DNA of 63,679 nucleotides, filler included, from Choristocarpus tenellus KU-1152 (taxonomy: Eukaryota; Protista; Phaeophyceae): NCBI GenBank assembly GCA_964200185.2. It is 12 parts of 12 records of this genome, joined end to end, with 100 filler letters (N's around TTAATTAATTAA, not from the genome) between each part and the next. Parts side by side here need not be neighbours in the genome. Positions count along the whole stretch, not along the records: positions 60,855 to 63,679 come from CAXNAD020024426.1; 11 more parts are not named here. The stretch is one strand, 5' to 3'. This document shows positions 1 to 63,679 of this stretch, piece after piece. The translations under genes were made by a program, and so were the position numbers. Under the pieces are notes generated by a model, which was not told where the DNA came from, searched no databases, and worked only from the letters and a program-made list of their open reading frames with translations. Within the stretch, counting starts at the first letter, position 1. Each line of letters opens with the position of its first letter.

Positions 1-531
1 ATCTTGAACTTTGGATGTGCTATACGTAATAACTCTGTAACTCCAAGTACATTGCTACGAACAACAACAGAGGGCAAATCGAAACGCCAAGAATTCTGTT
101 CAGATTTGCCTTGAAAATTGGTCAAAATGGTCTTGTCCACCCTCCGTTCTGTTTTGCCTCGTTCAGAAATGCCTCAAAATTGCCATATAATTGTCATTTG
201 TCACGATTTTCCATTTCGAAATGCCCCAAAAAGGGAAAAAGCAAAACAAAACGGAGGTGAAAACGTGCGTATAGGAGATGGATGGCCTGACACAGCATAT
301 ATATACTATCAATATGTGCGTAGTCATACAAGATTGGTGGTTCGAGACTTTACTATAGTTGTAATGTTCTGGTGTGCTTATCCTCAACAGGTTATCATAC
401 AACTGACTGTTGTCTTCTTACGTTTCCTGAGTACGTGTTGATGAACGTTACAGTTCAAAGTATATCTTGGAACAATGGAAAGGTGAATTCAAACTCAAAA
501 CGACCGCGCGGATCGCGCGGTGCTTAGATAG

Positions 532-3500
532 GTGAGCAATGGCACACAAGGGAGAAGGATGCCCGACTGCTAGAGAACGCAAATTATCATTTCTCCGTGG
601 ATGAGAATAGCGTAAGTATGAATGGAAGATCGCTAGAAGCTGTCCAGGAGGGGAACAAAAGCACCAACGCTGACGGTAGGAATGAATTCCAAGATCCACG
701 AAAGACGTTCCGCTCGTGCAGCATATCGTTGATGAGTTTACCAACCAACATCAATTCTCGCTCGTGGTAAGGTGTGGGGGGAGATCAGCCACCCCTTAAG
801 AGAATTCACACTGGAAGAACTTTCGATCTCCTAGAAACGTCCGACGAAACGTGGAATGCAGTTGTGAAGGGGCTGATCGAGGAACTAAAGGGCGATGGGC
901 ACATCCTTCATCGTGTGAACAAGAAAAAGGTACAGTATTGTCGAAATCTGACGGCCTGCTCATGTTGGATTTACCTATATTTGTCTAATTCTTGTATGCT
1001 TTCTTCTTCATGAGTGAGTACTTTTGTTGTTCACCCTTGAACTAGCTTCCTTGCACCTCCGGAGATGACCCAACTGAAACTTGATCGATCCTTCATTTGT
1101 TATGGTCAGTTATGGACCGAGAAGGATGCGGAAAGGAATGGAAAGGCAAACCGTTGGGGGAATGTGGAAATCCGTTGCAGAAGATCAGGAAAGCATAGAT
1201 GTAAGGAGAGGGTTGACGATCCATCGCAACAGAGGAATTCATCGTCAATCAAGGTGAGCGTGATACTGTCCTAATAGCAAACAATTCAGTGGATGTGACA
1301 GGAGAACTATAGTGGTTAATTCGCTGTACTGGAGGCAATTTTGGGATAGCATTTAGAGGCTCATTGCAGATGCTAGGCTTAATGCAAGTGTGTGTAGTTC
1401 AACGAAGGCATTGAGTCTTACGTATATGTGTCGAGATGCAAGGAGTGGCTGAAGGATGAGGGATACTATCAATCTTGGGCGAATACGCCACGTGACGCAA
1501 CAAATGTGGGTGTTTTTTCTAGAGTTTGGTTAAATGCCGAGGTACTGCATCACTTAACATCATAAGTGGTGTATCATGTATTGTCTCTAGAGTGTGACAA
1601 ATATATGGCAATGAGCAGGACATTTTATACATACTTGGATGGTTGCTGGGCTCAGCAGATTGGCTGATGGTGCTGTCTAAAAGGCGTCTATTTCAATCTC
1701 TTGTTTGTTAGTGCAGTTTATATTGTGGCCTTGCTTTATCCCTTTATATTCCCCCCATTCTCCCAGGTGGGAAATCTGTGACCTCGGTTGTCAACTAAAA
1801 TAGATAAGATTAGTCACATGTACACAAGCAAATGTTGAGATTTTTTGTGCAGTGTACTAAGGTTATCGTGACGTGGTTGATTCTTGGTAAATCGGCGAAA
1901 GATAATATGAAAAAACCTTTTGAAATGACCTTGGATAGTATCATGCTATATATTACTCCAAGTTAACTGTAAAACTGAAAACTGTAAAATGGAAGTTGGT
2001 GATAAAGCAGTGGCACCCTCGCGCCCAATTACAACCATCAGTAACTCCAAAGTGCTTTGATTTTTACATTTCTACTAATGTGAAATTGCTGACAACCTAT
2101 CTACATATCTTACAGTACTTCACAACACATCGTAAGATGTATGTATGAGATTTGGGTGATTTGAAACACAAACTGATACCTGATATGTGTTGTACTGATT
2201 TCTCCAGAATGGTCATCAATCACATCATAAAGTGGGCTCCACAAAAACTCTAGATATAGTATGAGTATTCTGTTACCTACATTTGCAATATTGAAGAGGG
2301 TCTCGTAAGATTTTTGGACTTTGAATTATGGGAGTCATTCAAGAGACTGAATGTCTACAGGATCTTGATGAGACATTGTAGATTTGGCCACGCATTGGGT
2401 CAAACGTTTGGGACAGATATTGGGTAAAGAGTTATGATGTGTAGCACCAGTCATGGTCCTACAGGCATTGACAAATGGAAGGATACAGCTGTATCAATAT
2501 TTATCTGTGGATGACCTGAAATTGACTAGTTTGGACTCCAACAATATTTCTTTAGGCTACAAACTGAGGAGGAAAGCTCTACACTGCCCAATATATAAAA
2601 TATCTACCTACTTTACCTTTTCACTTTAAACTATATATGTTGGGTAAAAAGGAACTCATCCTAATCTAGAAAGTTGAGGTTGTCCTGAGGTTCGCATGTT
2701 TTCTTGAAGTCATCTTCATCAATACCTTTCATTGGTTGTGTGACAGGTCAACTGCCCGTTCAAGATCAGAATCACATGGCCGCAGATAAGAGAAAGTCCG
2801 GCAGTAACACAGGTAATGTTTTGTTCCATCCATAACAGTCCTAGCAACTGCCTCAGTGTGAGTACTAGACCTTGGTCCATGAACTTCAAGAAATTTTTCA
2901 TCATTGGTATGTTTATCTAAGTTTTTCTGCTCAATTGAGAACTCTGGATCCTGAAGAAAAGTTCACACATATCAGAGATAGAAGGCCCCAAATATGTTTT
3001 GTGTTTGACCCCAAATCCCTGCATTTCCAGTTGTTTTGGCGTGCCTCCACATGATTTGATGTTTGACTTGAAGCAGTTAAACAGTCTAGTTTTCCTACAA
3101 GAACAAGAGTCAATTGTAATTGAAGTGAACCCAAGATAACAGAACAAAATATGTGCTGAAACTGCAACAACTTCATTTGCGAAGTCAAATACTATGCTTG
3201 GGCAACAAGTCAATACCAAGGAAAGATATGTAGTGCGGTCCATATACCTCTTGACTCCGTGACTCTACAAATGGAGAGGTGAAAGGGATGTCCCATGGCT
3301 ACACGTTATTGTGTACACAAAACAGCTCAAGTCTCCACTTTCAAGCGCCAAGCGTTCAACACTTTTCACCCCCAACATTCAAAACTCAGTCAGCCCATGA
3401 CTTCGTAGTAATTAGAAAATGGTAACTCTTGAAGTACCCCCAAGTCTCAGTCCATGCAAGTTAAAAATTCTTTAGATTCAAACTGACCCCATACTCTGCA

Positions 3501-6500
3501 AGGCGCCAATTCAGAAGATCCCAGGAACTTCTTACATATTTTCATCCACTGACATTTTACAGATGTCCCACCAAACCCTAAACCTGACCCTAAATAAATT
3601 GTATAACATCAAACAATATTGCACTGCCAGAACCTACATTCTATGAAGATACAGTTATTACCATATCCTCAGGTCCTGGCTATTTTTTTTATGATTTTCA
3701 TATTGAAAGAACTATTTATTTCTAACGTATTTAAAAAATGTAACAGGAAGCCATGGAACAACCAATTTCACCCCTCATGTATATGTAACCATGGTACGAT
3801 GATTCCATAATGAAGTTCCTGAACAAGATCCGCTTCCCTATGCAGAAGTATCTAAATTATACAAAGATAGCCTAAATAATATGCCCAATTCTGAAATGCT
3901 GTTTCGAATGAATATGTAGGGTTATGCTGCCCTTTGATCTTTGCTCAAATACCTGTTTTACTCACTGTAAGTACTTTCAACTTTGCACCCACATTTCCAT
4001 CCACTTTAGAGTGATACTTTATTTTTGATTCTGCGCATACAGGAATTGTGGGTGATCTGAGGGTGTTGTAATACCTAGCCTTCCTCTAACATATGTTTTT
4101 TTTATCATGCCTGTTCTCTCAGCCCTTGTAATCACTAAAATCATTTCCCACTTGAGTTTTCAGGTGAAACTAGAACATAACCATGAGCCTCCTGTCAGTC
4201 ATGATGAAGATTGCTTGAGCTTGGAGAGCCTGGAAGCTCGAGCAAATGAAATCCGAGTATGGACAGCACAAGTGCTACCATTATCAGAAATGTTTATCAA
4301 GCTGGAGAGGGACAGCAAGAAGCTTGGGAAGAATGGCAAGAATAAGGTGTGTCAAAAAGCGCAGCACATTCTTTTTGAGGACATTAAAACAATAGCAGTA
4401 GATTGCAAAGAGTTTATCAGGGATACATCTATCAATAGGTTGTAATGTGTGATACCATTGGGGCATGGTCTGTGGAATGTAGTAACGCCCTAGTAAATGT
4501 GTGTTTCCTGGAAGGTGCGGAACATGGTGAACAAGTTTAGAGGGGAGCTATTCTCCTATGCCAAAGACACAAAATATTTCATTCAAACACTGGAGAAGCT
4601 GCCGAATTTGACACTGGAATATACAAAGGATGAGGAAAACCAGCTACAATCAGCCTTCTGGGCTACTCCTGAGCAGAAAGACTTGGCTTTTCGATGTGGT
4701 TCTGTTGTTATGCAGGAGACTCTTCTCACCTCTAATAGGTGGGTTCAGTATAGCACTTCTGCTGACATGTTAATGTTGCAAATGCCAGGTATGTCACCTT
4801 GGTTGGTGTGTGACAAACTTAAGAGGTAGCGTTCAGAGTTGTACTTAGAGATTAAAGTATTTTGAAGTATTTGTATGTGGTATTGGTGATCAATGTCTAA
4901 TCTCTTGATGCCTAACCACCCCTGTACGGTTTTTATTGCCAACTCCCACCCGTCTGATGGCAGGTATGAACTTCCACTGTGCTTGTTCTTGGGCCTGGAT
5001 GAAGAGAACCAGTTACACATACTGTGTCAAGCTCTTCTCCAAGATAAGAGCACAACTTCCTACATGTTTGCGATATCTAACCTGGTAAAAGTATGTGGAG
5101 GCCGACAACCTCAGGTACTACTAATATCAGTTGTCATACAACCTTTGTCAGCCTTATTGCTGATATGGCAAGGACTGGACACCTGTGATTTTTTTTGAGG
5201 GTAGGAAATAATTCCCTAGTTTTGAGCGTCTTGAGGGTAAGATTCTGTGGCACTGGTCCATTTTCTGAATCCCGGGTAGTATTGTACCCTTGTCACACTG
5301 TCATGGAGGGAGACTGCACACCTTGTATGCACATCACTGAGCAAGAAACTCACTATTTATTTGTTCTGACAGCTCTTCCTGTCAGATATTCTGGGTGTGG
5401 ATATGTCCAAGATTCTCTTGACAGCATAGCTTGATCAAAGCATATTGGAATGTTCCAACGAAAATTCCATTATGTCCCGTTGTGAAACATGTTTCGATTA
5501 TGCAGGTGATGTTCACTGTCATGAATGAGGAAGTGTCAGATGCTATGTTGAAGGTGTGCCCTGAAGCACGGCAGATGTACTGCCTACAGCATGCTGAAAG
5601 GAGAATCAGAGAGGAGTGCAGTTGTAGTATGATGACAACTGCTTTTGATGATATGATGCAGCTCTTCAGAGCTTCAGCTTTCGCAGCAACTGAAAAGGTG
5701 TGTTTTCATGTTTGGACGTCATCTGACACTATGGGAGGTCAGTTGTTGGTCAGTTCATTGTTAACACGAAGTTTTCAATTTTGATTGCCTACAGAACCAA
5801 ATATTAACATTTTTGTGATCATTTCTTCCATTGCTCTTCGCAACCAGGGTTTTTCACGGAACTGGGAAGCATTGCTTAGGTTTTTGCAGGACACAGATGC
5901 CAAGGAATACATGGCTGATGTCATATTTGAGTAAGTTACTGTGTAAGAGGCTGTGGAGTTGTAGCTAGGGGCCAACCAAGTCCCTGTCATTAACTATCCA
6001 ACGTGAGATGAGAATTGAGGAGGATATTCCTCTTGAAGAAACCTGTAAAGTGTTCCAGTGTACCAAGACAAGACCCTGCAAGATCTACATGCCAGTCTTT
6101 AAATATGTAACAACGTTATGGAGGTGATCATCAATCCGTCACCTTTAGTTGCCAACCTTTAACAGTTGCATTCAATATGAGCTGAAGTGCATGGGCATTC
6201 CTTGCACGTTTTCCATTCAAGGCCCCAATTGGTAGTGCTGTTGCCGATCAAAATGATGAATTTAGAGATGTCCTGACAGGACTCGATAACCTACTTTTTG
6301 CCACTGTTTTGTGTAGGAAGCGAAAAAGGTGGGCGTTTTGCTACCGTCCAGAAGTTCTTACCCTAGGTATGGCAGCCACGCAGCGCTTGCAGCAAGTCTT
6401 TTCAGTGATATCAGGCCACCTGGATAAGACTTGTTCCTTAAAGCAATTACTTGAGGCACTTGCGAGCATTTCTGCAGATACAGAGTTTTCTTTACCAAGG

Positions 6501-7954
6501 TGATGACAAAAGTAGTACCTGGAGGTTGATGTGTTCAAAGCGAACATGGAAGGAGGTTGATGTGGAGTTTTCACGTTTGGAGGTGATCTCCTGCAAGTGT
6601 CACAATGCTGTTGTGTAACCCCTGGTGATGATCTACATATCTAAGTTATGGTCAGGTTTACAGTATGTTGAACAGCACTTTGAAGCAAGAGAAGTAGTGA
6701 TAGTGAAGAGCATTGGGTGAGTATTGTGTTGACCAAGTAGGTGAACATGTAGTAACTGTGTTCTTCCGCATTACTTCCACCTCTCTCACAATCTACTTGT
6801 GATGTAACTTAAAGGGCAATGCGTCGGCAAGCTTTGGAGAGAGAGCATCTTCTTCAGCACAATCCAGATCTGCGCTTTAAGTACGTTTTTGATGTTCTCA
6901 AGAATGTGGGGGCGAGTCAATACTGTACCAATGTGAGGCCTGGTATCTATATGTGATACACATTTTTTTTGCAATGTGCATCCTTCTGCTACCCTGCTAA
7001 CGCCTCTGTCTTTAAGCAACTTGTTTTCTTCAGTTATTGTCAAGAGTGTCATTTGAACAACATGCATGACGCAGCGGGTGTAGAAACATTTGAGCTTTAA
7101 TGTGTCACCTTGTGCTTGATTTTCAAATAGGTTGAATAGCTCCTGGAAGAGATCGGCATGTCATGGCTGATAATATGGATCATCTAACCTCTTCACTGCT
7201 TCAATTTTATTGCTTTGAAAAATAACAGGAGGTGAGATCAGAAATTTTGGCATCTGGTGCATACAAAGCTGTGACAATGAAAAGGATTGGTGGGCAGGAA
7301 ATAGTTGGAGGGGGAGGTGGACTGAACAAGCTTGATGAACCTGGTCAGATCAGGCTGTCGGAAGCTCCAGATGGACTAGAGCTTGATGAGTTGGATATGC
7401 CTCAGGGTCAGATAGCTGTTGACAATAGCAGATACACCCGCACATCCCTCAAAAATTTCACAGACCTAATTTGGCACTCTAAAATATCGGAGGTTGTACG
7501 GGTATCGCATAAAGTCACCCAGAGTGGACAGAGTCATATCATTGCTCTTGGGTCAGATGGAATTTTGCGGGCATCACCCACTGAGGCGCAGAGTGGTGAG
7601 GGCCATATTGTTGTACTTGGTGATAATGGATTTCACCTGTGCTCCTGCCTTCAGCTTGTGCGAATTGGCATGCCATGTAGGCATTTCTTTGCTGCTGTAC
7701 CCATGTTGTCAAAGGGATCAGAAGTAGAGTTTAATGGATTATGCATACATCCCCAGTGGCGGCAGTCTTCTGGCTCATGGACTGCTGCATTTATGAGTGT
7801 TTACGGTTGTCATACGCCTGTTGGTGATATGATACCAGCATGCAACACTGCAGTATTGGGAAAGAAAAGAGCGGGTGTTGCAGTTGGGGAGGGCAATGGC
7901 TCTGCATCAGGCAAGGGTATTGAGGGGAAGCGTGCTCGGGCTGTTCGTGTATGA
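532..7954 (+). CDS. FAR1/FHY3-like, Mutator (MULE) transposase-derived protein with N-terminal WRKY-like FAR1 DNA-binding domain, degenerate MULE domain and SWIM zinc finger; multi-exon
   Basis: Approximate GT-AG exons: 532-676, 772-929, 1110-1253, 2747-2812, 4164-4346, 4515-4738, 4963-5113, 5506-5697, 5848-5930, 6317-6499, 6815-6880, 7229-7954. These splice to EIRCRRSG..RNSSSIK|VNCPFKIRITWP..|VKLEHNH (FAR1 DBD), TSNR|YELPLCLFLGLDEENQLHILCQALLQD (MULE), YCLQH (CxxH), RKRWAFCY..LGMAATQR, and CSCLQLVRIGMPCRH (SWIM). The start codon and the exons between 6500 and 7230 are unresolved. Confidence 0.85.
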
Positions 7955-9099
7955 TACCTTGGGACACATTGCAGCATGGAAGGTACAATGCCTGTGAGGT
8001 GCAAGTGTTAAGTTTTCTTGTGTCTTGCTAACCACTCAAAAAAATTGTCCACCTCTTTTACAGTAAAATGTAGAAGTCTCTTCCTCGTAGAACCTTGGTG
8101 CATACTCTCCACATCTTTCATGGAAGCTCCCTTGAAAGTGTATTTATTTGTATTTTTCTCAAACTAGGTGACAACCAAGATAAAGTGTGACAAAGGTGGG
8201 TACATTTGTAGTGTTGAGTGTACAATCCCTAGATATTGAGGCTGTATGTTCAAGACACCGATGGCAAGAGTTTGGCCAAGTCAAGATTTACTCCATCCTT
8301 CATTCGCACTATTACATACCCCTGTAAACTCAATTGAGATACTTTTCCCATGATAGTTATAGCACTCCAATGGGTGACATGATTGAGCAAGGAGAGGTGC
8401 TTCTATTGACGTCAGCCCTTTTGTGAACATTTTTTGCTCAAGTAGTATATTGTACATTCTCAAGATAACCATTAGATTGTTGAAAAATATGTACCTCACT
8501 CCAGATTGCTCATGCTGGTTCCTCGTGTATTTACTTGGAGAATGAACATATTGAACCTGAAACTCAAACACCTTGATGAGCTTAAAATACTGTTAAGGGT
8601 TCCCTCCCACTCTAATTTAGTAATGCCCTGCCCCCCACAGGGGAATGACCCATGATATAAACCCTTTAGATGAGACTTAGTTCTCATATAGATCAAGAGG
8701 TTTGCAAAGTTGACAAAGTTGCATTTCATGGGGTTAAAAAAATCTCGTAAAACTTTAAAAGCAGGTATATTATTAATGGAATGCCTAGGATGAAGACCCC
8801 CCGTCGTTTGAGCAGCTGGCTCATCCCGTTGTCACCCATCGGTCCCAAATCTTCAGCCCAGAAGTCTATCTGGAGTCCAGACTCAAACACCCCGACAAAG
8901 AATAATCAAGATGGCGCGATGCCTGGGGGCAAGAGGGCAGAAGACTTGGATGCCTTGGGGGACAGTAGTACCCATCATGGGGTACTTCAGAATTTCCTGA
9001 ATCGCTGTTTTGTGTCATCTGAAGGAGTACAACAGCCAGATTGCACGAGGTGAATGCATGGACCTGTTCAACATTGCAAGGGGCAATATGGTCACTATA

Positions 9100-9353
9100 G
9101 ACCCAAAGTATATAAGAAAGTAGGAGTTTTGCCCTGTTTGTCTGTTCGAGACTTTGCTTTCCATGGTTTTTTATGCCCTTTTTCAGTTTCTGTGTGAACA
9201 GTTACCTCAAATGTATACAACTGTGAAAAGTGTGTCCAGAGCAAGGATATTGACACTTGTTAACTAGCACAATAGTCAAAATTCATCAAGTTCACAACAT
9301 TGGATCTGTGGCCCCGAATGGATGCAGCCCTACCCTCTTAAATGCTTTGATTC
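9100..9353 (+). repeat. About 245-bp MITE-like unit, copy 1 (left arm of inverted pair)
   Basis: Reverse-complement match to 10687-10914, including a perfect 28-bp stretch AGAAAGTAGGAGTTTTGCCCTGTTTGTC. Related to 45975-46216 and 50036-50280. Confidence 0.9.
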
Positions 9354-9359
9354 ATACAA

Positions 9360-10330
9360 GTATCCTCAACGTTTGGGATGTACCATTGGTACACAGCACA
9401 TCCTTCTGCAGACGGGTGGCCAGATCTTGGTTCTCCCTTGCCTCGTTGTGGGATCTGTGCAAGCGTGAGAAGGTGAAGAAGATCGTGTAGTGGATTAAGT
9501 CAGTCTTCTCAGACCACCAGAAAATTGATAGTGTGGGTTTCACCATCAGTCACATGCACAAGAAAGGGGGAAGTGGGGTACTAGTGGATGGTCATTATGA
9601 CTGGGTGCATGTAGATAAAAGTGGTTTTACATCATCAAAGATGGGCAATGTGTGTATCTGCATCCCACTGAGGACCCCAAACCCCCATGGGCATAGAATA
9701 AGCATAACATTCCTTGCAACCATGGTCTGCCCTAGGAAGCTCTCCAACAAGGTGTGTTTCGATGGGGAAAATTGGGATCTGGCCAATCGTGAACACTAAG
9801 GTCACTCAGCACCCCAGCAAACACACTCCAAACTCCAAGGGCACTAAGGTGCTTGTGCTGGCCTTGGTGGACGGGGACAGGTATAAGAAGCTCACGATCG
9901 AGGATGTCATCCCAGCAATCAAGGCCCACATGTCAATGCTGGAAGGACACACCATCTTCGTGCAGCAGGACAGGGCAAAGCCATTGGCCAAGGGGGAGAT
10001 CATGGAGGCGATTGAGGAGGCAGTAGATGGCATTGACATAGAGACTCAGTCAATTCTCCTTGCCTCAATGTCAACAATCTGGGATTCTTTTATTCCATCC
10101 AGCAACTGAAGAAAGACGTAGGGATGACCAACACAGAGGAGTTGGTGGAGGCCACAATGGAGGCATTCAATGTGTACCCTTGAGAGACATTAGAACATGT
10201 CTGGCTGAGCCTCTTCGCAGTTCTGTGGTTCAAGGTTGACAATGTCTTCTTGATTCCCCATCTTAGCAGGAAAAGGCTGAGAAGGTGGGCAAACTTCCCC
10301 TGAATGCCCTAGTGGATGTGATGAAATACC
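9360..10330 (+). pseudogene. Degenerate, apparently 5'-truncated mariner-like (DD39D, plant/oomycete type) transposase
   Basis: Across frameshifts and stops it reads YDWVHVD[E]KWFYIIKDG, FLATMVCPR..FDGKIGIWPIV, VIPAIK..IFVQQDRAKPL, Q..NSPCLNVNNLGFFYSIQQL. These are the hallmark blocks of DD39D transposases. Confidence 0.9.
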
Positions 10331-10686
10331 ATGCTGGAATGGAGTTTTTGATACTTTGGGGGCAGAATCATAGGTGTAGACTGCCCCATTTTGCTTGAGT
10401 TTTGGTGGGCAACCTTTATTCTACCAGTGATCTCTGATACACTTCAAGGATTTTATTTCGAACACCCTTCCCAGCTATTGAATTCACTGAAGAAAGAAAT
10501 CCAGTGAGAAACAAACTTCTATACATAGACCTCTTAAGCTTTCCTGCACCCCTCCATATCTCCAAAAAGGTTCCTCTACTAGAGGCTTGGTCAGCACATT
10601 TTCATGCTGCTCGTCAGAATTTACATAAATCTGTATCTGATAAATTATTACCAAGTCTCACAAAACGTGGTGCCATATGTCTGTGT

Positions 10687-10914
10687 GAGCCAAAGCATTT
10701 AAGAGGGTAGGGCCGCATCCGTTTGGGGTCACAAATCCAATGTTGCAATTTTGATGAATTTTGACTATCATGTTAGTTAGCAAGTGTAAATATCCTTGTG
10801 TCAGAAACACCTTTCATAGTTGAATACATACGAGGTAACTGTGTTCACACAGAAAATCGAAAAAGGGAATGGACAAACAGGGCAAAACTCCTACTTTCTT
10901 AAGTGCTTTGGGTC
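10687..10914 (-). repeat. About 245-bp MITE-like unit, copy 2 (right arm of inverted pair)
   Basis: Inverted copy of 9100-9353 with a short internal deletion. Confidence 0.9.
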
Positions 10915-10984
10915 TCTACTTGGTCCTGCCAGAACTCAGGGGGGTATTAGCCAAATAAACAGCCCCCGTGTTGTCCTCATACAC

Positions 10985-11084
10985 NNNNNNNNNNNNNNNN
11001 NNNNNNNNNNNNNNNNNNNNNNNNNNNNTTAATTAATTAANNNNNNNNNNNNNNNNNNNNNNNNNNNNNNNNNNNNNNNNNNNN
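10985..11084. other. Artificial contig linker (first of 11)
   Basis: 44 N + TTAATTAATTAA (stop in all six frames) + 44 N. The others are at 16642-16741, 20479-20578, 26272-26371, 30338-30437, 35745-35844, 38604-38703, 45114-45213, 47947-48046, 57303-57402 and 60755-60854. A separate 10-N scaffold gap lies at 28406-28415. Confidence 0.99.
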
Positions 11085-14000
11085 GGGAAGGATGTAGATG
11101 TAGATGAGTTGGTAGAGAAGTTGGAAGGGGAGGATGGAGAGGGGAGAGGAGGGACAGAGGGAGAGGAGGGGGTGCTGAGGGGGAGGTCGTCATTGCTACT
11201 GACGCTAGAGGATGATAATGATAATGATGGGGTGAGTAATGATAATGATGGTAATAAGAATAATAAAAGGGTTAGGGTTAGGGTTAGGGTTAGTCATTGA
11301 GTATGACCAAAAAAACAAGCAAACCTGTGTGGGGTGGTGAGGAGATACAATAGAATAATTCATAGTTGGTACTTCAATTGTTTCATGATTTGGTGATCAT
11401 TAGGGTATTGTTCATTAGGAGGTACAGAGGGTGAAGTAGTGTTCCAGATAAACTAGAGATCGTTGCAAGACTACTACTACTACTGTCATACCCCTACCAT
11501 TACCTCTTTTTATTACTCCTAGTTTTTTTTTCTATTTTTGGAGTTTGTAGTGTATTTGGCACCACCCCACCTAATTACTCCTTGTTCCGTTACACCTACC
11601 TTCTTTTTGCCCTCCTTGTCCTCAGGTAGTTATCATTAGGGTTAGGGTGGTGTGAGTGTTTGTCCTAGATGTATCTTGCTTGTTGTACTATTGATGATTA
11701 ATAGGAAGTTAAATGTATAATCAATTGTTAGGAAGTTGTGGCACAAATGTCTGTTGCTTGTCAGTACCCCTTCTCCCTACAGAGGGTTAGGGTTAGGGTT
11801 AGGGTCAGAGAGTCACCCTTCGCAAAGGATTTTTTTTTGTTTATTACGATAAATGGGGTTTTTATATTTTTTATATTTTTTCAGAATATGATGAGTTGCA
11901 ACTGTGTAGGTGTAATCTTACCATGTTTGTAACAATAGTACACCAACAATATCCGTTGTAGTGATTACATATCTCATGCTATCAAGGATGGCATTGTAGT
12001 GAGGACTCAAGAAAGTGCAGTGGAATTTGTAACAGAAGGTGGAATGGGAATGTTGGAGACAGGTGTGGTGCAGTCAGGGGTTAGGGTTAGGGTTAGGGTT
12101 AGGGTGGTGTGTACCACTGAAGGTATAAGGTGTAAGGTTAGCACATCATACCGTTGTCGGTTTCTGTTTGCAGTCAGTAGTCGTAACGTGTCTCCAACAA
12201 TACCCTAACCCTACTGTATTTATTCATTCTACAGTACGACATCCATGGATGATGAAGAATAGTTTTTGAATTTAAATTTAAATTAAAGGGGACGTCGGCT
12301 GGTGCTGAGTCGCAAGTATCATGAAGGAAGTTTGTATGATGTATCTGGACGTTGAGCCAGGAAAGGTCCAGGAATTTTCTTGCTTGTGTCCTGTGTGCGA
12401 TTGTCTAGTCGACTGTCTGTGCCCCCCCCCCTCCCCACTATACCTCTTTTTGACAGTGTACCTTTTACTTACATGGTGTTGAGATATATCCAACAGGTTA
12501 AACTCAGACAACCCCATCCCCCCTGCCCCGCCCCCTCCATGCATTTTGGTTTGTTTTGTCTGTTTTTCTTGATTAGGGAGAGTTGCAATGGTGTCACCTC
12601 CAAGAAGATGACAAAGTGGAACAACTTTGTGCCAATGCCTCTTGGAAGTTTCCAAGAAAGTTCCTCTGGGCTGAGACACCTATGCTGGCCAAAGAGCACA
12701 ATCTTTGTGCCACAGGGCCAGCCCTCAAAGAAGCACTGAACCGTTACCCTGGTCTGGGCAGGTCAGCAAACAGGATACTTTTAGAAAAAATAATTTTCCA
12801 ATGTATTTCACCATATTCTTTGCACGTTGTATTAGTAGTAGCATCAATGATGGATTTCAAAGTAATTAATGTTCTGAAATATTTCTGTTCCCGTTTTTAT
12901 ATATTATTTTTTATTTGTAGTGCTCTCGTTATCTTTCTAATATGTACTAGTGTACACTTTTGTATTTTGTCCCGATATGTACCGACCAATCAAATTTAAA
13001 CGTACGTAGAGTTTGCCTCCTATTTTATTTCTATTTTTAAAATTAATATGCAAGAATAAAATAGTATGCAGTTCTTGGAGTGGTACCAACAGTACTGTAC
13101 TGTACCAGTACATTGCATGTCCAAAATACCACTACATCAGACAGTGCATAAGTAACTCAAAATATAAAAAAAAAAATATTTGAAACATATTTTTTTAAAT
13201 AGGTAGACAGTTGGGTGAAAATGGAAAGGTGATGTAACTGGACCTTCACCTGTTCATACCGGGCATAACCATTGGAGGGCACCATAGTGTTTGTTGTCCC
13301 TGATGCCACTACTACAACAACAATAATAGTAACAATAATAATGATAATAGTATCAATAATAATAATAAAGTATTGTACGCCTTCGTTTGTAGTTGAATGA
13401 GAGTATCGAGATAAATAACTAACTAATTAACTTGTGTGTGTCTCTTGCCCTACGCCTTCATCTTCCTTTTGCTGTATAAATAATAATAATATTAATTATT
13501 ATTATTATTATTTTAGGTTTCTGGAGCACTTCCGAGTGCTGGCGAGGATGACACCAGATCTCAAAGAAGAGGTGGCAGCCGCACTCATTGAGTCTGGTCG
13601 CACTGTTTTAATGTATGTTGGCATTATTATTATTGTTATTATTATTGTTATTGTTAATGTTAATGTGAATGTTCTTGTCATTTATTTGTTGTGTTGTTGC
13701 GTTTGGAGTACATGTCGACATGTTTGTGCTTGTCTATGTGAGTTCTACTTACGTATTGTATTGTGGATACTTGTCTATGTATTTTGGTAGAAGTTAAATT
13801 GCATCCAATAGGAAGTATCAATGTACTCTACACAGCGGTTACAATCATAAATTAACCCTAACCCTAACCCTAACCCTAGGCATGCAGGGTGTATTTGATT
13901 CAGTCATTTGCGCATAAATAGCAACTTTTGATTTTGTCACAGGACTGGTAATAATAATAATAATAATAATATATTTGTTTGTTACCTATTGATAGCTCTC

Positions 14001-16633
14001 ATGTTAGTGCTGTGTGGTGCAATTGGGGTCTTAGTTTACCATAGAGGAAGTTACAGGTAAGACAAGAAGAGGTTTGGTGCTGAAGTCATCTTCAAAGCTA
14101 TTGTGGCTTCTCCTACACCATGCACCTTCTTTATTGTTTGATTATTGGATTATTAGATGTCACTGTTGTCACTATTCATAAATGACTATTGATATGTTCA
14201 TTTGAAAACAATAGCAACGCCCTCGTGTTTGGTGCAGTAGTGCAGTAATGATAATATATTTTTTTATATTTATATTTATATTTGTATTTGTATTTGTATT
14301 TATATTTATAATTATATTTATATTTATATTTATATTTATAATTATATTTGTATTTATATTTGTATTTATAATTATATTTGTATTTATATTTATATTTATA
14401 TTTATAACTATATTTGTATTTGTATTTATATTTGTATTTGTATTTATAATTATGTTTGTATTTATATTTATATTTGTATTTATAATTATATTTATATTTA
14501 TATTTATATTTATATTTATAACAGATGCGGTGTGATGTATTTGAGATGCGACTGTGGTGTGTATTTGTACCATTCGTTGCAATGAAGGGTTAGGGCTAGG
14601 GCACTAACTGACTTTCTGTACTTTTGAAATAATATTGGTGCTGTTGCACACGCCTCCTTGATTGTGGTAAATTTGTCTGATTGCTCCTTGATTGCCACCA
14701 GGGAGGGTCTACACGTCTCCCAAGCCTTTTGTTGTGAGGCTGGCTGCACATAGTCAAACATCCGTATCATCATGGAGAGGCGTTGGGGTTAGGGTTAGGG
14801 TTACTTGTGGTACAAATTGTTGGAAATATTCGATTTACATTAGGGTTAGGGTTAGTTAGGGTTACTTGTGGTGCAAATTGTTTGAAATATTCGATTTACA
14901 TTAGGGTTAGGGTTAGGGTTACTTGTGGTACAAATTGTTTGAAATATTCGATTTACATTATCTTGTGTGCTTGTGATGAAGTGTTTGTGTTTATGTTCAT
15001 CTTTGAATGAAAATAGAGTAATATTTACAGTACTACAGCAGATGAACTGCAATCTACCTGTTGGTTCGGCCAATCAATGTCTACGATTCTGCAAATAGTA
15101 ACAATCAACAAGATATTTCCAAGATATTTCCAAGATATTTCCTATGTGGATACCAGTCGATTCTACCTACCCTGTTTTTCTGTGAGTGTTCTGTGAGTGG
15201 TATTGGACAATTGTTCCAACAAGCATTGGCCACTCTAGCCAATGCCCAACGGCCACCCTAACCTCTACCAACAGGCCCACCAACTATAATAGCACTGACA
15301 GCAACAATAGCAATAGGCAAACTATGCAACTAGTGAATTCTGACAGGCTGTAGTAGTGAATTCCGACAGACCCCATTGAAATGACCGCTTGAGGTTGTTG
15401 AAGTTACACTCTTTTCTTTTCCTTGAAATGTTTATTTTATTTTATATATATATATTTATTTTTTTATTCAGGTGCGGTGATGGGTCCAATGATGTCGGTG
15501 CTCTGAAAAAGTCTCATGTGGGACTGGCTCTTCTCTCAGGCTTTGGTGATGTCAATACTGACACTCCCAGTGGCAAGTCCAATGTCAAGTCTGGTGACAA
15601 GGACAGTAGCTTTGGGATAGGGGGTAAGGAGAAGGCGGAGGAGGAGGAGGAACAGAGTGGGCCTGGTCTGAAGAAGAAGAGTGCAAAGGAGATCAGGGAT
15701 GCCGCGAAGACTCTGCTACAGGTATTATTATTATTATTATTATTGCATAGTATATTTATTATTGTTATTATTATTGCATAGCATATTTATTATTGTTATT
15801 ATTATTGTTGATTTATTTCCTCTCCTGTGGTTAGGGTGTGGGATGGATTAGAGTTTTAAGGGTTAGGGTTAGGGTTATAGTATAGTATTGCTGCTAACTT
15901 TTTTGTAGTGGGTATCACATCCCCTGTTGATTGGGTACTATCTTACCCTCCCCTTCCCGGTCGAATATGTTACTGTCAACATCTGTCAAGATTAACTGTC
16001 AACATCGCTATTTGTGGTGTATAATATGTTTACATATACATATATGTGTATGTATATGTATAATATGTTTACATATACATATATGTGTATGTATATGTAT
16101 AATATGTGCATGATCGGACACCTTTGAAGTACATTACATATGTTTTTTATATGTCATTGTAGTGCACTCAGTATGTACTTAGAGAAATATTGTATGTCAT
16201 ATGTGTAGTATTGTTGGTACCTTTTACTATATATATATATTAGCAAGACAGGTATGACAAGAACAATCATTGGCACACACAAACACACTCACCAAACTAC
16301 CAACACATTCAAAAATTTAAATTGAGGACCTTACTAGTGACTAATTGCTAATCAGTTCAACTACACTAATGGTGTGACTGTCAGCGGGAACTAGAGGAGT
16401 TGATGCAGGATCACAAAAGTAAAGGAGAGCTTCCTCCTATAAAATCGGTGTTCCAAGTTATCAAGGCCAGTAACCACCGTGAAGCAGATGCCCGAAAGAG
16501 ACGCAAGAGCTTTGGGGGATCAGCAGCAGCCTTGTTTGGGGGAGTGGGGATTGAGTCAGGGACTGGTGGGGGGGGGGGGGGGGGGGGGGGGCTCTGGGTT
16601 GGGGGGGGGGGGGGGGGGGGGACATTGAATGGG
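11085..16633 (+). CDS. P5A-type P-type ATPase (ATP13A1/Spf1-like), internal partial gene
   Basis: Exons 11085-11231, 12577-12761, 13517-13612, 15472-15721 and 16385-16633 splice in frame to [10 protein letters not shown]..|[21 protein letters not shown]|[23 protein letters not shown]. This is the P-domain GDGxND hinge in a P5A-typical context. Confidence 0.92.
14255..14520. repeat. AT-rich hexanucleotide microsatellite (TTTATA/TTTGTA)n in an intron
   Basis: Directly visible. It produces the spurious poly-IN and poly-IF ORFs. Confidence 0.95.
14786..14960 (+). repeat. Three-copy minisatellite of about 60 bp containing TTAGGG units
   Basis: (TTAGGG)2-3-TTACTTGTGGTRCAAATTGTTKGAAATATTCGATTTACA repeated three times. 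Confidence 0.9.
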
Positions 16634-16741
16634 GTGAGTGGNNNNNNNNNNNNNNNNNNNNNNNNNNNNNNNNNNNNNNNNNNNNTTAATTAATTAANNN
16701 NNNNNNNNNNNNNNNNNNNNNNNNNNNNNNNNNNNNNNNNN

Positions 16742-17020
16742 AGTTGAGGAGCCAGGCCACCTGCTTGTCCTCCATCTCGCTGAGGTGTGTAGCTAAAGCT
16801 CGTGTCCCAGAGCTCTCTATCACCTCCGCCATGTGAGCTCGAATGAAATCATCTGTTCCTACTGGAGCGCCTAGAGTGACAAAACCACTGGGGTTCGGGG
16901 CTAGGTTGATTCCTGTTGTGGAAAGGAGCTCTAGTTCCGAGGGCGTGGGTTGGTGTCCCTGGGGAGGTACCGCAAAGAGATATCCACTTCTTGTAGGATT
17001 GTTACCTTGAAGAGATTTCA
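16742..17020 (-). mobile_element. CRE-like non-LTR retrotransposon fragment (end of RT)
   Basis: GFVTLGAPVGTDDFIRAHMAEVI..HLSEMEDKQVAWLLN, nearly identical to 18170-18262. Confidence 0.8.
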
Positions 17021-17439
17021 CGCCTCAATCTCACGAAAGTTCTACTGGAATTAATTGGGGATTCCTCACAAGGAACCTTAATCGGTAGGACGGTATATGA
17101 TATACAGCAATATCGGTACGATACTTGTAGTGAAGATGTGTGAAGGTAAAAGTTTTCTCTATTATGTGAATAGATCACTATTCACATAATAGAGAAAACT
17201 TTTATTTCTTGAGGGCTAATAACGGCCTATATATAGTTTTGATTGGTTTCCACCCTGACACACCTGCAAAATGTCAGAGGGCATAATAATAAAAATAATA
17301 GAGAAAAACATCGATGTACTATTTTACTATAGCGTATTAGTAGTTTCGCACTGACAGTTTCGGACCTGGCCATCGCATATATATGCTGATGCCATCCCGA
17401 GCGTTGTTTGACGGTCTTTCCCGTCGTTCATACACAGGT

Positions 17440-18262
17440 ACAGGGTTCGCAGTGTAAGAGCCATTACTTTCATATTTCCTCCTTGTCCACATTGGCTCCG
17501 GTGGCGTTCCAGGGCTAGGATGGAACTTTCCTTCCCTCTGCTCCACTTCATCAGCTAAGGCAAACCTGTTGTGCCTAGAAAGATTCGACACGGATCCTGT
17601 TTAGGAAACTGGTTATCTCGTGTTGTGCCCTCCTTGTAATCCTGGCATCGTGAGCTGCCAGAGTGTGGACCTTTGAGACCGGTGTGGGGGATGTTATTCC
17701 CCCCCAGATTACCTAGCCTTGGCCAATGATTTCACTAGGTCTTCTGAGGGGACTCCTGTAGAGAGGAGGGTGTGGATGGATGTTCCCGGGACCCGTACTG
17801 TGGGGCTCGTACAAATGGCTAGTGAGAAGGACTCGCCATGAGACCCTTGCTGCCTTGCTAGGAGGGTGAGGAGAGTGGCCACTAGTCATCCTACAAATAC
17901 TGCATGTTGGCGGTGCTTCATAGAGGAGAGGCCGAACCCCCCCGCACTTGTGGGCATCTGTGCCTGTACTTGTTGGTGGGTCTCTAAGCGGAGATACCCA
18001 TTGTCACACACCCCCTTCAAAAATTCCGTCGCCCCTGCCCAGTCTGCTACCTTCATTATCTTCTCCAGTGTCCATAACGAGGTATTGTCTGGTTGCTCCA
18101 TGGTGGAGCGTGCCAGGTGGGGGAGAGTGACCCTAGCCAGATAGCCTAGGCGGGAGGAGAGGGACCAGGAGTTGAGGAGCCAGGCCTCTTGTTTGTCCTC
18201 CATCTTGCTGAGGTGTGTGACCAAAGTTCGTGACCCAGAGCTCTTGATTACCTCGGCCATAT
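17440..18262 (-). mobile_element. CRE-like non-LTR retrotransposon fragment (post-RT region), decayed
   Basis: SSRLGYLARV..QAQMPTSAGGFGLSS. Homologous to 19240-19840 and 53380-53516. Confidence 0.8.
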
Positions 18263-20050
18263 TCAATATATTTTCTTATGCCCTCTGATATTTGGCAGAT
18301 GTATCAGAACGGAAAATCAATGAAAGGCCAATTCAATATCAGAACCCTTGAAAAAGTAACAGTTGTCGTGAATGTAAAAGTTATCTCTCTACGATCTATT
18401 TACTATTTGGCTACCAGCTACGATGCACCACTCCCCTCCTATGCCTCCAACCTAGCTTAGCCCTACACCACAGGATGACGAGCTAGGGGCGCATCCCAAG
18501 AATCTGACAGGCCCCTCCTTGCCCATTTCCCTGGTGTCTCCAGCTTAAAACGCATGAAACGTCTTGATAGAGCAACGTGTGTTGTGACAGACACAATCTG
18601 TCGTGAACTGGATTTGATAGCTCCTTTCCTCCTGTAGCCTCCCGTCCCTCTCCCCCCTACCGCATCTGTATCCAACTCCTCCAGAAACCTTTTTGCTTGC
18701 TTGCGAGGCGCCCAAAATCTTCCTCAGAGAAGGTGTTGAGGTTAAAACTACGAGAATCAAAAGAATCCTCATAGTGGGTGCCCTTTTGCGCCTCAGCTGC
18801 AGCAGGAGCTACATCATTGCTGGTGGATGCGTGTGTCTGATGAGAGGCTGTTTGCAATTCTGTAAACGTAACATCCAGGAGGTGACCTTTATCTCGGTAG
18901 GGAGTTGATCCGGCATCCACAAGTACCCAGCATGGAAGACCAGACCCATGCGGAAATTTCGGTCCACTGTGAATGGGCTACCATCCTCCGTAGTGCACGC
19001 ACAGGATCCATATTTCTTTGCAGAGTTGACCTAGATGCTTTGCCATTGATATGTGTTGGCGGACCTGTCCTCCTCCTGCCCTAGGAGTAGGGCAGGTACG
19101 AGCATGTCTAGTGTCCACATTTTGCCTCCTGCATCCAGCCACTGGTCACCTGTTGGATAGGGCCTCCTCCCTCCCTAGGGATCGACTGGCAGTAAGTCTA
19201 AACTCTGTGGGAGGGATTTGGTGTGCTGGTTTCAAAGGTTGTGTGGGAGGCCCATGCATTTGCCCCTTGTCCACACTAGCTCCGGTGGTGGACCAGGGCT
19301 AACGAAGAACTTTGCCACTCTTGTTCTCCATTGTCTTGTAGGTTGGAAAATTGTGCCAAGAAAGAGTCAAACCGGATCCTGTTCAGGAGGCGAGTAATCT
19401 CGTGTTGTGCCCTCCTTGCGATCCTGGAATCATAAGCTGCCAGAGTGTGGACCTCCGGGACAGGGGTAGAGGTTGATGATCCTTCCAGGCTACCTAGCCT
19501 TGACTATTAATTCCTACCAAGTCTTCCGGAGAGATTCTTGATGAGAGAAGGGTATGGATGGATGATCCTAGTGCCCGAACAGTGGGGGTCTAATACAGAT
19601 GGCCTGTGTGAAAACCTCTCCATGGGGCCCTTGTTGCCTTGCTAGGAGGGTGGGGAAAGTGCCCACTAGCGATCACACAAAAGCTGCATGCTGGGGATGT
19701 TTCATAGAGAACAGGCTCAAGCCCCCCAAACTTGTGGCCATTTATACTTGTACTTGTGGACGTGTTTCCAGGTGAAGATACCCATTATCATACCCCCCAT
19801 TGAAGAAATCAGTGGCTCCAACTGAATCTGCTACCTCCATTGTCTTGCCCGAAGAGTCCACAACGAGTGTTGTCGGCTTGTTCCATAGTAGAGTTCCACT
19901 TCCGAAGGCATGGGATGGTGACCCTGGGGTAGTGCAGCAAAGGTCTTATCCATGTTCAGTGTCATGCCTATTTCGCAGAGGTTCGTCCACACCTGCTGAA
20001 AGGTATCTATACCAGTGGAGTTTAACTCCCTTGTGTAAACGGATGTGTCA
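18263..20050 (-). mobile_element. 5'-truncated CRE-like RLE non-LTR retrotransposon with 3' UTR, decayed
   Basis: GMTLNMDKT (RT), GGLSL, HARTCP..GG (zinc-knuckle region), and LLDVTF..AEAQKGTHY..FGRL (restriction-like endonuclease). The 3' UTR at 18263-18462 resembles 48811-49000. Confidence 0.85.
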
Positions 20051-20578
20051 TCCAGGAACTTAGGGAGGAAACCCCTTAGGTAGGCTGGACCTGCTGTAGA
20101 CCTTTTGGTGTAGCCATACAGCATTGGAGGGGGCCAAGGTATTGTGCGCTTCATCTTGACCGCGTTTTCTTCATCCCTCCCTCGTTCAGAGGAAAAAGAA
20201 GATCATTTATATCTTGGAACCATATTAGAAGAACTACTACTACTAAATACCATTATTAGAAGTACATTTAGCAGTAAAGTGTAAAGAAAACCCCTGAAGT
20301 TTGTAGTATTTAAGAACAAAGAATGCAATCTCCACCTTAAAAATAAATATACTTTCCCCTGCACACACTCACTGGACCTGGGCTGTGCCTCGGCCCTATA
20401 CCTCCGCGCCAGACCCCTACATCCCATCCCGTGCCCCACCTGTCGTACCCCTGCCAGCCCTGAACACTACTACGCTGCNNNNNNNNNNNNNNNNNNNNNN
20501 NNNNNNNNNNNNNNNNNNNNNNTTAATTAATTAANNNNNNNNNNNNNNNNNNNNNNNNNNNNNNNNNNNNNNNNNNNN

Positions 20579-20612
20579 GCAGTCTCCAACTACCCCCCTC
20601 CCCCCCCGCCCT

Positions 20613-20644
<32 letters not shown>

Positions 20645-23475
20645 ATTGATAAATGGAGCCTTGTCTCTTTCATCCCCCTCCAAGTCCAGGCCTCTACTTC
20701 CCTCCCATGCTAGTAACAAGCTCTACTATAAGGTCGCAAAGATTCGGAATGAAAATTGGATCCTTCGTGATAACCACAGCGCTTCTCCTCGTCAATCTTG
20801 ATACAAAAAAGAAATATCCGCCAAAAAAAAAGTAATCAGAGTAAAAATTTCACAGGCTGTACCACTCCAAAATAGCAAAGGTGATTACTACAAACGCGGT
20901 GAGAATCCTGAGTCGAATCTAAGATTCACCCGAGCTAAGCGACACACTAGAAGTATTTCTGAGAAACAGACAGGCGTACGTACGAACACTTGCGAAAAGC
21001 AGGAAAAAAAAACTTTACTCTCCATAAAAATATAAAGGACATTACAGCACTACCACAACACACACCTATGCACACAGAAATTCCAAATCCCTCTACATGC
21101 AACAGGCCAAACAAAAAAGGAGTAAAAAATAAACGCTGCGGTAAAAAGATCTGTATCACAGAAACGCCTTCGAAACAGTGGAAACAATCAACGCCACACC
21201 CCTCGAGATACAAAGGGCAGAACATCAGATTCAAGGGTGGCTTGGGAAAACAATGAACCTAACATTCCATTTCACGCTAAAATTTTATCATGTTGCAAAT
21301 GCCTCCCCGCCGGCGCAGTCATTTCAAGGACAAGCGAGCAGCGAGGCCTGCGTCTCAAAGGACCCCTTTCTTCCACAGTTAAAAAGTAAATAAAAATTAA
21401 ATATTACTAGTATCATAAAAAAAAAAACAGTTGAAATCCATCCTTGAAGAGGAAACAGTAAGCAAATAGTGGAGAGTAGAATGCCTGCACTTTTGTATTC
21501 TCACCGCTCCCTCCCCCTGCCCCAGTGCCACGGCGTCTGCGAGAACTCTTCCCTTTCCTGGATCCAAACGCTCCACTCCTCTCCAGCAGCTCCCTTAGGC
21601 AGACATTGAGCACAAGAGCCATGGCTGCAAGTGTGTGCAGACTCACAAAGGAGGCCAGCTCAAGCTTGTACCATACCTCGACCTCATCCCAGTCCAGGCA
21701 CACCCAGGCCATACTGCATGACAAGCAGGAAAATGGTGGGAGAGGGGGACGGAGTTTGCACAACTTCTTCCAAAACAGCAAATCTCTCAAAGGACAATAC
21801 CCAGCAGTTGAGTTATATTTTCCGAAATGTGAAACATTTGTGTTTAGGAGGACGCTAAAAGACCTAAGAAAGAAACTAAACAATTTTCTTTCATACTACA
21901 CTAAAGAGAAAGAGAAAGGGCATGAACTGTTCCCCTCTCCAGCCAAGACAGTCATTATATTAATCAAGGGTCTTACGATTTCACGCTCACTTCTCTTCTT
22001 TTGTCAACATTGCTACATCACACCCCTCCCTACTCACAACACATAGAAGGGAGCCTTGAACCACCATTTCTGGAGAGCTCTGAAGTTGGCCTTTGCAAAG
22101 GGGGTATCCAGCTCTGCAAGGACCCCTCCCAAGCCAAACATGACAAGGTAGCACCTCACAAGCCTCTCTTGGACTGCATGAAAGGTTAGCAAGGGTGAGA
22201 TTTGGAAAGAGGAGGGTTAGGGGAGTAGGGAGGGCTTCTTAGGAATCTGAATTACTGCAGTTATCAGGCTTTGAAATACCTTAATGGATATTATGGGAGT
22301 GCAGGTAAGGGGTATAACTAAAATGAAGAGGAAACATGCTCAGTGACTCCTGTGGGGAGCCAAACCAGTGCAGATGGACGTATTTAAAGGGGAAGAACTG
22401 ATGTCATCATGTTCCTAGCAGAGAAACAAGATTGTTCTAAATGTTTGGGCTGGTTCCCATTCCCTGCTCCATCCATTTCAGTTGACACATGAAATCAACA
22501 TTCTAGAGGATGAGGTAGGTATTCACGAAGTGGTTTTTCATACCCACAGAGCGCAAAAGGGCAGGGAAGGGCCCTCCTTTACCTGTGATATCTGGTCGCA
22601 TATAGACCACAACCGCGTTGAGCCCAGAGGTGAAGAGGCAGGTCACTACACCCACAGCTTTCAGAGCATAGTACAACCAGGCCACGCACTTCCGAGCCCT
22701 TCGCTTGGCCAGTAGACGTTCCCGCCGATCCTGATTCAAGAAAAATAGGGGCTTAAATACTGTCTAGTGGAACTGGGGAGGTAATACTGGGAAAAATTAA
22801 GAACGCCCCTTATCTGCCAATCCCCATTTTCATTCAAGTTGCAATCCAGATCGATGGGGACGATTGGGTTGACGGTCACGAGGATGTGGTTATTCAGTGC
22901 GAGAAAACTTATGAACCTCAAGAAAGTAAATGGGCTCTGCGGATATGCTCGTTGCCCCGTAGATTTTAAGTTCCCATGGAGAGGAGGCCAACTGGGAACA
23001 CGTATCTCCGAAATTCTAAATGTCTGAACGTATCAATCTTGGTGAAACACACAATCTAGTCTGAACTACCACTTTACTACGATAAGGATAGATCCTTATG
23101 GACCACTTACAAAGTAAGGTGCTGAGCGTGATGCACAACGTACTTTCTCCTTAAATATAATAACCATATGTCTACCCCCATCATAAACCAACACGCATCT
23201 ATCCCCCCAACTCATCAACGTCCAGGTGCTGAGTTACTAAATAGAAAAAGAGAAGTACCCCACCTGATGCATGAACGACAAACCAGTACCTGATAACTCA
23301 CCTCGGCGATTGCTGCACCCACTCCAGCGGCACCCTTGGCCTCCATAAGTAGTCGACGCTCAGATCTCGAAGGTCCACCAGGCCTCGCTGACCTCGAGCC
23401 AGTCATGGAGGGCCGAGGGGGTCGCGAGGACACTCCGCTATCAATCGAAGAAACAACGGAAGAGGTGGACCACAT
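20579..23475 (-). CDS. COPI-associated / TVP15-like multi-pass membrane protein, 3'-partial
   Basis: Approximate exons 23475-23302, 22731-22584, 22173-22037, 21713-21505 and 20710-20579 splice to LYYALKAVGVVTCLFTSGLNAVVVY..|ERLVRCYLVMFGLGGVLAELDTPFAKANFRALQKWWFKAPFYVF|MAWVCL. The R.Y...F...+LAE..F..L..W..+..FY.F pattern is typical of the COPI_assoc family. Confidence 0.7.
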
Positions 23476-23794
23476 AGCGGAACACGTTGCCCCGTCCCCA
23501 CGGACGGGCAAACGCCAAATACACTTCGTTCTTACCTTGATTGAGTAGTGACAATCCCGAAACAGAAAAACCCTGCACCCGTTTTTGTCGTCACGGTTAT
23601 ACCCTTCTTTCGTCCAACTCCATACCAAACAAGGATAGTTGAACCATCACGACCAGGACAAGTGTGGTGAGAGACAGCAACAGCAACAGCGAACACGCAC
23701 CCATACCCAGTGCCGTTCGCGATATATGCAGTTTGATGTCATTCTTTTTTTGCAACTGGGCCTAGCCTCAAGAGCGCTCTCTCTCAGCCGAAGG
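23476..23794. promoter_or_regulatory. Candidate bidirectional promoter (319 bp between divergent start codons)
   Basis: Divergent ATGs at 23475 (-) and 23795 (+). Positional inference only. Confidence 0.5.
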
Positions 23795-25595
23795 ATGTCG
23801 AAGCCTGGTCATGTTCCAGGACGTGACAGGGAATGTAAACGACGGCGGGTCATAGACACCGCAGTGCCTGCTTTGCGCTACCATGGGGATGAAATAGTCT
23901 TGGGGGATCGTCTTATGGCAATTGCTGAGGAGCTACATCTCCAACTCAAGGGTGTGTTCATCGCCCACAAGATCTATCCTCTCGTCGTCTGTGCAACACC
24001 CCAATGCTGACGACGTAGAATCCACATCAAGTACTTGTTCCTCCCCATGTACGCTTTCCCACACTCTGTGTCAGACACAGAGTGGCATGGATCACCTAAG
24101 TGTGCCGTGAACTGCTCGTACAATGTGCTCGAATATGCATGGGAGCCTCATGAGGACTTCACAAGGCGGTATGGAGGAAGGTCGCTTGGCAGGGCCTTGT
24201 TGGTTGGCATGAATCCTGGTCCATGGGGAATGGTAAGAGAAATTCAGTGTCATGATGCAGATTTCTTGGTTTGCGATGGTATAACGTTGTCGTGGTTACG
24301 GGTGCATGTTGTCGTACTGTAGTTCGTGAACTTGAAATCACCACAATGCCGACGTCTCTGGCCCTGTCTTGAGATTCCTTCATCCCCCTTCTTGGAAATC
24401 TGGGCATGACTATTTTCAGCAATCAATTTTTTGCTAGAGCAAGTCGTCGATGGGTACTTCTCGGGTGCCCTACTGAGGTTGAACAATAGTGAAGGTTTCT
24501 TGCCGTCCCTGTGTACTCACTCGATTGATTCTCCCATACTGTGGCTTGGGAGGGTCTCTTAGAGGCAATGCAAAAGGTCAATGCGCATTAAAGCCCTGTC
24601 TACTACAACACCTAGTCCCCCCCCCTCCCCAAACATCACCTGCTCCATGTTCTCTTCTCAGGTACAAACCGGGGTTCCCTTTGGCGAAGTGGACCACGTT
24701 CGTGATTGGCTAGGTGTGTCTGGGTCGGTGGGCAAGCCAATTGTTGAACATCCTAAGAGGTTGGTTCAAGGATTTGACTGCAAGCGGAGTGAGGTGGGTT
24801 ATGCATAAGATGAAGAGCATCCAACACCTTTTAAACCCAGTCCTGGAATGCTGTCACTTGTTGTAGGTGCAGGACCAACGTGACCTCGCTGGGGTCGTCT
24901 TTGCCAAGGAAAGGTCTGGTATTTCAGCAGTAGACTCCATGCCACATTTGTAAACTGATATTTGTTCTCTTAATATTGGATGCCATTGATTTGGAGGGGA
25001 GGACCCTTCATGCATTTCAGAGCACGCAAGCAAGTACAATTGATGAAAGTGATCTCCGCATTTTTTCTATTTTTTCTGATGTAGGACAATGCTTCAGTTC
25101 CAAAGATCCGATCAAGAAATATAAATGATTCTGGGACTCTGAGATTGCACCACCAATCTTTGATAAGGTCAATAAAAGTGCGTCCTGTTGCAAGACAGAG
25201 CAAGGCATGTCTATGTTCGTGCATGCCTCCCGAGCATAAGAGTCAGAGGTGCATGGAAGACCTCTTCTTCATCAAGTGTAATAACTACTGAGAGGGCAGT
25301 TATTTGCCGTTGCTGAGATCACTCTTTTTCTTGAAGGAACTGCTGTTGAGGAGAGGTGCCCATTTGCCATTTTTTTCTTTACCCAAAAATATCAACTTAC
25401 TATGTGTGCCTTTCTGTCTGTCTGTCTGTCTGTCTGTCTGCCTGCCTGCCTGCCTGCCTGTCTGCCTGTCTGCCTGTTCGTGTGTCTGTCTGTTGGTCGG
25501 TCGGTCGTTGTCCACCCCTCCTTCCCGGCAGGTCAGCGGGAAACGCCTCTGGGGATTTTTTAAACGAAAATTCGGAACAGCTGATTCTTGGGCAG
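23795..25595 (+). CDS. SMUG1: Single-strand-selective monofunctional uracil-DNA glycosylase, 3'-partial
   Basis: Exons 23795-23951, 24075-24232, 24662-24793 and 25532-25595 give [23 protein letters not shown]|[31 protein letters not shown]|VSGKRLWG. There is an N-terminal KRRR NLS-like motif. Confidence 0.97.
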
Positions 25596-26580
25596 GTAGG
25601 TCTGTTGATATGTCATAACCTGGCAAGCACTCTTTATTTTATCCTGTATCGTGCTCAAATAGCAATGCAAGTGGCAGGACGGATAACAGGGGCAATGGGG
25701 GTGGGCTTCCGCCAATTGTGTTTATCTAGTCTGAAGCATGTTGCTGTTTTGGAGAGTATTTCACTGATAAAGGATTGCATGAGTTGAGGAACACACTCAA
25801 CCACTTCTGCACAAGGCAGGTTGTGTTTGTATCTGGTGCATAGCATGTGGGGAGGGTTACTTGTGGTATGAACTACCATTAATTTTAAAATGCAACTGTG
25901 TCTGCCATTTCTCTCACCCACCTTGAGCAATCATCCTTCTCAAATGGCTTCTGGTTCTATTAATACCTTGGATCTGTGATGTGTCAATCTATGTCAGGCG
26001 CCCTGGTCCTGCTGTAGACACGAACACACCATCACACTCCGAGAATTCCCCTGTTAAAACACAGGTGTATTGTTTTCAGCTAATTGTTTGAAGGAATGAT
26101 ACCATTCATTGTGTACGACCACCTACACAATGTTTGTCTTTCGAGTGTAGTTGGGGTAGAGCTCTACTGCTGTGTTCAGACCCAAAGTATCTGGGGGGTG
26201 GGGGGGGGGGGGTTACACCAGGGTGTCCCTTTGGGCCAAAATCAGGAAAGGGGTATTTACATTTTCCATCCNNNNNNNNNNNNNNNNNNNNNNNNNNNNN
26301 NNNNNNNNNNNNNNNTTAATTAATTAANNNNNNNNNNNNNNNNNNNNNNNNNNNNNNNNNNNNNNNNNNNNCACACACACAAACCCACACACACCCCCCC
26401 CCACCCACACATACACCCCCACACCCACCCTCACCCCCCCCCCCCCCCCCCCACACACACACATGCACATTTCCACTTCTTTTGAAGCTCTTTATGGTAT
26501 ACTGGTCGCCTCTCTCACACCCATGTTCACAACCATGATTTAGATCAACAATCAGACCAAAGAACAATTTCTAAATCTCA

Positions 26581-26645
26581 ACCAATCACCACCCACCAAT
26601 CACCACCCACCAATCACCACCCACCAATCACCACCCACCAATCAC
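26581..26645. repeat. 14-bp tandem repeat (ACCAATCACCACCC), about 4.5 copies
   Basis: Directly visible. Confidence 0.95.
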
Positions 26646-26689
26646 GCGATGTGATTCAAGAACAGGTGTCGGGGTCACATGGTGTGTAC

Positions 26690-28457
26690 CTTGATCATCG
26701 TAGTGTAGGTCATAACATCCGGCTTTACACCCCAGTACACCATATCTTTCCACAGCTTCCAGGCCCTGCAGAATGAAGGGGAGGTGGGGGGGGCAGGGTA
26801 CCATTTGAGAATGACTGAGGTTCACCTTGCTGAAGAGGCGTATGTCTCTTGCACTGGGAAGGGTCACCAGAGGCCACAGCAAAAGCAGTACTCCAACACT
26901 GTCCTACCCGATATAGTGATGGACAAAGACAAAAAGAAGGACCTCTGGTGCTTGGATAAGGACAGCAAAATGGGGCGGTTACCTATTTCTCAATTGAGTG
27001 CATTTTTTATTTTTATTTTTTATTCACTCGTCTAGCCGTTCACATGTGTGAGAAAAGCAACAGAGAAGAATAGGAGCTCCCAACGATATGGTTCATGTAT
27101 GAGAACTCTCCGTGATGTATGTGGTGTATGTGATGTATGTGGTGCTCATGTACAGTACCTGTCTGCAGCTAAGTCCAGCAGAGGAGGATATTGAATTTTT
27201 TTTTAAACAGGTGAATAAATAAAAAGCAGAGAGAGAGGGACTCAGCAGAAGTTTCTGAGCAGGGGCTGTCATTCAATACAAACCTTTCCGAGACATCAAA
27301 CACAAACACAAACACAAACACGCCTCACCAAATCAAATCAAATCAAATCAAATCATATACATTGATATAATTTCATTCCGTACCTTGAACACCAGAATCA
27401 ACTGTCACCATAGGTGTTGCAACGTTCATCACATGGAAGAAAAATAAATGGTTCCATTAATCGTAACTGAAATCAATAGTTAAAATGGTTCCAACCAAGA
27501 ATGCAACCGCACTCTCTTTTTTCCTTCATGTACCCTGGCCCCTTCACCCTTCACCCCCCACCCCCCACCCCCACCCACACCCACACCCACACCAAGTAAA
27601 AACATCATATCTACGCTTCCAATTTTTTAACAATGCGCACTGTGTAAAACTTCAATAAACAGAAATATATACATAAGTATGTATAAATACAGAAACTCAG
27701 ATCCCTTGCTTTTTTCAGTGTCACATTTCCAGGGTTCCACACAAAGGACAGTGACAGATGATGACAGAATAATAGTCAAAAAATCCTCTATAGGTCCCTA
27801 ACCCTAGCCAACAACCACAACAAAAGAGGGGCGATCTACATTGCTGCAGAGAGCGCAGAACTTATCACTTTCCTGAACCCCTCACATCCAAAATTTTCAG
27901 AAAAAAGTTGATACACACATATACAAGAGAGAGAGAGACCGCCACCTGCATCATAGCAACTCCTAACTAACCTTAAACCTGATCTTCCAACTCAATATGA
28001 TCCCATTCCCATCCCATCCCTTCCTTCCCCTCTTCCCCCTTCCCCCTCTCCTTACCATCACCCAAGAGTCTGCTCACAACCCACCTCTTGGTATCTCCTA
28101 TTCTCACCCAGCCTGCAAGAAGTGAAGTATAGACCACCACGCCCCAGGGTAACCCAGCATCACGCATCTGGTCTCCCAGTTCAAGAGCCTCTTTCATCCT
28201 TCCAACTCTGGTTTGGGCATGAATCCTGGCAGACCACTGATGCTCTCCTGGCACCATAGAGGTTCCTTGTATCTTGGATTCCATCTCCCTCCATATCTAT
28301 TCTTGTTGGGGGGGGGGGGGGGGGGGGGGGGGTTTTTTTTTAAAAAAAAAAATTTTTTTTATAATAATTTTATTATAATTTTTTTTTTTTTTTTTTTTTT
28401 TTTTTNNNNNNNNNNCTGGGTGCAGTTGGTATTTTGTTTCTTGGCTGGGTTGGTGGT

Positions 28458-28499
<42 letters not shown>

Positions 28500-30265
28500 G
28501 TTATTGTAATCAAAGAACGAATTTCATCAATCAGAATGTGACTAACGAATTTGTGTGTATGTATGTACATTATACTTTCAGAAATGCAGAGTAGATAACA
28601 GCACAAAACACTTTTTCTTTTCTTTTTAAACAAAAAGGAACCTATTTGCTCTTGAGTGTCAAAAAAACAGCACACACACTGTGTTTGCACTGGCACAGAG
28701 CATCTACTGGAGGGTTAAAAACTAAGCTATCGCTCTTACAGCGTGAACGTGAAAAACGTTCTAAAATTTATAACAAACAGTACCTCTGTGCGAATTTTGG
28801 ATCTTCAGCGAACAAACGTGCAGAGTAGACTGCCACATGGCCTTGACTCCCAAACCCGACAGCAGAAGAACAAATCTTCTCACTGCATCTTCAAGAGCAC
28901 AGTTTTGTTTCAATTAACAGGCTCACTACTTGCTTGATGTGTTTTTAGGGGACTACTTCAGGGCTTGACTCGCTATCCCCTTGCCGGAAAGTTCAAAATC
29001 ACTCCAACGAATTGACATCTCCGGTTGAAATATAAATATGAAATATAAATATGAAATACGCTGCACATGTTGCTTAGGGAGTAACAAGTACATCTCCATC
29101 ACATACACTCACGCACACCAACACTTCTCTCAAGGAAAAAACATGGCATAATGGCCGGATTCCACTGTGGAGCACCGACCAAAACTTCCAGCGCGCACCT
29201 ACATTTGCGTACAATAATTGAGGCAAGACCTGATGATGAAAACCATCAAATACAGAAGGGAATTGATAATGAAAACCATCAAACACAGAAGGGAACTTGT
29301 GTTTCTCCAGGCTCTACTACTATTTGGTGCGGAAGGGTTGCCAATGGGTATTAAAAAAAAATTATCCCACATTATGCACCAATTCAAAAAAAGAAAAATT
29401 ACAACGCGCCTCAAATGCAAAGAAAAAGGAACATCAATCGTTGGCTCAGTTACAGGTGCCTCAATGAAATCAGCCGCTCCAGTGTCATGTTCTCACCCGG
29501 TAGCGAGTACTCTAATGTGAAGAAACGTATCTAAGATGGGCAAGTCAGGGGAAACAATGGAGAAGTGCAACAAATAACCTCATTTCTACCTCATTTCTAC
29601 CTCATTTCTACCTCATTTCTACCCTAATAACCTGCAGAACAGGAAAGCCATCTGGACCACCCATTTCCCAAAACCCATTCCCACCTCCCCTACCTCCTTT
29701 CTCAATCTGTGCAGTATCTCTCTGAGAAACCAGGCTCCCGTACCAACCCCCGCCAATAATACCCACCTCCTCTGCAGCATCACCATCTCTGGCAAGACCA
29801 GCACCAGCAAGGAGTGCAGTGTATGTCTTCATGTCCGCTTGAACCCCACGCTTCTGCATCTCCGGCCACACCTTCTCCTTTGCCTCCGCAAATCTCCCGT
29901 GCGCACTCAAAACTCTTATCAGTAGCGTGTATTTCCTAACAGAAGCAGTGGATTCAGGGGTTCGATTATGGACGACGGGGGCAACCCCCCACCACTCCAT
30001 CTCTGTCGACACGTCAGTGTCGGAGACTGCCCTCACTCTAGTTGATTTTTCACTCTGCGTACACTCTCCTGAGGCCGTCGAAGCTTCCGTGTCTCCAGCG
30101 GTGGAAGATAGTCCTGCGCGCTGGGCCTCTACCTCAGGCTCCACATGCATGAGATCTAACTTGGCAAGGAGGGAGTCGGGGTCATACGAGAGCAGATGCT
30201 TCATTCCCCCAAGTTCTTGGTGTCCGATCGGCGTGTCTAGGAGCTCTGATGCCATGTCCTCCAGA
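26690..30265 (-). CDS. Pentatricopeptide repeat (PPR) protein, internal partial gene
   Basis: Exons 30265-29767, 28296-28085 and 26765-26690 splice to KYTLLIRVLSAHGRFAEAKEKVWPEMQKRGVQAD-MKTYTALLAGAGLARDGDAAEE|IWREME..VVYTSLLAGWVRIGDTKR|AWKLWKDMVYWGVKPD-VMTYTTMIK, i.e. successive 35-aa PPR motifs. Confidence 0.93.
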
Positions 30266-31214
30266 CTTGGCAAAGATGAAAAAAAACAGACAGGAGGGAT
30301 TAGGGGTGGGGTTGGCCTTGAAGGGAGGGATCCAGGTNNNNNNNNNNNNNNNNNNNNNNNNNNNNNNNNNNNNNNNNNNNNTTAATTAATTAANNNNNNN
30401 NNNNNNNNNNNNNNNNNNNNNNNNNNNNNNNNNNNNNTAATTTTTTTTTTTTTTTGGGGGGGGGGCGGGGGGATTTGCACCGTTTTTTTCAGTTTGTTCC
30501 GTGCACGTTCCTGGTTCATTCTCAGACAGTTCCTAAAAAAAAGAAGAAGAGGTTCGCTGATCGATCCACGACAACCTCGACCCTAACCCTAGCCACTACA
30601 AACAGTACAAGGAACCAGAGATTGATTTGATTGCCAGGCGAACCCCATCATGGTGAAAGTGACCAAAGTGACCAAAGTGACCACCCCATCAACTCACCGC
30701 GATCTTGCTGAGACAGACTGAGACAGACTGAGACAGACCACTGCAGAAGAACTACTACAAAGAACCACTACTGATGCAGAGATTACATCCAAGGGACACC
30801 TCCGGTGGCACATCTATGGCCAAGGGAAGTTTTTTCACGTGCCAAACTGTTTTTTTTTTTTTACTTTTACTTTTTTCTTGGACCTCTGCTGGGCATCAGT
30901 CGGACCTCCAACCTCATGTCAGGGATCTCTGTTGATTCATCGCCTGCTTGGGATCCTGCCAGGTGGCCCCTTGCCCGTTGTTCGCATTACTCAGGCCATC
31001 AGGCTTGAGCAGTATCTGATACGTTTCTCATTCAGTACCTCATCCTGCCCTGATCGGATCACTCACATACCCTCTATCTGGGAACACATGTCACTGTTAC
31101 GCAGGTGATTGGGTCCTCGCTGTATCAAACCCAGCAGAGGTCAACAATCTACCAACTTGCCCAAGTCCGCTCTTCGTCTTGCATCCATATCCACCAAGCT
31201 CTCTGTGACCCGAG

Positions 31215-31263
<49 letters not shown>

Positions 31264-31784
31264 ACGCAGACTGTCCCGATCCCCGACATCGTAGTGATAA
31301 AAGAAGCAATGGAGGTATTTAGAGGCGACTGTATCGGTGAATATTATCTTTCCATTATTATTATTATTTATGTATGTTTTGATATCAAGCATGACTATGA
31401 AGCCAATAATTTTATTTTTATTACCACGAAGCCAAAAGTCACCACAATAGCAGCGTGTTCAAAGGATCAACCCTAACCCTAACCCTAGCCCTCACTGCAC
31501 GGCTTCTGACTGAAGCGGCACACTGATCAACTCTTTGGTACAGACAGAGTCTTAACTAATGGAGAGAGAGAGAGAGAGGTACCCAGGTCCCGTCCGTTTC
31601 GCACATACCTTTAAAAAAAAAAAAAAAATTACCTTACGTAATTCAAATTCACCCATATATATATATATATATTTATTTTTCTATGGATGAAGAAGTAGCG
31701 TCGGAGTTCGACTCGAGATAATCGATTTATTTTTATTATTATTATTATTGCTTGAGACTTTTCGACACAATTCAGAAAGTATCC

Positions 31785-31907
31785 TATATATACACATACA
31801 TATATACACAAATGCATACATATATACACAAATGCATACATATATACACAAATACATACATATACATATATACACAAATACATATATATATACATATATA
31901 CACATAT
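31785..31907. repeat. Degenerate (TA/CA) microsatellite
   Basis: Directly visible. Other SSRs lie at 25412-25495 (CTGT/CCTG), 29578-29620 (11-mer), 40394-40443 (CA) and 44651-44687 (CAAAA). Confidence 0.9.
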
Positions 31908-34900
31908 TTGGAAGAAATTAAAGAGGACTTATTTTTCAGCATCCCTTCCGATACAAAACTCTGGATAACCCTCTCGGAAGGTTCTCGCCTATTGAGGATT
32001 AGGACCCAACGCCATTTCCGACTACTGGTAAGGATCAACACAACTTCACTTGTTAACACAACCAACACTACCTACGACTAATTTACCTTGTTCTTGTCCC
32101 ATGCACAAACACACACACACACACACAGATGAACGCATCACTGTACCCTGCTGCTGCTACGCCTGAGTTGTCACGATATATCTTTTTTATCTCTACATCT
32201 GTTTCTTTTTTTATTGTTCCAGTATTTTCTCTTCCTCCATCTCTGTCTCATACTCCCTAGACGTAAGGGGTAATCGGGGTCACAGTGCGCTGCGGGTCAT
32301 CAATACTTCTGAGATATTGCTTGTGCTGACGTACACATGGGGTATTTTTTTGTTTGTCACTTTTTTGTGACGATATACGCACATACACAACACGTCGATG
32401 TCAGCTTAAGGTACAAGACAAACCCAACAACATACTGTCACTTGTCAACATCACCCATCGAGGTTGTAACTCAACTGTACCTCCTCAGTAAAAAAGAAAA
32501 AGAAAAAGAAGAGAATGTACCGTTGTTCTTAACAGATTTTTTCTTCTTTCTAAATGTGCGAGATGATGATGTTGACTTTCATTTTTTTTTTTAATACCAG
32601 GAGTTCTCCAGCACACTACTCTTTTGTATCACCTGTCAGAACTATTGGTTTCGTACCACCTACATATTATTATTATTATTATATCTGTAAGATACAGGGG
32701 TGAAATTGCATCATGGACTCCTGCAGCCGTACTATCTTTAAAAAAAGTACCAATTAGTAAATAGGAAACTGTATTGTTTGTAACAAGATTTACCAACAGT
32801 ACCCCAGGAGAGTGTGCTAACCCCTAGCAAACAAGAAAGTTCACCAACTCAATGTTTCCCGGACATCATTGATATAGTATGTATTGATATGGTATGTATT
32901 GATAGGGTATGTATTGGTTTCCCACAATTTTTTAAGATGCCCTTTCTTGTACTTGAAAAAAATAAATAGATTGCTCACCGTTCTGAGGGATAAAATAAAA
33001 AAAAAGGTACTGAAGAAATTCAATTTGTGATAGTGACCACTACTGATATAGTGGGTATTATATTAACTGTAGGAACACAAGATATCAATGTTGCTGCCGC
33101 TGGTACCAAAGTCATCATCATAACACAAGATATCAAATAAAACAGGCCCATCAAGGCCAGAAGATACGCACACAAGCACACACACACACTCTGTTGGGTT
33201 CAATTGTTCTAAAAATTGAGGGAGAACACACCAGCATCACAAGCTCTGAAGAACAAAGAACTGTACGGATTGGAAGCAGGTGGTCATCTACTGAACAAGA
33301 ACAGTAATCAAAATGTGACTGCACAGTCTCACGCCCTTATCAACACGGAGAAATATTCAGGACCTAGAACCAGATCAGCCGTCGAACTAGACGGTACAAA
33401 CATCTAACGGCCCCTGGACTGGACCTGTCGGAGACATGCTGCTTGGGAACAGTACTGTTGAGATTAAATATTTCAGAAGGAAATATTTTCTTTTTTTTAT
33501 CGGGAGACGTGGAAACTTACGAACAGCCATCCAGCCCCATCATGAGCACAGTTGAGCACAGATTTCTCCAAACACAGGTGGGCATATATGAACACTCGAT
33601 TTTTATCAAGCAATTCTCCCCTATCCCGTTTCAATACTAATATCGGTCTTTAGGACTCTGAACGGCCCAAGCCAACAGACCAGCGGACCAGAAGGTAGAG
33701 GTACCTGACGGTCCTGGAGAGGAAGTTTCAGACACACAGGAAATTGTGTTGACCCTCAGGCTATACTCTAGAAATAGTAGACAGCACTGGACATTAGCAG
33801 ATAAAAGAGAAGATGAGGCAGCGGCATCAGGGACTTAACCCTGACCTGAATCGTTGGAGGTCTGGGGTAAGATACCCACACTACCAAAAAATGTTAGGGC
33901 TAGGGTAAGGATTAGGGTTAGGGTAGACTTCATATATAGTACATACATGTTGGGAAAGCATAAAATACAGAGCATCCCCACAGCTTGCAAGAGGGAGAGT
34001 CTCTTGAGTCTCAAATACACAGTCGTCTACCTTCGTTTTGTGATACTGAACACAAAAGGCAGCTTATCAAATTTTGAGGTTGGAAGAAGGGGTGGGTGAA
34101 AGAGTTCACACCACTGAACAGGGAGGTTCGACCGGAGATCAACTCTTCGGCGCTTTAAGGGGGGTCGAGCGGGAAACGATCCTGGTTGATGAAGAAAAAA
34201 TCTTGCACCACCTTCACCAGGAACCCCCCCCTTCCCTTCAATACAAGGAAGAGTTGTGTGTTCTTCATTCCAACATCCAAAACTTAGTTATGCGTGACTG
34301 TACGAACAGTTATCGTGTAGCAATATCAACACACTTCTCTTGCCCTGTCCCAAGGTCTCCATCTACTCAGAACTGCTGTGCGCTTACCTGTGCCACCACC
34401 GTGCCAATAAAATATAGTATCAACGGCTGTGCAAGGAGTCTCACGCACCAAATGCAATACAGTCTTCTGTGAGTGCCTCGATATGGGTTGAGCTTTAGCG
34501 GAAGGTGGGTTGTTCAGCCACCGGGGGGGCAGCGAGGACAAGTGAAAGCATGGGGAACGCGAGGACGCACTGTTGGAGTAAGCAAGGATGCTAGAGGAAT
34601 ATCATTGTGTGCAACGGATTGTTTAGATGTGGGTTTAATCATCACAAGGGTCGAATGGGGGTTTGTAAAGTGGGCCAAAACACGGGGATTAGATCAGTGA
34701 TATCAGAGCAAAGAATGAGCAAAGGGTTCATTCCACAGACTATCGCAAAGGTTTGCACAGCTCAGACAGTATGCCACAATCCCATGGAAGACCATTCCCT
34801 CTCCAAACGACTACACTTGATACTCGCCAAGGTGTACCTCACACACCAAATCATATGCTCACCAAGCTCATAACCTACCTTCCTCTCACCCATCCGCCTT

Positions 34901-36412
34901 ATAGACAACTTCAGGTCAGCTCCGTTTCCTCAAGAATTGGACGAGGTACACAAGATGACCTTCTGTACATTACCTTTATGACCTTCAGTTTCGGCAGCTA
35001 TAGAAACGCAGGACTTCCAGACTATGACTGGCTGTTCACAGGGGAATAACAACGCCCCATACTCTACTCTTGTGAAAAGGAAACCATATCGCGCAAGCAG
35101 AGAGTTGACGTTGACATCGATGCCACTTGCATACAAATGAGTGTAGTATTTTTTGAATCCTACTTGTGTTGGGAGATATTGTATCCAAGGACTTCGAAGG
35201 TTCGAACCCCCACGATGCCAACTTCAATCTTGACAGGAAGTCCAGTTTCGTTCTATTCAATTCTGTGTATCAAATACAGATTTTTCTCTGTATAAATACA
35301 TCACACAACATATTGTAGATACTACTTCTAATAATACATTTAAGTGTGTAGCACTTCTGTAACTATTACTAGGTATTTTGTGTTGGATATCTGTAACTGA
35401 CGCCAGATAAACACACACCCTTCCCTTCCACCTATACTCCAACAATCTCCCCCCCCCCCTTGGAAGGGCTATTGTGATCCGTTTAGATCCTGCCTATAAG
35501 GAGCCCGGTCTATGATGCCTCTTTTACAATTCTGGATTACGTATTTGACCACTTTCAAGGCCAAAGCTACATATCATGTACGAGTTAGGGGCAATCATCA
35601 AATAGTGCACAGGGAGTCCCATTCCCTCCCTCGCACAGACCCCTCCTTTGCCTTTACTCGTGGTACAACTGGAACAGCAACGTATCAGGTAGGGGGTGAA
35701 ATCCGTATTTTTGCTTAGGCGCAGCCCCCCCCCCCCCCCCCCCCNNNNNNNNNNNNNNNNNNNNNNNNNNNNNNNNNNNNNNNNNNNNTTAATTAATTAA
35801 NNNNNNNNNNNNNNNNNNNNNNNNNNNNNNNNNNNNNNNNNNNNTTTTGATTTCCTGGTGAACAACTAGTTTGGGGGCTTCTTTTTCCCCCCCCCCCCCC
35901 ACCCCCAAAGCTCTTATCTATTTCCAACAATCTGCTGGTTGAGTCCATATTTGCAATTTTCAGTAAGTGTGTGTTCGGTTGATTGTAGTGGGAAGGGCAA
36001 TGTGGCCTGCCTTTGTGCATGTAGTCCACAACACCATGTGCCGTGCCTAGATTTTCTGAGCTGTTTGCATCATGCCTTTGTTTTGATCCACTGCCTTACA
36101 GATAAATCTCGTTGGTGTGGATAGACCTCTCATTATTCAAATGTATGTAGCCAGGAAAATATTGGTAAGGCAGCTGGAAGTGGTACAGAATTATCCCTAG
36201 AAATTCTTCTGCCTCACTTGGAACAGATTTGGAATGGATCGTAGTGAGAGCTTGAGTTTGGGTGTATATGCAGCGGTGTCTGAGGGGAACAGTGCATGAG
36301 AGTCAACCAATACCGTGCTGTCTGTGGTGAATTTTGGTTCTGTTTTACGCGTGTGTTCCAACAGTTATTACCTTTGTGCCTTACACCCTCTTCAACAAAC
36401 TATTCCAAACAG

Positions 36413-36608
36413 CGGGTATGGCCCTATCTTCCGCCTATCAACTAAGATCGGAGACAGCACAGCTTACACGGACCCGCTCACTGGGGACGATATACTGAGG
36501 TGCTTCGGATTGGACAGAGGGGGAGTGCCTCAAGGCATAGCAGTTCTTGCGGTGATTGCAGCAGTCGGGCTAGTTGTTGCCTACACTGTGCTCAGGCGCA
36601 TGAGATAG
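36413..36608 (+). CDS. Terminal exon of an ABCG-family (white/ADP1-like) transporter
   Basis: CAG acceptor followed by ..LTGDDILRCFGLDRGGVPQGIAVLAVIAAVGLVVAYTVLRRMR*. This is the G.DIL..FGL plus final TM plus AY..L pattern of ABCG C-termini. Confidence 0.72.
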
Positions 36609-39010
36609 CTGCAGTGTAGTGCTCCTCCCTGACTGGGATTTCGGACTGGGAAGCCTATGTGCCAGCCTCAGATTGTTTATCTTTGTGAGGGAGCGTTTTT
36701 GTAGACGTTGGAGTGTTGATGTCCAAGGTATTTAGTGCAGACAGACTCGACAGCGACCCTTATGCATCAGAGGCAACGGGATAGGGTAGTGGCAGGAAGA
36801 ATGCAGAAGTGAGATCTTCATTTCTTGGCATTTCAAAACTTGTATAGAATGAATTCATGGCTCTGTGCGCCAATTTGTATCACCTGTTCCAGGGACTAGC
36901 TTTGTTTAGAAGAAGCATTCAATGCACACATTTCATATGTGTTGTGAAGTTTTGTATATGGTGGAGTTGGTGTATTGACCTTGATTGTACCACAGGCTAT
37001 GGGTGTCGTACAGTGATAGTACCCTTCCTTTCACGTTAACTTGAAATGGCTGCTGAAGATCCTGTATGAACTGGGAGCACACACTTGCTGCTTTGCCTCC
37101 TCTATGATGATGATGAGTTCTCTTCTTGTATAGAAAATGACAGACGGCACTCTTGTTTTGGGTTTGTATGTGGCATGTTTCCATTTGTTGTGGGATGTTA
37201 TAATATCACTGAAGTACTTGGTATCAAGTGTTTTCTATGTATTGCTGGCCTTTCTGACCTTGACTGCAGTTGTGGCCGACCATCACGCCTCAACAGTGTT
37301 GGTTACTCCGGCACAGTGTTGTGCAAGTTTGTTTTTGAGCAACGGAAAGACAAAAGTGGTGTCTCCTTCGATGATTTCTATCCCTTGCCTTTGTCAGGGT
37401 TCCTGATAACTGGACACTGCTATCGACTGTGGAGGGTTGTACGTGAATTATGAACCGTAATTTAGGAGGGACTTTGAGTAGTATTTCAACTTGGAGATCG
37501 ATCCTTGCGTTGAGGTTGTTGTGCATCTGGATTCTTGATACTGAAGCCTTATCAATTTCATGCATTGTATTCAAACCGAACCTACGTTTTATTACCATCG
37601 CTGCAACAAAGATAATATTATGCGTTCCACCAGTGGTGTTTATTCCCCGCCTCCTTGTCTGCTGCAAACTCTGGTTGTGGAGTCTGTCCTCAACCTACTA
37701 CTACTACGTTTTGTTGCATATATGAGTGCTTGCAGGTCATCAAGATTGGTTGCTCATAGTCTATCACCTTGCCATATATATAAAAACACTATACTTTGTA
37801 GGTTTTGGAAGATATAGGATGGATGCAGCCTAAATTATCAGTATGACTTTTAGTGCATGTTATGATTTCTTTACTGACTTCACAGATAATTCCACATTAA
37901 ATTTTATTGAAGATGTTGGATGTTCGTGCCATAGGTTAGTATGGAGTATGACTTTAATTATTTTCTCATCTCAGATAGAATCAGATGCAGATATCGAAGA
38001 CAGCGGGTGTGGTTTGCTCTATGTAGCTGTGGTTGGAAGCTTGATTGATCATAAATTCTGGCAGACGAGCACAACAACAAGAACACCTCTCCAATTGTTC
38101 TCAAATGCGCAAGACAAGGGATGTTCACTCCCTCAAAACCATGTCTGAATGATCTAGATTAGCTTTTGGGGGGTCGGCCTCCTTGTCAGAAAGATAAACC
38201 CTCTAGCCTTTTTAAATGTAACTTATAAATGGCGATGATACATGTATCCATCATTACTCATCAAAACTTCACCTCCTCCACAAATGACGGTCCTACTTCC
38301 TCCATATTATTTTATTATAGTACTACCACATGATGCTTCGAAGTATATATTTGCTTTGAAATAAGAACTTTAAAGTGGGAGGCGCTTGGTGTAACATGTA
38401 TGTAGGTATTGTTGAGATCATGGTAGAGCATCAATTTTAGCAACCACTCAGTACCTAGTCGTACATGTATAATAAGCAAATCAAACTGTTAATCGTTCAA
38501 AAGCAGTTTGTAGACACACTCATCAGGCAGTCCTTGGGAGAAAGCCATCTACACACACCACATAATGAAATAGAGGTTCTGTCAGGGACAGGACCCCTTT
38601 TGGNNNNNNNNNNNNNNNNNNNNNNNNNNNNNNNNNNNNNNNNNNNNTTAATTAATTAANNNNNNNNNNNNNNNNNNNNNNNNNNNNNNNNNNNNNNNNN
38701 NNNGGGGGGGGGGGGGAATGATGACAACTACTATGACGACGATCCCGATTACAAGAATTAGGCCATTCTTTCATTTCTTTTTCCGGGTTCGAAATATTTT
38801 TTCACTAGTTAACGAGATGCATACGGTACACATGTAATTTCTTAGTTATTTACGTCTCTATGTGAGAAGTTGTTGGAAGTTCGTAAGGAGCCCACCAGGT
38901 AAAGATCACATTAAAAAAAAATAATCCTGTGTGTACGTGTGCGCGTGCGGTGAAGTAGATTTGAGTCACTTCACCGAGATTTTTCCTGGAATTTTTTTCT
39001 CTATTCAAAA

Positions 39011-40391
39011 AACCTCCGGAGCAAAAAACGGACGATGGTGTCTGCAAGACATGCCACAGCACGGCATGCATCTCGAGGCAGAGCTCATGAACATACCGCT
39101 TTGCAAGCCACCCTCGACCACCTTCAGTACCAGGGTGTTACTGCAGCTACAGGCGTTAACATCGGAGGCGAGAACCGGTGTCGCAGGAGAGTCTGTCCTT
39201 ACTGTACGGATTCCTCTGATAAAAAATAAAAAAAAGGGACCCTCTCGCACCCTGCGGCATGCAGTCCTAAAGAGCCAGTGCAGTGCATTGCACTGCAAAA
39301 AGCACTGCGCACCCTGGAAAGGGGTAGGACGACGCCTTACAAAATCCATCTCGGTGCCCTCTCAGAATCTCAGAGGGGCACGGCTTGGGGAGGCTCAGGC
39401 GCTGATTTCGGTTGATTGCCCTTCCTGTCAAACCTAATGCGATTTTATTTCTTGTGTGTGTGTGTGTGTTCAACCAGACCGCACACACTTGCTGGTACAG
39501 GAAGTGTCATTTTTTTTTCTATTTTTTCCAAGCACACCCTTTTTTTTTTTAGGCTCTTATGGGGTTGTCTCAGCCATAACTGGAGGAAGGCATCCAAAAT
39601 ATCAAAAGTCGGATATCCGGGCTGTTGTTGAGCGCTGGAATTGCACCTTTCACCAGGGTGTTGAAGGAGAGTAGGGTGAAGACCAGGCAGCGAGGTGGGA
39701 CAGATAACAAGCCAAAATCTATTTTAGTGGGCGGAGGATGTCATTTGAAATGTACCGGAGCGTCAGTGAAGGGGACATCATCTGGGGGAGGCTTGGGCAT
39801 ACAGATTTCTGGGACTCCACTTCCGGGCTGTGCCATTATGAGAAAATATCAAAATGGTAATCTAGGGTTAGGATTAGGGCTATGGCTAGGGTTAGGGTCA
39901 GCCTTGAATCATGCTAGCAGGTCTTACGTAGTACCACAGAATACACAAGACAGTGCTGTATTGTGGGAAGAATATTCCTCGACATCCTCGACAGAGCCAC
40001 ATCATCCCTATTACATTTGTTACTGGTTGAAGTTTATTTACAACACCGAAGCAAATCATTGCGTTCGATTGGGCGAGCTCTCCAGATAATTTTTTTTCCG
40101 CGGCAGGAATAAAAAAAAACACAAAATTTCGCGCACCTACACACTCCGCATAGACTGCTCGTGACACAAGGAACTCTTGCCTTCTTGGTGCCTCTTGAAA
40201 CCAAAAGCAACAAGAAAAAAAAATGGAAGTAGGAACCATTTCCCCCAACCCTCATCTTGTTTCCCTTGAGCACGATACTACGTGTGTAGCCTACGGAGTG
40301 ATTCTCTGTTCCGAAACACTTTATACAAATACTTCAGCACAAAACAGCTCTTGGAAAAAAATGAGGCTCAGCACCTCAATCTTACACCATA

Positions 40392-40444
<53 letters not shown>

Positions 40445-42201
40445 GGACAAAAAAAGAAGGTAAAGGGACGGGGTATTTTTCAACTGACGTTCATATTGAC
40501 ATGAAGATGGAGCCGATCTCTGTAAAATAGTGAAAAACAGTGACCTCAATGTTGCTGCCCACGTTTGGAGCTGGAATCATGCCACAACAGCGGTGCCTTT
40601 AGAACCTCCTGATACTACAATTCCTCTAGGGTGCCACTACAAAAGTTTGTCTTAGCGGCAGTCGAAGGAGTTGCTTGATGCTGCAGGCGTGCTTGTACAT
40701 GGTGTAAAGGGTGGGAGTGAATGGGTTGGTTTAGACCCAAAATATACATGTGGCAAACACAATAGTTGGCCTATGTGTGAGTTGAGGCATGTACGGCAAG
40801 GTGCACGAAAACTAGGAAGGTAGTGCATTTTCGACACGGAAATAGAGACTCGACTATAGAATCACAATATTCCACCCACCAAACTACACTCTGAAATTAA
40901 ACAAAAAAGGAATGTCCCATACATACACATTAAAGTTGGAATAGATGTGCAAGACCAGACAACAGACCAAGGGAGGAAGAAACATTACAATACAAACATA
41001 TATTATGGTGGGCAAAGTGCTACTGTTCAGATGAATGATACTATGTGTAGTTCAGTGCTAGAAGGAACAAAAATGACACAAGACAGCTACTAAAGGTAGA
41101 GATCACACACACAGCATTTTCTGAAACAGGCAAGCACCTTAAATCTGGAGCCATGGTGACCAGGGGATGGCACAACAGCTGCAAGACCACTACACATCTC
41201 TGGCTGCCCCCTTCAGACCTCAAAAGGGGTCGCCCCTTCCCTGGATATGTGATGAACATGGGGAAATCGGTGGTGCAATCTACGGCTTCTTGTGTTGAAG
41301 GAAGCGCGTGTGTGCTGCTGTATGGACATAATCACTCAGTAAATGCAAACACTACAACGACCATATGAGAATCCTAAGGTCGACAATGCCGCAGAGCAAA
41401 TCAGTAAGGGCCAGGAGATTACAGTCATGCGAGAGCGGAGATATTGAGCCGGTGAGCGGAAGTACACACTCTATTTCATCAGACTCTGTCATTGCGGCAG
41501 GGACACCAATGTTGGTACAGTTGTATAAGGTTGTGGCAAATTAAACACTACTCACCTCCAATGGGACGAAGGATGTGTGAGGTCCAACCTGTGCCTTCCA
41601 AACAAGAGTGATCCACAGCGAATCCTCCCTCGACCCCAGCTTTTTCTAGCCATTGAGTACTCTCCTCGGGTCCCTCATCTTGGTCCTTTCCACTTGCCGC
41701 GTATAGTAGCCAACGCACCAAACGACCGAGGGGTGTGGATACATCATCAGCCTCTCCTGCAACTGCAGTAACAGCAAGCGAGAGGAGGTCTTGGACAGCA
41801 ACGAACCCAAGGAGGCTTTCAACTACGACAGTAGCTTTGCGTACTTGGCTAGAGTCCCTTGTCCTCCCAAGAAACTTGCCAAGGGAACACGCCTGTACAG
41901 AGGAAACCAACGAGTTGCCTTCTGATATATTCCTTGAGGCTGATGAATCTAGCTCCTGCACAGGTTCATCCTTGCAAGGGCGACAATGTCTAGCCCCCGT
42001 TTCGATCGCTCCTGCCCTTGATTTTGAATCATGATACGCTTGGTTGGCAAGAGCAAAACTGTCCGGAATGCGAAGGTGTATATGAAATTGACCGAGGTCC
42101 ATGGTTGGGACCAGTCTGTCTTTCAGTCTTCGTAGCTTGGATATTGGGGGCTCGAATCCACTGTAGAGGGCGAAAGAGAGACCTAGAACAGGAGGTTCCA
42201 T
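39011..42201 (-). CDS. Uncharacterised multi-exon protein, tentatively a PUS10-like N-terminal region
   Basis: A 217-aa first exon (42201-41556) ends at a GTGAGT donor. Phase-compatible candidate exons lie at about 41240-41138 and 39215-39011. The blocks FHIHLRIP, LGRLVRWLL and VVLQLLCHP loosely recall the PUS10 N-terminus, but no catalytic motif is seen. Confidence 0.45.
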
Positions 42202-42467
42202 GATCTTGGCAGTTTCAATGGAGATGTATCAAGTCGTGTAGGGGAGGGGAGATGGTCAAAGGAAGTGTGAAGTACTATTCAAAATCTCAAAAGAGAGTGA
42301 GCCAAGGCGCGCGCGGACTTGTGGTCAGTGTTATTGATACGATACGATCGTATCATGACTTCATCTATAAAGGTCCTTTGTTGTGTGTTCCTGTCGTTTT
42401 CTGGTAAACTTCAGGGTTTTCAAGAGGACATTTGGAGGACACAGGCGAGGAATCTTTGCCCCCAGCT
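42202..42467. promoter_or_regulatory. Candidate bidirectional promoter (266 bp between divergent start codons)
   Basis: Divergent ATGs at 42201 (-) and 42468 (+), with a central GGCGCGCGCGG element at about 42306-42316. Confidence 0.5.
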
Positions 42468-44975
42468 ATGGCGAAAGGAAAGGGAGAGAAGAAGGGAGGG
42501 ACTGGAGCGGCTATGGAAGAGCAGGAACAGAAGCTCCAGGCCATTCTCTTGGCCGACTCTTTCAACACTAACTTCAGACCCATCAGCATCGATATTCCCA
42601 AGGCGCGTCTTGCGTGTCCCCTCTCGCAGGAAGGAAGTCTCAAATCTATGATGGGTCTATGTCGTCGACTCTGTCAAACATTTCTTTCGTTGTGATTGCC
42701 TACGATCATGTTTGAAGCCCTACAAATGCCTGTCCACATGCTGTACCGTCAGTGCTTAGTGTACGCTTATCACGATCTCATCATTATTTAACCCCCTGTA
42801 TAGGTATTGTGTCCGCTAGTGAACGTGCCCATGATCGACTACACTCTCGAGTTTCTTGCCCGCAATGGTGTGGAGGAGCTGTTCGTTTTCTGCGTAAACC
42901 ACGCCAAGCAGTTAAAGCACTACCTGGACTCCTCGAAGTGGGGGTCGCGCATGGAGGTGCACATATCGTTGTCATATAACGCAGCTGTTCTGTCCTGACC
43001 GTAGAAAGGGGGTAGGTTAGGATTGTGTTGCCAATTACAGAAACGCAAGGCGAGATATGAGGAGTTTTGATGTCTGAATGGTAAGTGAAGGAATGAGACT
43101 GCTAGGTCCTCTTTCGGTCAGTCATTGGTAGATGGACCGGCATTCTACACACGTAGCTGAAAATACAGGCTAGCATGCATGTTGACATCCTATATTGTTT
43201 TTGTTCTTGAGGTAAAGGTTGTGCGTGCGCAATAGGATAGGGTTTGTGACCATTTTGCGCTCTCTGACTTTTGATTGTACTCGAATGCCCCACACTTCAC
43301 ATCTCCCCTCAGATTCGCTACATCACATCCAACAACTGTCTCAGTGCCGGTGATGCTCTCCGAGAAGTGGACCAGATGGGGAAAGTGCGGTCGGATCCTT
43401 TCGTGCTGGTGACTGGGGATGTGGTTGCCAACATTGACCTCAAGTCCATCATCAAAGAGGTGAACTTCGACACCACTGTTATGTGTTGCTTTTTGCAAAT
43501 TTGAAAGTTGGAGTATAGAGTGGTCTAGCCCATCTCTCTGGTAGGTTTATTTGGTAATTGTCTCACATGCAGTGAAATAGGTGGTTAGATACCTCGTAAG
43601 AGTATTGTTGACCTGGGACTGGAGAGGAATCGAATTGTTTCTGGCGTTTGCTACGACCATTTCCATCCATCACAAGCTTAAAAAATGGTCCTTATCCAAG
43701 ATCTACCGGTCAATGTTGTCTAGGACTATGATCCCACAAATATTTCAAGAATATCAATGCTGCTATTTGTGAAATGCTTCTTAACTGTTTATATTTATTT
43801 CTCATGTCGCCATCCTCTTGTTGTGATGCATGTCCTTTGAAGTACAAAAGCTTTTCCCCCCCCTGCCCTTCCCCCCTCTGTTCTTTGCTTGTTTGTGCAG
43901 CATAAGGAAAAGAAGAAGCAGGATCCCCTCACACTAATGACCATGTGCTTCAAAGAGGTGGGGGCTATTTCGAGTGTGAGGCCTATCCTGGACAATCTTG
44001 TGGTCGGCTTGGACAAGGCAAGGGATCAAGGATGATAATAAAGGGTATTTATGTGTGTGTGTGTGTTGCTTTCATTTAATGATAATGAACCGTCTGCACT
44101 GGCTCCCTGTTTGATGAATCACCCCCTTAAACATACATATATATATATACATAGTATGTATATGTGAGAATTGTAGTCGGGGCAAACATTAGGGTTAGGG
44201 TTGTGTACGTAGCACAACAGGTGTGCATAGACCGTTTTATCTTGGTCTTGGTTTCAAGCAGTGCAGCCATTGTTTCACAGCTTCAGCCTCAGTTCCTTCC
44301 TATGCATCTATCACTGTGGAGTCATTACATGACAACTCCACCATACATGAAGGTTTTTTATCGCTCTGCTTGTTTCTCGATCGATTGGCGTGAAATACAC
44401 CACGAAGCCTTTTGATCTCGAAATTGCCTCTTGACGTCTTCCGCTTCAAATATATGTTAAGTTTTTTTGTTGTTGTTCGCATTGCGCCCTCCCCCCGCTG
44501 CACGATCAAAACCCCCCATCGCTCCAAGTGTGTTCTGATACTTCATTTCTCACCGACTTCAAACTGCGAACGCATGAGCACCATGCGATATATAGCTTGA
44601 AGTGATTCAAAGCGGGTAGAAATAAGGATGAGGCTGGAGTTTTTGTAAATAAAAACAAAACAAAACAAAACAAAACAAAACAAAACAGATCTTCTTGTTT
44701 CGTGCTGATTTTTCCAGGCCTATTTTTATGCTTCGCCGACTATTGAGAGTTCTTTGTGCAATCACCCTAATGTATGTAAATCTAGTCTTCATTGGGTCAC
44801 ACAAACGCTTGTACCACTTCCTACACGAATCAGTTAGACCTCTATTTGGGGGGCCTGTCCCCAGTCGACATCCAACAAACCTGTGAGATGTTCCTCGCAG
44901 GCTACGTCCCAAGTGGTGCTGTTCAACAACCATATGAATGTCTCGAGGGTGCATCTTCCCAAGGTTTTCCTAGAG
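42468..44975 (+). CDS. EIF2B5: Translation initiation factor eIF2B epsilon subunit, 3'-partial
   Basis: Exons 42468-42602, 42804-42956, 43313-43459, 43901-44017 and 44901-44975 give [23 protein letters not shown]|[30 protein letters not shown]..|[28 protein letters not shown]..|[15 protein letters not shown]. Confidence 0.96.
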
Positions 44976-45011
44976 GTGAGGTGTGAACACTACGGTTTAG
45001 TGTTCTGCACT

Positions 45012-45044
<33 letters not shown>

Positions 45045-45974
45045 GTGTTGCTTGTTTGTTCTACATTTAAAAAACTTTTTTTAAAGTTTTTTTTGTTGTT
45101 GCTGTTGCTTTTTNNNNNNNNNNNNNNNNNNNNNNNNNNNNNNNNNNNNNNNNNNNNTTAATTAATTAANNNNNNNNNNNNNNNNNNNNNNNNNNNNNNN
45201 NNNNNNNNNNNNNCATATATCTCTTGCTCATATAGGATTGGTCGATGGGGGGGGGGAGGTTGCTGGTTTGAAGTGTGGAAACTGATAAGTTTCTAGAAGG
45301 GAGGGGGGGGAATGGGAGCGTTGAGGAATGGTTAAGATGAGATGATCTATCTGTTTGTGTTGATGTGTGTGAGATGGTGATGCCACCAGAAGTGGGTATC
45401 GCCCTGGTCCCTTCAGTTGATGTTGTTGCATTGTTGTGATCTCTTCTTACTTCTCCCAAGTACACACACGTCCACACGCACACATTAGGATGCATCCCAT
45501 GTGTGCTCAGTGACTAAATGCTATGTTTTGTTTGGACCTCTATTGCATGGTGGTTCCTTGCTGGCAGAATGGGCTACTTGTATGGGAGCTTCGAGGAGGA
45601 CAACAAGGTATGGATCGAGTTGGGTACGCAAGATGCTAGGGTTGATGTCAGACGATGGTCGGGTTCGGGTCATTGGTGGTGTGTTGAGATTTAATTTCAA
45701 TCAACCTTTTGATGGTTCTGCCTTATCTTATTGGGGCCTGTGTGAAGCGAGAATGTGTTTGGCTTCAATCCCCTTTCCTGCTATCCAAGTATATTTGTTT
45801 GTTAAGAGCTTGCCCTGAGACAAACGCCTCTGGCACCCCCAATACAATAGGTGCATGTGGAGTGTGTGTATGAGCCCCCACAAAGCAACTTTCCGGAGGG
45901 GTTTGAGGTGCTTGAGGATCCATGTGAGGAGAAAGTGGAGGAATTGGCAAAGCTGCTCCGCCTTGAAAGGGTGA

Positions 45975-46216
45975 GAGTGAAAGTATCTTAGAGGGTACGA
46001 GTTTTGCCCTGTTTGTCCATTTGGGGGCTTGGATTCCCATGTTTTTTTTTAAGACATTTTCCTACTCCAAACTGTATACGTTATGAAAATGTGTGTCTGA
46101 ACAAGGATATTGACACTTCCTAACAAACACCATAGCCAAAATTACATCAAAATTGGAACATTAGATTTTGAACCCCAAATGGACGCAACTCTACCCTCTA
46201 GGATAGACACTGACTC
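45975..46216 (+). mobile_element. About 245-bp MITE-like unit, solo copy 3
   Basis: GAGTGAAAGTATCTTAGAGGGTA...TACCCTCTAGGATAGACACTGACTC. The internal GTTTTGCCCTGTTTGTC and CAAGGATATTGACACTT segments are shared with 9100-9353. Confidence 0.85.
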
Positions 46217-47441
46217 GGAGGTAGTTTGGGTGTTTGGTGAGAGGGTAGGGAGAGGATTAGGGTGCTGCAATGGTCTCTCTGCGTGTGTGTGTGTGTGTGT
46301 ATGTGTACTTGATCTAAGTCCTGATGATGGTTGGATGTTGTTTGGATTTTGTGAGTCACTGGTTTGTGGAAGGTTTTTATTATCTGCATGTTTTCTGGAT
46401 GTTGTGGGAGAAGGAAGTGATTTCCATGTGTCCAATTGCTGAGAAGCGATATGTCCGGAGGTTAGAGTTGAGTTCCTGCAATGCGCAGGCTGGTGCCCTG
46501 TGTAGCTCACCTCTACTCGTCATTGCCGGGGGGGCTTGTGTGAAATATGAGTTTTCATTTCGTTTCATTTCATGATGGTTTAAATGGAAGTACTGTGGGT
46601 AGTTGTGGTTGAAGTTGGTGTGATGCGAAGGTTTTTTTCTTATTTATTTATTTATTTATTTGTCTTACATTAGGTTAAAACTAGAGTTAGGGTTGGCTTG
46701 TTATATAGGAAGTCTATTGATGTGTCCTGGAGTGGCGCAATGTGATGCACAGGCTTGTATGTATGTGGGATTCCCGGGAAGGGCAGAGGTTGCCATGGGG
46801 AGTTGTCAGTGCCTTAACTTTGTCCTCTGGTGTGTTGGTCGCATTGGTTGGAAGAAATTGACTTATGTTGCGATATAGTGGTGTAAGGGACTCTTGGGCT
46901 CCCGTGTATTCGTGGGGGTTGAACAGGTGTGAACTGACTGCAGCAGATTTCCCCCTCACCAGTGAGCCCTGTGGGTGGGGGGAGGTCATGTACAATGCCG
47001 CTGTTGTTTTGTAGGAGATTTAGATTTAGAAAGGCCGCACTAAGCAAGAAATGTATTGCTGGGAAGTACTTTATTTGAAGGAGTACAAATAGTACCTGTT
47101 TGTGTTGTATCACGAGTTGCTTGAGTTTTACAAGGAGGATTTTTTGAGAGTGGGTTGGTTGTACATCCAAATACCTTTCTAGAGTTGGCGGTGGCATATG
47201 AAGGGTTGGATTACATCGGCAGTTGTCCGGTGGAGTGGTTGATGCGCTAGAGTCAAGTAAGAGCTGGGTAGAGTGCACCTTGGACTAGTTAGGGTTGCAG
47301 CCGAGTGTGGGGAGGATCGATGTTGTCATCGTTATTTTTATTATTGTTACTATTTTATTTTTTTATTATTACTGTTTGCTCTGTTCTTGTTCTTTTGTTT
47401 TTGCGAAGTGACTGTTGAGCAGAAGGTTGGGAAAGGTGGAA

Positions 47442-47492
<51 letters not shown>

Positions 47493-48439
47493 CTGATAAT
47501 CATCACTGTTTCACCCTTGGTAGTCAACTGATTCAACACAACAGCAACATTCCCTTCTGATGAGATTATATAGTGATTGTCAGCATTGGCAAATATAATG
47601 CCGGAGAGGTTAAAGTGTTGGAGTAACAGCAGACTCAGCGATAAACGCCTCCTCCAGATACCTATTTAAGTTGTACCGATCGGTGTACTCTTGCATTGCA
47701 TGTCTGTCAAAGAAATAAGAAAATAAGGATGTAGAGGAGAGTGGGCTCACTAGGCAATGAACAGTATCCTATCATAAGCAATGCAACACAGAGCACCCGA
47801 GAAATGGATGCCGCTGATTTTTGACTATCTGGTGGTACACCTTTTTAGAGCACGTGGTACCCCCCGCAGCGTCTATATTTAGTGGTACACCTTTTTAGTG
47901 CATTTTGACTTTTTGGGGGAGTACGCTCAGTTTGTGGGAGAAGCGANNNNNNNNNNNNNNNNNNNNNNNNNNNNNNNNNNNNNNNNNNNNTTAATTAATT
48001 AANNNNNNNNNNNNNNNNNNNNNNNNNNNNNNNNNNNNNNNNNNNNCACATTCTTATCCTGTGCCCTCAGCCAATCAGAATTCTTCCGCCCACAAAACTC
48101 AGTTTACTTCATAAACTCTCACCTTCATTAAGAAACTAAGAGATTCGTTCGAACGCAATATCGTAAAAGAAAAGATAGAATCCGAATTTGGAAAAAAAAA
48201 TCAAGAGATTTTTAATAAGATTATTATTTACATTCTTTATATTCAACTTGTGAGAAGTACGTAAGTTGTAGACTTTATCGACATTCATTTTAATTTTTGA
48301 TGTTCCTCATGAAGAATAAAAAATAACATTTGAATTGGTGTGTTGTTGAAAATTTGAACAGTCATAATAATCTATTGTTAGAGCATAGTCTATGACTTAC
48401 AGAAACTCGTGTGAATTTTTCTATATTTTTATGTTTGAC

Positions 48440-48810
48440 TACCAACTATGCTACACCACTCCCTTCCTATGCCTCCAACCTAGCTGCTTAGTCCTACACC
48501 ACAGGGCGAGGATCTAGGTAAGCACTCAACAATCTGACAGTCTTTTTTTCCTTGCCCATCTCCCTGGTGACTCCAGGTTAAAACGCATGACACGTCTTTA
48601 TAGAGCCACTTGTGTTGTGACAGACACTATATGTCGTAAACGGGATTTGACAGCTCCTTTCCTACTGTAGCCTCCCACTCCTCTCCCCCCACCAACCGCA
48701 TAATATGTAGCCAACTCATCTCGAAAACTCTCTACTTGCTCCCCGAAGTGCCCAAAACTTTTAGTCATGAGGGTGTTGAGGTTATAACTAGGAGGGTCAA
48801 AATAACCTTA
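48440..48810 (-). mobile_element. CRE-like retrotransposon 3'-end fragment
   Basis: High similarity to 18410-18775. Confidence 0.85.
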
Positions 48811-49471
48811 GTATATATATTATTATGATGACCTCTGAAATCTTGCAGATGTGTCTTTGGAAAAAACAATGAAAACTATTCACACGTCAGAAAAATCCCT
48901 AAAATAGTAACAGTTGTAGTAAAATGTGAAAGGCATCAATCTACTTACTATTTTACTACTACCTCTTTTGTTACCACTGCCTTCCTGTGCCTCCAACCTA
49001 GCATAGTCCTGTATCCCAGGGTGAGAAGGTAGGGAAGCATCCCAAGGATCTAACAAGCCATTCCTTGCCCATCTTCCTCATCATGTCTCCAGCTTAAAAC
49101 TCATGATACTTCGAGATAGTGCTACTTGCGTTGTGACTGAGACTATCTGGTGTAGACAGGAATTGACCACCCCTTTTCTGTTGTATCCTCCTTGCCCCTC
49201 TCCCTCCTACCATGTGCGTAGCTAGCTCATCCTGAAAACTTTCCGCTTGCTTACAGAAGCGCCCAAAACTTTCCACCATGAAGGTGTTGAGGTTATAAGT
49301 ACGGGAGTCAAAAGTTCCCTTGTAGTGGGTGCGCTTTACGCCTCTGCTGCAGCAGCAGTTATACACCATTGCTAGTGGGTGAGTGAGGTAGATGGGAGGC
49401 CGCTTGCACTTCTGCAAACAAAACATCAAGGAGCCTTCGTCTCGGTAGGGACGTGATCAGGCATCCACAAA
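48811..49471 (-). mobile_element. CRE-like retrotransposon 3' part (RLE + 3' UTR), interrupted at 49471
   Basis: KRTHYKGTFDSRTYNLNTFMVESFGRF, homologous to 18263-18921. It appears to resume at 53046. Confidence 0.85.
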
Positions 49472-50035
49472 AAGTGTTACAGGCAATATGTCTTGGTGGC
49501 GTTTCATAAACACCATTATGACCTTGAAGTCCTAGATTTGATGTATTTCTTGACTATTTATTTATTTAGTTATTATCATACCCCCACATGGTACACCATT
49601 GCCAGTTCCTTTTACGTGGTGATATTGACGATACTTACGAAGGGAATAGTCCAAGTGAGAGATCCGGCATATTTGACGACTTGTCCATCAGGAGTCCTAT
49701 ACGTGCATCAGCTTCATCTATTGCCCTGTAGACTGGAGCTATACATCCTGTGGGAGTAAGCTTCTGGAGTGTGCTGTAACATGGAGGTCCTACCTTGTCT
49801 CTTCAAACTGTAGAGAAAGCATACTGCATGGAATTGTTGTCAGCTCCCTGGAATGTTATCCTTTGCTGCTTGTTTAAGTTATTCCTTGTTGCAATCATTG
49901 CTTTCAGGTACAGAAGTAATCAGCAGTTTGATCAGTCACAATTCAATCACAGGTGGCTAAGGGAGCACAAGGTGTGTGTCTGTGACCCGCAGATACCTAT
50001 GTCAAGAAGTCTTTGACAAAGGAGAATCGACACTT

Positions 50036-50280
50036 GAGTCAAAGTATCTTAGAGGGTAGGGCCGCGTCCATTCGGGGGCCGAAATCCAATTTTGCGATTT
50101 CCATGTAATTTGTTAGGAAGTGTCAGTATCCTTGTTCCGGACACACCATTTCATAACATATACATATTACCTACTCCGAAACATTTCTGAGTAGGAAAAA
50201 TATCACAAAACCCCCATGGGAAGCCAAGCCCCAAATGGACAAACAGGGCAAAACTGGTACCCTCTGAGATACTTTCACTC
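50036..50280 (-). mobile_element. About 245-bp MITE-like unit, solo copy 4, with apparent 4-bp TSD (ACTT)
   Basis: 23-bp terminal inverted repeats with 2 mismatches (GAGTCAAAGTATCTTAGAGGGTA / TACCCTCTGAGATACTTTCACTC). ACTT lies at 50032-50035 and 50281-50284. Confidence 0.88.
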
Positions 50281-50800
50281 ACTTGATGCTCAGGAGAAGG
50301 TTCTGATTTCAATTCACCATATTGGACAGTACCTTCCAAAGAGGGAGGTTGGGAAGAACGCAACAATATAGAAACTATTCGCTTCTCCTAAGGAGGGTCA
50401 GGTACGACATGAGAAGATCGGAACTGGGGATCCTTTTGTTGTAAGTCAAATTAGATATGTCTTGTAACTTTTGAACTGGCCCCTCAGAAGGAACAAGTAT
50501 CTGCTCTGATCAGGCTAGATGTGAATTGAGTGTGATTGTATCCTGTGACCTAGTGGACAGAAACTTTCAAGGGAATATGGATATCAATTAATCACATTTG
50601 TGATTAGGGAGATCGGAACTGGGGACCCATTCATATTAGGCCCTGTCCGAGATATATACTTTGTAAATTTAAATGAAAGTATACACTCTGATTGGGTCAG
50701 ACATATATTGAATATGACTGTGTCTTACGACTTTTGGGGATCCATTCTCAAAGTAAACGAGGAGATTTGTCAATTATTGTTGGAATCCACGGGTTAATTT

Positions 50801-50937
50801 GGAACTGGAGTCCCTATGTTGGAAACAACTGGCAGAGCCGGAACGGGAATCCCTATGTCGGAAACAACTGGCAGAGCTGGAACTGGAACCCTTATGCCGG
50901 AAACAACTGGCAGAGCCAGAACTGGAACCCCTATGTT
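50801..50937 (+). repeat. 39-bp tandem repeat, 3.5 copies
   Basis: GGAACTGGAGTCCCTATGTTGGAAACAACTGGCAGAGCC and variants. Confidence 0.93.
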
Positions 50938-52049
50938 ACCAAATGGCGATTATACATACCACCGCACCACGATCTAAGGTGATGGATGCTATATATTGTC
51001 CTGAACCATGATTATCGCCTGTGATAAGCGTGAAACATTTATGCCTAGTTCAGGCTGGAGGGCATGTTAGAGGCGAATAGCGCGAGCATTTCTTCTCGTG
51101 TTCTTGAAAGCGCAACCAGTATAAAGATTAGCAGTACATAGGTGTCCTTACAGAATAAATGCTGATTTGTTAGATAATGCAGAGTAAGATTCGGAGTGCA
51201 TACGTAACCTTACAGAAGAAATGTCAATTCCTAGAAGTTGCAGAATAAAGGCTTATGATTGGAGTATGTGGAGCCAAAGCAAACGAGAGGTACCCAGGTT
51301 CTGGTCGATTTGTTGGAGATGTTTTTTAACTTATAGTCCGTAGAAAGTCTCGATAGGACCTCCATGATACAACATGCTCCAGAAGCTTACCTCCACAGGA
51401 TGTATAGCTCCAATCTACAGGCCTATAGATGACGCTGATGCACGTATAGGACTCGTGATGCATAAGCAGTCAAATATGCTGGATCTCTCACTTGGATTAT
51501 TGCCTTCGTAAGTATCAATATTATAATATAAAAAGGGACTGGCAACGATGTACCACGTAAAGCATGAAAATAACTAAATAATAAATAAATAGTCAAGAAG
51601 TGCAAATATATCAAATCTAGGACTTCAAGGTCATAATGGTGTTTGTGAAACGCCACCAAGACATATTGCCTGTAAGATGCCCCCCTAGCATGAAGCATAA
51701 TTGCTTCAATGCAATAAATAGGCGATTGGACAAGGAAATATAATGTCACTCCTCATCCTATCATGAATGTAGCAGAAATGAAATGAATGTCACTTCCAGG
51801 TCCTACCATATCGGTAGGCAGGGTTGGGGATCCAGCGGAGGAGGAAACCTGGAGTAAGAAACCCCTTCCAACGTTTGCCCTCACGATAGACATGTTCACG
51901 GCATTCACTCTGCATTTGACTCAATGTTCAAAAGAAAAACTCCTACACGAGAGTCTCATACATACGTCAAAAGTAGGGTACTGTCTAAAAAGAAACCACC
52001 GCCTCCAAACTAAAAAACACAAATACAGACACAAAACCAGAGTAGCATT

Positions 52050-52980
52050 GAGCTTGGGTATTGCCATCGACACTCCCCCTTCAGAACTAAAGCATTGCAA
52101 CTACAGGACACTAAGGCAATGACTCACGGTCACGAACGAGATTGGGTGCTGCCATGGAAAGGCTTACCCTCCCTAGAAACTATGAAAATATATAAAAAGA
52201 TACAAACATCTTACCACAAAAAATAAAATAGGGAGTGTCTCAGCAATTCTCTCCCTCTTCACAACTATCAACACAAATGAATACAAAATTACAATAGCAC
52301 TGAAATAGGTACTGCCATAGACTGTCCCCCTTCTCAACTATAAACACAAACTATAGGACACCAAGATAATGTCTCACAGTCGCAAACAAAAATAAGGTGC
52401 TGCCATATAAGGGCTTGCCCTCCATACGAACTAAGAACATAAAAACAAAAAACGGCTTTCTCGAAATACTATAAAAATAGGGATTGTCATAGCAAGACTC
52501 TCCCCCCTCACACATATCGACACAAATGAATATGGATGCAAAATCACAATAGCACAGAAATAGGGTGCTGTCATAGACTTTCCCCCTTCAGAACTATAAA
52601 CACAAACAACGATAGGACACCAGCACAATGCCTCACAGTTGCATAGGTAGGGTGCTGCCATGGAAAGGCTTACCTTCTAGGAACTATGAACGTACAAACA
52701 AATATAGACAAACGTCTTACAATATCATCAAAATAGGGAGTGTCATAGCAAGACTCTTCTGCTTCACAACAATCAGCATAAACAATACTATACAAGAATA
52801 GTGTCTAAAATTTAAACAAAAATGTCTAAGAATCACATAAAATAGGGAATGTCTTCATAAGAATCTCCCCTTCACAACTATCAACAGGAACAAATACAAA
52901 ACACAAGAATAATGTCTAAAAAAAAAAGACAAATATTTAGCAATAACATCAAAATAGGGAATGCCATAGCAAGACTGCTC
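52050..52980 (+). repeat. Higher-order tandem repeat: monomers of about 85 bp in an A-B-C period of about 250 bp
   Basis: Eleven AATAGGG-TGCTGCCAT-like motifs at about 52056, 52144, 52231, 52308, 52396, 52480, 52563, 52650, 52736, 52845 and 52957. Every third monomer is most similar. Confidence 0.85.
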
Positions 52981-53045
52981 ACACTGGTTAGAGTGTGAAA
53001 AGGCAGACATGCTATTCATCTGTAACATTCTGGAGCACGCTGTGA

Positions 53046-53516
53046 CACAAATGCTCCTGCATGGAAGACCAGATCCATGCGGAAATTCCTATCCACTGTG
53101 AATGGGCTACCATCTTCCATACTGCAGGGAATGCCCATTCCTTTGCAAAGTTGACCCAGTCGTTTTTAACGTCGGTGTGTGTTGACGAGTCTGTCCTCCA
53201 GCATTAGGGCAGGTTCGTGCATGTCTGGTCTCTACGTTTTGCCTTCCGCAACCAGCCACCAGGCATCTGTTCGATAGGGTCTCCTCTCTCCCCATGGATC
53301 TGCTGAAGGTGAGTTTAAACTCAATGGGGGGGATCTGGCATGCCAGCTCGAGGGGTTGTGTGGAGGCCCATGTATATGCCCCTTGTCCACATTGGCTCTG
53401 GTGGCGTGCCAGGGTTAGCAAGGAACTTTCCTTCCCTTGATCCACTTCATTAGGTAAGGCGACCAATTGGGTGTAGAAAGAGTCGAAACGGATCCTGTTC
53501 AGGATGCGGTTGATCA
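53046..53516 (-). mobile_element. CRE-like retrotransposon fragment (zinc-knuckle to RLE start)
   Basis: RCLVAGCGRQNVETRHARTCPNAGGQTRQHT..FRMDLVF, homologous to 18916-19395. Confidence 0.85.
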
Positions 53517-53884
53517 AATTCTACCGACAAGAACATCTACCTTCAGGTCAACTTTTGTGGTGTCGAACGTCTAGAAAATAATATATGGAAAATACATTTT
53601 TTCCTTGTAATTTTGTATCACCATCACTACATCGCCACATCGGTATATTTAATTCACTTTTTTTGGACTTCATAGATTCTAGTTTTCTGGTTGGGTCATA
53701 AGAAAAATATTTAATGCTCCTCACCAGTTTCGAGAGAGGGAAGAAACTGCTGTCCTGTTTTGTAATAGTCACTATCAACCTTGGTTCCAATTGTTTGGAG
53801 TAAAGCAACCTTTGAAGAGTAGATAGCTAGCCAAACTCTAAACCACAAAAGACAACAGCTGTACAACATTCCCGTATTGTCTGA

Positions 53885-56543
53885 ATGGGAATCGAAGAAG
53901 CCGACTTTATGGAGCAGCAAGGATACACTAGTAGGACGGTATCTGTGATGTCCTGGGACACCATACCTCAACCGACCTGCTATCGCCGAGTTGGCCACGC
54001 CATCAATGCTGTTGAAAATGTCTGGTGTGGAAATTTCGGAAGATCACAGAGCTGCAGTATTCGCTGGCTTCGACCTAGAAAAGTGGAGTGGTTGATGAAT
54101 ATGGTGTTGGTGCTGTTGTTCATGACAGTGTCGAACTGTTTTCCTATGGCAGACGTGAAGGGAAACAGCAGTTACCCGTTGTCAGGAGAAAGTTATTCTG
54201 GACCTCCAAAACCCAGATGGTTCAGAGTTGTCAACTCGAAGGCTGCACACCCGGCTATGTATGTACCCGGAGACGGACTGGTGTACTGCCCCATAGCCAA
54301 AGTGAGTCTGATGGTTGAAGGCAAATTATCTCCTGAATTATACGGTAGGGTTGGTGCCTGCACCAGCGATGCTGCCGTCCATCTGTGTGAATGATCCTTC
54401 CATGACACATAAGGTCCGAAGTTGTTCTCAGCAAGTCTAGGTCTTTGTAATCACGTGAGATGCAAGGTTGACAGGACTTGATGTATATATATACCTGTGT
54501 TCGGGACACAATGCCTTGTCTACACGGTTGAAATGGTGCCACTGTGTGGCGGGTTGAACGATTGGTACTCCGCTCACCAGAAAGAGCGGAGACAGATGGT
54601 GGTTATGTCTTGATCCCTCAAGTATTATAACGGTGGAAATTAGTAGCATAGCACTCACATACCTCTTGGTGGTTTCGTTCACCCCGTCATCGCATGCGTC
54701 GGAACACCCCCCCCCTTTTCCCTCGTGTCCGTTCAAGGTGGCATGCTCAGAATGGAGGAAGGCCATGCGTTGGATGCTGGGAATCCCAGGTTGGGATTCG
54801 GGTCCCATCCATGAACAGGTCTGTCGTTACTTCTTGTAGACAGGTCTTGTTGTTATGGGCAGACATATGTAATCAATATCCTACCTGTAGTAGGAAACAG
54901 TTCCATTGCATGTGAATCGAATATTTTTCATTTCCTACACACTTATGTGGTGAAGTATCTGGGTACGTGAGGGGGGGGAAAGTCTGAGGCATCACCTCCC
55001 AGTCACCAGCTTCTATGAATGACTGAGACAGCAAGAACAGCATGCTAGAGACTTCATTTATTTCCATTTTGGTTCAGGATGTGATTCCCTTGATGGGCAC
55101 TCCCAATGGTGGTCTAAAGTTTATCTTGGAATAGACCCATGCCACTCAATTGATATTTTTGTCGTACCTACATGGCAGTGTGCCATGTAATGACCTCCCT
55201 CCCCACCCAGCTTTTACAATCCCCCTTTCAACACCCCCCCTTTAATTCTCTCCTCCTCACAGAATGGAATACCATTAGTGGCGAGTAGGCACAGGGTGGA
55301 GGTTGAACGTATGATGAATGATGACTCCTGGCACAAGTGAGTGATGTCAAATTCTCAACTCTCACCCTCCACGAAAAGAGACTTCAAAGTTCCTGTCATG
55401 TGCATACCAAATACTAGTTGTTTTCATCTTTCTCTTGCTCTCTCTGTTCCTTGTACCATACACCCTCTCCCTGGCAACCTTACTCTCATAGATCTTGCCT
55501 CACAAATTCAGGACTTGTACAAGGGATTGTTTTTTCTCAGAGCCACGGTGTGTGTAATTTTAATCTGACCTTTGTGCAAGGAGAGGGATTGTTCTAGAAG
55601 CCGTTGTGATAGCAATGCGCTGCATATGAAAACCTTCCCTCTTTTCAAATATTTTGGTTCTTCATGTTGCATTGCCTTCTTCCCCTCCCCCTCTCGCCTT
55701 TGTGGGAAGCATGCATGCCTGCTCTGTTCTTCTAAATTTTATTCCAAATTCCTTTGCGGTGCGTTCCTTTTTATTTTCTTTTGCATAAACAAAAAAAAGG
55801 TTTGTGGTTGTTCGTGAGCCCGCAGAGCGACTACTCTCAGCCTTCCTCAACAAGTGTGCAGGCTCGGAGTGGTTCAACTGCCCCTATCTCGAGTTTTTGT
55901 CGGAACATTTTAAGGGAACAAAGGACAGGACCCCTGCCACCGACAGGGTATGGTATTTTCATCAAACTCCCTCCCCTACCCCTCTGCAACCCTGCGACTC
56001 CTACATATTGTTTTGAAACTGACACCGAAACTTGAGTATTTCGTAAGAGACCACCAGAAGGTCACACCAACTTTGTTTCCAAGAAATAATTATCCAGCGG
56101 CATGCCCCATTGACATGCTATTCACACATATCCATGCAGAATGGTGCAAGGAAGCAATGAGTTGAGGGACGAGGATCTGAAGGTGATCTTTTGCAGGACA
56201 AGGAAGAATTGTTGCAGTTCAATTATTTTGTCCCTTGTCACTGTGAACGTGTTTCAGGCAACCAGAGAGCACAGGAATGGATCAGTGAGTGGTCAGTGCT
56301 GCATTCTACAAGTGAACCTTTATTTTCTGTTTGCTTTTTTTTTTTAATGTCAACTTTTAGGCCATGCTTGAGTACATCCGCAATAGACCCAGGGAGGCGT
56401 TTTTGGAGTGGTCAGAAGGTGTCAAGAGGGACGTGGAGAAGGATGGGTGCCGTGTCAACTCCCACTGGCGACCTCAGTACTGCTTCTGTGGGGTAGCACA
56501 GTTCCTCCCGGCATACCATGTCATACCTTTCCAGAACATGACG
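53885..56543 (+). CDS. Golgi-type carbohydrate sulfotransferase (Sulfotransfer_2, HNK-1ST/CHST8-14-like), 3'-partial
   Basis: Exons 53885-54301, 54738-54818, 55263-55336, 55800-55947 and 56361-56543. They encode an N-terminal hydrophobic anchor, 5'-PSB LVYCPIAK|VACSEWR, 3'-PB FVVVREPAERLLSAFLNKC, and NSHWRPQYCFC. Confidence 0.93.
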
Positions 56544-57402
56544 GTGAGGGGGGTCAGACTATTAACATTTTTTTTTATTCCCTGCTTGCTTGCAGCTTGC
56601 TTGGTGCGCACGAGCTGTTGTTGTATTTGAACAAGGCAAAGAATTAAAAACAAGAGTCTGCAGAGATTAGATGTGAGATTTATATCATTTTATGGTTTTG
56701 TATGGAGATGGATGTGCAAGGGGGCAGGCCTTAACAAGGAAATGAGGACAAAGTCCATTGCCTGCACCTTCAAGTCCAGGTACGTATTTGAAGGACTGCA
56801 TCCTGGATGCAATGCTTCTGCCCCCAAATGGTGGCCTTGGTAGGCTCTCAGGGGGTAGGCGGGGGGGAAGTGGGAGTGCTTGCTTGCCTGTTTTGATTTG
56901 CGTGACCCCCTTGTCCTCACCAGATGCATGGATAGCGGTGTGAGGATGAGACAGCTCTTGTTGTTAGCTTCTTGGGAGTCAGTCAAAACTATTAACTGGA
57001 TGGCACCTGGTCTCCGTGCTTTTTTTGTTTGGTTATGTACGAAAACTTCAATCATGACCTATTTTATTGCCTTCCCGTATCTCTTGTTGGCAAGTTTTTC
57101 TGAAGTTGGTGTGTTGTGAAGGGGAGTGATTGCTTTTCATACAATACGTACCGCTGTTGTAAATCTTATCTGATTTTGTGGAATGATGCGGAAAAAAACT
57201 CAGGAGTGTGAGTCACAAAGAAGAACATGTAAAATCCCCCCCAACACAAAACAAACCCTAAACCCCCCAAAAGAACGTACTTCTTCTTGTTATCTTTTTT
57301 TTNNNNNNNNNNNNNNNNNNNNNNNNNNNNNNNNNNNNNNNNNNNNTTAATTAATTAANNNNNNNNNNNNNNNNNNNNNNNNNNNNNNNNNNNNNNNNNN
57401 NN

Positions 57403-60137
57403 GTAGTGCCCCAAGTCGGTCAGGCAGTGGCGCCGACTCCAGTTTGGAGGGGGGGGGGGCAATGGGGGCTAGTAGAGGTCGTCACCATAGAAGACCTTCG
57501 TCATGGAATTTTCCTAAATTTTCCCCGAGAATAGAGTTGGGGGAAGGTATGGGGGATGGGAGGGAAGGGGTAACGCCTTCTAGTGTGCAATCGCACAGGA
57601 GAACAACGAGTTCGGGTGGTATTTGGGAGGAATCTGATGGTAATGTGGAGGAGGTGGCGGGGGAGCACAAGGGGAGAGGCAATACTAGGAACAAGCTCCG
57701 GCAAATGTTGCGGGCTTTTGCAATGTACAACCGACGTGTCAGCTACTGCCAGGTGGGGTGGCGGGGCGGGTTGGGTTAGGGAGGTTGAGGGGGTTGGGTT
57801 TGGATGTGGTTAACTTCAAGAAAGATGTGATATGGTGGAGTGATAGGGAGTAACTCTCTATGTGAGGACTGATGATAATGGGACGTATGATACTTTTTTT
57901 GGAGCGTATCAATGACCAAACAGGGTACTTGTGTGTATCTCTTGTAGATTGTTCACAAGTTTGCATCTTTTGTTTTTGTCAGTAGATGTGAGAAGTTGAG
58001 AGTGTTGTGTTGATGCCTCGAAGAACTTTAGGTAGTAAGGACCATGAGGAACCCTTTGTTTGGTGGGCATGCGATGGTGTCTATTATAGTTGAAAGTTAT
58101 GCATGCTCTACTGGACTGTTTTTTTTTCAGTACAAGAATTTTTTTTTCTCTTATCACAACTGCCATCAGAGCTGCATACTCTGCCCCAGATTAATAAAAC
58201 TGCAGGGTCATGTGTCTACTCAAGAGTGACATACCAACAGAACCCCACTACCCCCAGCCATTTCCCACCCCCTGTCAAATCCCATAAACCTTTCCATATT
58301 CCTGAATCCTCTATCAGATGTCATTGACTGCCCTCTCTCTCTGCTGGCCTTAGCTTGCCTGATTATTCCCATTCCACCCCCCCCCCCCATCCTGCACGCA
58401 ATCTATTTATCACAATCTTAGTGTGTACCACTACTGACTGATGAGTGCGTTGGTTTTTTCTTTTGATGTTGCTTCAGGGCATGAACTTTGTAGCGTTAAC
58501 CCTTTTGGAAGTCTGCCACGGGGATGAGGAAACGGCGTTCTTAATACTGGTTGGGATGTGTGAGCGACTGGATCTAGAGGTGAGGCATGTTGTTAAGGGA
58601 TGACTGTTGAGAATATGGAAGTTTTGTACAGGAGATGGTATGTTGGAACTGTGTGATGTAGTGTATGGTTTTGTGTTGGATACTTAGATGTGTCAACATA
58701 GATGAACATGCGTTAAAGCTTTTGGATTCCATCCGACACATAAAGTTTTGACTTTTTACAGGCATCTATCTCTCCGTGTGATAGTCACGCCTACAGAATT
58801 TTTTGACCGGCTCTATGATGTTTCATTTTTGTACCCACACACTTTTATCAAGTGTGATCTCTGTGGACTGTTGTATACCCTCACTTAATACCTATTAAGA
58901 CCTCTCTTACGTCCTGAGCAATGATAGTCTTTTTCCTTGCCTGACTTTGAAAATGAAGTTTAGTTTTCAGTGCCATGTCTAGCAAGCATCCATCTCTTGA
59001 GATTGAACGAACTAGTGTCTGTTAGTAAGAAGGTACCACATACTAACATTGGTGATTTTTGAGGACAAAGTAGGATCACTTGTGCTATGTCTGTGACACC
59101 TCTGAAAGTATAGTACCTCCAAGGTAAACCGCTATCAATTTTTGGATTGATGATAGGTTTATTTTTTTGTTGTTGTGAGGTATTGTGTTTACACCATCTC
59201 TCTCCCAAGCTTGAAGAGCTTGTGGCTATTTTAAATGGAAATGGGGTGGAGGTTAGGCAGTAGTGAGAAAGGATTGTACAGGCCTCACCTGCTTCTGATA
59301 GAAATGTCATGGCCATTGTCAAGTACCCCAGGAAGATCATTTGACTCTGAAACGACGACCCCCATTTGGGTGAATATCCCTTGCAATGGGAATCAGTGCA
59401 GAACAGGAAGGAGTTGGAGATTGACTGGGGATGGATTTGAAAGTTGATGTCGTCAACATTTCCAACCTTCAAATATTTTGATAGTATCCTAATTATTTTT
59501 TTTGTAGACTTGAGGGAAGATTCTTACAGTTTGGGACAAGAAGAGAAACATACTTGGGGCAGTTTTTTTTTTGGCACTAGTGAGCAGACCAATGGGAAGA
59601 TAAAAGGCCTGCGTGCCTGGAGTGCAAGGTGGTGTTATTAGCTTTTGGATGGACTGGTATTTGATCTCTGGACTGTTCCACGATTTGAGAACTCTTCTCA
59701 AGATCCTCCAGTCTGGGACAAGACGAGTACATCCACTGCAACGGGGTGTTTTGACCAAACATGTCCACAGTCATGGCACAGCTCCCCTGCTATCCTTGTT
59801 CCTTTTTCCGTTTCCAATTTTTTTGTGATGGACAATATCCTTCTGCGTAAAGCATATGAACAAATGTTGCTCGAACGCTCAAGTGCACAAACCCTCATTC
59901 CCTCTGTGGAACTTTAATCTCCTCTCTGGAATATCATTTGCTCAGGGCATGTGGTGGCAGGGGCTGCAGCGCCTGGAGTTCTGCTTCTTTGCCCTTGATC
60001 GGCTGTTGATGTGGTATGCACCGTCGTTGCAGGAACACCTTAGGGATGAAGGCGTGAGCCTGGGGATGTTTACAGGTCGATGGTTTGTGACTCTTTTCAC
60101 CAGTCACGACGTGTTTGGACGTCGGACCTCAAGAAAG
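57403..60137 (+). CDS. TBC-domain Rab GTPase-activating protein, internal partial gene
   Basis: Exons 57403-57752, 58478-58579 and 59946-60137 give LRQMLRAFAMYNRRVSYCQ|GMNFVALTLL..DEETAFLIL..|PSLQEHLRDEGVSLGMFTGRWFVTLF. Confidence 0.95.
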
Positions 60138-61868
60138 GTGGGGGAATAGGGCCATGAATTGTTGTGTACGATACGATGGCCATGATTTGGTTTTCGTGGA
60201 AGAGTGTTTCTTTTGATCGTTTGAAATATATATACATATATACATATATATTTTAGGTGTGCTGTGCACATGCTTTGATTTAATGGCACGAGCAGGAAGA
60301 TCTGGAGTTGATTTAAGATTGTTGTACTCAGGTTTGTCTTCGCTCTATCCTGCTTGTCCGCGGACGGATTCTCAGGAGACAACTTAGTGCACAGGGGTTG
60401 TGAATTGAACACAAGCGGGATAGGCTTTTGAACAAGCTGTGCTTATTTTGGCATTTTCAAGAGATCAGATTGTTGGTTTGGGCTGGATCGCTTGCTGAGC
60501 AGCAGTTGGATGAAGTGTTGTTAGGACTGGATGAGTGTCACAGTGGCATTCAGTAGATTTTTGAGATGCGTTGGTGGTCAATGCATGCTGCTTGCTGGTG
60601 ATAGTTGTGGCACACCCCTTTGGTTTTGGTTACGACCTGTGCCGTTTTATCCTGAGGAGCAGAAAGGAAAATGAAAATAAATATGACAATTTTGTTCTAG
60701 GCTTCATGTCGGGTTGTTTCCTTTTTCTGTTTAGATGCAGACACCCCTCCCCCCNNNNNNNNNNNNNNNNNNNNNNNNNNNNNNNNNNNNNNNNNNNNTT
60801 AATTAATTAANNNNNNNNNNNNNNNNNNNNNNNNNNNNNNNNNNNNNNNNNNNNGACCTCACACATGCCAGTTACACTTAGGGGGGACACTGTGACCTGC
60901 AGCCACTGCACCATCTCCAGAAACCTTGACTCAATCTGTGCTACAATATGGTCGTAACGTATCTCAAAAAAAAGAAGAAAGAGCACCATCTCGATATTCC
61001 TGGTCATCTTTTCTCATTTATAGTTCTGAACTCTTATAGAGCCATCAAGAATATTCTGAGAAAAAGAATTATGACATTTTTCTTCAAACCGATCTTTCAC
61101 TAAAAACAAAACCAATAGGAAGTGAGATCTTTGTTCTGGATACCAAGAACAAGCACCTCTCAAAATGCGACTCTTGCAGAGCAAGAAGAAAAGGACTCAT
61201 TTCCTATTGTTATATATTTATTTAATCCGCATCTCGATGATCAGTTATTTTATGAAAAACTAAAAAAATAGTTGTCATATTACTTCTCATTTACTATCCC
61301 TGCCAAAGAGGTAAGAAATTCAATACTCTCCTCTCTCTTTGAGAAGAGGGCACACTACTCCACCTAATTACTCCATCTTCCAGAGTCAATTACGGAGAGA
61401 GAGGCCTTCGTCTCAAAAGGCACCCACCCTTGCCCTGGATCAATTCACACTAGTTTAACAAGTACAAAGACGTAAGGCGGGTGCCACTCAAATCAACCCC
61501 ACCACAAAAAAACTACACCAAACCTAGATTCCCTGTAATAACCATTTCCCTCAGTGGGATAATGCTTAAAATTTAACCCATACACAGACACACATCAGGC
61601 ACACACCTCAAGTTGTGTCCGAGACCTAAGATCTATAATACTCCTAAGATACATATCAAATCCACCTAATCCCCCCCCACATTCTCACTTTCCGCCAGAG
61701 GTAGAGTTAAACCTAACCCTGACCATATCAACCTTGTCTCTATTAAAGGCACACTCTCCCTGCTTGCACAACCTCAGTACACAAGCTACACAAACCGCAT
61801 TTGTAGCCTGCTTGCCACTCTTTCGAATTACATTGAGTAGGCATCTGTGCCAATGGGAAAAACCCACT

Positions 61869-63476
61869 CTAGCTTGGTGGTAAATGCTGGGTGCCTTGCC
61901 TCAGTGACTCAACCGTGCTGTGGGCAGAGGAGGAATAGCTGCTGTCGTCCTGGGCGGATGATGACGATTTCTCCTCACTGACCTGCCGCTCCTTTGCAAC
62001 CTTCTTATCTTGTCGGGTGGACTAGCAGGAGATGAGGAGGTCAACCAGGAGTGGAGTGGTATCAATGCAAAAAAAGAAAAGGGGGCAATTGAATTAGCTT
62101 TGTTGTGTGTGTTGGCACTGCACTGGTATCAATTCTTGCAAGTTGTGACCTTAAAAGGAATTATCGTGTTGTAAATTTAAGCGCAGTACAACAATGCCCT
62201 TCCCCAACAATCACTAACAAATAATGAATTGAGAGGTCCACATCTCCCACTTGTGTACCTCCTACGCCCGCCAACTGCAGTCACCTCTTCCAAGTGAAAA
62301 TGTAACCGATTTTCAATATAAATTTTTAACCTCTTTATGCCTCTTTCCGATCCGCATTACTCCTACCCACAACAAACCCCCCCCCTTAAAAAAAGGAATT
62401 CAAAATTTAGAAGAACAAGGAAAAAAATTAGATAATTTCCAGTATGTACTAACAAACATGACACTGCAACATGAAAATAAAAACATAAAAATATAATAAA
62501 ACAAAAGAGTACCAAAACATCATCATAACAGGTAACACATGCCTTCCTAATTCCTCCCTCCACATCCTCTCTTGCACCACTCTCATCCAATCCCACAAAT
62601 TACCCTTCACACTAACAACAGAAATAAATGCCTTCCCTCCATGCAAAATCCCAACCGTGACTGAAATCAAGTACAATTTAAACTCATTCCAAGTCGATAG
62701 AACAAACAAATAACACCACCCGCAACACACCCCGCTACGCTCAGAACCTACAGAAAATTCCCAGAATTCGACTTGGTTCGAACAACAATTCCTCACCTTT
62801 GACTTCGAACCAATGTCCAACGAACCCGACTTGTTCCTTCCGGGAGGAATCACATTGGTGCGGCCCTGCACAGACGGTCGAAACAAACGTACATTGTTAA
62901 TAAAAAAAATATGCGTAAGTTGAGTCGAACAATTTTGTGTTAACAAGAATAAAAAAAATGATCACATCGCACTCTACTTACTGGAAGGGTGTTAGAGCAC
63001 AAAGGCTCTGGAAAAGAGGTTTCAATGATGGGGATTACACTTTTACCACTATCAACACTTACCACTTATCAAAATCGTTGGGAGCAGGAGACACTGAACG
63101 CAACACACCCCACAGAGTCAAACACAGAAACATGAAATGAATTACGAAATCAATTAATCGTTCTTTTTTAACACGATGTCACAACCAACACCAATGCGAC
63201 GCTCGTTACAAGAGTTTTTTTTTTCAATTCACATAATAAAAGCTCATCCATTATAAAAGTTTAAAATGAAGTACGATCAAACCAGGAGAACAAGAGAGGG
63301 CCGGCCACGCACACACTGCAGTTCAAACCAGCAACCGTACTTCAACTCACCCTCAAGATTACAGTAGGATCCATCCCCAAGGAAGTGCACTCGATGTCGC
63401 CCGTGACGCAGCCTGTGTTTCTGATCTGCATCTTCTCACACTGGACGTTACCAACAAGAATACCCAACACATACAC
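61869..63476 (-). CDS. Bactofilin (polymer-forming cytoskeletal) domain protein, 5'-partial, intron-containing
   Basis: Phase-0 GT-AG exons 63476-63351, 62865-62797 and probably 62021-61869 splice to VYVLGILVGNVQCEKMQIRNTGCVTGDIECTSLGMDPTVILR|GRTNVIPPGRNKSGSLDIGSKSK|STRQDKK..(Ser-rich)*. The first about 47 aa match the C-terminal windings of the bactofilin beta-helix (V.V.G.+.GN+.....+...G.V.GDI....L.+....+.G). Confidence 0.8.
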
Positions 63477-63679
63477 CTTTTTTTGGCAATGTGGGTGGAG
63501 ATGGCAACAATGAAGGAAGGGACAAGGAAATTAAAAAACAAAAAAATAATTCAACATGAATGCTTCCCCTTAGCAAGACAGGAGGAAGAAGGGGGGGGGG
63601 GGAGGGGGGGGGTTGTGTACATTGACACAAAAGAAAAAAAAAGGATGCAGGGCTTCATGATCACGTAAGGTTCGGTTGG

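Follow-up and report, generated by a model that had tools for sequence, protein, structure and literature searches.

A transcribed bactofilin-domain gene with brown-algal relatives and two alternative 3' transcript forms

Results

Exon-intron layout of the locus

The window is a stretch of 63,679 nucleotides, and our analysis covers its piece at positions 60855–63679 (42% GC), in which the gene lies on the minus strand. Read in the direction of the gene, the piece opens with the 3' end of an intron (63477–63679), with an AG acceptor at 63478–63477 and the upstream exon beyond the piece. Exon A (63351–63476; 126 nt, 42 codons, from VYVLG to VILR) has the acceptor ...aaaaaaag/ and the donor /gtgagt, and encodes about two windings in the second half of a bactofilin β-helix. 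It is followed by intron A/B (62866–63350; 485 nt, GT..AG, phase 0), the position of which is conserved in brown algae, and by exon B (62797–62865; 23 codons, from GRTNV to SKSK; acceptor cag/, donor /gtgagg), which completes the domain with GRTNV and begins a basic, Ser-rich tail. After intron B/C (62022–62796; 775 nt, GT..AG, phase 0) comes exon C with the acceptor ctgctag/. The part of exon C that is common to two transcript forms (61900–62021) encodes a tail rich in Ser, Lys and Glu, which is likely disordered. In one form, called colinear here, exon C is extended over 61869–61899 by 10 codons and a TAG at 61871–61869; the extension has a GC donor at its start. The remaining 60855–61868, covered by a contig of the sequencing run X3, is 3' UTR of the colinear form and also the first part, at least 1 kb, of a GC-AG intron of the second, spliced form. 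All three junctions are in phase 0, and exons A, B and C are all open and in phase. GC content is about 0.50–0.55 in the exons and 0.31–0.45 in the introns; more specifically, it is 0.37–0.41 in the 485-nt intron as compared to about 0.50 in the exon.

We detected no further gene in 60855–61868, where Pfam, Rfam and tandem-repeat searches gave no matches. Pfam gave only noise on eight other ORFs of the piece, and an NCBIfam search of the three exon peptides returned no match. Rfam, tandem-repeat, repeat and promoter/terminator scans of the piece found nothing of note. In the upstream intron there is a long G/C homopolymer-like tract (63583–63612; poly-C on the minus strand), a low-complexity repeat that draws dozens of short high-depth contigs in the runs X1 and X2; the X1 contig breaks there.

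Transcript evidence for splicing

Three public runs (X1, X2 and X3) hold the stretch; all are from one study and none is recorded as RNA. Contigs of X1 and X2 are colinear with the genome, as expected of genomic DNA, and one X1 contig covers 60855–63601. X3 contigs skip 62022–62796 (775 nt; joint 62021/62797), and an X3 contig skips 62866–63350 (485 nt; joint 62864/63350, cut +1), the skipped segment being GT..AG on the minus strand in both cases. X3 contigs cover exon B and link it to its neighbours at both ends, and a contig over 61900–62021 is joined to it. An unspliced X3 contig over 62118–62826 has a depth far below that of the exon contigs, and most of the 485-nt intron is without any X3 contig. 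Because of this exon/intron pattern we infer that X3 is a cDNA library; the evidence for splicing consists of contigs of this one run, the kind of which is unrecorded. At position 62229, inside the 775-nt intron, the X2 and X3 contigs have a T>C change that is absent from X1 and that probably reflects polymorphism among the samples of this study.

The initial annotation had proposed short phase-0 exons with canonical splice sites. Exons A, B and C lie where it placed them, and since X3 contigs remove both the 485-nt and the 775-nt intron at exactly the predicted GT..AG sites, both proposed junctions are supported by these cDNA-like data.

An X3 contig that crosses exon A departs from the genome at the acceptor 63478 and continues for 81 further letters. 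Thus a preceding exon exists, and it lies outside the piece. Thirty of the 81 letters read in frame VTSNLTGLEE directly before VYVLG. This peptide, known from the loose end of one contig, fits the ..V[IV]SNLxGLxE of the orthologues and is identical at 7 of 10 residues to Nemacystus P0008 and at 8 of 10 to the Pylaiella type-1 protein P0026. The expectation that the N-terminal half of the protein lies beyond the window is borne out to this extent: the upstream exon is outside the piece, and its last 10 residues, as read from the contig, fit the family.

Two 3' transcript forms

X3 contigs branch at 61900/61899, where the genomic CTGAG/GCAAGG makes a consensus-like GC donor. The colinear contig (60855–61929) leads to the TAG at 61871–61869 and then into a 3' UTR of at least 1 kb; it is far deeper than the contig within the 775-nt intron. 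The other contig carries 28 letters beyond 61900, and this continuation is absent from the window even with 3 mismatches allowed. The acceptor exon of the GC-AG splice is beyond 60855, outside the piece. The intron of the spliced form includes the stop codon that the colinear form reads in frame. Thus the TAG, proposed initially as the end of the gene, is used by the colinear form, while the second form splices it out at 61900/61899.

The spliced form reads ..STVESL/SPSSPSKASG. Because this resembles the tail of the Scytosiphon orthologue (..STSALSPESVGSRASG), the spliced form seems to remain homologous to the orthologues' long tails, as judged from this short stretch. It is apparently also the more abundant one, with a contig depth of about 1300 as compared to 300 for the colinear form, contig depth being a poor measure of abundance. 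The Discosporangium gene model stops soon after STVE, as the colinear form does. The C-terminal end in the initial model therefore corresponds to one of two forms, and probably not to the one that keeps the tail homology. We also considered the GC-AG splice as a conserved intron and rejected this, as in type-1 genes of Pylaiella and Scytosiphon the last exon runs through this point without a break. The GC-AG intron is therefore specific to the lineage of the window.

Assignment of exon A to the bactofilin family

Searches and folding were done exon by exon. Exon A alone matches the Pfam bactofilin profile PF04519 at positions 53–93 of 98 (E 2.9e-5; 24.7 bits, cut-off 27.9); note that 41 of the 98 profile positions fall on this exon. 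As the match is under the cut-off and leaves the assignment open, an exhaustive HMMER search was made with exon A. This phmmer search against 1.8 billion proteins gave 19 matches, the best with E 2e-11 and 58 bits. Twelve of these cover essentially the whole exon (11 all 42 residues, one short ORF residues 5–42), at 60–71% identity in the search and 60–74% over the 42 residues. All named relatives among the matches are brown algae, namely Discosporangium mesarthrocarpum, Pylaiella littoralis, Cladosiphon okamuranus and Nemacystus decipiens, and a word search with the Discosporangium protein adds Laminaria, Ectocarpus, Scytosiphon and Hapterophycus. The full-length relatives tested have a complete Bactofilin domain (61–68 bits, profile positions 1–97, same cut-off of 27.9), and brown-algal orthologues carry precomputed PF04519 matches.

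A family HMM built without the window gives exon A 71.9 bits, while the 197 shuffles scored reach at most 4.8. Conserved positions of exon A are intact, G5, G9 and G26 being invariant. In the relatives the exon A segment is preceded by ..V[IV]SNLxGLxE and followed by G[ST][AT]NV, as in the transcript of the window, and the GRTNV with which exon B begins has its counterpart in GSTNV or GSANV at the same exon start in the orthologues. The initial identification as a bactofilin is thereby upheld: with 71.9 bits and E 2e-11 to brown-algal bactofilins, exon A encodes the second half of the β-helix domain. Exons B and C give no signal above shuffles with the family HMM, as expected of low-complexity tails. 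The description of the tail as charged, Ser-rich and probably disordered agrees with the Ser/Lys-rich, likely disordered sequence of these exons. In searches against sequences of the PDB, exon A has a single match, Caulobacter BacA (2N3D, E 0.51).

The matches P0005, P0013, P0015, P0018 and P0019 were not accepted as kin. These are long proteins, four of which match in 4–5 short stretches and P0018 in none; P0005 and P0013, the sequences of which were read, are internally repetitive.

Fold of the domain

The family profile finds two distinct sequences only in the PDB, the Thermus bactofilin TtBac (6RIA, 6e-11) and BacA (2N3D, 1e-9). The AlphaFold model of the Discosporangium orthologue P0002 has an all-beta core at residues 87–186 with pLDDT >90 and tails of low confidence. 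Foldseek ranks the TtBac filament subunit 6RIB first (target TM 0.91, rmsd 1.2 Å, 98 columns), with 6RIA and 2N3D next. When exon A was folded alone from an alignment of homologous segments, the model had pLDDT 88 and strands at 6–8, 11–18, 23–25 and 28–35, in the register of residues 145–174 of P0002. Its Foldseek matches are non-significant because the fragment is too short; the best superposition is on 6RIA (TMq 0.77, rmsd 1.1 Å). The predicted right-handed β-helix, which had been expected from the first, is found in both models, the handedness being read from the superposition.

Shared gene structure and phylogenetic placement

The same 126-nt exon with phase-0 AG/GT boundaries is present in Discosporangium (L001, 3908–4033) and in the type-2 gene of Pylaiella (L002, 5818–5943), and in both loci the exon that follows begins with the Gly that begins exon B. 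Six naive ORF calls from other assemblies have Q before the segment (CAG acceptor) and V after ..VVLK (GT donor), which indicates, as judged from these flanking residues, the same exon boundaries there too. The shared boundaries mean that both introns flanking exon A predate the split of these lineages.

Exon A is nearest to Discosporangium (31 of 42 residues identical), with 26–29 of 42 identical to other brown-algal type-1 proteins. In a 42-column tree the brown-algal group including the window is separate from a metagenomic group, and the type-2 paralogues are recovered as a clade with the window outside it; otherwise the tree is mostly unresolved. This is a nuclear eukaryotic gene, all of whose named relatives are Phaeophyceae and whose intron positions are shared with them, and it fits the stramenopile bactofilins. 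The piece has 42% GC as compared to 50–55% in four brown-algal bactofilin loci (L001–L004), so the composition of the host differs from that of the sequenced brown algae with the closest orthologues. The organism, a stramenopile alga, may accordingly be an early-branching member of the brown algae or belong to a sister lineage.

P0016/P0024 (ENA and JGI metagenome contigs), P0030 and P0031 form a separate, well-supported group of bactofilin-domain proteins. Their identity to exon A is 50% for P0016/P0024, 31% for P0030 and 29% for P0031, the ending ..DP.V.. G(T)xNVNP is the same, and the tails are long and either acidic or basic. These proteins probably belong to other eukaryotic (protist) lineages.

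Discussion

According to our results, the piece very probably contains the 3' part of a bactofilin-domain gene that is nuclear, spliced and transcribed, an orthologue of brown-algal type 1, with its β-helix and filament assembly inferred from homology. Brown algae and oomycetes were already known to have this family, to which the gene adds a new member. Bactofilins were reported in stramenopiles (oomycetes, Ectocarpus and, patchily, pelagophytes) and in ascomycetes by Deng et al. in 2019, who named the Ectocarpus protein D7G0L1 (bioRxiv 10.1101/617639), and later work repeats this picture (PMC11459167). In the literature searched, the study of Deng et al. is the sole paper that links bactofilins with a brown alga or with Ectocarpus. 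The initial annotation regarded the gene as hidden, which is overstated; it is neither hidden nor new in kind, since stramenopile bactofilins including that of Ectocarpus have been published and the orthologues have precomputed PF04519 matches.

By homology, the full protein would contain a domain of about 96 residues folded as a right-handed β-helix. Subunits would stack end to end into non-polar filaments without a nucleotide, as in TtBac, BacA and Phytophthora PiBac. At the N-terminus, type-1 orthologues (P0020, P0025–P0028; residues 1–12) have the conserved MKFLRRESERG(E/D)F, with MKLFKAESERRRG in Discosporangium. The membrane-targeting consensus of bacterial bactofilins is MFSKKKK (PMC12448750); a short N-terminal peptide of this kind is typical of bactofilins, though not universal. 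MKFLRRESERG is loosely like it and may be the counterpart of the membrane-targeting peptide; in that case the N-terminus known from the orthologues may tie the polymer to the membrane, as the bacterial peptide does. The disordered, Ser/Lys-rich tail with its two splice forms may recruit or regulate partners.

Polymerisation of the bacterial TtBac and BacA involves an interface Phe (F105 in TtBac, F130 in BacA). The F130R variant of BacA is polymerisation-deficient (PMC12448750), and the F105R mutant of TtBac is the form that was crystallised (PDB 6RIA). The residue of exon A that aligns with this Phe is Leu41 (VILR), and the position is Leu in all brown-algal relatives, i.e. hydrophobic and non-aromatic. 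This replacement throughout the algal family would agree with a protein in which the bactofilin fold was retained and polymerisation lost, and which has some other role, for example that of a β-helical adaptor or a tail-driven scaffold. The long tails that differ between paralogues agree with such a role, and the one eukaryotic bactofilin with demonstrated polymerisation is from an oomycete. We nevertheless regard this explanation as unlikely. Leu is still hydrophobic and the oomycete homologue polymerises; moreover, the core of the β-helix is strongly conserved, with its three invariant glycines and 60–74% identity across lineages, and the orthologue model superposes on a filament subunit with an rmsd of 1.2 Å. 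In a filament-forming protein, the reading that we prefer, the hydrophobic Leu41 would take the place of the interface Phe.

A truncated relic or a transcribed pseudogene, with only the C-terminal half of the domain retained and the part upstream of it lost or disrupted, would also leave the first half of the domain invisible in the piece, and the early stop in one of the two 3' forms could be read in this way. This is very unlikely, because exons A, B and C are open and in phase with the conserved positions of exon A intact, the transcript runs upstream into an exon that matches the family (7/10 residues to Nemacystus P0008, 8/10 to Pylaiella P0026) and contig depth is far higher over the exons than within the intron. 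The Pfam score under the gathering cut-off might point to a resemblance by chance or to bacterial DNA in the assembly, but both have a negligible probability in view of E 2e-11 to eukaryotic orthologues, 71.9 bits as compared to at most 4.8 for shuffles, and spliceosomal introns that are removed in transcripts at positions common with brown-algal genomes. Contamination in particular is ruled out by the shared intron positions together with the transcript evidence. The initial argument that introns speak against it was sound: they are removed in X3 transcripts, and their positions are those of annotated brown-algal nuclear genes.

The age of the introns that flank the second half of the domain, and their presence in several lineages, speak for a long vertical inheritance of the bactofilin gene after any bacterial transfer. 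Ectocarpales have in addition a type 2 paralogue (L002 3001–3429, Pylaiella P0010; Cladosiphon P0012) with an N-terminal extension of about 140 residues, in which a conserved hydrophobic stretch (CCCWALLLLAS) is followed by VEG/FAV.P. This paralogue retains an ancestral-looking MKFF/MKFL start internally. The VEG/FAV.P junction presumably resembles the signal-peptide/ASAFAP-type junction of complex-plastid presequences. One may speculate, and we hold this broader picture to be doubtful, that an acquired bactofilin gave rise to a small brown-algal gene family with fixed introns, a membrane-peptide-like N-terminus, alternative C-terminal tails (a lineage-specific GC-AG intron holding the stop of the short form) and, in the Ectocarpales, a type 2 with a bipartite plastid-type-like presequence. 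If this is true, the plastid-type presequence on type 2 would locate a bactofilin filament at the plastid or within it.

The locus adds a transcribed bactofilin from a lineage of different base composition, with two forms of the C-terminal tail. It reveals no new kind of system, and it would be reasonable to localise and knock out members of the family in a tractable brown alga.

Comparison with known bactofilins

The closest known genes are those of brown-algal type 1, i.e. Discosporangium CAN0092653.1 (P0002) and unnamed products in Ectocarpus, Pylaiella, Laminaria and Scytosiphon. They have the same 126-nt phase-0 exon and, like the window, the next exon starting with G-x-x-N-V, the preceding ..SNLxGLxE and a Ser-rich basic tail. 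Besides the base composition, there are two differences. Residue 4 of exon A is Leu in the window (VYVLG) and Glu in all other brown-algal type-1 proteins (VYVEG), and the tail exon of the window has the GC-AG splice, whereas type 1 of Pylaiella and Scytosiphon has one uninterrupted last exon.

PiBac of Phytophthora infestans (PITG_07992, D0N980), likened here by its description, is likewise encoded by a stramenopile nuclear gene with a PF04519 domain, and this oomycete gene is expressed around sporulation. Oomycete and brown-algal proteins fall into one stramenopile cluster of matches (bioRxiv 10.1101/617639). PiBac forms filaments in vitro and is the only eukaryotic bactofilin demonstrated to do so; in that study filaments were demonstrated for PiBac only, and the Ectocarpus construct was not successfully expressed (bioRxiv 10.1101/617639).

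Bacterial TtBac (6RIA/6RIB) and BacA (2N3D) have the same domain and fold, with disordered tails flanking a helix of about six windings. Their identity to the algal family is about 20–24%, and the bacterial interface Phe stands against Leu in the algae. The algal gene differs from bacterial bactofilins also in its spliceosomal introns, in much longer tails and in the N-terminus of its orthologues, which is MKFLRRESERG and not MFSKKKK.
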